Shown here: positions 1 through 12,766 of the stretch, piece by piece
Numbering within the stretch: the first letter of the stretch is position 1
Layout of the letters: every line of letters begins with the position of its first letter
Virus record (IMG/VR): IMGVR_UViG_3300007747_000033
Length of the DNA stretch: 12,766 nt
Origin: a virus
Taxonomy: Duplodnaviria > Heunggongvirae > Uroviricota > Caudoviricetes
Direction: 5' to 3' (one strand)
Position numbers and translations under genes: made by a program
Notes under the pieces: generated by a model
Database searches by the model: none
Seen by the model: the letters and a program-made list of their open reading frames with translations, nothing else
What the model was told of the DNA's origin: nothing

Positions 1-36
1 ACGGACTTCAGGGGAAAAACGAGTATTTTTAGTCAT
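1..36 (-). CDS. IS3-family transposase OrfA, first 12 codons only (runs off the window)
   Basis: rc of 1-36 = ATG ACT AAA AAT ACT CGT TTT TCC CCT GAA GTC CGT = MTKNTRFSPEVR; preceded on that strand by AGAGGTAAACAGG (SD-like). Confidence 0.6.
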   Translation of the reverse strand, partial: MTKNTRFSPEVR

Positions 37-90
37 CCTGTTTACCTCTTTCTCAGGAAGTTTAGTCTCCAGGATTCCCGGGGCGGTTCA
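1..90 (-). mobile_element. Terminal 90 bp of an IS3-family insertion sequence (left end with start of orfA); the element body lies beyond the left window edge
   Basis: Positions 2-90 are the exact reverse complement of 12678-12766 (checked base by base). The arm ends in TGAACCGCCCC (TG terminus typical of IS3 family) and carries an outward-reading ATG (rc of 34-36) opening MTKNTRFSPEVR, which I recognise as an IS3-family OrfA N-terminus. Exact IS name (IS629/IS1203-like?) not verifiable here. Confidence 0.75.
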
Positions 91-273
91 GTGTTTAATT
101 TCAGCAGAATTGCGGACTATTACGCTCACGCCCCCTCTGAAATTCAGTGTTTTTTCGAGGAGTCGGCGCTGGTGATCATTGATTATCAGCAGGCTATTGA
201 AAATGGATTTGTCCGGATGACGCAGCGCATGGTGGAGATCATGCATGGTGGTGAGGAGGAGGAATATGCGTGA
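91..273 (+). pseudogene. Possible 3' remnant of a gene truncated by the IS insertion; unknown product with acidic C-terminus (GGEEEEYA)
   Basis: The reading frame is open from position 1 through the IS end to the stop at 271-273; the first start-like codon (GTG 91) is the first codon after the IS boundary. No recognisable motif. Confidence 0.2.
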
Positions 274-1198
274 TGATTTTTGCGCCTTTATTCTGACTCA
301 CGGGCGACCGGACAAAGTTCTGACTTACCGGACGTTGCGTCGTGCTGGCTATACCGGGAAAATTTTTATCGTTGTTGATGATGAAGATAAGACACGGCAT
401 CAGTACATGGCTGAATTTGGGGAACAGGTGCTGGTGTTTTCCAAAGCCGATATCGCCAGTCGTTTTGACGAAGCCGATAATTTCTGTGACCGCCGCTCAA
501 TTTTTTACGCCCGTAATGCCTGTTTCGACCTGGCAAAACTGGTCGGGTGTAAATACTTCATTCAGCTCGATGATGATTATCACGAGTTCCAGTTTCGGGT
601 GGATCGCAACTATGACCAGGCCTATTTTCCGATAAGGAAACTGGATGCGATCCTTTCTGAAATGCTGGCGTACTACGAATCAATACCTGCTCTTTCCATC
701 GCTATGTCGCAGGGCGGGGATTTTCTTGGTGACAATGGCGGCCATGCTTCGTGGGTGAAACGCAAGGCAATGAACAGCTTTATCTGTTCGGTTGAACGAC
801 CGTTCTCATTCATGGGGCGCATTAACGAGGATGTGAATACGTACACGAATCTCGGTCGCTGTGGTGAATTGTTTATGACGATCGGTGCTGTCCAGTTAGG
901 GCAGAAACAGACGCAGAAAAACAGCGGCGGAATGACCGAGCTGTATCTGGATTCCGGAACCTACGTTAAAAGTTTTTACTCCGTCATGTATGCGCCGTCG
1001 TGCGTAAAAATCTCACTGATGGGTGCCAGCCATAAACGCATTCACCATCAGGTCACCTGGAACAACGCTGCAGTAAAAATCCTTCACGAAAAATACAGGA
1101 AGAAGACACCCTGCATATCAATGGGGGTGACAAATGATTCCGTATTCGAAAGTCGAGTCTCTGGCAGCGTGCCGGATGACTGCACAACAAATCGCTGA
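266..1198 (+). CDS. Hypothetical phage protein, putative GT-A-fold nucleotide-sugar transferase (DxD-type)
   Basis: ORF 245..1198 in the track; preferred start ATG 266 just downstream of the GAGGAGGAGG run (253-262) (ATG 245 is an alternative). Linear motif order typical of GT-A glycosyltransferases: AFILTHGRP strand, FIVVDDED about 25 residues later, then hydrophobic strand plus DxD (YFIQLDDDY) about 95 residues in. Motif-pattern call only. Confidence 0.5.
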   Translation: MRDDFCAFILTHGRPDKVLTYRTLRRAGYTGKIFIVVDDEDKTRHQYMAEFGEQVLVFSKADIASRFDEADNFCDRRSIFYARNACFDLAKLVGCKYFIQLDDDYHEFQFRVDRNYDQAYFPIRKLDAILSEMLAYYESIPALSIAMSQGGDFLGDNGGHASWVKRKAMNSFICSVERPFSFMGRINEDVNTYTNLGRCGELFMTIGAVQLGQKQTQKNSGGMTELYLDSGTYVKSFYSVMYAPSCVKISLMGASHKRIHHQVTWNNAAVKILHEKYRKKTPCISMGVTNDSVFESRVSGSVPDDCTTNR

Positions 1199-1385
1199 CG
1201 TTCTGGATGTTGATCTGAACCGACTGAAAGAAAATCGGGAAGCAATGACAGATTTTTATGCGGCCATCCGTAAGGGCAGAGCGAAAGGTGAAGCCGAGTT
1301 ACGAGCGGCATTGTTTAAGCTTGCCAGAAAAGGGGATGCCTTTGCTCTGCGCGAACTACTCAGGGTGGATAAAAATCAGGACTAA
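1134..1385 (+). CDS. Small HTH-like protein, possibly a DNA-packaging or small-terminase-associated domain
   Basis: ORF in track; ATG 1134 preceded by GGGGGTGA (ATG 1176 is an alternative). Overlaps the upstream gene by 65 nt in another frame. Contains TAQQIADVLDVD and GRAKGEAELRAALFKLARKGD, which I associate (from memory, unverified) with phage small-terminase N-terminal domains. Confidence 0.45.
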   Translation: MIPYSKVESLAACRMTAQQIADVLDVDLNRLKENREAMTDFYAAIRKGRAKGEAELRAALFKLARKGDAFALRELLRVDKNQD

Positions 1386-1388
1386 CTG

Positions 1389-2483
1389 ATGAGCAGACCG
1401 GACTGGGGGGCGTTGCAGCAGGAGTATATTGCTGAATACACCCGCTCCGGTATATCTCCGGTGGCATGGTGTGAAGCAAGGGGACTGAATTACGCAACAG
1501 CCCGTCGTTACATCAAAAAAACTCCGAAAAATGCGCAGACAGAAATGTGCAAAACTGCGCAAAAAAGTGCGCAGAAAAAATCTGCGCAGACTGCACAAAA
1601 GCGGAACGAAAAATCTCAGGAAAAAAAGCCAGTATTCGATGCGGGCCTGAATGAGGGCGACGCGGAGGAATTTTCGTTCTGTCCCGATGAATTCGGCATT
1701 TCTGACCAGCAGGCTAAGTTTGCGATGCTTGTTGCTCAGGGTAAAAAGCCGACAGAGGCGTACCGACTAGCCGGTTATGAGGGGCAAGGTGCGACAGCTA
1801 ATAGCAACGCCAGTCGTATGCTTAGAAATGCCAGGGTTTTTCGCGCTATCAGCTACTTCCGCAATCAGTACCAGAAACGCTATACCGCAGACCTGGATTT
1901 ACTAGTGAGTCAGTTGATGGCCATTGTCCTGGCCGACCCCAATCAGCTTGCACAATTTCGCCGTGTTAACTGCCGTTATTGCTGGGGCGAGAATCATCTC
2001 TACCAGTGGCGCGATATAGCAGAATTCGACAAGGCAGCGGCGCAGGCTTCCAGAGATGGCAAACCCGAACCGGAATATGGAGGCCTCGGCTTTGTTGATA
2101 ACGCCATACCCAATCCGGACTGCCCGAAGTGCTGCGGTGAGGGAACGGGACAGCTTTATATGGCTGATACCACTCTGCTTGATGGGGATGCGCGGCAATT
2201 ATATGCAGGGGCAAAATTCGGAAAATTCGGCGTTGAGATCCTGCTGGAGGATAAGGCTGCCGCCCGGCGTGAATTGTTGCGTTTGCTTTCTGCTGGCGGG
2301 GCTTTATGTGCAGATAAGCGGCTACAGGAACTGGAAATTGAACGGCGCAGAATGGAAAACCAGAAGCTGCGCAAAGAGATCGAAACGGTGGAAGATAATG
2401 AACATCCCCAGCCTGTGGCGATCAATATTAATGTGGTTGATGCCAGAGTAAGGAGTGATGAAGATGATCTCTCCGACGCTTAA
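1389..2483 (+). CDS. Terminase small subunit (Terminase_2-like core) with N-terminal extension, low-complexity linker and Cys-rich insert
   Basis: ATG 1389 after AGGA (1378-1381). Core region ISDQQAKFAMLVAQGKKPTEAYRLAGYEGQGATANSNASRMLRNARVFRAI fits the small-terminase HTH consensus (L..KQ..F..EY....NAT.AA..AGYS...A.....LL..P.V...I). Lies immediately upstream of the large terminase. Also has CRYC...CPKCC and a C-terminal coiled-coil-like region. Confidence 0.7.
   Translation: MSRPDWGALQQEYIAEYTRSGISPVAWCEARGLNYATARRYIKKTPKNAQTEMCKTAQKSAQKKSAQTAQKRNEKSQEKKPVFDAGLNEGDAEEFSFCPDEFGISDQQAKFAMLVAQGKKPTEAYRLAGYEGQGATANSNASRMLRNARVFRAISYFRNQYQKRYTADLDLLVSQLMAIVLADPNQLAQFRRVNCRYCWGENHLYQWRDIAEFDKAAAQASRDGKPEPEYGGLGFVDNAIPNPDCPKCCGEGTGQLYMADTTLLDGDARQLYAGAKFGKFGVEILLEDKAAARRELLRLLSAGGALCADKRLQELEIERRRMENQKLRKEIETVEDNEHPQPVAININVVDARVRSDEDDLSDA
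1532..1597. repeat. Cluster of six TG(C/T)(G/A)CA hexamers (four exact TGCGCA) at 9-15 bp spacing inside the small-terminase gene
   Basis: TGCGCA at 1532, 1556, 1568, 1583; TGTGCA at 1546; TGCACA at 1592; separated by A-tracts. Coincides with the (S/T)AQK peptide repeats of the encoded linker. Confidence 0.6.
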
Positions 2484-3765
2484 TGTGCCTCAGGCGCGAT
2501 TTCTTTCAATGCCCCATAAATTTAAAGCCTATATTGCTGGTTTTGGCTCGGGCAAAACATGGGTTGGGTGTGGCGGCATATGCAAGGGGATTTGGGAGCA
2601 TCCAGGTATAAATCAGGGATATTTTGCGCCAACGTATCCCCAAATTCGCGATATTTTTTACCCTACAGTGGAAGAAGTTGCTGCTGACTGGGGATTGAAC
2701 GTAAAAATTAATGAGGGAAATAAAGAGGTTCACTTTTATTACGGACGCCAGTATCGGGGAACCACTATCTGCAGATCGATGGAGAAGCCACAAACGATCG
2801 TCGGTTTCAAAATTGGTAATGCGTTGGTGGATGAACTGGACATTTTGCCGAAGGAAAAAGCCAGAACGGCGTGGCGCAAGATAATTGCACGTATGCGTTA
2901 TAAGATTGATGGACTTCGCAACGGTATTGACGTTACAACCACGCCGGAAGGATTCAAATTTGTCTACGAGCAGTTTGTTAAAGCCGTGCGTGAAAAAACA
3001 GAGCTGGCCTCACTGTATGGTCTGGTGCAGGCATCTACTTTCGATAATGAAAAGAACCTGCCAGCAGATTACATTCCTTCGCTTCTTGAATCATACCCTC
3101 CAGAGCTGATTAAAGCCTATCTTCGAGGACAGTTTACTAACCTGACAAGTGGTACTGTTTACCATCAGTTTGACCGGAAACTGAATAATTGCGAAGAAGT
3201 GGAGCAGCCAGGGGAGCCGATTTATATTGGGATGGATTTTAACGTTGGAAAGATGGCGGGAATCGTCCATGTGCTGCGTTTGGGGCTTCCATGTGCGGTA
3301 ACTGAAATCATCAATGCCTACGATACGCCGGATATGATCCGCATCATTAAAGAACGCTTCTGGCTGTATGATGGGAATGATTACCGGAAAGTGAGGGAAA
3401 TTTATATTTATCCAGATGCTTCCGGGGATTCCAGAAAATCAAGTAACGCAAGTACGACGGATATAGCCCAGCTTAAGCAGGCTGGTTTTAACGTTGTGGT
3501 GAACAGCTCGAACCCGCCAGTAAAAGATCGCGTTAACTCAATGAATGCAATGTTCTGCAATGCCAATGGTGAGCGTCGCTATAAAGTTAATGTGAAGCGT
3601 TGCCCGTTATATGCCGAATCTCTGGAGCAACAGGTCTGGGATGAGAAGGGGGAGCCTGATAAAAAATCTGGCAATGATCACCCGAATGATGCCGGAGGTT
3701 ATTTCATCGTTAAGCAATTCCCTATTGTCAAACCGACCGGAAGAGTCACATCACTTCGGATTTAA
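2464..3765 (+). CDS. Terminase large subunit
   Basis: ORF 2455..3765; preferred start ATG 2464, 8 nt after AGGAG (2451-2455); GTG 2455 and ATG 2458 are alternatives. Walker A-like AGFGSGKT near the N-terminus, and C-terminal acidic nuclease-type motifs (IGMDFN, YPDASG, HPNDAGGYF). Overlaps the terS stop. Confidence 0.85.
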   Translation: MISPTLNVPQARFLSMPHKFKAYIAGFGSGKTWVGCGGICKGIWEHPGINQGYFAPTYPQIRDIFYPTVEEVAADWGLNVKINEGNKEVHFYYGRQYRGTTICRSMEKPQTIVGFKIGNALVDELDILPKEKARTAWRKIIARMRYKIDGLRNGIDVTTTPEGFKFVYEQFVKAVREKTELASLYGLVQASTFDNEKNLPADYIPSLLESYPPELIKAYLRGQFTNLTSGTVYHQFDRKLNNCEEVEQPGEPIYIGMDFNVGKMAGIVHVLRLGLPCAVTEIINAYDTPDMIRIIKERFWLYDGNDYRKVREIYIYPDASGDSRKSSNASTTDIAQLKQAGFNVVVNSSNPPVKDRVNSMNAMFCNANGERRYKVNVKRCPLYAESLEQQVWDEKGEPDKKSGNDHPNDAGGYFIVKQFPIVKPTGRVTSLRI

Positions 3766-3767
3766 TT

Positions 3768-5174
3768 ATGGCTGATATATCAACACCCAACCTCGACTAT
3801 AACGATATGCTGGAGGCGTGGGATATTAACGACGCACTGATGGGCGGTACGCTTGAAATGCGCAGGCAGGGGGAAAATTATCTCCCAAAATGGCCTAACG
3901 AAGATGAAGACGCTTATAAAAAACGCCTGTCTGTGGCTACGCTACTTCCTGTGTATGAAGAAAGCATCAAGCAAAATATTGGGCGCATATTTGCAGAGCC
4001 GACAGTATTGAGTGAGGAAACGCCGGCAAAAATCAGGGAATATGCAGAAAATATCGACATGGAGGGGAGCCGACTGGATGTGTGGGCGCAGCAATTTTTC
4101 AGCCTCGCATTTCAGTATGGTGTGGCACATGCGCTGGTGGACTATCCACGAACGGATATGAAAGAGATTCGGACAAAAGCCGATGAAAACGCGGCCGGTG
4201 GTCGTCCGTACGTTACGATGCTGAATCCACGCCAGGTTATTGGATGGAAATCGAAAGTTGAAAAAGGGAAAGTTGTTCTCACTGATTTGCGTATAAAAGA
4301 GGTCATCATTATTGATGGTGATGATTTCGGGCAGAAGAAGGTGGAGCAGATCCGCCATATTATGCCCCGTCGAGTTGAAATTTATCGACGTAGCGAAGGC
4401 ACTAATGGCGAATCTGTCTGGACGCTTCATGAGTCATGGAATACCAGCCGTGATGATATTCCTCTGGTAACACTGTACACGAAGAAAACAGGATTTATGC
4501 GTGGTACACCGCCATTGCTTAATCTTGGCTTGCTGAATATCAAGCACTGGCAAAGCCAGAGCGAGCAGGACAATATTCTTCATGTTGCCCGCGTTCCATT
4601 GCTGGTGGCCTACGGGCTGGACAGGAATGAAGAACTGACGGTTGGTGCATCCACCGCTACGATTTTTGAGGACAGAACAAAAAATGGCCTCGAATATGTT
4701 GAACATAGTGGCGCAGCGATAGAATCTGGCGAAACATCACTTGAGAAGCTGGAAAATCAGATGCGTCATGCCGGCGCTAAACTTCTGCGTGCTGAAAATA
4801 CATCCACCAAATCTGTTGATCAGACTAATGAAGAGCGAATGCAGGAAAACTCGCCGCTTTATACAATGGCGAACTCCCTCGAAGATGCCCTCGATAATAT
4901 TCTCCAGATAATGGCGGAATGGATCGGAGAGAGTTGCGGTGGCAATGTGGATGTGCGCACTGAACTGGATGTATCTGCCCAGGTGTTTGACTCATCCTCC
5001 GCGCTGGCTGTTCAGTCATTGCGTCAGGGCGGTGATATACGTCAGATTGATGCGGTTCGGGTGTTGCAGGCGTTGAAATTTATCGATCAGGATTCCCGTC
5101 CAGAGGAAGTGATCGATGAATTAAAAAATCAGAGTGTAATGCTGATGGAAATCAATGATGCAAACCGTGAATGA
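3768..5174 (+). CDS. Portal protein
   Basis: 468-aa ORF starting 2 nt after the terL stop (translational coupling). Position between large terminase and Mu-F-like minor head protein, and size, are typical of a portal. Assigned by synteny. Confidence 0.65.
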   Translation: MADISTPNLDYNDMLEAWDINDALMGGTLEMRRQGENYLPKWPNEDEDAYKKRLSVATLLPVYEESIKQNIGRIFAEPTVLSEETPAKIREYAENIDMEGSRLDVWAQQFFSLAFQYGVAHALVDYPRTDMKEIRTKADENAAGGRPYVTMLNPRQVIGWKSKVEKGKVVLTDLRIKEVIIIDGDDFGQKKVEQIRHIMPRRVEIYRRSEGTNGESVWTLHESWNTSRDDIPLVTLYTKKTGFMRGTPPLLNLGLLNIKHWQSQSEQDNILHVARVPLLVAYGLDRNEELTVGASTATIFEDRTKNGLEYVEHSGAAIESGETSLEKLENQMRHAGAKLLRAENTSTKSVDQTNEERMQENSPLYTMANSLEDALDNILQIMAEWIGESCGGNVDVRTELDVSAQVFDSSSALAVQSLRQGGDIRQIDAVRVLQALKFIDQDSRPEEVIDELKNQSVMLMEINDANRE

Positions 5175-6270
5175 ACGGCTGCGTGATGAATCAATTGCTC
5201 ATGCAGTCTGGATATCCCGCTATAGCACTGGCGTGGCTGCCAGAATGGTGAAAATACTGAATGACAGCGATGCGGAACTTACTGCTCGCCTGCTGATAGC
5301 ACTGGACAGCCTCGATCCAGGTAGTTTTACCGTTAAGCGCCTGGAGTCACTTCTGGCGAGCGTCAGAGAGGTTAACCGCACTGCTATTAACAGCATGTTT
5401 ACCAGTCTCTCCGGAGAGCTGAACGAGCTGGCAATTTATGAGGCTGGTTATCAGTTAAGTCTGTTTGATTCTATGCTACCTGATTTTGTTGCTGATGTTC
5501 ACCCTCTGGTTGGTATCTCTCCTGATGCACTTTATGCCGCTGCAATGGCGCGACCATTCCAGGGACGACTGCTCAGTGAGTGGGCCTCAGATCTTGAAGC
5601 GGATCGGCTCAGACGCATAACAAATACAGTGCGTCAGGGTTTTTTGCTGGGGGATACCAATGAGCAGATCGCAAGAAAAATTCGGGGACATGTCAGTAAG
5701 GGATTTCAGGATGGTGCATTGCAGATGAGCCGGGCTAATGCGGCCAGCATTGCAAAAACAGCGGTTGGACATCTTGCTGCTACTGCCCGTGAGAGTTTTG
5801 CCAGCGCGAATAATGATTTGATTAAGGGTAAGCAATGGTTATCAACGCTTGATAATCGTACTACGCCACAATGTCGAATCAGGGATCGCCTCAAATATAC
5901 GCTGAATAATAAACCTGTAGGTCACAGCGTGCCTTATTTGCAGGGGCCGGGAAAAATTCATTTCTGCTGCCGCTCAACGGAAACGTTCATTCTGAAATCA
6001 GCGAAGGAACTGGGTATTGATGTTCGCGATATTTCCCCGGCTGAGCGGGCCAGCATGGATGGCGTGGTGGCCGGAGATACAACCTACAGGGAATGGTTTT
6101 TGCGTCAGCCTTACACCAGACAAAAACAGATTGTGGGGGAAACCCGAGCAAAGCTGATTCGGGATGGTGGTATGTCGCCAGATGAATTTTACACCGATAA
6201 AGGCGAATGGCTGACGCTGAAGCAGCTCCGTGAGCGTGATGCACAGGTATTCAGAAAAGCAGGGATTTAA
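5155..6270 (+). CDS. Minor head / head morphogenesis protein (Phage Mu F / SPP1 gp7-like)
   Basis: 371-aa ORF overlapping the portal stop by 20 nt. Contains WLSTLDNRTTPQCR, resembling the conserved D.R..P.C signature of the Mu-F/gp7 family. Canonical position after the portal. Confidence 0.65.
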   Translation: MMQTVNERLRDESIAHAVWISRYSTGVAARMVKILNDSDAELTARLLIALDSLDPGSFTVKRLESLLASVREVNRTAINSMFTSLSGELNELAIYEAGYQLSLFDSMLPDFVADVHPLVGISPDALYAAAMARPFQGRLLSEWASDLEADRLRRITNTVRQGFLLGDTNEQIARKIRGHVSKGFQDGALQMSRANAASIAKTAVGHLAATARESFASANNDLIKGKQWLSTLDNRTTPQCRIRDRLKYTLNNKPVGHSVPYLQGPGKIHFCCRSTETFILKSAKELGIDVRDISPAERASMDGVVAGDTTYREWFLRQPYTRQKQIVGETRAKLIRDGGMSPDEFYTDKGEWLTLKQLRERDAQVFRKAGI

Positions 6271-6290
6271 ATAAATCATTTATTACAACA

Positions 6291-6314
6291 GGCTACCTTC
6301 GGGTGGCCTTTTTT
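6291..6314 (+). terminator. Rho-independent terminator after the minor head protein gene
   Basis: GGCTACC (6291-6297), TTCG loop, GGTGGCC (6302-6308): 7-bp stem with one G-U pair, followed by TTTTTT (6309-6314). Lies 21 nt after the stop at 6270. Confidence 0.7.
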
Positions 6315-6374
6315 ATTGCTGCGATCCGGATGGTGAGCAGCGTAACTGTCGGAAGACTTAAACCAGGTACTAAT

Positions 6375-7139
6375 ATGAAACTGAAAACGGTCGAGATTAA
6401 CGGAAAACAATACGCAGAAATTGATACTGCTGGCCTGCCAGTTTATGTGCACGACGATGGTAAAGAAATTGGCTTCGATGCACCGCTGGCGACAAAAAAA
6501 ATTACAGAGCTTAATGGCGAGGCAAAAAATCATCGCCTGGCTAAAGAAGCTGCAGAGGAAAAACTGGCTAAGTTTGCCGCTATCGAAGACCCGAAGAAGG
6601 CGATCGAGGCACTGGAAATGCTGTCAAAAATCGACCAGAAAAAGCTGCTCGATGCGGGACAGGTTGACCAGGTTAAGGCAGAAATTACGAAAAATTTTCA
6701 GCAGCAATTAGATGAAGAAAAGCAACGCTCTCAGATGCTGGAGAAGCAGCTTTACGATTCTATGATTGGCGGTAGTTTTGCGGGTTCAAAATATATTGCC
6801 GATAAAATTGCGATCCCGGCAGATTTATTACAAGCCCGCTTCGGGCAGGCATTCAAAGTGGAAGAAGGGAGGATCGTTGCTTATGACGCTTCCGGCAACA
6901 AAATTTATTCCCGCGCGAAGCCTGGCGAACTGGCGCAGTTTGATGAGGCGCTGGAGTTCCTTGTCGAAAATTACCCTCAGAAAGACTACATCCTGAAAGC
7001 CAGTGGCAACAATGGCGGCGGCTCCCGTCCGACACAGCATGATATTGGTCAGAAAACGATGAAACGCTCTGCTTTTGATGCACTGGATGTTGCAGGTAAG
7101 CAAAACGCATTGAAAGACGGTATCACAATCGTTGATTAA
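6375..7139 (+). CDS. Scaffolding protein (putative)
   Basis: The ORF track starts at GTG 6303, but that lies inside the terminator; first plausible start is ATG 6375. Product is highly charged and helical (EAAEEKLAKFAAIEDPKKAIEALEMLSKIDQKKLL...) and sits immediately upstream of the major capsid gene. Confidence 0.55.
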   Translation: MKLKTVEINGKQYAEIDTAGLPVYVHDDGKEIGFDAPLATKKITELNGEAKNHRLAKEAAEEKLAKFAAIEDPKKAIEALEMLSKIDQKKLLDAGQVDQVKAEITKNFQQQLDEEKQRSQMLEKQLYDSMIGGSFAGSKYIADKIAIPADLLQARFGQAFKVEEGRIVAYDASGNKIYSRAKPGELAQFDEALEFLVENYPQKDYILKASGNNGGGSRPTQHDIGQKTMKRSAFDALDVAGKQNALKDGITIVD

Positions 7140-7237
7140 CACATTTGTCAGCTTCCGGATGGGAGCTGGTGTCAGGGCTGGATAGCTCATTACTCCATCT
7201 ATTCACAATTACGCAAATTTTTAAGGAATATTTAATT

Positions 7238-8377
7238 ATGGCTGGAAATACCCTGACCGGGTTGATCCCGACTATTTATACCGCCCTGGATGTTGTATCC
7301 CGTGAGCAGGTAGGTTTTATCCCTGCGGTAGCAAAAAACGCAAAAGCTGACGCCGCAGCAAAAGATCAGACGGTAACCGCGCCAGTTGCGCCTGAGGCGA
7401 AAACCGAAGATATCGTACCGGGGCCGTCAGCTCCGAATACCGGTGATCAAAATATTGGCACTGTTGATGTAAAAATTACTAAATCCAAAATGGCACCGGT
7501 TAAATGGAATGGTGAAGAACAACTGGCTCTTGGCCCTTCAGGGACTTACAACACCATTCTGGCTGATCAGTTCAAGCAGGCTTTTCGCGCCCTTGCAAAC
7601 GAGGTTGAGGCTGATCTTGGTGCGTTGTATTTCGGTGCTTCCCGCGCCGTGGGAACCGCAGGGACAACGCCGTTTGGTGTTAAAGATGATCTTTCTGATG
7701 CTGCTCTGGCTCGTCAGGTTCTGGAGGATAACGGCGCACCGACAACCGATCTGCAGATGGTGCTTGGCTCCACTGCCATTGCTAATTTGCGCGGAAAACA
7801 GTCTGTATTGTTTAAAGTGAATGAATCCGGCACTGAACAGCTACTGCGTGAGGGCGTGTTGGGGCGTCTGGAGGGATTCAATATTCACAGTTCGGCAGGT
7901 GTGAAACGAGCGCCAAAGGTTGCTGCAACTGGTTATCTCGTGAATGGAGAGAAAAAAGAAGGCGATGTTCTTATTTCCATTGATACTGGTTCGGGGTGTA
8001 TTTCTGCAGGTCAGATTGTTACGTTCGCTGGTGATCCGAATCAGTATGTTGTGGCAGCAGCGACCAGCAATCTGATTACTCTTGCAGCGCCCGGACTGCG
8101 TCAGGATCTGGCCGATGATACTGCCATCACAGTTGTTGGGGCCTTTACTGCAAATATGGCGTTTGATCGCAACGCGTTTCTGCTGGCATCCCGTACTCCG
8201 GCAATGCCGGAAGGTGGCGATAATGCTGATGATGTAATGAATGTTACGGACCCGATTTCAGGGATTACGTTCCAGATTGCACTGTATCGTCAGTATCGCC
8301 AGGTGCGCTATGAAGTTGGACTGGCATGGGGTGTTTCATCAGTGAAGCCGGCACATGGTTGTCTGATTCTTGGTTAA
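7238..8377 (+). CDS. Major capsid (coat) protein
   Basis: The ORF track opens at 7145; preferred start is ATG 7238, 10 nt after AAGGA (7223-7227). N-terminus MAGNTLTGLIPTIYTALDVVSREQVGFIP resembles coat proteins of the P22-coat-like family (from memory). Size ~380 aa; followed by a terminator. Confidence 0.75.
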   Translation: MAGNTLTGLIPTIYTALDVVSREQVGFIPAVAKNAKADAAAKDQTVTAPVAPEAKTEDIVPGPSAPNTGDQNIGTVDVKITKSKMAPVKWNGEEQLALGPSGTYNTILADQFKQAFRALANEVEADLGALYFGASRAVGTAGTTPFGVKDDLSDAALARQVLEDNGAPTTDLQMVLGSTAIANLRGKQSVLFKVNESGTEQLLREGVLGRLEGFNIHSSAGVKRAPKVAATGYLVNGEKKEGDVLISIDTGSGCISAGQIVTFAGDPNQYVVAAATSNLITLAAPGLRQDLADDTAITVVGAFTANMAFDRNAFLLASRTPAMPEGGDNADDVMNVTDPISGITFQIALYRQYRQVRYEVGLAWGVSSVKPAHGCLILG

Positions 8378-8387
8378 ACATTCAAAC

Positions 8388-8408
8388 GGGGCTTCGGCCC
8401 CATTTTTA
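8388..8408 (+). terminator. Rho-independent terminator after the major capsid gene
   Basis: GGGGC (8388-8392), TTCG loop, GCCCC (8397-8401), then ATTTTTA. Starts 11 nt after the capsid stop. Confidence 0.65.
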
Positions 8409-8419
8409 ATGGGGGGCAT

Positions 8420-8596
8420 ATGGCCGGATTAACTAAAGAGCAAAGAGCACAGCGTGAAGCCGCACAAAAAACGCAAATTGAGTTAGTGGTTATGGTGACC
8501 GATTATCAGATGTTTCCCGGCGCACCAACTATCGCTAATGTTCATCCTGATGAAGTTGACAACTGGAAGGCTATGGGCTGGAAAACTCAGGAGTAA
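8420..8596 (+). CDS. Small hypothetical protein (58 aa), not in the supplied ORF track
   Basis: ATG 8420 just after GGGGGG (8411-8416); translation MAGLTKEQRAQREAAQKTQIELVVMVTDYQMFPGAPTIANVHPDEVDNWKAMGWKTQE; stop TAA 8594-8596. Fills the capsid-connector gap exactly, with the next gene's SD (AGGAG 8588-8592) inside its 3' end. Confidence 0.45.
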   Translation: MAGLTKEQRAQREAAQKTQIELVVMVTDYQMFPGAPTIANVHPDEVDNWKAMGWKTQE

Positions 8597-8599
8597 CAC

Positions 8600-8995
8600 A
8601 TGATCACTTACGTGACCTGTGATGACGTTGATAATGCGTTTGGGAACGCCTGGACGAGTGAGAACGCTAAAAATAAAGCTGTTTTAATGGCTAATGCCTG
8701 GCTTAATGGCTTCAACCTGAAAATTAACCCATCCCGTATTCCGGAAGAGGTAAAACTTGCGGGAGCATATGCAGCCAGAATTGCCTCATTCGGTAAGTTG
8801 TTTCAGCAGAAAAATGATTCTGGCGTTGTTATCAGTAAAGCCGTGTCGGCTGACGGGGTCAGTGTATCGAAATCATTTTCTGAGTTGCCAGCAAACAGCA
8901 CTGCATTGCTTGAACCCGATTTACAGCTTGCGATAGCACTGCTGAAACCGTACGGACTTAGTCGCTCACAAGTCAGGGTTGTGAGGGGGGGATAA
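8600..8995 (+). CDS. Putative head-tail connector / adaptor protein (gp6-like)
   Basis: ATG 8600 after AGGAG. 131 aa, first gene after the capsid module. N-terminus (ITYVTCDDVDNAF...AVLMANAWL) resembles connector-protein N-termini. Assigned mainly by synteny. Confidence 0.45.
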   Translation: MITYVTCDDVDNAFGNAWTSENAKNKAVLMANAWLNGFNLKINPSRIPEEVKLAGAYAARIASFGKLFQQKNDSGVVISKAVSADGVSVSKSFSELPANSTALLEPDLQLAIALLKPYGLSRSQVRVVRGG

Positions 8996-9378
8996 TGGGG
9001 CTTCGTGAAGAGATTCAGTCAGAGGTTGCCGCTGCTTTTGATGAGGATTTAGCGGACGCCGTGAGTGATTTTTCTGGTTCTTACGTTACGCACCGGCACT
9101 GGGATCCTGTGACGGAAACTGGCGGCGAATCCACCGCAATCTATACCGGGCGAGGCGTGTTGACACGTTATAAGCTGGGCAGAATTGATGGGATTAATAT
9201 TTTGCATGGTGACCTTAAATTAACCGCTCTGGTATGCGAGGTTACGGATAAACCAGCTGTCGACCATATTATTGAGATTTATGATCCTGTATCAAGGCAG
9301 TTACAACGATACGAGGTAATTACAGCAAGTGTAGATCCTTCCGCATCAGTTTACTCTATCCAGTTAAGGAGAGCGTAA
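8995..9378 (+). CDS. Hypothetical phage structural protein (head completion / head-tail joining by position)
   Basis: ATG 8995 overlaps the upstream TAA by 1 nt (TAATG) and follows GAGGGGGGG. 127 aa; no recognisable motif. Confidence 0.5.
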   Translation: MGLREEIQSEVAAAFDEDLADAVSDFSGSYVTHRHWDPVTETGGESTAIYTGRGVLTRYKLGRIDGINILHGDLKLTALVCEVTDKPAVDHIIEIYDPVSRQLQRYEVITASVDPSASVYSIQLRRA

Positions 9379-9759
9379 ATGGCAAAGGCATGGGATATAG
9401 AACCGTCAATATTTGCCGGGATGATTGAGGAAGATGTAGGGCTGAAGATTCGCTACATCGCTATTCAGATTCTTACTGCTATTGATATTGCTGCTCCGGT
9501 TGATACCGGACGTTTCAGAAATAACAACCTGGTGTCGTTACAGCATCCCGATTTTGGTATATCTGATAACGTGGATCCGAACGGTACGATTGCTGTTCAG
9601 CGTGGGATCGGGGTTATTTCGAAAGCTGCAAATTACGGGGTTATTTATATCCAGAATAACCTTCCTTATGCAGAGGCTCTTGAAAACGGTCATTCACAAC
9701 AAGCGCCAACTGGCGTGTATGCCAACGCTTTTCATGGTGTTTTACAGGCTTACAAATGA
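9379..9759 (+). CDS. Head-tail joining / tail component protein, HK97 gp10-like
   Basis: ATG 9379 immediately after the upstream TAA, with AAGGAG at 9367-9372. Contains VDTGRFRNN, resembling the DTGxLRxS signature I associate with the HK97 gp10 family. Confidence 0.55.
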   Translation: MAKAWDIEPSIFAGMIEEDVGLKIRYIAIQILTAIDIAAPVDTGRFRNNNLVSLQHPDFGISDNVDPNGTIAVQRGIGVISKAANYGVIYIQNNLPYAEALENGHSQQAPTGVYANAFHGVLQAYK

Positions 9760-10148
9760 AGTTTACTGAAATCAGAAATACGGTTATTTCCAGAATGACG
9801 GCACAGACGATTATTGATGGAAAAGACGTATTGTATCCGAACGGGCCAACGTTCGATCCTTCCGGTAAGTTAATCTGGGCGCGGTTAAGTAATATTCCCG
9901 GGCAAGCTGGAGTTAATGAAATTGGCGCGGGGCCGGTTGTTTATCGCACGGGGATAATCATTATTCAGTTATTTGTCCCCGCAGGTTCTGGTTCAAAACT
10001 CATTACTGAGACAGCCGATAAATTGCGGGAACTGTTTGAGTTTCAGGATGACGATCGTCTCAGTTACCAGGCTGTTTCCTCAATAGCCGTCGGCGAAAAG
10101 AATGGCTGGTTCCAGCTTAATCTTCAAATTCCATATCGCGCGCTCTAG
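9756..10148 (+). CDS. Putative tail completion / tail terminator protein
   Basis: ATGA start-stop overlap with the upstream gene (9756-9759). 130 aa, immediately upstream of the major tail gene. Assigned by synteny. Confidence 0.5.
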   Translation: MKFTEIRNTVISRMTAQTIIDGKDVLYPNGPTFDPSGKLIWARLSNIPGQAGVNEIGAGPVVYRTGIIIIQLFVPAGSGSKLITETADKLRELFEFQDDDRLSYQAVSSIAVGEKNGWFQLNLQIPYRAL

Positions 10149-10174
10149 CGCAATTAATGACATAGGAGGCTCCT

Positions 10175-11137
10175 GTGAGTTCAGGTGCAAAGGTTATCTC
10201 GGCATTTATCCGGGAGACAGTTGCAGGCACTACGCCAGCAAGTGGTGACTGGAGTTTATTAAAACGCACAAGCTGGGGAGTAAAACCCACCCAGAATAAA
10301 GGCGAAAATAATGAGATTGGTGGCTCCCGGATGGCTCAGGGGGCGACGCCTGGCACTGTGGATGTCGGCGGTGATGTTGGTACCAAATTTCGCTGGGGTC
10401 AACATGATGATTTTCTTGCATCCTGTTTCGGCGCGGAATGGTCAGGCGATTCTCTGACAATGGGGAATGAGCGAATAACATTTTCTCTGGCGACCTATGC
10501 GTCCGATGTCGGAATTGCCTCTGTCGTCAGAGGAGCGCAGGTTGGCTCATGGAAAATGCAGATCCCTAACGACGGCGATATTACAGCGACCGTAACCTTT
10601 GCCGGGCTGGGCTGGGAATCAAAGGCCGATGATACGAATTTTATCAAAGGCGAACCTGTGGATAGTGCAGGAAAGTTACGCTATTCGTTTAAGGCGGTTT
10701 CAGCAGTAAGCCTGAATGGTGTTGCCGGAGGTAACGGTTTTTGTATCGACAGTTTTGATATTCAGTTCGATAACAAACTCCAGACACAGCGTTGTATCGG
10801 GACCGGCTCGCCTTATGCAGGAGCAAATATTCCGACTACTTTTACACCGTCCGGTACGGTGACGCTTTCATGGTCTAAAGCCGCGTGGGAAATCTGGAGT
10901 AAAACACTGACTGGAGAAACAGTTCCGTTCAGCTTCACGCTTTCGAATGGAGAGGGGGCATACACTTTCAGTTTCCCGAAGGTTCAGGTGTCAGGTGAAT
11001 GGCCTGATGGGGGTAATACTGACATTATCCAGGTTCAATTGAGCATTACCGCAGCAGATGAAGCACCTACGATAACCAGAAAAAAATGCTCCCCGACTGC
11101 CGTGATCGCAAAAGCCAGTGCTGATGCGATTAGTTGA
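10175..11137 (+). CDS. Major tail (tube) protein
   Basis: GTG 10175, 5 nt after AGGAGG (10164-10169). 320 aa, Gly/Thr/Ser-rich beta-type composition. Directly upstream of the chaperone/frameshift pair and tape-measure gene. No sheath gene present, so siphovirus-type. Confidence 0.6.
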   Translation: MSSGAKVISAFIRETVAGTTPASGDWSLLKRTSWGVKPTQNKGENNEIGGSRMAQGATPGTVDVGGDVGTKFRWGQHDDFLASCFGAEWSGDSLTMGNERITFSLATYASDVGIASVVRGAQVGSWKMQIPNDGDITATVTFAGLGWESKADDTNFIKGEPVDSAGKLRYSFKAVSAVSLNGVAGGNGFCIDSFDIQFDNKLQTQRCIGTGSPYAGANIPTTFTPSGTVTLSWSKAAWEIWSKTLTGETVPFSFTLSNGEGAYTFSFPKVQVSGEWPDGGNTDIIQVQLSITAADEAPTITRKKCSPTAVIAKASADAIS

Positions 11138-11149
11138 TTTTCCGTTATT

Positions 11150-11176
11150 CCCCCTGTGGTACTGCACTACAGGGGG
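11150..11176 (+). promoter_or_regulatory. Stable hairpin between major tail and chaperone genes, no U-tract
   Basis: CCCCCTGTGGT (11150-11160), ACTGC loop, ACTACAGGGGG (11166-11176): 11-bp stem with one G-U pair. Followed by ACGCATTGA, not a T-run, so not a canonical intrinsic terminator. Confidence 0.4.
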
Positions 11177-11185
11177 ACGCATTGA

Positions 11186-11647
11186 ATGAGGTTATGGATG
11201 TTTATTCTTAATCAGAAAATTATCATCGGTGGAGAACGCTGGTTTACGCCAATGAAGGACTTAAAACCTATAGACGGGTTAAAACTGTTGGTGGCAAGCA
11301 GCGATAACGATCAGTATCGCTCCCGTAATGCATTAATCCGTCGTCACATTGAGAAAATGGATGCCAGTTTGCACGTCGGAACGAAGGAGTTTGATATTTC
11401 AAAGGTTTCCGAGGTAGATTCTGTTGATGATTTACTCATTGATAATGCTGCTCGTTATCTGCTGAAAGACTGGAAAGGGGTTGGTGAACTGGTTAATGGT
11501 GCTGAGGTTGCACTGGAATATACGCCAGAACGAGGGATCGCGCTGCTTAAGCAGAATCCAGAGTTGTACTGGCAGATCCTTGCAGAAGCAGCCAGCATCG
11601 CCCAGGGTAAAGAGCAGCAGAAGCAGGATACGATAAAAAAGCCATAG
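11186..11647 (+). CDS. Tail assembly chaperone (lambda G-like)
   Basis: 153-aa ORF between major tail and tape-measure genes; ends 4 nt after an A AAA AAG slippery heptamer; -1 frame stays open for a further 104 codons. Confidence 0.6.
   Translation: MRLWMFILNQKIIIGGERWFTPMKDLKPIDGLKLLVASSDNDQYRSRNALIRRHIEKMDASLHVGTKEFDISKVSEVDSVDDLLIDNAARYLLKDWKGVGELVNGAEVALEYTPERGIALLKQNPELYWQILAEAASIAQGKEQQKQDTIKKP
11635..11641 (+). promoter_or_regulatory. Programmed -1 ribosomal frameshift slippery site A_AAA_AAG
   Basis: Zero-frame codons ATA AAA AAG (11633-11641) give the classic heptamer at 11635-11641, followed by CCA TAG. The -1 frame is open from 11611 to the stop at 11953-11955. Confidence 0.6.
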
Positions 11648-11955
11648 CCGCCCAGCGGTGGTTATCGGAGTTCGGGGGAGAAAGGGGGGAAAAGGCAAGA
11701 TGGAAGCGAGAAAAACTCAGGTTGCCACCGATACCGGAACCAGAAATAGACCCGGTGCTTAAGGAATTGTTGTACGCCTATTCGGTAATATCCCGTGCCC
11801 GACGTTATGCTGGAATGACCGGGGTGCCTTTGCCTTTATCTCTGACAGAGATAAATGAATATTTAGCCACTCATCCGGTATTGATTGAGCGCGATGAGTT
11901 TGAAGCAGTGATCTTTGCACTGGATGACCAGTATTTTCAGGAGCAGTGTGTGTAG
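11635..11955 (+). CDS. -1 frame extension of the tail assembly chaperone (lambda GT-like fusion, ~256 aa with the upstream ORF)
   Basis: Track ORF 11722..11955 (TTG start) is in the -1 frame relative to 11186..11647, and that frame has no stop back to 11611. Conserved G/GT arrangement upstream of tape-measure genes. Confidence 0.5.
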   Translation, partial: KKAIAAQRWLSEFGGERGEKARWKREKLRLPPIPEPEIDPVLKELLYAYSVISRARRYAGMTGVPLPLSLTEINEYLATHPVLIERDEFEAVIFALDDQYFQEQCV

Positions 11956-12078
11956 TTGTTAATTACGTACACTCTGTTACAGAGATGTGATGGTGTCTTT
12001 AATTAAATCGATGATGCTCCTGGAGAAAAGCATTGCGTGGCCTCGTAATCGCTATATCTACTATTATGTCGCCTGAAA

Positions 12079-12098
12079 CCCACTTCGGTGGGCTTTTT
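12079..12098 (+). terminator. Candidate rho-independent terminator upstream of the tape-measure gene
   Basis: CCCAC (12079-12083), TTCG loop, GTGGG (12088-12092), then CTTTTTGTTG. Short 5-bp stem, so probably weak or partial. Confidence 0.5.
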
Positions 12099-12118
12099 GT
12101 TGTCTGGAGTTTTAATAA

Positions 12119-12706
12119 ATGGCAGAGCAAACCTCGCGTCTCGCAATAATTATTGATAGCACTGGAGCAAAAAATAATGCTGACAATCTGACCTCCTCAT
12201 TAGTCAAAATGACGCAGGCCGGGGAAACTGCTGCAAATAGCGCAGGGAAAGTGACTAAGGCAACAGAAGATGAGAAGAACGCGCTCGCAAAATTAAAAGC
12301 AGCTATTGATCCAGTTGGTGCCGCAATTGATACTGTCGGTCGACGCTATTCTGAATTAAAGAAATTTTTCGATAAAGGGATTATTGATAAAGAAGAATAT
12401 GAATTTCTTGTCCGTAAACTTAATGAAACCACAGAGGAATTGAGCGGGGTTGCGCAAGCGCAGAGAGAAGCCGAGAAGGCCGGAAAACTTGCTGCCGCCC
12501 AGCAGGAAGCGCAGACTCAGGCCTTTCAAAGAATGCTGGACAAGATCGACCCTCTGGCTGCGGCGCTAAGAAATCTTGAACAACAGCAGGATGAACTTAA
12601 TGCTGCGTTTGCATCCGGGAAAATAAATGGTTCTCAGTTTGAGAATTATAGCCGAAAAATACAGGAAACACGGCGAGTGAACCGCCCCGGGAATCCTGGA
12701 GACTAA
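12119..12706 (+). CDS. Tail tape-measure protein, N-terminal fragment truncated by IS insertion (native sequence ends at 12677; last 9-10 codons and stop are IS-derived)
   Basis: ATG 12119 after GGAG. Product is helical, Ala/Glu/Lys/Gln-rich and coiled-coil-like, as in tape-measure N-termini, and sits directly downstream of the chaperone/frameshift pair. The ORF runs into the IS end at 12678 and stops inside it (…[11 protein letters not shown]). Confidence 0.55.
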
Positions 12707-12766
12707 ACTTCCTGAGAAAGAGGTAAACAGGATGACTAAAAATACTCGTTTTTCCCCTGAAGTCCG
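12678..12766 (+). mobile_element. Terminal 89 bp of an IS3-family insertion sequence (left end with start of orfA); the element continues beyond the right window edge
   Basis: Begins TGAACCGCCCCGGG; exact inverted copy of 2-90; contains AGAGGTAAACAGG followed by ATG at 12732. Confidence 0.75.
12732..12766 (+). CDS. IS3-family transposase OrfA, first 11 codons only (runs off the window)
   Basis: ATG ACT AAA AAT ACT CGT TTT TCC CCT GAA GTC = MTKNTRFSPEV. Confidence 0.6.
   Translation, partial: MTKNTRFSPEV

Follow-up and report, generated by a model that had tools for sequence, protein, structure and literature searches.

The stretch of DNA analysed here (the window; 12,766 nt, from a virus assigned to the Caudoviricetes) consists of a long run of phage genes, from the end of ynaK through the packaging and head genes to the start of the tape-measure gene, enclosed by two short arms that match the end of an insertion sequence (IS) (Table 1). 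Between the arms, window positions 91-12677 (12,587 bp) are 100% identical to, and collinear with, a prophage of E. coli AR_0067 (L001 6001-18587), and the identity extends to many other strains. The block is also identical to deposited phage records, for example Escherichia phage vB_EcoS-473R12, and 696 complete genomes contain at least 80% of the window. A scan of the window with Rfam gave no matches, and its composition profile is flat.

Table 1. Features of the window, with the evidence used for each assignment
Feature	Position	Strand	Evidence or remark
IS copy 1, left end (IRL, leader, first 11-12 orfA codons)	1..90	-	remainder off window
Inner GTG target duplication of IS copy 1	91..93		empty allele ...cacacg/gtgttt
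ynaK 3' remnant, codons 204-263	91..273	+	phrog_620 ParB-like, E=1e-90; full gene at L002 5392-6183
TAGT-like glycosyltransferase gene	266..1198	+	Pfam PF20691, E=1.2e-34; phrog_842, E=1.7e-103
Small terminase, large terminase, portal (DUF4055), Mu F-like minor head protein	within 1389..8377	+	Pfam
DUF6651 protein, P22-type major capsid protein	within 1389..8377	+	Pfam; RefSeq annotation of AR_0067
Head-tail connector, small ORFs, tail terminator, tail tube	within 8420..11955	+	AR_0067 annotation, Pfam/PHROG
YdaY-type tail assembly chaperone, small TAC-like ORF	within 8420..11955	+	AR_0067 annotation, Pfam/PHROG
Tape-measure gene, 5' part, 186/1077 codons	12119..12677	+	cut by IS copy 2; ORF enters IS, stop at 12706
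Inner GAG, presumed target duplication of IS copy 2	12675..12677		empty allele ...acggcgag/agctta
IS copy 2, left end, inverted relative to copy 1	12678..12766	+	match to full IS copies

The prophage block in its native context

In AR_0067 the block is uninterrupted, with the lysis genes, trkG, and ynaK on its left and the remainder of the tape-measure gene plus tail genes on its right. The gene order in relatives starts with antiterminator-region genes, holin, endolysin, Rz, trkG, ynaK (ParB/Srx), and a hypothetical gene, continues with the small and large terminase, portal, Mu F-like, DUF6651, and P22-type capsid genes, and ends with the connectors, tail terminator, tail tube, ydaY, tape measure, and minor tail proteins to J. 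From this collinearity and the markers trkG, ynaK, and ydaY, which are shared with the Rac prophage of E. coli K-12 and with intact relatives, the block is part of a common Rac-like lambdoid E. coli prophage. The lambdoid order (lysis, packaging, head, tail) is likewise that of intact Rac relatives such as vB_EcoS-473R12, whose DNA is identical over the whole block. Unlike Rac and its intact relatives, however, the prophage here is interrupted twice by an IS.

The initial annotation had described the IS copies as bracketing a phage module that lacks integrase, lysis, and distal tail genes. These genes are indeed absent from the window, but their absence is an effect of the breakpoints and not of the biology: they are missing because the sequence stops at the IS copies. 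Thus trkG and the truncated ynaK (ynaK') are present on a neighbouring contig of the sequencing run SRR7716745, and in relatives the lysis cassette lies directly upstream of trkG. Nor do the copies delimit a module, since both sit inside genes (ynaK and the tape-measure gene) of a collinear prophage.

The gene at 266-1198 is called a "hypothetical protein" in RefSeq relatives. It strongly matches the TET-associated glycosyltransferase family PF20691 and phrog_842, which is described as "beta-glucosyl-HMC-alpha-glucosyltransferase". Its first 8 nt are shared with the end of ynaK, and from this overlap the genes look translationally coupled. A gene for a TET/JBP dioxygenase is absent from the window and from the 6 kb upstream in relatives. 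It is possible that ynaK and the glycosyltransferase gene represent a DNA-modification pair, located in Rac-like prophages between the lysis cassette/trkG and the terminase; this candidate pair is disrupted by the left IS.

The terminal arms and the element they match

The arms at 2-90 and 12678-12766 are complementary at all 89 positions, as seen both by reading the two ends and with a repeat finder. The next-best inverted pair within the window spans 27 nt at 70% identity, so chance is excluded as the source of the arms; by our own estimate, 12.8 kb of random sequence would contain an inverted repeat of 89 nt without mismatch with an expectation of ~1e-46. On the left, the IS-derived part spans 1-90, and its base 1 has no partner because the window ends there. 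Both arms begin TGAACCGCCCCGGGAATCC, and in each of them an outward-reading frame, ATG ACT AAA AAT ACT CGT TTT TCC CCT GAA GTC, encodes MTKNTRFSPEV. The initial annotation had recognized each of these points: the exact reverse complementarity, the left IS end (TGAACC...) with its outward orfA start, and the need for two inverted copies, and all three hold. A single IS on a circular molecule can be rejected, because one copy cannot place the same end at both edges.

Its symmetric ends suggest that the window, itself a fragment, is most likely a complete short-read contig. If so, both arms represent one collapsed repeat node, their identity to each other is partly by construction, and this perfect identity carries no information about the remainder of either IS copy.

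A full element with a matching left end is present in E. coli WP4-W18-ESBL-09 (stretch L002). This copy is 1310 bp long (TGAACC...GGTTCA) and lies between the two halves of a 3-bp duplication, TAT; its annotation is that of an IS3-family transposase with programmed frameshift. The window arm agrees with it at 88 of 89 positions, and the first 90 nt contain 1 mismatch. Over its 1310 bp it is 97.6% identical to a copy in an O157-type genome that PGAP calls "IS3-like element IS1203", and the arm matches this same O157-type copy at 86 of 89 positions. The ends are those of the IS3 family, with TG... termini and shared terminal bases. A frameshifted orfA/orfB is seen by annotation in the full 1310-bp copies of WP4-W18-ESBL-09 and NCTC9699, the window itself holding 89-90 nt of each copy. 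Consequently both arms are assigned, from these matches, to the left end of a 1310-bp element that belongs to the IS629/IS1203 group of the IS3 family, and the full copies with matching ends bear out the family named in the initial annotation. IS629, IS1203, and IS3411 are near-identical 1310-bp isoforms, and the use of the name IS629 rests on the 97.6% identity to the PGAP "IS1203" copy together with this ISfinder synonymy.

With IS629, IS1203, and IS3411 of O157:H7, other E. coli, and Shigella, the element shares its length, TG...CA termini, orfA start, 3-bp duplications, high copy number per genome, and frequent insertion into prophage genes, as well as, in its full copies, the programmed-frameshift transposase. 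It differs from the O157 "IS1203" copy by about 2.4%. The 89-nt arm is present in 3553 of 5426 complete E. coli genomes, on chromosomes and plasmids, at a median of 3 and a maximum of 50 places per genome, and repetition on this scale causes short-read assemblies to break. IS629 is reported to be the most numerous IS of O157 genomes, with 17-21 copies in O157 strains, and to be often inserted in prophages, stx2::IS629 being one example (PMC7430833). A literature search for the inverted-repeat string and for the SRA run numbers gave no match.

Insertion sites in ynaK and the tape-measure gene

The left edge of the block falls exactly after ynaK codon 203 (...cac acg / gtg ttt). It was predicted beforehand that a gene interrupted at this point would encode a 204-residue protein, YnaK(1-204), with its stop provided by the TGA of the IS terminus, and exactly this protein exists in the sequence collection. 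Its gene is found in SRR7716745, on a 2477-bp trkG-ynaK' contig (Logan; L005) that ends in ...cacacgGTG/TGAACCGCCCCGGGTTTCCTGGAGAG, the right end of the IS (also read as ...cacacgGTG/TGAACCGCCCCGGGTTTCC); in this contig and in WP4-W18-ESBL-09 the IS right end reads TGAACCGCCCCGGGTTTCC on the complementary strand. GTG is therefore present on both sides of IS copy 1, and the left copy is a complete simple insertion with a 3-bp target duplication.

Within ynaK, contigs of four other assemblies (L004, L006, L007, and L008; one from NCBI, one ENA metagenome, and two from Logan) end at ...cacacgGTG or 1 base beyond it. More samples than the two described here may thus carry the ynaK::IS insertion, or some other repeat boundary at this position.

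The right edge lies 559 nt into the 1077-codon tape-measure gene (...ggcgag / agctta). The fusion ORF that runs from the tape-measure gene into the IS (12119-12706) specifies a 195-aa product. Two Logan assemblies that are independent of each other, SRR7716745 and SRR12001630, contain this product, and at this junction the contigs of both runs stop 29 nt into the IS. At this site GAG has been seen on the inner side; judging by copy 1 and by the TAT and GTC cases, it is the presumed target duplication of IS copy 2. The initial annotation had proposed a search for target duplications at the outer ends, and of the two copies the left one gave an answer, the GTG in SRR7716745, but for the right copy the outer junction (IS right end/GAG AGCTTACC..., expected as ...CCCGGGGCGGTTCA/GAGAGCTTACCGG) was not found through its predicted products. 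That search looked for exact matches to six proteins that the 3' fragment of the tape-measure gene was predicted to encode. One of the six, a TTG-start form of 869 aa, is present in the collection; it was rejected as a sign of the outer junction, since it stems from frameshifted tape-measure genes in unrelated samples. We infer that a complete right IS copy is followed by the rest of the tape-measure gene.

Could each junction derive from a separate cell or strain with a single insertion, or could the contig ends be chimeric? The window does end exactly within a repeat, which is typical of graph-based assemblies, and the identity of the arms is, as noted, by construction. However, both inner junctions are carried by the window on one contig, and two further independent assemblies reproduce junctions. 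In addition, at the ynaK site as well as at the tape-measure site, the SRR7716745 contigs pass without a branch from unique DNA into the IS, where they end after 28-29 nt. An empty allele at either site would have produced a branch at the junction, which makes it unlikely that occupied and empty alleles coexist in that sample. Such an artefact of assembly or population is therefore regarded as highly improbable.

Neither junction has an exact match in the 5426 complete E. coli genomes: the insertions at ynaK codon 204 and tape-measure codon 187 are absent from that set, and the full arrangement is seen in none of these closed genomes. The exact right junction gave 0 matches in viral contigs, and all four predicted junctions, searched as a degenerate pattern that had been validated on the window, gave 0 matches in metagenome contigs. 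The nearest insertion among the 5426 genomes is in the closed genome NCTC9699 (L015 3676-4985), about 75 bp further into the tape-measure gene. This independent event is likewise a simple insertion by a member of the IS629/IS1203 group, oriented as in the window; GTC is duplicated at the target, and the tape-measure gene resumes on the far side. Taken with the sites in the window and with a copy in the portal gene of WP4-W18-ESBL-09, it indicates that the Rac-like prophage family has been hit repeatedly by the IS629-group element.

Origin and orientation of the block

A DNA segment enclosed by the same IS in two inverted copies resembles Tn5 and Tn10, and it might be read as a composite transposon, or as a dedicated invertible switch, that moves or flips the packaging-head-tail module as a unit. 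Several observations stand against this. A 3-bp duplication that belongs to the left copy alone lies inside a native gene, the block is in its native prophage context rather than at a new target, and the IS copies cut through genes instead of flanking a functional unit. Furthermore, unlike in Tn5 and Tn10, each IS copy has, or would by analogy have, a separate duplication within the prophage, both of the ends that face outward are right ends, and there is no sign of movement as a unit: among the 5426 complete E. coli genomes, no IS-block-IS unit is found at an unrelated locus. A composite transposon is thus rejected on the basis of the GTG duplication of the left IS and the continuation of the ynaK frame on both sides of it. 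A segment of the Gin/Hin/Pin type is rejected as well, since no ORF of the block has a recombinase domain (no site-specific invertase gene is present) and the repeats are IS ends. Of all the readings weighed here, that of a composite or switch is the most improbable. Scarcely more credible is the general form of this idea, that the block flips actively, or forms a composite element with two IS right ends, and can invert or mobilise the packaging-head-proximal-tail module; if true, it would represent an IS-driven route for the exchange of structural modules between lambdoid prophages.

A milder alternative retains the same two IS copies and holds that the 12.6-kb block is already inverted relative to the prophage in the sequenced clone. 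This could have happened through RecA-dependent recombination between the inverted copies or through the arrival of the second copy by intramolecular, inversion-type transposition. Homologous recombination has a good substrate in two 1.3-kb repeats that are inverted and separated by 12.6 kb; the inversion that the initial annotation envisaged is therefore mechanistically sound, and a flip is possible. Moreover, the observed set of junctions is equally compatible with it. Crossing-over inside the IS regenerates two full copies, leaving all four IS-to-unique junctions unchanged, and an inversion-type intramolecular origin of the second copy leaves the junction sequences unchanged too. Since the four junctions are the same in either orientation, the window and short-read contigs are blind to orientation. 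For this reason the check that had been suggested, in which continuation of the tape-measure gene beyond the left copy would prove an inversion, gives no answer when it is made on junctions.

Positive support for an inversion is nevertheless lacking, and other considerations point the other way. Transposition of the IS3 family proceeds by a copy-out/paste-in pathway via a circle and yields simple insertions. Fixation of an inverted block would require an extra event. Finally, what appears to be a relative with a single insertion, SRR12001630, keeps the native orientation. Its contig (L013) is 15,065 bp long, which is the sum of 29, 12,587, and 2,449, and the 2,477 bp of the SRR7716745 trkG-ynaK' contig are the sum of 2,449 and 28. 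From this length arithmetic, SRR12001630 most likely carries the tape-measure insertion only, with the ynaK site intact and the block in native orientation. The strain would then likely be an evolutionary intermediate, which would make the ynaK insertion the later event. The single-insertion relative and the copy-out/paste-in mechanism together make it more likely that two simple insertions took place one after the other and that the block kept its native orientation, and a block that has already been inverted is considered unlikely.

The explanation that we hold with considerable confidence is that the window is a fragment of a Rac-like prophage with two independent IS629-group insertions in opposite orientations, delimited by a repeat-limited assembly. 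Two copies of the IS629/IS1203-group element would have inserted independently into the resident prophage, one in the ParB/Srx gene ynaK and the other in the tape-measure gene. Because the IS is multicopy in the genome, the assembly stops within it; on each side the assembler would have halted about one k-mer into the element, which accounts for the perfect inverted repeat of 89 nt at the ends of the window.

As a result of the insertions, the tape-measure protein breaks off at residue 186 of 1077 and YnaK at residue 204 of 263; from these truncations the prophage is very probably defective and unable to build tails. The case is thus a strain-specific pair of IS629-group insertions, of which the tape-measure truncation very probably inactivates a Rac-like prophage. 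A multicopy element of this group found twice in a common prophage, and seen via a repeat-limited assembly, is ordinary and already known, and inverted IS pairs are known substrates for inversion; neither a new mechanism nor a new element is involved. The case illustrates how multicopy IS elements shape contig ends, and insertion-site polymorphisms of this kind are usable as lineage markers.

Two further observations concern related prophages. In other strains (L009 9378-12610; L011), the tape-measure gene is split by a frameshift into ORFs of 211 aa and 869 aa, which is another route to defectiveness in this Rac-like family. In WP4-W18-ESBL-09, it is the portal gene that carries a copy of the IS629-group element.

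Follow-up and report, generated by a model that had tools for sequence, protein, structure and literature searches.

A TAGT-family glycosyltransferase beside the phage packaging genes and its obligate, often ParB-fused partner

Introduction

A stretch of 12,766 nt from a tailed phage (Caudoviricetes, IMG/VR record IMGVR_UViG_3300007747_000033), hereafter the window, carries a gene at 266-1198 that lies just upstream of the packaging genes and looks like a sugar transferase. The locus raises the question of what such an enzyme glycosylates, and of the reason behind its position beside the terminase. The preliminary description, made from the letters alone, had recognized three elements of a GT-A nucleotide-sugar transferase in the product, had not been able to match it to a named family, and had considered the glycosylation of virion proteins or an anti-restriction modification of DNA as possible roles.

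A glycosyltransferase of the TAGT family

The gene and its conserved parts are as follows.

266-1198 (+): TAGT-family GT-A glycosyltransferase (GT) gene, 310 aa, soluble product
284-310 (+): AFILTHGRP, aa 7-15, first strand and H-G-R-P loop; G13 and R14 invariant
365-388: FIVVDDED motif, aa 34-41
554-580 (+): YFIQLDDDY, aa 97-105, strand 4 and DDD metal/nucleotide-sugar motif; D102-D104 invariant
824-835 (+): N-E-D-V, third active-site motif (E188-D189); N187, E188, D189 and V190 invariant
911-1111 (+): conserved C-terminal subdomain past the Pfam model, about aa 216-282; PHROG 31222, aa 199-280

The ATG is preceded at 4 nt by the Shine-Dalgarno run GAGGAGGAGG, a strong ribosome-binding site. 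The three motifs of the preliminary description (AFILTHGRP, FIVVDDED and YFIQLDDDY) were found exactly where it had placed them, at aa 7-15, 34-41 and 97-105. In an alignment of 25 sequences, down to 59% identity, R14, D38, D41, D102-D104, E188-D189 and H260-H261 are invariant, and the C-terminal subdomain follows the pattern TQ..GGMTELY..GTYVKSFYSV..RIHH. R14 is the conserved arginine of the family, in which phage DNA glycosyltransferases and JGT share the pattern R...DDD...ED (bioRxiv 10.1101/2023.12.21.572611). The GT has this active-site pattern, R...DDD...ED(Y/F), with Val190 replacing the aromatic residue after ED.

The protein matches Pfam PF20691 (TAGT, TET-associated glycosyltransferase) with an E-value of 1.1e-34 and 120.6 bits, against a gathering threshold of 27.5 bits, residues 8-222 being aligned to positions 4-205 of the 205 in the profile. 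PHROG 842 is matched with an E-value of 1.6e-103, and no match was found in NCBIfam. A PDB sequence search returned no match for the GT or for the C-terminal domain of its partner, described below. The AlphaFold2 model (25 homologues; pLDDT 74, pTM 0.74) has a beta-alpha-beta core in which the DDD comes immediately behind strand 97-101, its canonical GT-A position, and the single Rossmann-like GT-A fold of TAGT proteins. When this model was compared with predicted viral structures by Foldseek, TAGT-domain proteins ranked first, and a T4-like 'beta-glucosyl-HMC-alpha-glucosyltransferase' was reached at E 1.2e-6.

The reading of the gene as a GT-A transferase is thus supported by the Pfam score, by PHROG 842 and by the DDD that follows strand 97-101, and the predicted structure, which had been proposed as a check of the fold, returned the GT-A core. 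The profile searches did not lead to an unrelated family, and the family that could not be named before is PF20691. We consider the GT-A identity confirmed, the matches being far above what chance would give: as judged from profiles and model, the product is a soluble GT-A glycosyltransferase of the TAGT family, with a predicted metal dependence. No hydrophobic or membrane segment was found in it (maximum KD19 1.08).

The C-terminal tail (residues 283-310) has a pLDDT below 50 and is predicted to be disordered. About 25 aa long and running to nt 1198, it is peculiar to the E. coli lineage, the relatives stopping at about aa 285-290, and it overlaps the next ORF, encoding an 83-aa helix-turn-helix (HTH) protein, by 65 nt. 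This stretch (window 1112-1198) looks like the outcome of a lost stop codon.

The window and its interrupted unit

The window (12.8 kb) comes from a temperate, Rac-like lambdoid prophage of E. coli and represents its late region. Many E. coli chromosomes match it at 99-100% identity, and it also matches induced phages, such as vB_EcoS-666R9 (ON470614.1). In intact relatives the order is lysis genes, trkG, ParB-like gene, GT, small ORF, terminase small subunit (TerS), terminase large subunit (TerL) and portal, followed by a Mu-F-like minor head protein, scaffold, P22-type coat and tail genes. Around the GT gene, the window contains:

1-90 (-): end of an IS3-family element (IS629/IS1203-like), from megablast to IS629 transposase regions in Stx phages
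91-273 (+): 3' remnant of the ParB-like partner gene, codons 204-263 and stop; window 91 is nt 610 of 792
1134-1385 (+): basic HTH protein, 83 aa; PHROG 309, E 8.3e-23; pI 9.25
1389-2483 (+): TerS; Pfam Terminase_2, PHROG 51
2464-3765 (+): TerL; Pfam Terminase_6N and Terminase_6C, ON470614.1 annotation
3768-5174: portal

The gene had been described as standing at the head of the packaging genes, and this holds, with the HTH ORF, TerS, TerL and portal downstream; it is not the first gene of its own unit, which begins with the partner gene. A scan of window 1-1500 for promoters and terminators gave nothing above the shuffled expectation.

The terminal inverted repeat of the insertion sequence, within window 1-90, is TGAACCGCCCCGGG, as read on the reverse complement of window 1-95. 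On the minus strand, near position 36, orfA starts with MTKNTRFSPEVR and reads leftwards, leaving the window. With the intact 792-nt partner gene of ON470614.1 (L001 19392-20183) as reference, the copy in the window has lost its first 203 codons, with the nucleotide-binding domain and the motif Y-T-x-K-I-x-x-P-x-Y-E-P, and of the conserved C-terminal domain it retains no more than a part. The TGA of the remnant, at 271-273, and the start codon of the GT overlap (ATGCGTGA). Among 5,426 complete E. coli genomes, not one has the junction between the insertion sequence and the ParB-like gene. Since the partner is broken and the pairing is obligate elsewhere, the two-gene unit of the window is probably inactive despite the intact GT frame.

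In the E. coli genome nearest to the window (NZ_AP022069.1, L085 10528-11741), an IS3-family element breaks the portal gene and not the ParB-like gene; insertions of this kind have therefore occurred repeatedly in this prophage across strains. The 83-aa HTH protein is related to small terminase subunits in their N-terminal, DNA-binding part (PHROG 309). Its ORF is always 3' of the GT in enterobacterial relatives (tblastn synteny, 80 loci) and is kept between GT and TerS besides a full TerS of 364 aa. Some annotations place its start at 1176, while 1134 is backed by conservation. The Mu-F-like minor head protein (Pfam Phage_Mu_F; window 5155-6270, +) is called 'NAD+--asparagine ADP-ribosyltransferase' in the annotation of ON470614.1.

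An obligate partner

The intact E. coli partner is a strongly acidic protein (pI 4.4) of 263 aa. Its N-terminal 140 aa or so match the N-termini of ParB-DNA methyltransferase fusions in phage records with up to 56% identity, scoring E 1.5e-38 with PADLOC MTase_II and E 8.8e-51 with PHROG 498. The PADLOC match comes solely from the ParB module, which is shared with the type II methyltransferase model. The partner thus places a ParB/Srx nucleotide-binding domain beside a modifying enzyme, as in ParB-assisted modules. Residues 103-134 form helices, and residues 136-170 are predicted to be disordered, yet they hold the motif Y148-T-x-K-I-x-x-P-x-Y157-E-P, whose second tyrosine, Y157, is invariant from E. 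coli to the haloarchaeal virus HHTV-2. A conserved helical domain follows at residues 172-255, with R201, A211, Y214, E226 and D234 invariant and H202 nearly so. No Pfam family and no PDB relative were found for this domain, and no DNA-binding domain could be recognized in the partner. PF23887 (Phage L5 gene 47-like) was a recurrent match to the domain, always below threshold (E 0.005-0.04), and was not used.

In NZ_CP032261.1 (L203 7510-8301) and other RefSeq genomes, PGAP calls the full-length partner 'ynaK, incomplete, missing C-terminus', presumably a name transferred from the truncated Rac remnant of K-12. We considered whether the 'ynaK partial' labels in E. coli indicate independent pseudogenization and rejected it as an annotation artifact, since the gene there is intact and does not differ from the phage copy. 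On the mechanism of ynaK the literature, which consists of a screen for antibiotic survival (PMC12924614), is silent.

The partner gene precedes the GT on the same strand, and their stop and start codons usually overlap. It is directly upstream in all 80 close IMG/VR loci. When diverse loci were seeded with the GT, the partner was adjacent in 82 of the 86 with enough upstream sequence; when the C-terminal part of the partner alone was used as seed, the GT was immediately downstream in 74 of 75 loci, with 2.4 kb between the two in the remaining one. The pair is present in phages of Lactobacillus gasseri, L. delbrueckii, Porphyromonas and Nocardia, in uncultured phages and in HHTV-2. The GT and its upstream partner are an obligate two-gene unit.

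The ParB domain is missing from the partner in 26 of 175 GT-seeded loci and in 60 of 75 partner-seeded ones. Because so many natural partners are without it, this domain is dispensable at least in those phages; and since many loci carry only the motif and the C-terminal domain, these two are the obligatory part and ParB a frequent add-on. Stand-alone partners of about 120-135 aa, composed of motif and helical domain and without ParB, are found at L136 7637-8008, L182 7613-8011, L162 5302-5706, L086 5459-5878 and other loci. In 191-kb Vibrio phages the partner has no ParB domain either, and the pair lies among primase, exonuclease and helicase genes, which shows that a replication module can also house it. 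A natural ParB-GT fusion, sought as a Rosetta stone among the best 150 representatives, was not found.

Distribution and genomic position

The GT gene occurs in 996 of the 5,426 complete E. coli genomes, about one in six, where RefSeq names it 'hypothetical protein' or 'GREB1-related protein', the latter name being used in UniRef too. At E<=1e-3 the GT matches 1,321 clusters (50% identity). The 25 homologues, with a mean column identity of 63%, include proteins from Salmonella, Klebsiella, Serratia, Pantoea, Yersinia and one Sphingomicrobium metagenome bin, and the identity is 40-47% with proteins of Lactobacillus, Nocardia and Vibrio phages and of HHTV-2 (Haloarcula). As a unit with its partner, the GT is found in temperate and lytic phages of four bacterial phyla and in the haloarchaeal virus. 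Solitary TAGT homologues, left unexplained, were counted in 288 of 753 GT-encoding phage genomes in a 2026 survey (PMC13216743), and a mining study set aside about 65% of its GT contigs, which had no base-modifying enzyme nearby (bioRxiv 10.1101/2023.12.21.572611).

A TerL gene lies at most 3.5 kb downstream in 70 of 84 diverse GT loci, with a median gap of 547 bp. The terminases beside the unit are unrelated (Terminase_6N in the window, TerL_ATPase in L090, lambda GpA in L092), and the capsids differ as well, being P22-like, HK97-type and lambda E-like, respectively. In the cos phage c5 of Lactobacillus, the partner is the first gene past the cos end. Because the terminase families are unrelated, the unit is tied to the slot where the early genes end and the late ones start, and not to any single type of packaging machine. 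ParB-methyltransferase fusions fill this slot, directly before the terminase, in other phages.

Natural fusions give relatives of the GT an additional domain, which may be a second TAGT, a class I SAM methyltransferase (N- or C-terminal), Sulfotransfer_2, or an N-terminal P-loop kinase-like domain with the P-loop GxxxxGKS (P0128, P0132, P0166, P0165, P0148, P0149, P0151, P0191 and P0200). The N-terminal extensions seen in the best 150 representatives are of the kinase-like, methyltransferase or second TAGT type. A radical SAM gene, with only generic MoaA/SPASM-like matches, lies 3' of the GT in 15 loci (for example, L194 8858-9799). Loci of the L192 3901-7154 type combine a methyltransferase, a ParB nucleotide-binding domain only, a divergent TAGT, a radical SAM/SPASM gene, TerS and TerL. 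These fusions and neighbors are sugar-tailoring activities such as those of DNA-glycan clusters, and they suggest a product under diversifying selection.

In the uncultured phage of L090, which also has the ParB-GT pair, four successive GT2-family genes are found right behind the major capsid gene (17837-20316). This cluster is likely devoted to virion glycosylation and separate from the pair.

No pathway to a hydroxymethylated base

In 134 diverse loci, neither TET/JBP nor thymidylate-synthase-like genes were found within 6 kb on either side of the GT, the recurrent neighbors being only ordinary replication and packaging genes. An enzyme that could make a hydroxymethyl acceptor was also absent from the whole annotated 31.8-kb genome of Lactobacillus phage c5 and from the unnamed genes of the Rac-like prophage. 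This temperate lambdoid prophage has neither the 5hmC pathway nor the alpha- and beta-glucosyltransferases that form glucosyl-5hmC. A TET/JBP dioxygenase or a hydroxymethylase nearby, the contextual trait of TAGT proteins that stands outside the Pfam definition, is not seen at these loci. To our knowledge, every DNA sugar modification needs a hydroxyl of this kind, and we know of no precedent among NDP-sugar transferases for a canonical base as acceptor. The enzymes from which TAGT takes its name glycosylate 5hmC, 5hmU, or the glucose on 5hmC (bioRxiv 10.1101/2023.12.21.572611; PMC13216743). The name of PHROG 842, beta-glucosyl-HMC-alpha-glucosyltransferase, should not be transferred to the present protein as a function.

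What does the unit glycosylate?

As the most likely of several readings, though one that we hold with some reserve, we tentatively suggest that the unit is a two-component post-replicative module that puts sugar on phage DNA before packaging. The unit would be expressed late as a DNA-modification module, and the C-terminal domain of the partner would dock onto the GT and activate it. The ParB domain, where present, might engage the DNA, as in ParB-fused DNA methyltransferases and ParB-dependent thymine dioxygenases. The GT would then move a sugar from a nucleotide-sugar donor to the replicated phage DNA, shortly before the neighboring terminase packages it, and we infer that a sugar so placed would shield the DNA from host nucleases.

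This suggestion is seriously weakened because no enzyme that makes the hydroxymethyl acceptor was found, which would leave a canonical base, or something unrecognized so far, as the acceptor. It is further weakened since the partner is acidic, with its pI of 4.4, and has no recognizable DNA-binding domain, since many partners are entirely without ParB, and since one TAGT-like domain, that of GREB1, is reported to glycosylate a protein (PMC7968844). A sugar on DNA without a hydroxymethylated base, attached to a canonical base directly (N- or O-glycosylation) or via the invariant tyrosine of the partner, seems rather doubtful to us; if true, it would mean that DNA, or something associated with it, is glycosylated by a new chemistry.

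The main rival reading, which we consider unlikely but worth weighing, takes the partner itself as the acceptor. The GT would glycosylate the invariant Y157 or a nearby Thr/Ser in the disordered linker before the docking domain, in a manner resembling glycogenin (Tyr self-glucosylation), the SunS/SunA glycocin pair and GREB1. The fused tailoring enzymes of other phages would decorate the glycan, and the glycoprotein would be the functional product. Such a role would account for both the strict one-to-one pairing and the dispensable ParB domain. On the other hand, no known glycoprotein function explains the conservation beside terminase or replication genes, an invariant linear motif equally fits a docking or activating element, and the ParB domain, being of the kind that DNA methyltransferases carry as a fusion, speaks for DNA.

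It is improbable that the sugar goes to some other cytoplasmic acceptor (a nucleotide or small molecule, RNA, a host protein or a lipid-linked envelope precursor) in the service of anti-defense or lysogenic conversion. The enzyme keeps 40-45% identity across hosts with entirely different envelopes, namely E. coli, Lactobacillus, Nocardia and Haloarcula; it has neither a membrane segment nor a match to any PADLOC defense system, and it is coupled into the late operon instead of forming an independent lysogenic cassette. It does not resemble Gtr- or TarP-type serotype conversion, considering the lack of a hydrophobic segment, the unrelated envelopes and a start that overlaps the stop of the upstream late gene.

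The glycosylation of virion structural proteins (capsid, portal or tail), one of the options of the preliminary description and comparable with mycobacteriophage virion glycosylation, now appears very improbable: the GT does head the structural operon, is expressed late, and belongs to the GT-A enzymes, which glycosylate viral capsids in PBCV-1 (bioRxiv 10.1101/2023.12.21.572611), but it is highly conserved although the genes downstream of it encode unrelated families of terminase, portal and capsid, the Vibrio phage pair sits in a replication module, L090 has its separate GT2 cluster in the place expected for virion glycosylation, and the GT, lying upstream of the terminase, has no GT2 Pfam match.

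Comparison with known systems

That phages have DNA glycosyltransferases is known in general, as are the TAGT family and its fold. Iyer et al. (2013) reportedly defined TAGT and discussed ParB in DNA modification. What is new is a TAGT subfamily without dioxygenase or hydroxymethylase and with a previously unannotated, often ParB-fused obligate partner. ParB-like proteins and terminases among the neighbors of mined GT contigs had been noted in passing (bioRxiv 10.1101/2023.12.21.572611). In the literature searched, of which Iyer et al. (2013) is not a part, we found no published account of the motif and C-terminal-domain partner, of the reciprocal co-occurrence or of the function of the pair.

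One large, highly conserved branch of the 'solitary' TAGT enzymes is not solitary, and its slot is the one where phages keep DNA methyltransferases. The question of a DNA-type glycosyltransferase without a hydroxymethyl base is thereby made testable: the unit has two genes and one invariant tyrosine that can be mutated, and ordinary prophages of E. coli that can be induced carry it. A new DNA sugar modification, if this is what the unit makes, would bear on restriction evasion, on the host range in phage therapy and on DNA-labeling enzymology; a glycoprotein product would represent a new phage protein-glycosylation system. The message of the window itself is modest: a widespread prophage gene, correctly spotted, whose partner was destroyed by an IS element.

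At key residues, the GT domain of GREB1 reportedly aligns with JGT and phage TAGT (PMC7968844). GREB1 is, however, a large cytoplasmic animal protein with a reported O-GlcNAcylation of ER-alpha (PMC7968844), and it does not have a partner of the ParB/C-terminal-domain kind. Glycogenin and SunS/SunA, GT-A systems directed to a protein or peptide, have no sequence relationship with the GT beyond the fold, and the corresponding acceptor role of the partner is hypothetical.

The beta-glucosyl-HMC-alpha-glucosyltransferase of T2/T6 has PF20691, the GT-A fold, the use of a nucleotide sugar and the phage origin in common with the GT, although the similarity between them is below the reach of tblastn at E 1e-3. 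To place a second glucose on glucosyl-5hmC, the T-even enzyme needs a dCMP hydroxymethylase and an alpha- or beta-GT, all of them absent here. We know of no partner protein of this enzyme.

The GT-A enzymes associated with 5mYOX/TET in phages and the trypanosome JGT (Burke 2021; Pyle 2024) share the TAGT-like fold and the pattern R...DDD...ED. The 5mYOX/TET-associated GTs act on DNA after replication, have been diversified by second GTs, O-methyltransferases and kinases, and use 5hmC or 5hmU produced by a neighboring methyltransferase and dioxygenase. The subfamily described here, by contrast, comes without a dioxygenase and with an obligate partner of motif and C-terminal domain.

The ParB-DNA methyltransferase fusions of phages and plasmids share with the partner both the N-terminal 140 aa or so and the slot upstream of the terminase. 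In them ParB is covalently joined to the methyltransferase, whereas here it is joined to a putative docking domain for a separate GT. ParB-like proteins are required by a subclass of phage thymine dioxygenases on double-stranded DNA (2026, PMC13229309). In the 5mYOX176/ParB176 system of that study the enzyme is an Fe/2OG dioxygenase and not a GT; as in the present unit, a DNA-modifying type of enzyme is paired with a ParB-like protein without a DNA-binding domain (PMC13229309). ParB176 and the partner have the same layout, namely a nucleotide-binding domain, short helices, a disordered linker of about 50 aa and a C-terminal domain, and in the NTP site of both, Q is replaced by N and E by H/D.

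Follow-up and report, generated by a model that had tools for sequence, protein, structure and literature searches.

A 364-residue small terminase with a candidate P1-like pac-recognition module and a putative metal-binding insertion

Through analysis of the IMG/VR record IMGVR_UViG_3300007747_000033, of which the whole stretch of 12,766 nt is referred to here as the window, a small terminase gene (terS) has been located directly before its partner gene for the large terminase (TerL). The two genes are adjacent and co-oriented, the 3' end of terS overlaps the 5' end of the TerL gene, and the genes downstream of TerL encode portal, Mu-F-like, scaffold and P22-type coat proteins. The TerL start lies at 2455 or at 2464, the annotated start mapping to window position 2464. 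The following features have been distinguished:

1389..2483, + strand: terS, small terminase subunit, 364 aa, ATG start (Pfam Terminase_2 and phrog_51)
1389..1523, + strand: accessory three-helix HTH, aa 1-45 (AF2 model; PacA homology)
1524..1688, + strand: disordered Lys-rich linker, aa 46-100, holding the AQK stretch (AF2 model)
1532..1597, no strand assigned: palindromic hexamer array, candidate pac recognition elements (sequence repeats)
1698..1883, + strand: Terminase_2/SF6-type HTH DNA-binding domain, aa ~104-165 (profile; AF2 model, pLDDT 94-98)
1893..1937, + strand: initial helix of the predicted oligomerisation core, aa 169-183
1938..2201, + strand: Cys4 insertion domain, ~88 aa, aa 184-271 (AF2 model and profile alignment to SF6)
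1971..1982, + strand: putative first metal-ligand knuckle, C195-R-Y-C198, family motif CRxCxG (invariant columns)
2121..2132, + strand: putative second knuckle, C245-P-K-C248, family motif CPxCxGxG (invariant columns; C249 at 2133-2135 is excluded)
2202..2288, + strand: SF6-like beta-hairpin, aa 272-286, followed by the first part of the second core helix (profile and AF2 model)
2253..2480, + strand: C-terminal region with a long helix, aa 289-336, and an acidic, disordered tail, aa 337-364 (AF2 model)
2455..3765, + strand: TerL, large terminase (Terminase_6N, E=3.7e-33; Terminase_6C, E=3.4e-10)

The open reading frame is a small terminase (TerS), an identity already proposed in the initial annotation and borne out by Pfam, PHROG and the adjacency of TerL. 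The Pfam family PF03592 (Terminase_2) is matched with 35.1 bits against a gathering cutoff of 26.1 (E=2.4e-8), aa 122-321 being aligned with profile positions 19-129 of 141, and the full-length protein matches phrog_51 at E=2.4e-76. The protein is 100% identical to the annotated TerS of E. coli phages ON4706xx, and the gene is found in 896 of 5,426 complete E. coli genomes (about 1 in 6), where it is annotated as terminase small subunit. Within the phrog_51 family, 1,259 clusters formed at 50% identity match the whole protein at E<=1e-10, and the annotated TerS proteins of phages F116, Bcep22 and PEp14 are members of the same family. The protein is best explained as a working small terminase from a lambdoid prophage of the Rac-like kind, most likely one that packages by the headful (pac) mechanism. 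The unusual length that had been noticed is real: 364 aa correspond to an estimated mass of about 40 kDa, compared with 15-21 kDa for the solved phage TerS protomers (review PMC9611059). The protein reaches twice the usual size because an ordinary core, the Cys4 insertion and a predicted extra DNA-reading domain are combined in one polypeptide. A fusion or mis-call of two genes has been ruled out, since full-length copies occur in 852 E. coli genomes and in many phages. One E. coli match, H160, covers nt 1-145 only; it was considered as a module swap at the first box and is actually an IS1 insertion truncating the gene.

The HTH core recognised at the outset is genuine, as indicated by the Terminase_2 score and by the match of the family profile to the SF6 TerS structure 3zqp (E=1.2e-16). 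This match falls into two stretches that bracket the Cys4 insertion: profile positions 5-85 align with SF6 G1P residues 21-102 (E=2.1e-13 for the stretch), and positions 181-217 align with SF6 residues 117-153. The hairpin strands in the AF2 model are 272-278 and 281-286. The isolated DNA-binding domain structures 4zc3 and 2cmp also match the family profile, as does the Pam5 TerS (5e-12). Where a coiled-coil C-terminus had been anticipated from the sequence, the AF2 model has a long helix at aa 289-336. The C-terminal region differs among family members, and phrog_29114 matches aa 258-364. These data define the module boundaries of the protein, which by its core would be expected to form a ring. 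In other TerS proteins the TerL-binding moiety is C-terminal (review PMC9611059), and by analogy the C-terminal helix and tail are the probable TerL-binding moiety here.

The N-terminal extension noted previously is present and consists of the three-helix HTH (aa 1-45) followed by the linker. The helices span residues 6-20, 24-30 and 35-38 (pLDDT 87-95 in the AF2 model), and the putative recognition helix YATARRYIKK corresponds to aa 35-44. As judged from sequence comparison, this domain is homologous to the N-terminus of P1 PacA: hhalign against PacA aa 3-41 gives 85% probability (E=6.4e-6), BLASTP gives E=0.004, and aa 6-80 match phrog_1711, the family of PacA itself, at E=3.8e-5. In the NCBIfam search with the N-terminal HTH, only a sub-threshold IS66 TnpA-like match was obtained. 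The domain is absent from the TerS proteins of F116, Bcep22, PEp14 and BcepB1A; the same combination of HTH and boxes is joined to phrog_51, phrog_370 and phrog_32222 cores. The linker varies in length and sequence between homologues and is predicted to be disordered, with pLDDT values of 42-58 in 10-residue blocks over aa 51-90 and below 50 for aa 61-88.

The AQK stretch KTAQKSAQKKSAQTAQK (aa 55-71) had been taken for a low-complexity linker. This was a misreading at the protein level: the repeats are the coding shadow of a DNA array. Perfect TGCGCA hexamers occur at 1532, 1556, 1568 and 1583, and degenerate copies occur at 1546 (TGTGCA) and 1592 (TGCACA), with A-rich spacers and a box spacing of 9-15 bp. 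Four of the eight TGCGCA sites in the window fall inside one 57-bp stretch, and the next site after the array is at 2368, so that the window holds a single cluster. When the same peptide was resampled with synonymous codons, the probability of obtaining at least four TGCGCA sites was 1.5e-4. Relatives whose proteins are 36-59% identical carry 3-8 boxes at the same place with a spacing of 7-15 bp, in frames 2, 1 and 0, where they are read as AQ, xR and CA, respectively. Every relative with arginine at HTH residue 39 carries 3-8 boxes, two relatives (L076 and L089) have two box clusters each, and family members without the N-terminal HTH have no such arrays. In the genes compared, box sequence is linked to HTH type: TGCGCA boxes go with R at residue 39 (49 of 49) and TGCGAA/TTCGCA boxes with K (71 of 71), and box type tracks this residue in all 121 cases, although the HTH and the boxes are physically adjacent, so that the co-variation over 121 genes represents few independent events and could reflect linkage. 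The relatives L067 and L082 differ in 4 of 44 HTH residues, R39K included, and in all boxes. A second N-terminal HTH type, found in two Klebsiella phage records, is accompanied by five to seven copies of GTACGCA; a single-sequence scan of IMG/VR returned no relatives of this type. A literature search for TGCGCA in connection with pac, for the 933W pac site and for hexamer repeats in terS found no description. By analogy with P1, the boxes are probably the pac recognition element that marks the start of packaging, and the tethered N-terminal HTHs would be the domains that read them.

The Cys4 insertion replaces a short connection of the SF6-type core. In the AF2 model (pLDDT 96.5 for the whole insert) it consists of the following elements: strand 188-193, the CRYCWG segment, helix 210-223, a GGxG loop, the CPKCCGEG segment, strand 253-258 and helix 266-271. 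Each CxxC knuckle adjoins a beta-strand, C195/C198 following strand 188-193 and C245/C248 preceding strand 253-258 (pLDDT 96-98). The positions reported for the two motifs hold, CRYC being aa 195-198 (nt 1971-1982) and CPKCC aa 245-249 (nt 2121-2135), and the gap between C198 and C245 is 46 residues, close to the 45 originally estimated. In an alignment of 108 homologues at 27-52% identity plus one near-identical sequence, with a mean column identity of 19%, the only invariant columns in the 108 homologues are C195, R196, C198, G200, C245, C248, G250 and G252. All four cysteines are kept in 114 of 114 intact representatives, which answers the question of conservation raised initially; the 16 homologues that do not have all four are without exception frameshifted or chimeric gene calls. 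Four or five cysteines had been counted as possible ligands, of which four are conserved, whereas the fifth, C249, is variable (N, C, F, G, Y and R, among others, in homologues). C195, R196, C198 and G200 are also kept in the TerS proteins of F116, Bcep22, PEp14, BcepB1A and a Yersinia phage; R191, R196 and R208 around the first knuckle are invariant in a six-sequence alignment, and R192 is conserved in the family consensus. The insert is the best conserved part of the protein across phages of E. coli, Pseudomonas, Burkholderia, Erwinia and Yersinia. The statement that such an element is unusual in a small terminase holds for solved structures and reviews but not for prevalence, as it is a hallmark of the large annotated phrog_51 family. 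No description of a zinc or CXXC feature in a phage TerS was found in the literature, reviews included.

The profile searches suggested for the insert gave no significant Pfam match and identified no known zinc-binding family. Searches of Pfam with segments aa 1-102, 170-300 and 301-364 at E<=10 returned no relevant match, DnaJ_CXXCXGXG included, and because of the lack of a match to this family the insert has not been classified as a DnaJ-type finger. A structural comparison with the PDB by Foldseek, for which the full-length model and a model of aa 165-300 served as queries, found no match at E<=0.001; tiny local similarities, not significant, involved the Q protein of phage 21 and a small chain from mitoribosomal assembly. 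The described zinc-binding families (DnaJ CxxCxGxG, zinc ribbons) thus show no significant sequence or fold match to the insert.

Several alternative explanations of the repeats and of the cysteines have to be weighed. The AQK stretch could be a flexible low-complexity linker generated by replication slippage, in which case the boxes themselves would be functionless; in favour of this, the AF2 model shows disorder here, the length varies, TRF detects 12- and 36-bp tandem periodicity, homopolymer A runs are prone to slippage, and frame-shifted variants (P0011, L062) exist. This is nevertheless very improbable, as the hexamer is kept in three reading frames across the diverged relatives, the synonymous resampling argues against it, whole arrays switch from TGCGCA to TGCGAA together with the HTH residue, and the hexamers of the homologous P1 module are an experimentally proven pac site. 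The boxes might, on the other hand, act as RNA or ssDNA hairpins tuning terS translation or the TerS:TerL ratio, with hairpins flanked by A-rich runs; the RNA fold of 1515-1610 reaches -29.8 kcal/mol, compared with -16.4 +/- 2.7 for shuffled sequences (z = -5.0), but such a result is automatic for any set of palindromic boxes. Because the arrays differ in their number of boxes (3-8) and in spacing (7-15 bp), there is no conserved RNA pairing scheme; TGCGAA and GTACGCA boxes are not self-complementary alone, Rfam finds no known RNA family in the window, and the precedent in P1 is a DNA site, all of which makes a hairpin function rather improbable.

As regards the insertion, the four cysteines most likely bind one structural Zn2+ that would hold the insert together, a reading based on the invariant columns and on the predicted strands beside the knuckles. 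Motifs of the type CxxC(x)G...CPxC(x)G resemble the knuckles of rubredoxin no less than the zinc knuckles of the DnaJ type, and the four residues could therefore form disulfides or a rubredoxin-like iron or Fe-S centre, possibly with redox-sensing function. However, where Gly-rich knuckles form one Cys4 site, the bound ion is in most cases a structural zinc, structural disulfides are unlikely because the cytoplasm, in which phage assembly proteins act, is reducing, and the gene context gives no hint of redox chemistry; a centre without zinc is accordingly judged quite improbable. It had also been proposed that the cysteine element contributes to pac recognition. A DNA-reading zinc ribbon of this kind is consistent with the invariant Cys4 and the conserved basic residues near the first knuckle, with the position of the insert near the HTH side of the core by topology, and with the binding of packaging signals by the zinc fingers of herpesvirus pUL56/pUL28 (PMC9611059). 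A specificity determinant would, however, be expected to vary with the pac site, and the lineage-specific variation sits in the N-terminal HTH and box module, whereas the insert is the best conserved part and has no match to known DNA-binding zinc ribbons. With so little change in the insert between phages whose hosts are very different, participation in pac recognition is unlikely. The Cys4 domain may instead have a structural or scaffolding role, not one in specificity, possibly with DNA backbone contact through the conserved arginines.

The preferred explanation, to which we assign a probability of roughly 0.65, is that a pac-recognition module like that of P1 has been fused to a TerS core stabilised by zinc, the whole protein comprising four modules: (i) the accessory HTH (aa 1-45), homologous to the PacA N-terminus; (ii) a disordered Lys-rich tether (aa 46-100) whose coding DNA would carry the pac element in the form of the TGCGCA array; (iii) an SF6/SPP1-type unit (aa 104-183 and 272-300) of HTH and helix/beta-hairpin/helix oligomerisation core, which would assemble into the ring; and (iv) the Cys4 insertion (aa 184-271), which follows the first core helix and precedes the beta-hairpin and would by topology be placed at the cap or hairpin end of the ring. 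The C-terminal stretch of helix plus acidic tail (aa 289-364) would engage TerL. The N-terminal HTHs of the ring, carried on their tethers, would read the array in the same manner as PacA reads the TGATCA hexamers within pacA.

According to reviews, the way in which pac-type TerS proteins recognise DNA is an unanswered question, the binding in vitro being weak and largely sequence-independent (PMC9611059). A wider proposal, made tentatively and at somewhat less than even odds, is that a portable P1-like pac module, consisting of an HTH and its own hexamer sites in the linker-coding DNA, is widespread in enterobacterial temperate phages, and that the Cys4 insertion is a new ring-decorating zinc domain. 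Rac-like prophages in about one sixth of E. coli genomes may carry this module, and so may 933W-type Stx phages and phages of Klebsiella and Yersinia. Shuffling may have brought it to three or more TerS cores that are unrelated to one another, a second N-terminal HTH type having the same kind of array, and the box sequences TGCGCA, TGCGAA, YGATCA and GTACGCA may follow the recognition helix lineage by lineage. If this is true, pac specificity could be readable from sequence, and the non-specific DNA binding in vitro by the ring-core HTHs of pac phages would be explained. The TerS described here is a testable case, with a tethered HTH whose candidate sites lie a few dozen bases further 3' within the same gene; R39/TGCGCA and K39/TGCGAA represent natural specificity variants. 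On confirmation, sequence could be used to predict where pac lies in very common prophages of E. coli and in Stx phages, with a bearing on generalised and lateral transduction, phagemids and packaging-defective helper phages, as in the recoding of the P1 hexamers. The Cys4 domain is of lesser importance; it may represent a new zinc-stabilised domain on the ring of a TerS family that exceeds 1,000 sequence clusters, and it flags a large annotated TerS family without a solved structure and with a probable metal site.

Compared to known systems, the core resembles SF6/SPP1 G1P (Terminase_2; PDB 3zqp/3zqq/3zqm) in its HTH and probably in its oligomerisation core. The SF6 TerS, however, has 164 aa and possesses no N-terminal HTH, linker, box array or cysteines, and its residues 103-116 (~14) are replaced here by the 88-aa Cys4 domain. 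In phage lambda the N-terminal (winged) HTH of the small terminase gpNu1 reads repeated cosB R elements beside its own gene. Lambda is, in contrast, a cos packager whose repeats lie beyond the coding sequence, and sequence similarity to gpNu1 was not detected here.

The phrog_51 members of F116, phiC725A, Bcep22, BcepIL02, PEp14 and BcepB1A share the Terminase_2 core and the Cys4 insertion with its invariant Cys and Gly residues, but are 259-271 aa long, have no N-terminal HTH or box array and end in other C-terminal tails. Packaging in the F116-like phage phiC725A is by the headful mechanism, with maximal read coverage at terS/terL (PMC5217972). The herpesvirus proteins pUL28/pUL56 are likewise terminase subunits that bind a packaging signal and contain zinc fingers (PMC9611059); they are, however, non-homologous, all-helical proteins of ~85 kDa without the ring-forming TerS fold, and the resemblance is functional only.

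Closer to the N-terminal module are the TerS proteins of Stx phages 933W and VT2-Sakai (phrog_370), which begin with a similar HTH followed by an in-gene hexamer array. This array consists of four YGATCA boxes with a 12-bp period, is read as IDHEIDHKTDHEIDH and carries the Dam site GATC. In contrast to the protein described here, these terminases have an oligomerisation core of the PGN...KHG type, no Cys4 insert and another box sequence. In P1 the pac site is formed by seven TGATCA/G hexamers inside pacA, synonymous recoding of which cut the titre ~9-fold (PMC10028697); they lie 60-250 nt past the HTH-coding part of PacA, in two reading frames. The P1 hexamers contain Dam GATC and form groups of four and three that flank an IHF site and the site of cleavage, whereas the window has one cluster of four perfect and two degenerate TGCGCA boxes with no GATC, and the remainder of PacA is unrelated, with no Terminase_2 core and no Cys4 insert. 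The likeness to PacA comprises a long TerS-like protein (397 aa in P1 and 364 aa here) with an acidic C-terminal tail, a homologous N-terminal HTH, and 6-bp palindromic repeats in mixed frames in the coding DNA directly 3' of the HTH part.

The analysed open reading frame, 1389..2483 (+), encodes a product of 364 residues, which is a real and very common small terminase (TerS). This is indicated by a Pfam Terminase_2 match (35.1 bits against a cutoff of 26.1), an end-to-end match to the PHROG family phrog_51, "terminase small subunit" (E=2.4e-76), its 100% identity to TerS genes annotated in several E. coli phages (ON4706xx), and its presence in 896 of 5,426 complete E. coli genomes. Salmonella phage SPF_0923 shares 99.7% DNA identity with the gene. 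In phage vB_EcoS-666R9, lysis genes and trkG have been identified upstream of terS, pointing to a Rac-like lambdoid element. The large terminase (TerL) gene is followed by genes for a DUF4055 portal, a Mu-F-like protein, a scaffold and a P22-type coat. The unusual length remarked on in the initial annotation is real, the mass of about 40 kDa being roughly twice that of structurally known TerS protomers (15-21 kDa; PMC9611059), and the three sequence motifs it described were all found in place.

Features of terS and the adjoining gene
aa 55-71, + strand: KTAQKSAQKKSAQTAQK, the "AQK" stretch
aa 195-198, nt 1971-1982, + strand: CRYC
aa 245-249, nt 2121-2135, + strand: CPKCC
2455/2464..3765: large terminase (Terminase_6N/6C), its start overlapped by terS

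Directly upstream of the packaging genes, ORF 245..1198 resembles a TET-associated glycosyltransferase (Pfam TAGT, E=1.2e-34; phrog_842) and may represent a DNA-modification module beside the terminase genes; the window shows no TET/JBP partner. A partial ORF that ends at about 273, annotated as ParB-like in phage ON470614, precedes this gene. Between the TAGT-like gene, whose end it overlaps, and terS lies a small ORF (1134..1385; 1176..1385 in ON470614). Its product aligns with positions 145-218 of 319 in phrog_309, another "terminase small subunit" (E=8e-23), and could be either what is left of a different TerS or a small helical protein that binds DNA. For the head morphogenesis gene of Mu-F type (5155..6270; Pfam Phage_Mu_F, phrog_241), ON470614 gives the name "NAD+--asparagine ADP-ribosyltransferase"; further matches to longer PHROG profiles (679-1195 positions) suggest additional C-terminal domains in its relatives. 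Four "complete genome" records of only 20-22 kb (ON470581, ON470587, ON470585 and ON470602) have the same end point, 4,119 nt upstream of terS, which suggests that they stop at a common boundary of assembly or packaging and are not full genomes.

Searching 1.84 billion cluster representatives yielded 1,772 relatives at E<=1e-3, of which 1,259 reach E<=1e-10. In an alignment of 108 of these, which are 27-52% identical to the window TerS except for one near-identical sequence and have a mean column identity of 19%, invariance is confined to C195, R196, C198, G200, C245, C248, G250 and G252, which define the family motif CRxCxG ... CPxCxGxG. All four cysteines are present in 114 of the 130 representatives spanning the region, the remaining 16 being visibly frameshifted or chimeric gene calls; homologues lacking the cysteines, envisaged initially as evidence against a zinc ribbon, are thus confined to faulty calls. 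The "four or five" cysteines first proposed are four, position 249 being variable in the homologues (N, C, F, G, Y, R and others). The same four are common to the annotated TerS of F116 (Pseudomonas), Bcep22 and BcepB1A (Burkholderia), PEp14 (Erwinia) and vB_YenM_29.18 (Yersinia). The motif characterises a large family and is no peculiarity of the window gene.

The family profile aligns with the crystal structure of SF6 (SPP1-like) TerS in two pieces (E=1.2e-16): positions 5-85 with SF6 residues 21-102 (helix-turn-helix, HTH, and first core helix), and positions 181-217 with residues 117-153 (beta-strand and second helix). Residues ~184-271 therefore form an insertion of ~88 residues, where SF6 TerS possesses ~14. 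In the AlphaFold2 model built from the 108-sequence alignment, nearly every 10-residue block of aa 101-300 has a pLDDT of 94-98, the exception being aa 161-170 (72); a separate model of aa 165-300 reached a pLDDT of 96.5 and a pTM of 0.75.

Predicted elements in and around the insertion
aa 169-181: helix
aa 188-193: strand, then C195/C198
aa 210-223: helix, then GGxG loop
aa 253-258: strand, preceded by C245/C248
aa 266-271: helix
aa 272-286: hairpin
aa 289-336: helix

Given this order, each Cys knuckle is predicted to adjoin a strand in a zinc-ribbon-like manner. The insertion probably binds a metal, most likely zinc; iron or disulfide chemistry is quite improbable. By topology, the insertion domains would decorate the hairpin end of the TerS ring. 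The contribution to pac recognition initially suggested for them, that is, a ribbon reading DNA, is unlikely, since the family varies least in this insert. Both the 2022 TerS review (PMC9611059) and a 2026 packaging review are silent on zinc or cysteines in phage TerS; the zinc fingers discussed there in terminases are only those of herpesvirus pUL28 and pUL56.

The "AQK" stretch, at first regarded as a low-complexity protein linker, is encoded by nt 1527-1600, with a periodicity of 12 and 36 bp (TRF), and contains the following hexamers.

Boxes within terS
1532, 1556, 1568, 1583: TGCGCA
1546: degenerate, TGTGCA
1592: degenerate, TGCACA

This array holds four of the eight TGCGCA sites of the 12.7-kb window, and at least four arose in 30 of 200,000 synonymous resamplings of the same peptide with codon usage taken from the window itself (P=1.5e-4). 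The decisive comparison is with the relatives. Klebsiella phage ST11-VIM1phi8.2 and E. coli phage PHB10, whose TerS are only 36-40% identical overall to that of the window, and IMG/VR contigs carry 3-8 TGCGCA boxes within 150 nt past the N-terminal domain, in differing frames, where they are read as [ST]AQ (frame 2), (M/V/L)R (frame 1) or CA (frame 0). Across 121 distinct gene 5' ends, the counts for these frames are 206, 42 and 7, respectively, and about 2.9 kb of flanking DNA contains only 0-4 boxes. These frame data contradict a purely protein-level low-complexity linker; what is conserved is the hexamer, not the peptide. C54 is a mutated box (TGCGCA to TGTGCA), where relatives read "EMRK". 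An action of the boxes as RNA hairpins would agree with the folding of the region (z = -5.0), but palindromic boxes give such folding automatically, their number and spacing vary, and no Rfam match was obtained, making this explanation rather improbable beside a DNA-level array.

Some variants affect the array itself. Among P0011 (a 95% identical protein) and L062:1501-1767, the linker is read in another frame over the array (LRKMRRQKCAKLRKKCAEK) before returning to frame, or the protein is truncated at 88 aa. Between the boxes, runs of A6-A8 are prone to frameshifts, and these variants could be sequencing errors, decay or real variation. In E. coli CUWW10 (NZ_CP182145 1978354-1979211), terS is cut short behind nt 144-145 by an IS1A element, right where the first TGCGCA box lies.

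Residues 1-45 form a three-helix HTH in the AlphaFold2 model and are absent from the TerS of F116, Bcep22, PEp14 and BcepB1A, in whose genes no comparable array was found. Homology of this domain to the N-terminus of phage P1 PacA is supported by hhalign (probability 85%, E=6.4e-6), BLASTP (E=0.004) and a PHROG match to phrog_1711, PacA's own family. The putative recognition helix includes residue 39, which is R (ATARRYIKK) in 49/49 genes with TGCGCA boxes, plus one H39 gene, and K (A[ST]AKRYIK[VI]) in 71/71 genes with TGCGAA/TTCGCA boxes, which often form a 12-bp palindrome, TGCGAATTCGCA. Between relatives L067 and L082, only 4 of 44 HTH residues differ (H11D, A18D, R39K, K44V), whereas every array box differs. 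The Cys4 core (phrog_51) and the unrelated "PGN..KHG" core (phrog_370) are each found with both HTH/box types, and a third core, phrog_32222, with the R type. Because the HTH and boxes are adjacent, such associations amount to only a few independent events and in part reflect linkage. In Rac-SA53 (KU052037 24713-25741; "gpOterS; fusion of two genes by deletion"), the HTH is gone and the Cys4 core kept; one box is still TGCGCA and three have point changes (TTCGCA, TGCGCT, TGCCCA), consistent with relaxed constraint, yet no more than the gene's overall ~10% divergence.

The arrangement spans more than one HTH family, as Klebsiella phages RCIP0098 and ST11-OXA48phi15.1 encode a different N-terminal HTH (…LSLRDIGDKYGVTEGAIRKRAKKFDWVR) at the same gene position, with GTACGCA x5-7 in mixed frames (read GTQ or VRK) at gene nt ~125-250. 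At this gene position, the TerS of Stx2 phage 933W (AF125520 28775-29581) has a diverged HTH followed by four YGATCA boxes with a 12-bp period (gene nt ~135-186, read "IDHEIDHKTDHEIDH"). These boxes share their hexamer, including its Dam GATC site, with the proven pac elements of P1, and form a candidate pac site for Stx phages, for which no paper was found.

In the proposed mechanism, TerS would assemble as a ring via the SF6-like core, each protomer bearing an insertion domain, stabilised by Zn, at the hairpin end, a Terminase_2 HTH making general DNA contact, and a P1-type HTH on a flexible basic tether of ~55 residues. The irregular 9-15 bp spacing of TGCGCA would suit such flexibly tethered readers. 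Box binding would mark the concatemer inside terS, and the C-terminal helix and acidic tail would recruit TerL, which would cut in the vicinity and begin a headful series. Phage phiC725A, of the same family, packages by the headful mechanism, and its coverage peaks at terS/terL (PMC5217972).

Neither the TerS family nor the P1 pac principle is new. Three features appear not to be described in the literature searched; (i) the Cys4 insertion as a conserved, structurally unmatched domain; (ii) a "linker" encoding a P1-like hexamer array; (iii) an HTH-plus-boxes module shuffled among several TerS cores with lineage-specific boxes. The P1 pac site comprises 161 bp within pacA, with seven TGATCA/G hexamers (HEX4, HEX3) that surround an IHF site together with the point of cleavage, and synonymous recoding of the hexamers lowers the P1 titre ~9-fold (PMC10028697). 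In the P1 record, the hexamers start ~60 nt past the HTH-coding part (pacA nt 194-233 and 324-380, two reading frames), with cleavage at nt ~276-285. The window architecture mirrors that of P1, the hexamers lying in the gene after the HTH-coding part. In contrast to P1, the window has a single cluster and boxes without GATC, whereas relatives L076 and L089 possess two box clusters, as P1 does.

Follow-up and report, generated by a model that had tools for sequence, protein, structure and literature searches.

The small terminase of phage P1, PacA, is encoded by a gene that carries its own pac site: seven TGATCA/G hexamers begin about 70 nt past the HTH-coding part of pacA, and are divided into groups of four and three around an IHF site and the points where cleavage has been mapped. 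Other phages recognise their DNA by related means. In SPP1, the terS gene and pac overlap at the 5' end of the gene, and a ring of HTHs binds the several short, repeated boxes with A-tracts that make up pac. P22 has one asymmetric pac site, about 22 bp long. In lambda, the R-sites of cosB are several short repeats that are recognised by the N-terminal winged HTH of gpNu1. For P1, it has been shown that synonymous mutation of the hexamers lowers packaging about 9-fold (PMC10028697). For phage Gally of E. coli LF82, the peak in coverage falls within terS (PMC9928086). For most enterobacterial prophages of the pac type, the pac site is not known, and a 2024 paper says so even of the well-studied ES18 (PMC11260489).

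The stretch of DNA analysed here (12,766 bases), hereafter the window, covers the late region of a lambdoid, Rac-like E. coli prophage. Identical DNA is present in entries submitted as induced Escherichia phages and in numerous E. coli chromosomes, where it lies between trkG/ParB-like genes and ydaY. The terS of vB_EcoS-666R9 and vB_EcoS-473R12 is 100% identical to that of the window. Table 1 lists the features. The terS product has an N-terminal HTH, a Lys/Ala/Gln-rich linker that is predicted to be disordered, a Terminase_2 core and, at the C-terminus, a tail overlapping terL. Its assignment as a small terminase is based on the Pfam match to Terminase_2 (PF03592; residues 122-321, 35.1 bits, above the cut-off of 26.1), the match to phrog_51 (terS) with an E-value of 2.4e-76, and the RefSeq label of genes identical to it (terminase small subunit). 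The core contains an insertion of the form CxxC...CxxC (Cys195, 198, 245 and 248), and all four cysteines are invariant in the alignment. Sequence searches with terS and terL against solved structures returned nothing useful and no relative. Among phages, the nearest relatives of the window TerL belong to Kagunavirus and the Jersey-like siphoviruses, which are headful packagers. The linker has runs of A at 1515-1521, 1527-1531, 1561-1566, 1575-1580 and 1623-1629. These runs are prone to frameshifts, and frameshifted or length-variant alleles and truncated products were observed.

Table 1. Coordinates of the features in and around terS in the window.
Feature	Position	Strand	Description and basis
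TAGT/GREB1-like glycosyltransferase	245-1198	+	
69-aa ORF	1177-1385	+	
terS	1389..2483	+	small terminase, 364 aa; ORF, translation, Pfam, phrog_51, RefSeq
N-terminal domain of terS	1389..1520	+	three-helix (HTH-like), residues 1-44; AlphaFold2, hhalign
Linker of terS	1521..1688	+	low complexity, residues about 45-100, holds the array; pLDDT <50 at residues 56-87
Hexamer array	1532-1597	.	proposed terS recognition (pac) element; clustering, recoding and conservation tests
Array copies, TGCGCA	1532, 1556, 1568, 1583		
Array copy, TGTGCA	1546		
Array copy, TGCACA	1592		
Terminase_2 core of terS	1752..2351	+	Pfam
terL	2455..3765	+	large terminase; Pfam Terminase_6N and Terminase_6C, PHROG terL families
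Portal	3768-5174	+	DUF4055
MuF-like protein, scaffold-like protein, P22-type coat protein	3' of portal	+	

The initial annotation had reported six TG(C/T)(G/A)CA hexamers, four TGCGCA and two variants, within 66 bp inside terS. The positions (1532-1597) were confirmed exactly, and the array does fall within the gene with the Pfam Terminase_2 match (1389-2483), at nt 144-209 and thus in its 5' part. TGYRCA has 16 matches in the 12,766 bases, six of which are in the array; the next match is at 1949, and the window has this single cluster and no second one. When the window was shuffled with its dinucleotides preserved (n=2000), the largest number of matches in any 66 bp was four (in 2 shuffles), and five or six never occurred. 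Runs of A lie between the copies, as had been noted, while the helical-turn spacing proposed for them is only loosely true: the start-to-start spacings are 14, 10, 12, 15 and 9 bp (mean 12), and across relatives they vary irregularly from 7 to 16 bp.

Five of the six copies are in the frame nnT-GCN-CAR and read x-Ala-Gln, and in these genomes Ala-Gln is encoded fairly commonly as GCG-CAG (GCG was used in 63% of the Ala-Gln dipeptides in control ORFs). The array could then be a by-product of selection on the (S/T)-A-Q-K peptide repeat, with the hexamers following from the codons. The coincidence of DNA repeat and peptide repeat that had been described holds for these five copies. It fails for the copy at 1546, previously missed, which is off-frame (aTG TGC Aaa) and reads Met-Cys-Lys. 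Furthermore, when the peptide was held fixed and synonymous codons were redrawn from the window's own codon usage, the observed six TGYRCA were reached in only 2 of 20,000 trials, and at least four TGCGCA in 4 of 20,000.

The comparison across species bears directly on this explanation. A scan for the N-terminal domain with one genome per species yielded 53 loci, 46 of which had an intact frame and the A(R/K)RYIK motif. Every one of the ARRYIK loci (37 at species level, from many Enterobacterales genera) has four to six TGCGCA between nt 120 and 260 of the gene (37/37), and the density of TGCGCA is 35.7/kb in that interval versus 0.68/kb in the rest of the loci. In all cases the array starts a few codons past the 44-residue N-terminal domain. 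The 185 hexamers of these loci are translated as x-Ala-Gln (138), Val/Leu/Met-Arg-x (37) or Cys-Ala (10). The hexamer thus occurs in all three frames with unrelated peptides and persists where the (S/T)-A-Q-K peptide does not, the off-frame copies being found in intact full-length ORFs of dozens of genomes. Where the linker does encode Ala-Gln, it does so as T-GCG-CAR in 134 of 152 dipeptides (88%), versus 43 of 209 (21%) in control ORFs of the same loci, and the synonymous T before the dipeptide is present in 93% of cases versus 34% in the controls. For nine species picked by N-terminal identity and a downstream anchor, independently of the hexamers, the entropy at third codon positions was 0.05 in the hexamers, 0.54 in the array spacers and 0.79 in the nearby HTH-coding region. 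The peptide region itself is predicted to be disordered. A check proposed with the initial annotation, whether the hexamers are conserved at synonymous positions in homologues, therefore came out in favor of the DNA: synonymous sites in the hexamers are kept, and the hexamers survive even where the peptide is lost. We reject the coding by-product, which in our judgment retains almost no probability. Taken together, the comparisons strongly support selection on the hexamers at the DNA level, with the DNA motif rather than the (S/T)-A-Q-K peptide being conserved.

Within E. coli, variation of the array was analysed over 89 E. coli and IMG/VR loci, which carry 27 distinct alleles. The terS region of the array has a match in 914 of 5,426 complete E. 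coli genomes (876 over at least 80% of the query). The consensus of the 27 alleles is six perfect TGCGCA, from which the two variants in the window are single-base departures, and the alleles have 5-7 copies. No allele departs from the consensus at hexamers 1, 3 and 5. Polymorphism was seen at hexamers 2 and 6, and the Ecol_316, LR-25 and L153 alleles have TGCGCG as hexamer 4. Hexamer 2, where it is TGCGCA, encodes Met-Arg-Lys, so that the same DNA word is read as different peptides. The commonest E. coli allele is that of the window, with only four perfect copies; either not every copy is needed, or many such prophages are decaying. The polymorphism within E. coli does not reveal better conservation of the hexamers than of the spacers, and the constraint is visible only at between-genus distances. 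The polymorphism and the frequent frameshifts in the A-runs are consistent with redundancy of the copies or with decay of cryptic prophages. In the P0036 / L153 allele, three +1 insertions in the A-runs place the linker in another frame with the hexamers kept; homopolymer sequencing error is possible there, and this allele was not used as evidence.

Copy number changes by whole units: AST215 has a 12-bp deletion, and LR-25 has a 10-bp duplication of TGCGCAAAAC that frameshifts terS. Such changes, together with the gain and loss of bases in the A-runs, are what would be expected of neutral replication slippage, in which the array would be a recent, microsatellite-like expansion with no function. 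However, Enterobacterales, Vibrio and Pasteurellaceae all keep the array while its spacers, its reading frames and the protein around it have diverged, the positions of the hexamers are conserved while the spacers are not, and a different HTH is accompanied by a different hexamer. We consider neutral slippage highly improbable.

Since TGCGCA is self-complementary, the UGCGCA units could also pair with each other in the terS mRNA and regulate its translation or stability. The window array indeed has a predicted folding energy of -29.8 kcal/mol (z = -5.3 versus shuffles). However, good folding is automatic for repeated palindromes, and identical units leave no room for covariation. The Pasteurella phage Pmp11 keeps the architecture with a non-palindromic, direct TGCGAA array that has no excess folding (z = +1.1). 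In addition, spacings of 7 bp are too short for hairpins, and the array had no match in Rfam. A role of the array as an RNA or single-strand structure is thus very unlikely.

The domain encoded immediately upstream of the array is predicted with fair confidence to be an HTH. In the AlphaFold2 model of the terS N-terminus, helices span residues 6-20, 24-31 and 35-41 (pLDDT 75-87). The third helix (YATARRY) is the predicted recognition helix and contains residue 39; the linker that follows the domain includes the translated repeat. Foldseek of the model against the PDB gave no significant match (best E about 1), and the top matches were all HTH DNA binders. Pfam has no model for this domain, and a match to the HTH of IS66 TnpA was below threshold. 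The domain family comprises about 190 protein clusters at 50% identity, and a related N-terminal domain is present in Stx-converting phages. The terS of Rac-SA53 is an annotated deletion fusion without the N-terminal HTH, and three of its five retained hexamers are broken, one of them by a synonymous change.

Across the loci, which hexamer is present depends largely on which HTH variant precedes it. The ARRYIK HTH occurs with TGCGCA in all 37 loci described above as well as in L184, L185 and L192 and in two distant lineages, Vibrio phage douglas and E. coli phage GER2. The AKRYIK HTH occurs with TGCGAA in 9 of 9 loci, often as the palindrome TGCGAATTCGCA and with essentially no TGCGCA, and the same pair was found in Yersinia, Providencia, Klebsiella RothC and Pasteurellaceae phages. 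Translation of TGCGAA gives Cys-Glu or Ala-Asn in the Pasteurella relatives. An Stx1 phage with the HTH sequence 'TARTRIK' has four copies of YGATCAT at a 12-bp period. Because AKR and ARR domains from enterobacteria can be identical over residues 1-34, the association does not reflect one ancient split between clades. A strict one-residue code, in which Arg39 would specify C and Lys39 would specify A, was considered and rejected. At least one locus breaks it, as L265 combines Lys39 with five TGCGCA, alongside single copies of TGCGAA and TTCGCA, and P1 PacA has 'ARRY' and yet TGATCA. Thus, residue 39 alone does not set the specificity.

The HTH is also the only constant neighbor of the array, since what lies on either side varies. 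The ORFs upstream of the 46 loci fall into 39 homology groups, and their terS cores fall into three groups, all of which can carry the ARR form. Two loci place mosaic joints on the flanks of the HTH and array. VE-T10 has only the HTH and array in common with the window, with another terS core and a PBSX-type terL. Conversely, pPE4 has a terS core more than 90% identical to that of the window, but it is preceded by an unrelated N-terminal HTH and then by repeats of its own, GTTTCCAC and GTGGAAA.

This arrangement also bears on whether the array is bound by terS or another protein for a purpose other than packaging, such as autoregulation of terS/terL or recognition by the upstream ParB/Srx-like protein. 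Autoregulation is common among HTH proteins, and in Rac-like prophages a ParB/Srx gene and the glycosyltransferase gene lie just upstream. However, the upstream genes are not conserved among the array loci, as the 39 homology groups indicate. The HTH and array always form the N-terminus of a small terminase, for which the known job is pac or cos recognition, and in P1 the homologous arrangement has been proven to be a pac site. A regulatory site is the less economical explanation, because the array has no constant partner other than the HTH of a small terminase, and we regard it as unlikely, though less remote than the three explanations above.

We propose that the array is the recognition part of a P1-like pac site and the target of the N-terminal HTH of terS. 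By analogy with P1, we consider this likely, and pac-site function is the best explanation because the architecture is homologous with that of P1. In the proposed mechanism, a terS oligomer would present several copies of the N-terminal HTH (residues 1-44), which would bind the TGCGCA hexamers directly 3' of the HTH-coding DNA. Binding would mark the phage DNA for TerL, the presumed nuclease and motor, which may cut near the array, and headful packaging would start from the cut and probably proceed rightward. The (S/T)-A-Q-K peptide would then arise incidentally, as the DNA repeat is translated within a disordered linker in which almost any sequence may be tolerated. The HTH and array may move as one specificity cassette and be joined to different terS cores by recombination.

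Several observations speak against a pac site. The canonical DNA-binding region of Terminase_2 is present in terS, and the extra HTH might have another role. The spacing of the array is irregular, hallmarks of P1 pac are absent, hexamers 2 and 6 vary among E. coli alleles, and no solved structure matches the HTH significantly. The searchable literature contained no description of the TGCGCA array that we could find, and no report of packaged ends or binding for phages that carry the HTH and array. The broader claim, that the HTH and array form a portable pac-specificity cassette on unrelated terS cores in Enterobacterales, Vibrio, Pasteurellaceae, Stx phages and P1, is put forward more tentatively, as a possibility that we would not yet favor.

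If the array is the recognition element of the prophage, it would show where headful packaging starts and in which direction it runs, and hence also the start and direction of lateral transduction of the neighboring chromosome. It would also permit searches for pseudo-pac sites. The HTH and array would serve as a compact cassette for the engineering of transducing particles, and the natural pairs of HTH and hexamer would help to study the specificity of small terminases, which is still debated. If the cassette proposal is also true, the code between recognition helix and hexamer would be largely readable (ARRY with TGCGCA, AKRY with TGCGAA and ARTR with YGATCA). It would then be possible to predict packaging specificity, the starts of lateral transduction and pseudo-pac sites from sequence, and to reprogram specificity by swapping about 200 bp.

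Among the known systems, P1 is the closest to the window. When a profile of 15 N-terminal domains was aligned with P1 PacA by hhalign, the probability was 87.8% (E 3.3e-6) over columns 6-43, which correspond to PacA residues 3-40 (about 38 residues), a match of moderate strength. Pairwise BLASTP of N-terminal domains against PacA gave E-values of 0.002 and 0.001. The HTH of the window and that of PacA have in common '..N(Y/P)xTARRY(I/L)..', and the aligned part includes '..NTARRY..'. In both, repeated, palindrome-like TGNNCA hexamers occur early in the gene for the small terminase, shortly past the HTH-coding segment. The analogy with P1 drawn in the initial annotation thus proved stronger than anticipated as far as the HTH, which aligns with PacA, and the equivalent place of the hexamers are concerned. 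It does not extend to Dam sites, an IHF site or a second cluster. Unlike the TGATCA/G of P1, none of the array motifs TGCGCA, TGTGCA and TGCACA contains GATC, so that control by Dam methylation, as in P1, would not operate in the window. The IHF consensus had no match within 2 kb downstream of the array with one mismatch permitted, and the single cluster of six stands against the four plus three hexamers of P1. The hexamers of the Stx-phage relative do contain GATC, and two hexamer clusters occur in some relatives. Outside the HTH and hexamers the two systems differ, since the remainder of the window terS is a Terminase_2 core in place of PacA and its TerL is of the Terminase_6 type in place of PacB. 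From these sequence comparisons, the array in the window is probably related to P1 pac by descent.

The small terminase G1P of SPP1 and SF6 belongs to the same Pfam family (Terminase_2) as the core of the window terS. Unlike G1P, the window terS has an extra N-terminal HTH before Terminase_2, and its repeats are 6 bp long and lie in the coding linker; SPP1 pac and the window array have no sequence similarity. Gally, in the searchable literature the only E. coli prophage with a pac peak mapped to terS, was considered as a mapped stand-in for the window and rejected, its terS being of the Sf6 type, without the HTH cassette and without the hexamers. The gene 3 pac of P22, like that of phages with an Sf6-type terS such as Gally, likewise lies within the terS of a headful-packaging temperate enterobacterial phage. 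Lambda, unlike the window, has a cos system with fixed cohesive ends, in which the sites are outside coding sequence, depend on IHF and are recognised by a protein of another fold family.

The Actinobacillus phage pPE4 has the same terS core as the window, joined to an unrelated N-terminal HTH domain that is followed by repeats of its own (listed in the table below). Rac-SA53 is annotated as a deletion fusion in which the N-terminal HTH domain is missing; it retains five hexamers of the array, and three of these are broken. The rule that ARRYIK HTHs go with TGCGCA and AKRYIK HTHs with TGCGAA is departed from at one comparison locus (L265, 981-1110), in which the HTH '..TAKRHIKG' stands with a mostly TGCGCA array (TGCGCA five times, TGCGAA and TTCGCA once each). 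Among the database proteins, P0210, P0257, P0287, P0314 and P0329 matched the HTH domain 4-7 times in tandem.

Within the array, the A-runs act as hot spots for frameshifts (window 1515-1630; comparison loci L007, L010 and L153). Both ETEC1747 (-1 bp) and LR-25 (+10 bp) have a terS annotated as a pseudogene, and dozens of truncated terS products of 81-90 aa are found in protein databases. In the L153 allele, the frame is restored by three +1 insertions.

Further along terS, Cys195, Cys198, Cys245 and Cys248 are unchanged across three diverged homologues, and the CxxC...CxxC segment that they form looks like a zinc-ribbon insertion within the Terminase_2 core. The C-terminal tail (window 2280-2483) occurs as two alleles, ending in '...DEDDLSDA' or '...PMPGVDNVD'. 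The large-terminase gene terL (2455-3765), which overlaps terS by 29 nt, also has two alleles (1302 or 1329 nt), each of which pairs with one terS tail allele. This pairing agrees with the C-terminal tail being the TerL-binding part of terS.

Features of the window and of related phages, with their positions
Feature	Sequence	Position	Remarks
Repeats GTTTCCAC x2 and GTGGAAA x2, 3' of the HTH	pPE4 terS (L003)	about 3840-3900	
CxxC...CxxC in terS	window	about 1971-2135	Cys195, 198, 245, 248
YGATCAT x4 array in terS	Escherichia phage SH2026Stx1 (L145)	about 1625-1690	12-bp period
TAGT/GREB1-like glycosyltransferase	window	245-1198	Pfam PF20691; also phrog_842 'beta-glucosyl-HMC-alpha-glucosyltransferase'
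69-aa ORF, just 5' of terS	window	1177-1385	phrog_309 match

Upstream of terS, a ParB/Srx-family gene ends before the glycosyltransferase gene, which has the packaging genes directly downstream. The 69-aa ORF aligns with residues 145-218 of the PHROG small-terminase family phrog_309 (E 8e-23), and may be either left over from another terS or a partner to one. One possible role for the glycosyltransferase region (window 1-1198) is that of a module for DNA modification with a link to packaging.

The terS of the Stx-converting phage SH2026Stx1 begins with a related N-terminal HTH, followed by the four YGATCAT units, which encode the peptide IDHEIDHKTDHEIDHD. This N-terminus is common to about 80 Stx phage records. 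The YGATCAT units are Dam sites and resemble the left hexamer cluster of the P1 pac site.

What the first reader, a model, noticed from the sequence alone, without database searches (positions are those of the whole stretch)
11611..11955. Tail assembly chaperone with A_AAA_AAG -1 frameshift giving a GT-like fusion
The chaperone ORF contains the classic slippery heptamer at 11635-11641, with a zero-frame stop two codons later. The -1 frame is open for 104 further codons, predicting a ~256-aa fusion. This matches the conserved G/GT frameshift between major tail and tape-measure genes in long-tailed phages. A purine-rich G-tract (11673-11698) downstream might act as a stimulatory element. An annotation pipeline would call 11722..11955 as a separate TTG-start gene, which would miss the fusion.
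Basis: partly seen in the sequence, partly recalled or inferred. Interest (0 to 1): 0.45.

Follow-up and report, generated by a model that had tools for sequence, protein, structure and literature searches.

The report
Phage tail-chaperone programmed frameshift site
This is an ordinary, unannotated example of the well-known -1 ribosomal frameshift that lets long-tailed phages make a short and a long tail-assembly chaperone from one gene, here in a Rac-type E. coli prophage (gene ydaY) whose tape-measure gene is broken by an insertion sequence.

Summary
A_AAA_AAG (11635-11641) is in X_XXY_YYZ phase near the end of the chaperone ORF (ydaY; 11198-11647). The zero-frame stop is at 11645-11647. The -1 frame then stays open for 104 codons, to 11955.

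- The ORF pair lies between the tail-tube gene and the tape-measure gene of a Rac-like prophage.
- In 57 distinct relatives from about 12 genera, 53 carry A_AAA_AAG or G_GGA_AAG at the homologous site. The other four keep A_AAG.
- The zero-frame stop moves between 0 and 35 codons downstream, yet the -1 ORF stays about 90-119 codons long in 54 of 57.
- The 27 codons after the slip site contain no start codon. They are under purifying selection only in the -1 frame (pN/pS 0.25, against 1.27 and 1.28 in the other frames).
- The fusion matches the tail-assembly-chaperone profile phrog_313 end to end.
- A distant homologue, Acinetobacter phage TRS1, already has the frameshift annotated.

Two side claims need correcting. 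The G-tract is not a conserved RNA element, and no downstream structure is conserved. The true start is ATG 11198, giving a 252-aa fusion.

GenBank and RefSeq annotate only ydaY, plus an inconsistent small ORF. This is a new member of a known kind, of low interest. No product was measured.

The parts
10175..11137 (+). Tail tube (major tail) gene. It is the upstream neighbour that defines the G/GT position.
   Evidence: phrog_290, E 2.5e-111. RefSeq names the identical gene 'phage tail tube protein'.
11198..11647 (+). Zero-frame chaperone ORF (G equivalent; YdaY), 149 aa. An alternative ATG lies at 11186.
11635..11641 (+). Slippery heptamer A_AAA_AAG, in X_XXY_YYZ phase.
   Evidence: The homologous site is A_AAA_AAG in 47 and G_GGA_AAG in 6 of 57 distinct relatives; the other 4 keep A_AAG. 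The slip-site Lys is an invariant column when the window fusion is aligned with the TRS1 and Pseudomonas phage fusions.
11645..11647 (+). Zero-frame stop TAG that ends G.
   Evidence: In relatives its position varies from 0 to 35 codons after the heptamer.
11641..11721 (+). Linker of the T part, read in the -1 frame: 27 codons, AIAAQRWLSEFGGERGEKARWKREKLR. It can be translated only after the shift.
   Evidence: There is no ATG, GTG or TTG in this frame between the stop at 11608-11610 and 11722. pN/pS is 0.25 in the -1 frame, against 1.27 and 1.28 in the other frames, over 19 enterobacterial sequences.
11722..11955 (+). C-terminal T domain in the -1 frame (77 codons plus stop). Pipelines call all or part of this as a separate small gene.
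   Evidence: phrog_1189, E 1.7e-36. Pfam Phage_TAC_18 scores 20.3 bits, below its cut-off of 27. pN/pS is 0.38 in this frame only. Annotated starts differ between records.
11642..11668 (+). Local hairpin directly 3' of the heptamer: an 11-bp stem with two G-U pairs and one bulge, loop CAGC. It is a candidate stimulator only.
   Evidence: -14.2 kcal/mol, but z = -1.05 and 24 of 200 shuffles fold as well. It is weakened in L082 and absent in other genera.
12119..12677 (+). Tape-measure gene, N-terminal about 186 codons. It is the downstream neighbour and the presumed client of the chaperone. An IS629-like element cuts it at 12678.
   Evidence: phrog_3827 and phrog_24. The intact homologue is 3234 nt in strain 7/2. 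Homology to the intact gene stops at 12677, and the remainder matches IS629.

Best explanation
The two ORFs 11198-11647 and 11641-11955 are the G and T parts of the tail assembly chaperone of a Rac-type siphovirus prophage.

Most ribosomes translate G (YdaY, 149 aa) and stop at TAG 11645. A minority slip back one base when tRNA-Lys occupies both the P site (AAA) and the A site (AAG) on A_AAA_AAG at 11635-11641. Both tRNAs re-pair with AAA AAA. Those ribosomes continue in the -1 frame to 11955 and make a 252-aa G-T fusion (...DTIKK-AIAAQRW...).

By analogy with lambda gpG/gpGT, the G part would coat the tape-measure protein and the T part would recruit the tube protein. The slip frequency would set the G:GT ratio.

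Shown here: the sequence anatomy, the conservation, the frame-specific selection and the family placement. Inferred: that the shift occurs, how often it occurs, and the binding partners.

In this particular window the tape-measure gene is interrupted by an IS element. The signal is therefore intact, but the tail pathway it serves is probably dead.
For: 1. Anatomy. The heptamer is in phase, 2 codons before the stop. The overlap is 12 codons and the -1 ORF is 104 codons.
2. Gene order. Head, adaptor, head closure, Neck1, tail terminator, tube, G, T, tape measure.
3. Family. G matches phrog_313 'Tail assembly chaperone' at E 3.8e-46. The fusion matches positions 20-246 of the 258-position profile in one stretch, and the score rises from 158.8 to 174.4 bits. 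The best PDB fold match is the HK97 tail assembly chaperone. BFVD hits include several tape-measure or tail assembly chaperones.
4. Site conservation. Of 57 distinct nucleotide versions, 47 have A_AAA_AAG and 6 have G_GGA_AAG. They come from Escherichia, Shigella, Citrobacter, Raoultella, Siccibacter, Pectobacterium, Serratia, Pantoea, Rosenbergiella, Providencia and others, plus Erwinia, Pseudomonas and Acinetobacter phages. The switch between the two motifs changes three bases together (GTA AAA to GTG GGA), keeps X_XXY_YYZ and changes the amino acid. The zero-frame stop moves (+0, +1, +7, +20, +25, +26 or +35 codons), while the -1 ORF stays intact in 54 of 57.
5. Motif strength. The two motifs are equally and highly shift-prone in E. 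coli. Each gives about 0.3% without a stimulator, about 4% with the IS911 stimulator and about 40% with the IS3 stimulator (PMC4066793 Table S3).
6. Selection. The 27 codons after the slip site show pN/pS 0.25 in the -1 frame and 1.27/1.28 in the other two.
7. No own start. In 21 representatives there is no ATG, GTG or TTG in the -1 frame before T residue 26. In four lineages the first is at residue 59, and in TRS1 at residue 77.
8. Precedent. The distant homologue Acinetobacter phage TRS1 has the joined, frameshifted CDS annotated (TRS1_19). Its slip site G_GGA_AAG aligns with ours.
Against: - No protein or ribosome data exist for this locus, so the efficiency is unknown.
- No conserved stimulator was found. 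The RNAalifold consensus is -2.1 kcal/mol with no covariation. There is no Rfam match. The local hairpin is not significant. The upstream AGGA is only 6 nt from the site and is absent in some relatives.
- Without a stimulator, A_AAA_AAG gave only about 0.3% in reporter assays.
- Four relatives have non-canonical P-site parts: G_GGG_AAG, G_GAA_AAG (two versions) and C_GCA_AAG.
- The Pfam hit for T is below the gathering score. Neither the Pfam copy searched nor NCBIfam matched G, although the protein database tags its homologues with a newer Pfam entry, PF27119, that this copy lacks.
Confidence: 0.9

Rival explanations
1. The downstream ORF is a separate small gene, translated from its own start (TTG 11722, GTG 11755, TTG 11770 or GTG 11824), as the databases annotate it. 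There would be no frameshift.
For: GenBank and RefSeq annotate separate ORFs of 43-66 aa. TTG 11770 has an SD-like AAGGA 4 nt upstream, so weak internal initiation in the E. coli clade cannot be excluded.
Against: The annotated starts disagree with each other, and many RefSeq genomes call no gene at all. None of these start codons is conserved: TTG at residue 28 occurs only in the E. coli clade and L015, and in several genera the first possible start is residue 59 or 77. The 27 start-less codons upstream are under stronger purifying selection in this frame than the domain itself. Gene callers recover only fragments of 60-138 aa, with at most 89% coverage.
Confidence: 0.04
2. The arrangement is a decayed gene. 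A single G-T ORF was broken by a 1-nt insertion in the A-run of a cryptic prophage, and the heptamer is a mutational scar.
For: The prophage is defective here, with an IS element in the tape-measure gene. Homopolymer runs are indel-prone, and database variants with indels or a fusing deletion exist (P0001, P0002, L068).
Against: The same two-frame architecture occurs in 54 of 57 distinct versions across about 12 genera and in isolated phages (Klebsiella, Erwinia, Pseudomonas, Acinetobacter). Both frames are under purifying selection. G_GGA_AAG lineages have no A-run to expand. The few single-frame fusions are close variants of the E. coli sequence (92% identity for P0001) and lack part of G.
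Confidence: 0.02
3. The fusion is made by transcriptional slippage: RNA polymerase drops one A in the A6 run. Ribosomal slippage would not be involved.
For: The window has six consecutive A residues (11635-11640). This analysis cannot separate the two mechanisms by product alone.
Against: Six relatives have G_GGA_AAG, with runs of only three bases, at the same place. That motif supports tandem tRNA slippage but not polymerase slippage. Phase conservation (X_XXY_YYZ) is a ribosomal requirement, not a transcriptional one. My own knowledge, not tested here: efficient slippage by E. coli RNA polymerase usually needs runs of about 9 or more.
Confidence: 0.03
4. The heptamer is incidental, like many A_AAA_AAG sites in E. 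coli genes, and the T ORF is not expressed.
For: The 7-mer is as frequent as expected in the window. Another in-phase copy at 1622 looks incidental. Unselected sites are known in E. coli (PMC5009743).
Against: An unexpressed ORF would not keep pN/pS at 0.25-0.38 over 104 codons across genera. Nor would the site switch only between two equally slippery motifs.
Confidence: 0.01

Closest known systems
Bacteriophage lambda gpG/gpGT (programmed -1 frameshift on G_GGA_AAG; Levin 1993 and Xu 2004, 2013, 2014, as summarised in PMC5009743)
   Same: Same position, between the major tail and tape-measure genes. Same layout: a short zero-frame product plus a -1 extension of about 100 codons with no start of its own. 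Same class of slippery heptamer; six relatives use lambda's exact G_GGA_AAG. Neither has a conserved strong stimulator.
   Different: No detectable sequence similarity was needed or found. G here falls in phrog_313, and T is not the lambda Phage_tail_T type (no such Pfam hit). This lineage uses A_AAA_AAG. The head genes are P22-like rather than lambda-like. The 30:1 ratio and the binding partners are known for lambda and only inferred here.
Acinetobacter phage vB_AbaS_TRS1, TRS1_18/TRS1_19 (annotated tail assembly chaperone with a joined, frameshifted CDS, NC_031098)
   Same: It is a true homologue. tblastn finds 39% identity over the T domain, and the full fusions align at 25% identity with the slip-site Lys in the same column. 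The gene order is the same.
   Different: It uses G_GGA_AAG. The zero-frame stop is 26 codons after the site. The linker sequence is not conserved with the enterobacterial one.
ECs1801-type tail assembly chaperone of E. coli O157 lambdoid prophages (cluster A_AAA_AAG_25, '[true]', in Sharma et al. 2014, PMC4066793)
   Same: Same host species, same heptamer A_AAA_AAG at the 3' end of the chaperone gene (A_AAA_AAG TAG), and same neighbours.
   Different: It is an unrelated protein family: 124 aa, with no BLASTP alignment to YdaY at E <= 100. ydaY does not appear in that paper's tables.
E. coli dnaX gamma/tau frameshift (A_AAA_AAG)
   Same: Identical slippery heptamer and the same tRNA-Lys (mnm5s2U) re-pairing logic (PMC5009743).
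   Different: dnaX has an upstream SD and a strong downstream hairpin, shifts at about 50%, and makes a shorter product. Here no conserved stimulator is found, the product is longer, and the expected level is low.

Membership tests
G/GT-type tail assembly chaperone pair with programmed -1 frameshift (long-tailed phages) | The ORF pair lies between the major tail (tube) gene and the tape-measure gene | tested here: met
   Tube gene 10175-11137 (phrog_290). Tape-measure gene from 12119 (phrog_3827 and phrog_24). RefSeq names in the identical locus agree.
G/GT-type tail assembly chaperone pair with programmed -1 frameshift (long-tailed phages) | The second ORF overlaps the 3' end of the first in the -1 frame and has no initiation signal of its own | tested here: met
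   The overlap is 11611-11647. There is no ATG, GTG or TTG before 11722 in the window, and none before T residue 26 in 21 representatives. No start is conserved.
G/GT-type tail assembly chaperone pair with programmed -1 frameshift (long-tailed phages) | A canonical X_XXY_YYZ slippery heptamer, in phase, inside the overlap | tested here: met
   A_AAA_AAG at 11635-11641. It is among the most shift-prone motifs in E. coli (PMC4066793 Table S3).
G/GT-type tail assembly chaperone pair with programmed -1 frameshift (long-tailed phages) | The slip site and the two-frame layout are conserved in diverged relatives, with coding selection in the -1 frame downstream | tested here: met
   53 of 57 distinct versions are canonical and 54 of 57 have an intact -1 ORF. 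pN/pS is 0.25 for the linker and 0.38 for the domain, in the -1 frame only.
G/GT-type tail assembly chaperone pair with programmed -1 frameshift (long-tailed phages) | Both products are made, with GT as the minor species (a few percent) | not testable with these tools
   This needs a reporter assay, western blot, mass spectrometry or ribosome profiling.
G/GT-type tail assembly chaperone pair with programmed -1 frameshift (long-tailed phages) | G binds the tape-measure protein, T binds the tube protein, and neither is in the virion | not testable with these tools
   Inferred only from lambda (PMC5009743).
PHROG phrog_313 (tail assembly chaperone) | A significant full-length profile match | tested here: met
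   G alone: E 3.8e-46 over profile positions 15-149. The fusion: E 6.4e-51 over profile positions 20-246 of 258.
Tail assembly chaperone fold (HK97 chaperone, PDB 2ob9) | Structural similarity of the G domain to a solved chaperone | tested here: inconclusive
Pfam PF23812 Phage_TAC_18 | A score at or above the gathering threshold (27 bits) | tested here: not met
   The T part scores 20.3 bits (E 6e-4) over profile positions 12-78 of 79. This is a resemblance, not membership by Pfam's rule.
dnaX/IS3-type stimulated -1 frameshift cassette | A conserved upstream SD 10-14 nt away and/or a conserved downstream hairpin or pseudoknot | tested here: not met
   The RNAalifold consensus is -2.1 kcal/mol with 0 covarying pairs. 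There is no Rfam hit. The local hairpin has z -1.05. The AGGA is 6 nt upstream and is not conserved.

The most novel reading that the evidence does not exclude
This chaperone family may keep a useful frameshift level without any RNA stimulator. It may rely mainly on single-tRNA slippage at A_AAG. Three observations point that way:
- AAG is kept in all 57 versions.
- The P-site part is degenerate in four versions (C_GCA_AAG, G_GAA_AAG twice, G_GGG_AAG).
- The 3' dinucleotide is CC in 50 of 57 versions.
The conserved nascent peptide or the 3' context could be doing the work that hairpins do elsewhere. This would make the family a natural series for dissecting stimulator-free -1 frameshifting. 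One confound: the same bases also encode the conserved Ala/Val that follows the junction.
Probability: 0.15. Interest if true: 0.35.

Novelty: new member of a known kind. Interest (0 to 1): 0.18.

Why it matters
The main value is for annotation.
- The ~1-kb segment spanning these genes (11100-12140) is present in 1075 of 5426 complete E. coli genomes, including the K-12 Rac remnant.
- There, ydaY carries no functional name and the T part is either missed or called with arbitrary starts.
- Naming YdaY as the Rac-type tail assembly chaperone, and adding the ribosomal-slippage join, would correct thousands of records and give the 'hypothetical' small ORF a function.

It adds nothing new to the mechanism of frameshifting or of tail assembly.

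Tried and rejected
- Downstream RNA stimulator. Single-sequence folds of 11642-11730 and 11642-11680 gave z-scores of -0.30 and -1.05. Per-relative folds differ from one another. RNAalifold on 19 sequences gave only a 4-bp consensus with no covariation. I rejected it as a conserved element and kept the E. coli-clade hairpin only as a possibility.
- G-tract as a stimulator. Its nucleotides vary at third positions while the peptide FGGExGEKA is kept. Rejected.
- Rfam search of 11400-12200 at E <= 1: no match.
- Pfam (the copy searched) and NCBIfam for G: no family. PDB sequence search with the G profile: only noise.
- Literature. 'ydaY' with 'frameshift' returned two irrelevant papers. 'ydaY' alone returned nothing on function. 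'tail assembly chaperone' + 'frameshift' + 'Rac prophage' returned none. Gurvich et al. 2003 (A_AAA_AAG sites of K-12) could not be opened, so I cannot say whether ydaY was assayed there.
- Sharma et al. 2014. Their chaperone cluster (ECs1801) turned out to be an unrelated family.
- Source genome. I looked for the exact tape-measure/IS junction in complete E. coli genomes. Only one two-piece match turned up (NCTC9699), so the source genome was not identified.

Full report
**What is in the sequence**

The + strand ORF that ends at 11647 reads ...GAT ACG ATA AAA AAG CCA TAG. The heptamer A AAA AAG occupies 11635-11641, and its first A is the third base of a codon. That is the X_XXY_YYZ phase needed for tandem -1 slippage. 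One sense codon and then TAG (11645-11647) follow.

The -1 frame is closed by TAA at 11608-11610. It is then open from 11611 to the TAG at 11953-11955. The two frames therefore overlap by only 12 codons, and the -1 frame runs 104 codons past the slip site, with the junction ...DTIKK/AIAAQRW....

The heptamer string alone means little. It occurs 5 times in the window against 4.4 expected. The 15 main ORFs hold 18 in-phase X_XXY_YYZ heptamers, including a second in-phase A_AAA_AAG at 1622 whose -1 frame closes after 8 codons. The site at 11635 is unusual because it lies two codons from the end of its ORF and opens a long ORF that has no start codon.

**Where it sits**

The window is the structural module of a Rac-type prophage of E. 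coli. An identical locus in strain 7/2 is annotated in this order: terminase small and large subunits, portal-like protein, minor head protein, P22-type major capsid protein, several small proteins, tail terminator, tail tube protein, ydaY, a 66-aa hypothetical protein, tape-measure protein, then lambda-like tip genes.

PHROG profiles give the same order in the window: major head 7145-8377, adaptor 8600-8995, head closure 8995-9378, Neck1 9379-9759, tail terminator 9756-10148, tube 10175-11137, and tape measure from 12119. So the ORF pair sits exactly where long-tailed phages keep their chaperone genes.

The ~1-kb segment 11100-12140 spanning these genes is found in 1075 of 5426 complete E. 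coli genomes. In K-12 strains it survives as the Rac remnant ydaY-(small ORF)-ynaA.

**What the proteins are**

- The zero-frame product matches phrog_313, 'Tail assembly chaperone', at E 3.8e-46.
- The conceptual fusion matches positions 20-246 of that 258-position profile in a single stretch. The score rises from 158.8 to 174.4 bits. The profile was evidently built partly from full-length frameshift products.
- The -1 part alone matches phrog_1189 (E 1.7e-36). It also matches Pfam Phage_TAC_18, but below threshold: 20.3 bits against a cut-off of 27.
- The Pfam copy searched and NCBIfam have nothing for the G part. A PDB sequence search is empty.

**Comparative test of the frameshift**

I fetched 19 loci from species-representative genomes, 80 from viral contigs, and annotated phage records. 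The homologous site could be placed in 107 loci, the window among them. These collapse to 57 distinct nucleotide versions.

- The site is A_AAA_AAG in 47 versions and G_GGA_AAG in 6. The latter are Raoultella, Serratia, Pantoea, two Rosenbergiella and Acinetobacter phage TRS1.
- The other four versions are G_GGG_AAG (Pectobacterium), G_GAA_AAG (two Pseudomonas phages) and C_GCA_AAG (Erwinia phage Gungnir39). All 57 keep A_AAG.
- Changing from one canonical motif to the other needs three coordinated base changes (GTA AAA to GTG GGA) and replaces Lys with Gly. Selection is therefore acting on slipperiness, not on the peptide.
- In E. coli reporters the two motifs behave almost identically. A_AAA_AAG gave 0.29%, 4.3% and 39%; G_GGA_AAG gave 0.28%, 3.8% and 43%. 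The three values are for no stimulator, the IS911 stimulator and the IS3 stimulator (PMC4066793 Table S3).
- The zero-frame stop moves between 0 and 35 codons after the site, while the -1 ORF remains 88-119 codons long in 54 of 57 versions.

**Is the stretch after the slip site really translated in the -1 frame?**

I made a codon alignment of 19 enterobacterial sequences.

| Segment | pN/pS in -1 frame | pN/pS in the other two frames |
|---|---|---|
| 27 codons, 11641-11721 | 0.25 | 1.27 and 1.28 |
| Remaining T domain | 0.38 | 1.20 and 1.53 |

Third-position variability is twice that of positions 1 and 2. The conserved peptide is A[LI]EAQKWL[SN]EFGGExGEKAxWxREKLxLPxxPEPEID.

In 21 representatives, the -1 frame holds no ATG, GTG or TTG from its upstream stop to T residue 25. 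The TTG at 11722 exists only in the E. coli clade and one Serratia sequence. In four lineages the first possible start is the Met at residue 59, and in TRS1 it is residue 77. A segment that is selected as protein but cannot be initiated must be reached from the G frame.

Gene callers agree indirectly. The T query recovers only 27 protein clusters, of 60-138 aa and at most 89% coverage. The fusion query recovered 142 proteins, mostly G-length.

Annotated starts for the small ORF differ between records. They fall at 11755 (66 aa), 11770 (61 aa) and 11824 (43 aa), and many RefSeq genomes call no gene there at all.

**Precedent inside the family**

Acinetobacter phage TRS1 (NC_031098) carries a joined CDS, TRS1_19, 'putative tail assembly chaperone', over the same pair of frames. 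tblastn finds 39% identity to ours over its T domain. When the full fusions of the window, TRS1 and Pseudomonas phage Aurca01 are aligned, the slip-site lysine falls in one invariant column.

A second, unrelated E. coli prophage chaperone uses the same heptamer. ECs1801 of Sakai Sp9 is listed as a true case by Sharma et al. 2014, and it has no BLASTP similarity to YdaY. I found no paper that links ydaY to frameshifting. I could not open Gurvich et al. 2003, which surveyed A_AAA_AAG sites in K-12.

**Stimulators**

That tract encodes FGGERGEKA in the -1 frame. Relatives keep the peptide but not the G runs.

In the window a hairpin forms directly after the heptamer (11642-11668, -14.2 kcal/mol). 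However, 24 of 200 shuffles fold as well. The hairpin is weakened by two non-compensating changes in one E. coli lineage (L082), and other genera fold differently.

RNAalifold over 19 sequences gives a 4-bp consensus at -2.1 kcal/mol with no covariation. Rfam has no match. An AGGA lies 6 nt upstream, but it is part of conserved Gln-Asp/Glu codons and is missing in some relatives.

The dinucleotide after the heptamer is CC in 50 of 57 versions. CC was reported as the most shift-prone 3' context for A_AAA_AAG (PMC5009743). The same bases, however, encode the conserved Ala after the junction, so this cannot be separated from coding.

In sum, the slippery site is conserved and no separate stimulator is. 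That resembles lambda G-T, where the level is low, with a G:GT ratio of about 30:1 (PMC5009743).

**Rival readings**

- Independent initiation of the small ORF fails on the lack of a conserved start and on selection upstream of all candidate starts. Weak internal initiation at TTG 11770, which has an AAGGA 4 nt upstream, cannot be excluded for the E. coli clade.
- A decayed single gene fails on the conservation of the two-frame layout in isolated phages and across genera. The few single-frame fusions in databases are close variants of the E. coli sequence (P0001: 240 aa, 92% identity) with a deletion that removes part of G.
- Transcriptional slippage fails because G_GGA_AAG lineages have no homopolymer run.
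- A chance heptamer with a silent ORF fails on the pN/pS values.

**Corrections and context**

The chaperone start is ATG 11198, not 11186. It has GAGG 6 nt upstream. All relatives begin at the equivalent Met, and three of them have a stop codon just before it. The fusion is therefore 252 aa.

In this window the tape-measure gene is cut at 12678 by the left end of an IS629-like element. The tail pathway is probably dead in this host, even though the frameshift cassette is intact.

**Verdict**

It is a new, unannotated member of a textbook class, the G/GT tail-chaperone frameshift. It has practical value for annotating ydaY loci and little conceptual novelty.

Noticed in passing
window 12678-12766: The left end of an IS629-like (IS3-family) element, TGAACCGCCCCGGGAATCCTGGAGACTAAAC..., with the start of its orfA, interrupts the tape-measure gene after about 186 codons. 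Homology to the intact 3234-nt gene stops at 12677. The mechanical ORF 12119..12706 reads into the IS.
   Followed up: partly
window 12079-12102: A terminator-like hairpin, CCCACTTCGGTGGG (UUCG loop), followed by CTTTTTGTTG. It lies in the 163-nt gap between the T stop (11955) and the tape-measure start (12119), inside what should be one late operon.
   Followed up: no
window about 11151-11177: A strong inverted repeat (CCCCCTGTgG...CtACAGGGGG) between the tail-tube stop and the chaperone start. Relatives have a GC hairpin plus a T-run at the same place (for example GCGGGCTTTTTT). It may attenuate expression after the abundant tube gene.
   Followed up: no
window 1622-1628: A second in-phase A_AAA_AAG, inside the terminase small-subunit ORF (1389..2483). 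The -1 frame closes after 8 codons, so a slip would give a truncated product of about 89 aa. It is probably incidental. Conservation was not checked.
   Followed up: partly
window 8986-8992: An in-phase G_GGG_GGA one codon before the end of ORF 8600..8995, followed by a 128-codon -1 ORF. That ORF is simply the next gene (8995..9378), with its own ATG in an ATGA overlap, and the motif is a poor shifter. It served as a control, not a candidate.
   Followed up: yes
window 11673-11698, and related entries P0001-P0004, P0011, L054, L056, L068: Database relatives show indels in the G runs, or a deletion that joins G and T in one frame (P0001: 240 aa; L068: the T domain is moved into the G frame). 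These are either sequencing errors in homopolymers or real decay of cryptic prophages.
   Followed up: partly
L002 (E. coli K-12 BW2952, NC_012759, 1315704-1316371): The K-12 Rac remnant keeps the slip site and an intact T ORF. Its ydaY, however, is truncated at the N-terminus by the Rac internal deletion (119 aa, abutting ynaK), and the tape-measure gene (ynaA) is a fragment. RefSeq calls a 43-aa ORF starting at the equivalent of GTG 11824.
   Followed up: partly
L014, L103/L106, L104: Four relatives have non-canonical heptamers at the homologous site: G_GGG_AAG in Pectobacterium, G_GAA_AAG in the Pseudomonas phages phiPSA1 and Aurca01, and C_GCA_AAG followed directly by TAA in Erwinia phage Gungnir39. 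All have an intact T ORF. This suggests that A_AAG slippage alone, or another mechanism, may suffice there.
   Followed up: no

What the first reader, a model, noticed from the sequence alone, without database searches (positions are those of the whole stretch)
12119..12766. Tape-measure gene interrupted by IS insertion after codon 186, leaving a tail-defective module
The tape-measure-like ORF runs straight into the IS terminus at 12678, and its last residues (VNRPGNPGD) and stop are encoded by IS sequence. A 186-aa tape-measure fragment cannot specify a tail, so the prophage is probably cryptic or defective unless the rest of the gene sits beyond the other IS copy after an inversion. The IS OrfA SD and start lie about 50 nt downstream, so read-through transcription from the phage late operon could drive transposase expression.
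Basis: partly seen in the sequence, partly recalled or inferred. Interest (0 to 1): 0.5.

Follow-up and report, generated by a model that had tools for sequence, protein, structure and literature searches.

The report
IS629 insertion splitting a prophage tape-measure gene
A common E. coli mobile element (IS629) has inserted into the tail tape-measure gene of a Rac-type prophage, with a second copy in a nearby ParB-like gene; this is an ordinary, well-known kind of prophage decay.

Summary
Window 91-12677 is 99.99-100% identical to intact Rac-site prophages of E. coli, where the gene starting at 12119 encodes a 1077-aa lambda-H-type tape-measure protein. That identity stops at 12677. From 12678 the sequence is the left end of IS629 (IS3 family). 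The ORF is therefore 186 native codons, plus 9 IS-coded residues (VNRPGNPGD) and an IS-coded stop.

The window also begins (1-90) with the same IS629 end, inverted, inserted in a ParB/Srx gene. For that copy I found the outer junction in the same sequencing sample, with a 3-bp GTG target duplication, so it is a simple insertion.

The window is almost certainly a whole short-read contig that stops in the IS repeat at both ends. The 186-aa fragment is therefore an assembly boundary, not evidence that the rest of the gene is missing. I could not recover the 3' part for this strain. One other assembly has a contig that starts at exactly this nucleotide and carries codons 187-1077.

An IS-free sibling is 100% identical, so both insertions are recent. 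Neither junction occurs in 5,426 complete E. coli genomes.

The tail defect is a sound inference. Read-through activation of the transposase is untested speculation. This is an ordinary finding of low interest.

The parts
12119..12676 (+). Codons 1-186 of the phage tail tape-measure gene (5' fragment; the intact gene has 1077 codons)
   Evidence: 100% nt identity to the start of annotated TMP genes. L001 14220-17453 encodes 1077 aa with Pfam TMP_2, TMP_4 and Tape_meas_lam_C. The fragment hits PHROG 3827 and PHROG 24 'tail length tape measure protein' at 2e-49 and 7.5e-24. Pfam on the fragment alone is below threshold (TMP_3, 20.5 bits against a 41-bit cut-off).
12677..12706 (+). Fusion tail: codon 187 (G from the phage, TG from the IS) through D195 and the TAA stop; residues VNRPGNPGD
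   Evidence: Translation; junction position.
12675..12677 (.). Presumed 3-bp target site GAG of the right IS copy (inferred; the second copy of the duplication lies outside the window)
   Evidence: IS629 copies examined here carry 3-bp duplications: CAT, GTC, GTG. PMC3271280 reports 3-4 bp.
12678..12766 (+). Left end (first 89 nt) of IS629: terminal inverted repeat about 12678-12702, SD AAAGAGG 12717-12723, OrfA ATG 12732 and its first 11 codons (MTKNTRFSPEV)
   Evidence: 100% identical to L004 2501-2589. The full 1310-bp L004 element is 100% identical to annotated IS629. Its OrfA has HTH_Tnp_1 and its OrfB has rve. IRL and IRR match at 23 of 25 positions.
1..90 (-). Second IS629 copy, left end (first 90 nt), inverted; its transposase genes point away from the phage segment
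   Evidence: Arms 2-90 and 12678-12766 are 100% complementary.
91..93 (.). GTG target-site duplication of the left IS copy (inner copy)
   Evidence: Window...GGTTCA|GTGTTTAAT. Outer junction in the same sample...CACACGGTG|TGAACCGCCCCGGGTTTCC (L006).
91..273 (+). Last 60 codons of a ParB/Srx-family gene cut by the left IS after codon 203
   Evidence: Intact gene L001 1583-2374, 263 aa, Pfam ParB_N. The predicted truncated 204-aa product exists in the protein collection and in sample SRR7716745.
91..12677 (+). 12,587-bp packaging, head and proximal-tail module of a Rac-type prophage, collinear with intact relatives. It holds the ParB 3' end, a TAGT glycosyltransferase, terS, terL, portal, Mu-F-like protein, DUF6651, P22-type coat, four small head/tail-joining ORFs including a tail terminator-like protein, tail tube, YdaY chaperone and the TMP 5' end.
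   Evidence: 100.000% identical to L019 and to GenBank phage records ON470609 and others.

Best explanation
Two copies of the 1310-bp insertion sequence IS629 (IS3 family) inserted independently, in opposite orientations, into a Rac-type lambdoid prophage of E. coli. One copy lies in the ParB/Srx-like gene after codon 203. The other lies in the tail tape-measure gene after codon 186. The second insertion splits the 1077-codon gene. The upstream part now ends in 9 IS-coded residues and a stop, so no full-length tape-measure protein can be made. By established knowledge of lambda gpH-type proteins, this prophage cannot build its own tail unless the IS is removed or the function is supplied in trans. 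The window is a short-read contig that stops inside the multicopy IS at both ends. Its abrupt end is an assembly boundary. The 3' part of the gene most likely lies directly beyond the IS. Shown: both inner junctions, the IS identity, and the outer junction and GTG duplication of the left copy. Inferred: the full length of both IS copies, the GAG duplication and position of the TMP 3' half, and the tail-defective phenotype.
For: The junction lies at 12677/12678 and the rest of the window is identical to intact prophages. The intact orthologue is a 1077-aa TMP placed between tail chaperone genes and gpM/L/K/I/J-like genes. The IS end is 100% identical to IS629, and the reference element has HTH_Tnp_1, rve and an annotated programmed frameshift. 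An identical inverted IS end occupies window 1-90. The predicted ParB(1-203)+V product with an IS-coded TGA stop was found, and its contig in the same sample SRR7716745 shows GTG|IRR. An independent Logan assembly reproduces window 63-12706. The IS-free sibling L019 is 100.000% identical over 12,587 nt. NCTC9699 shows what a simple insertion of this IS looks like in the same gene: GTC duplication, with the rest of the TMP following at once. A contig in GCA_031950105.1 starts exactly at the equivalent of window 12677 and carries TMP codons 187-1077 plus downstream tail genes. Literature: 62% of IS629 copies in O157 genomes lie in prophages, with 3-4 bp duplications (PMC3271280).
Against: The outer junction of the right IS copy was not recovered for this strain. 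Exact-pattern scans of GTDB representative genomes and JGI metagenomes found nothing, but the same collections also lack the left junction, so they simply do not hold this genome. Predicted junction proteins were absent from the protein collection. The L023 contig starts 2 nt later than a clean GAG duplication would predict, and it comes from a different assembly whose relation to this strain is unknown. Only 89-90 nt of each IS copy lie in the window, so their completeness is inferred. No phenotype was measured.
Confidence: 0.9

Rival explanations
1. An IS-associated deletion or rearrangement: the IS629 copy at 12678 is no longer followed by the TMP 3' half. The distal tail genes were deleted or moved, so the prophage is an irreversibly truncated remnant.
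For: The right outer junction was not found for this sample. IS629 is associated with genomic deletions (PMC9943667). Rac prophages do decay this way; the K-12 ynaA gene is a TMP remnant.
Against: The other IS copy in the same sample is a clean simple insertion with a duplication. The insertions are very recent, given the 100% identical IS-free sibling. A contig starting at this very site and carrying the whole 3' half exists in another assembly. The negative searches say little, because the source genome is not in the searchable DNA collections.
Confidence: 0.08
2. The 12.6-kb block between the two inverted IS629 copies has been inverted by homologous recombination. The TMP 5' fragment would then face the trkG/ParB side and be physically separated from its 3' half by 12.6 kb plus two IS copies. 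This is compatible with the main explanation as a later step.
For: Two 100% identical IS ends in inverted orientation bracket the block. This geometry allows inversion. All four IS-flank junctions are unchanged by such an event, so the short contigs fit either state.
Against: There is no positive evidence. Each outcome gives the same contigs. The gene is broken in either orientation, so the functional conclusion does not change.
Confidence: 0.12
3. The junction is an assembly chimera: IS reads were wrongly joined to an intact TMP gene.
For: The window ends in a multicopy repeat at both ends, which is where assemblers make errors.
Against: Two independent assemblies give the identical junction (window and Logan contig). 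The left insertion has both junctions with a matching 3-bp duplication. The join falls exactly at the first base of the IS terminal repeat.
Confidence: 0.02
4. The 12119 ORF is a complete small protein unrelated to tape-measure proteins.
For: Pfam on the 195-aa product alone gives only sub-threshold hits.
Against: It is 100% identical at nucleotide level to the first 559 nt of 1077-codon TMP genes in hundreds of genomes. PHROG tape-measure families match at 2e-49. Its stop codon lies inside the IS.
Confidence: 0.01

Closest known systems
IS629 insertions in lambdoid prophages of enterohaemorrhagic E. coli (O157 Sakai Sp prophages; Stx phages)
   Same: The same element: the window's 89-nt IS end is 100% identical to the end of a 1310-bp element (L004) that is itself 100% identical to copies annotated IS629 in Stx phage records. 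It has the same habit of landing in prophage genes with 3-4 bp duplications (PMC3271280). The consequence is also the same, a genetically defective prophage (PMC2669165).
   Different: This particular site (TMP codon 186 of a Rac-type prophage) and the companion ParB site are in none of 5,426 complete E. coli genomes. The host strain is unknown.
E. coli NCTC9699 Rac-type prophage with TMP::IS629-like element (NZ_LR134228.1)
   Same: The same prophage family and gene, and an IS of the same type in the same orientation. It is a simple insertion with a 3-bp duplication, and PGAP annotates the two gene halves as pseudogene fragments.
   Different: It is an independent event 78 bp downstream with duplication GTC. 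The IS copy differs at 34 of 1310 positions from the variant matching the window. The prophage backbone is 99.4% identical to the window, not 100%.
Rac prophage of E. coli K-12 (ynaA/tmpR tape-measure remnant, ydaY, trkG, ynaK)
   Same: An orthologous locus. The region spanning the insertion site matches K-12 ynaA at 98.5%. The intact relatives sit next to trkG with ydaY upstream of the TMP. Both are decayed prophages.
   Different: According to its RefSeq annotation, read alongside my own knowledge of Rac, K-12 Rac appears to have lost most of this morphogenesis module. Here the whole module is present and identical to intact copies, and the only lesions seen are two recent IS insertions.
IEE-reversible IS insertions (lacZ::IS in STEC O121:H19)
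   Same: An IS3-family or IS629-type insertion inactivates a gene that can be restored by IEE-promoted excision (PMC9397093, PMC9943667).
   Different: It is not known whether this strain carries IEE. No reversion was observed.

Membership tests
IS629 (IS3 family insertion sequence) | Terminal inverted repeat starting 5'-TG, with the IS629 left-end sequence | tested here: met
   Window 12678-12766 and rc(1-90) are 100% identical to the left end of a 1310-bp element. That element is 100% identical to one annotated 'IS3 family IS629'. IRL and IRR match at 23 of 25 positions.
IS629 (IS3 family insertion sequence) | An element of about 1.3 kb with orfA (HTH), orfB (DDE/rve) and a programmed -1 frameshift | tested here: inconclusive
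   Only 89-90 nt of each copy lie in the window, and the first 11 OrfA codons are identical to the reference. The reference copy L004 meets the feature: 1310 bp, HTH_Tnp_1 plus rve, annotated programmed frameshift.
IS629 (IS3 family insertion sequence) | A 3-4 bp direct target-site duplication flanking each copy | tested here: met
   Left copy: GTG on both sides (window 91-93; L006 from the same sample). Right copy: only the inner side (GAG, 12675-12677) is visible, and the outer side was not recovered.
Lambda gpH-type phage tail tape-measure protein | Sequence membership (Pfam TMP_2 / Tape_meas_lam_C; PHROG tape-measure families) | tested here: met
   The intact orthologue has TMP_2 at 1.3e-80, Tape_meas_lam_C at 3.9e-26 and TMP_4 at 1.7e-24. 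The window fragment matches PHROG 3827 at 2e-49. The window is 100% identical to the first 559 nt of the intact gene.
Lambda gpH-type phage tail tape-measure protein | Gene lies between the tail-assembly chaperone genes and the distal tail genes (gpM/L/K/I/J-like) | tested here: met
   In the window, the tail tube (10175-11137), the YdaY chaperone (11186-11647, PHROG 313) and a weak Phage_TAC_18 ORF (11722-11955) lie upstream. gpM/L/K/I/J-like genes lie downstream in intact relatives.
Lambda gpH-type phage tail tape-measure protein | A full-length, uninterrupted reading frame that includes the C-terminal domains | tested here: not met
   The frame ends at 12706 after 186 native codons. All three Pfam domains of the intact protein lie after residue 266. 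This failure is the finding itself: the window holds a gene fragment, not a functional member.
Composite (compound) transposon | Two IS copies move the enclosed DNA as one unit: a duplication flanks the whole unit, and the unit is found out of its native context | tested here: not met
   The left IS copy has its own GTG duplication on both of its sides. The enclosed 12.6 kb is collinear and identical with intact prophages in their native position beside trkG.

The most novel reading that the evidence does not exclude
The two inverted IS629 copies could act as a reversible switch on the prophage's morphogenesis module. Either IEE-promoted excision would restore the tape-measure gene, or IS-IS recombination would flip the 12.6-kb block. 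Late-operon read-through into OrfA after induction could couple IS activity to prophage induction.
Probability: 0.03. Interest if true: 0.35.

Novelty: already known. Interest (0 to 1): 0.08.

Why it matters
It matters little beyond bookkeeping. It explains why the contig breaks where it does. It flags this prophage copy as unable to make its own tape-measure protein. It also gives two strain-specific IS629 junctions (ParB codon 203 and TMP codon 186) that could serve as lineage markers in IS-typing. More broadly, it is one more example of IS elements inactivating prophage morphogenesis genes. In this prophage family the same TMP gene has been hit independently by IS629 (twice), an IS5-like element and an IS10-like end in different strains.

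Tried and rejected
1. I searched for the source genome and the right outer junction with exact patterns in GTDB representative genomes, JGI metagenomes and IMG/VR. All five scans found nothing, including the left junction as a control. The genome is therefore simply not in those collections, and the negatives carry no weight.

2. I looked up predicted right-junction proteins by exact sequence: the IS-end-coded prefixes HSPGNPGRFR, SPGNPGRFR and KHSPGNPGRFR joined to TMP 187-1077, several internal starts, and the 186- and 187-aa N-terminal partials. Only the bare 891-aa remainder (P0032, a different assembly) and an M257-start product were found. The M257-start product (P0031) comes from three unrelated lesions: a frameshift, an unrelated metagenome join and an IS10-like end.

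3. I tried to reach the 15,065-nt JGI/IMG contig listed for the fusion protein through another window protein. That protein is too common (16,012 blocks), so the contig was not reached.

4. I looked for an RBS-sequestering hairpin in a read-through transcript across the junction. The fold is no better than shuffled sequence (z = -0.10). Nothing blocks the read-through idea and nothing supports it.

5. I rejected the composite-transposon reading (see the membership test).

6. I rejected the 'complete small protein' reading.

Full report
OBSERVATION. The ORF 12119-12706 (+, 195 aa) is real. A megablast of window 11900-12766 against 5,426 complete E. coli genomes returned many 100% matches. All of them stop at query base 778, which is window 12677, and all lie in genes annotated 'phage tail tape measure protein'. 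Direct blastn shows window 91-12677 equals E. coli 7/2 (L001) 2192-14778 with one mismatch in 12,587 nt, at window 7026. In L001 the sequence continues ...ACGGCGAG|AGCTTACCGG. In the window it continues ...ACGGCGAG|TGAACCGCCCCGGG. The count is 559 nt, or 186 whole codons plus one base. Codon 187 becomes GTG, and the frame then runs through NRPGNPGD to the TAA at 12704-12706.

WHAT THE TWO PARTS ARE.

(a) The gene. In L001 the gene is 3,234 nt and encodes 1077 aa, with Pfam TMP_2 (1.3e-80), TMP_4 and Tape_meas_lam_C. It lies between ydaY and a small ORF upstream and gpM/L/K/I/J-like genes downstream. The window fragment alone is below Pfam thresholds. It does hit PHROG tape-measure families at 2e-49 and 7.5e-24. 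The 200 nt spanning the insertion site is uninterrupted in 1,067 of 5,426 complete genomes, and it matches K-12 ynaA at 98.5%. With trkG next to the module in L001, this identifies a Rac-type prophage.

(b) The insert. Window 12678-12766 is 100% identical (E = 3e-38) to the end of an element found in 3,553 genomes, at up to at least 40 places each, which is the tool's counting limit. A full copy in O145 RM9872 (L004 2501-3810) is 1310 bp and is flanked by a CAT duplication. It carries an HTH_Tnp_1 OrfA and an rve OrfB with an annotated programmed frameshift. It is 100% identical to the element annotated 'IS3 family IS629' in Stx2a phage record LC567824. The OrfA ATG is 54 nt from the IS tip in the reference, which places it at window 12732. 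It is preceded by AAAGAGG at 12717-12723.

Window 1-90 is the same IS629 left end, inverted and 100% identical to the other end. It abuts phage DNA at position 91, inside a ParB/Srx-family gene after codon 203. The 12,587-bp packaging, head and proximal-tail module is therefore bracketed by two IS629 copies in opposite orientation, with both left ends facing inward.

An independent Logan assembly of run SRR7716745 holds a contig equal to window 63-12706. Both assemblies stop a few tens of bases inside the IS at both ends. That is the signature of a short-read contig bounded by a multicopy repeat. So the end of the window says nothing about what follows the IS.

TESTING THE SIMPLE-INSERTION MODEL. 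A simple insertion with a 3-bp duplication predicts, for the left copy, a ParB product of residues 1-203 plus V, followed by a TGA supplied by the IS tip. That exact 204-aa sequence is in the protein collection. Its contig in the same sample SRR7716745 reads ...CACACGGTG|TGAACCGCCCCGGGTTTCCTGGAGAG, which is the IS629 right end. Together with ...GGTTCA|GTGTTTAAT in the window, this shows a GTG duplication, so the left copy is a simple insertion.

For the right copy I could not recover the outer junction for this strain. The genome is absent from the searchable DNA collections; even the left junction is not found there. The predicted junction proteins were also absent. The bare remainder, residues 187-1077, does exist as a partial protein. 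It lies on a 4,597-nt contig of GCA_031950105.1 that begins exactly at the equivalent of window 12677 and continues into gpM/L/K/I-like genes. This fits the same insertion site but does not prove it, because the assembly's relation to this strain is unknown and the contig starts 2 nt later than a clean GAG duplication would give.

NCTC9699 shows the expected architecture for an independent IS629-like insertion 78 bp downstream in the same gene. It has a GTC duplication, and the rest of the TMP follows directly.

AGE AND FREQUENCY. L019 (GCA_006232555.1) is 100.000% identical to window 91-12677, with intact ParB (263 aa) and TMP (1077 aa). Four GenBank phage records are also 100% identical. Neither IS junction occurs in any of the 5,426 complete genomes. 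Both insertions are therefore recent and lineage-specific.

IS hits on this prophage family recur. There is an IS5-like element splitting the TMP into 638 and 460 aa (L013). There is a sequence I recognise from memory as an IS10 end, at about TMP codon 257 (L022). There is also an IS629 end in the portal gene of another sample (L020).

MECHANISM AND CONSEQUENCES. Shown: the reading frame is broken, and every recognisable TMP domain lies downstream of the break. Inferred from established knowledge of lambda gpH-type proteins: without a full-length tape-measure protein, tail assembly cannot start or be measured, so this prophage cannot make its own tails.

This does not make the prophage inert. 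Defective O157 prophages are still excised, packaged and transferred with the help of co-resident prophages (PMC2669165). IS629 excision is promoted by IEE, which has restored an IS-disrupted lacZ (PMC9943667, PMC9397093). Whether this strain has IEE or helper prophages is unknown.

An inversion between the two IS copies is possible. It would be invisible in short contigs and irrelevant to function.

READ-THROUGH IDEA. The geometry is as described: the TMP-frame stop is at 12706, the SD at 12717-12723 and the ATG at 12732, in a different frame. Folding 12640-12766 as RNA gives no structure better than shuffled sequence (z = -0.10), and the centroid structure leaves the SD unpaired. Nothing obviously blocks translation from a read-through transcript, and nothing supports it either.

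A terminator-like hairpin with a T-run sits at 12079-12092, just upstream of the TMP start. Late transcription happens only after induction. IS3-family transposase also needs the -1 frameshift annotated in the reference copies. I treat the idea as plausible and untested.

COMPARISON AND VERDICT. This is IS629 doing what it is known to do. In O157 genomes, 62% of its copies lie in prophages or prophage-like elements, with 3-4 bp duplications (PMC3271280). The nearest specific analogue is the NCTC9699 allele. The K-12 Rac ynaA remnant is a later stage of the same decay. The composite-transposon reading fails, because the left copy has its own duplication and the enclosed DNA is in its native prophage context. 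Novelty: already known. Interest: low. Its functional corollaries are reasonable inferences or speculation.

Noticed in passing
window 245-1198 (+), with the ParB/Srx gene fragment at 91-273: The ORF just downstream of the ParB/Srx gene matches Pfam TAGT, 'TET-associated glycosyltransferase' (1.2e-34). The pair sits directly upstream of the small terminase gene in all intact relatives. It may be a DNA-modification or packaging-associated module. The left IS629 copy cuts its ParB partner.
   Followed up: no
window 12079-12092 (+), in the 163-nt gap between 11955 and 12119: A terminator-like hairpin, CCCACTTCGGTGGG followed by CTTTTTGTTG, lies just upstream of the tape-measure start codon, inside the late tail operon. 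It is conserved in intact relatives, because the region is 100% identical.
   Followed up: no
L005, L007, L008, L009 (contig ends): Contigs from four other samples or assemblies end 0-1 nt after ParB codon 204, exactly at the GTG target site (GCA_032658265.1, SRR19064375, ERZ28563882, ERR12541547). This is what an assembly fork between IS-bearing and IS-free alleles, or clipping at an IS boundary, would produce. The ParB::IS629 allele may therefore occur beyond this one sample.
   Followed up: partly
L002 8856-10165; L013 about 17734-19007; L022 1-26; L020 1-30: There are independent IS hits in the same prophage family: an IS629-like element 78 bp downstream in the TMP (NCTC9699), an IS5-like element splitting the TMP into 638 and 460 aa, an IS10-like end at about TMP codon 257 (recognised from memory, not tested), and an IS629 end in the portal gene of a sample that also has a TMP frameshift.
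   Followed up: partly
window 11186-11647 and 11722-11955 (+): The two ORFs between the tail tube gene and the TMP are a YdaY/PHROG 313 tail assembly chaperone and a 77-aa ORF with a weak Phage_TAC_18 hit. They do not overlap, and they are separated from the TMP by 163 nt. This differs from the usual overlapping G/GT frameshift arrangement.
   Followed up: no
window 7026: This is the single base difference from E. coli 7/2 (C in the window, T in L001), inside the DUF6651 gene. L019 and four GenBank phage records are identical to the window over the whole 12,587-nt module, including this position.
   Followed up: partly
protein collection entries P0001 and P0016: The fusion protein and the truncated ParB are both listed from JGI/IMG as well as Logan, on contigs of up to 15,065 and 21,308 nt. 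These are longer than the window. I could not retrieve them. The 15,065-nt contig might extend further into, or through, the IS.
   Followed up: partly
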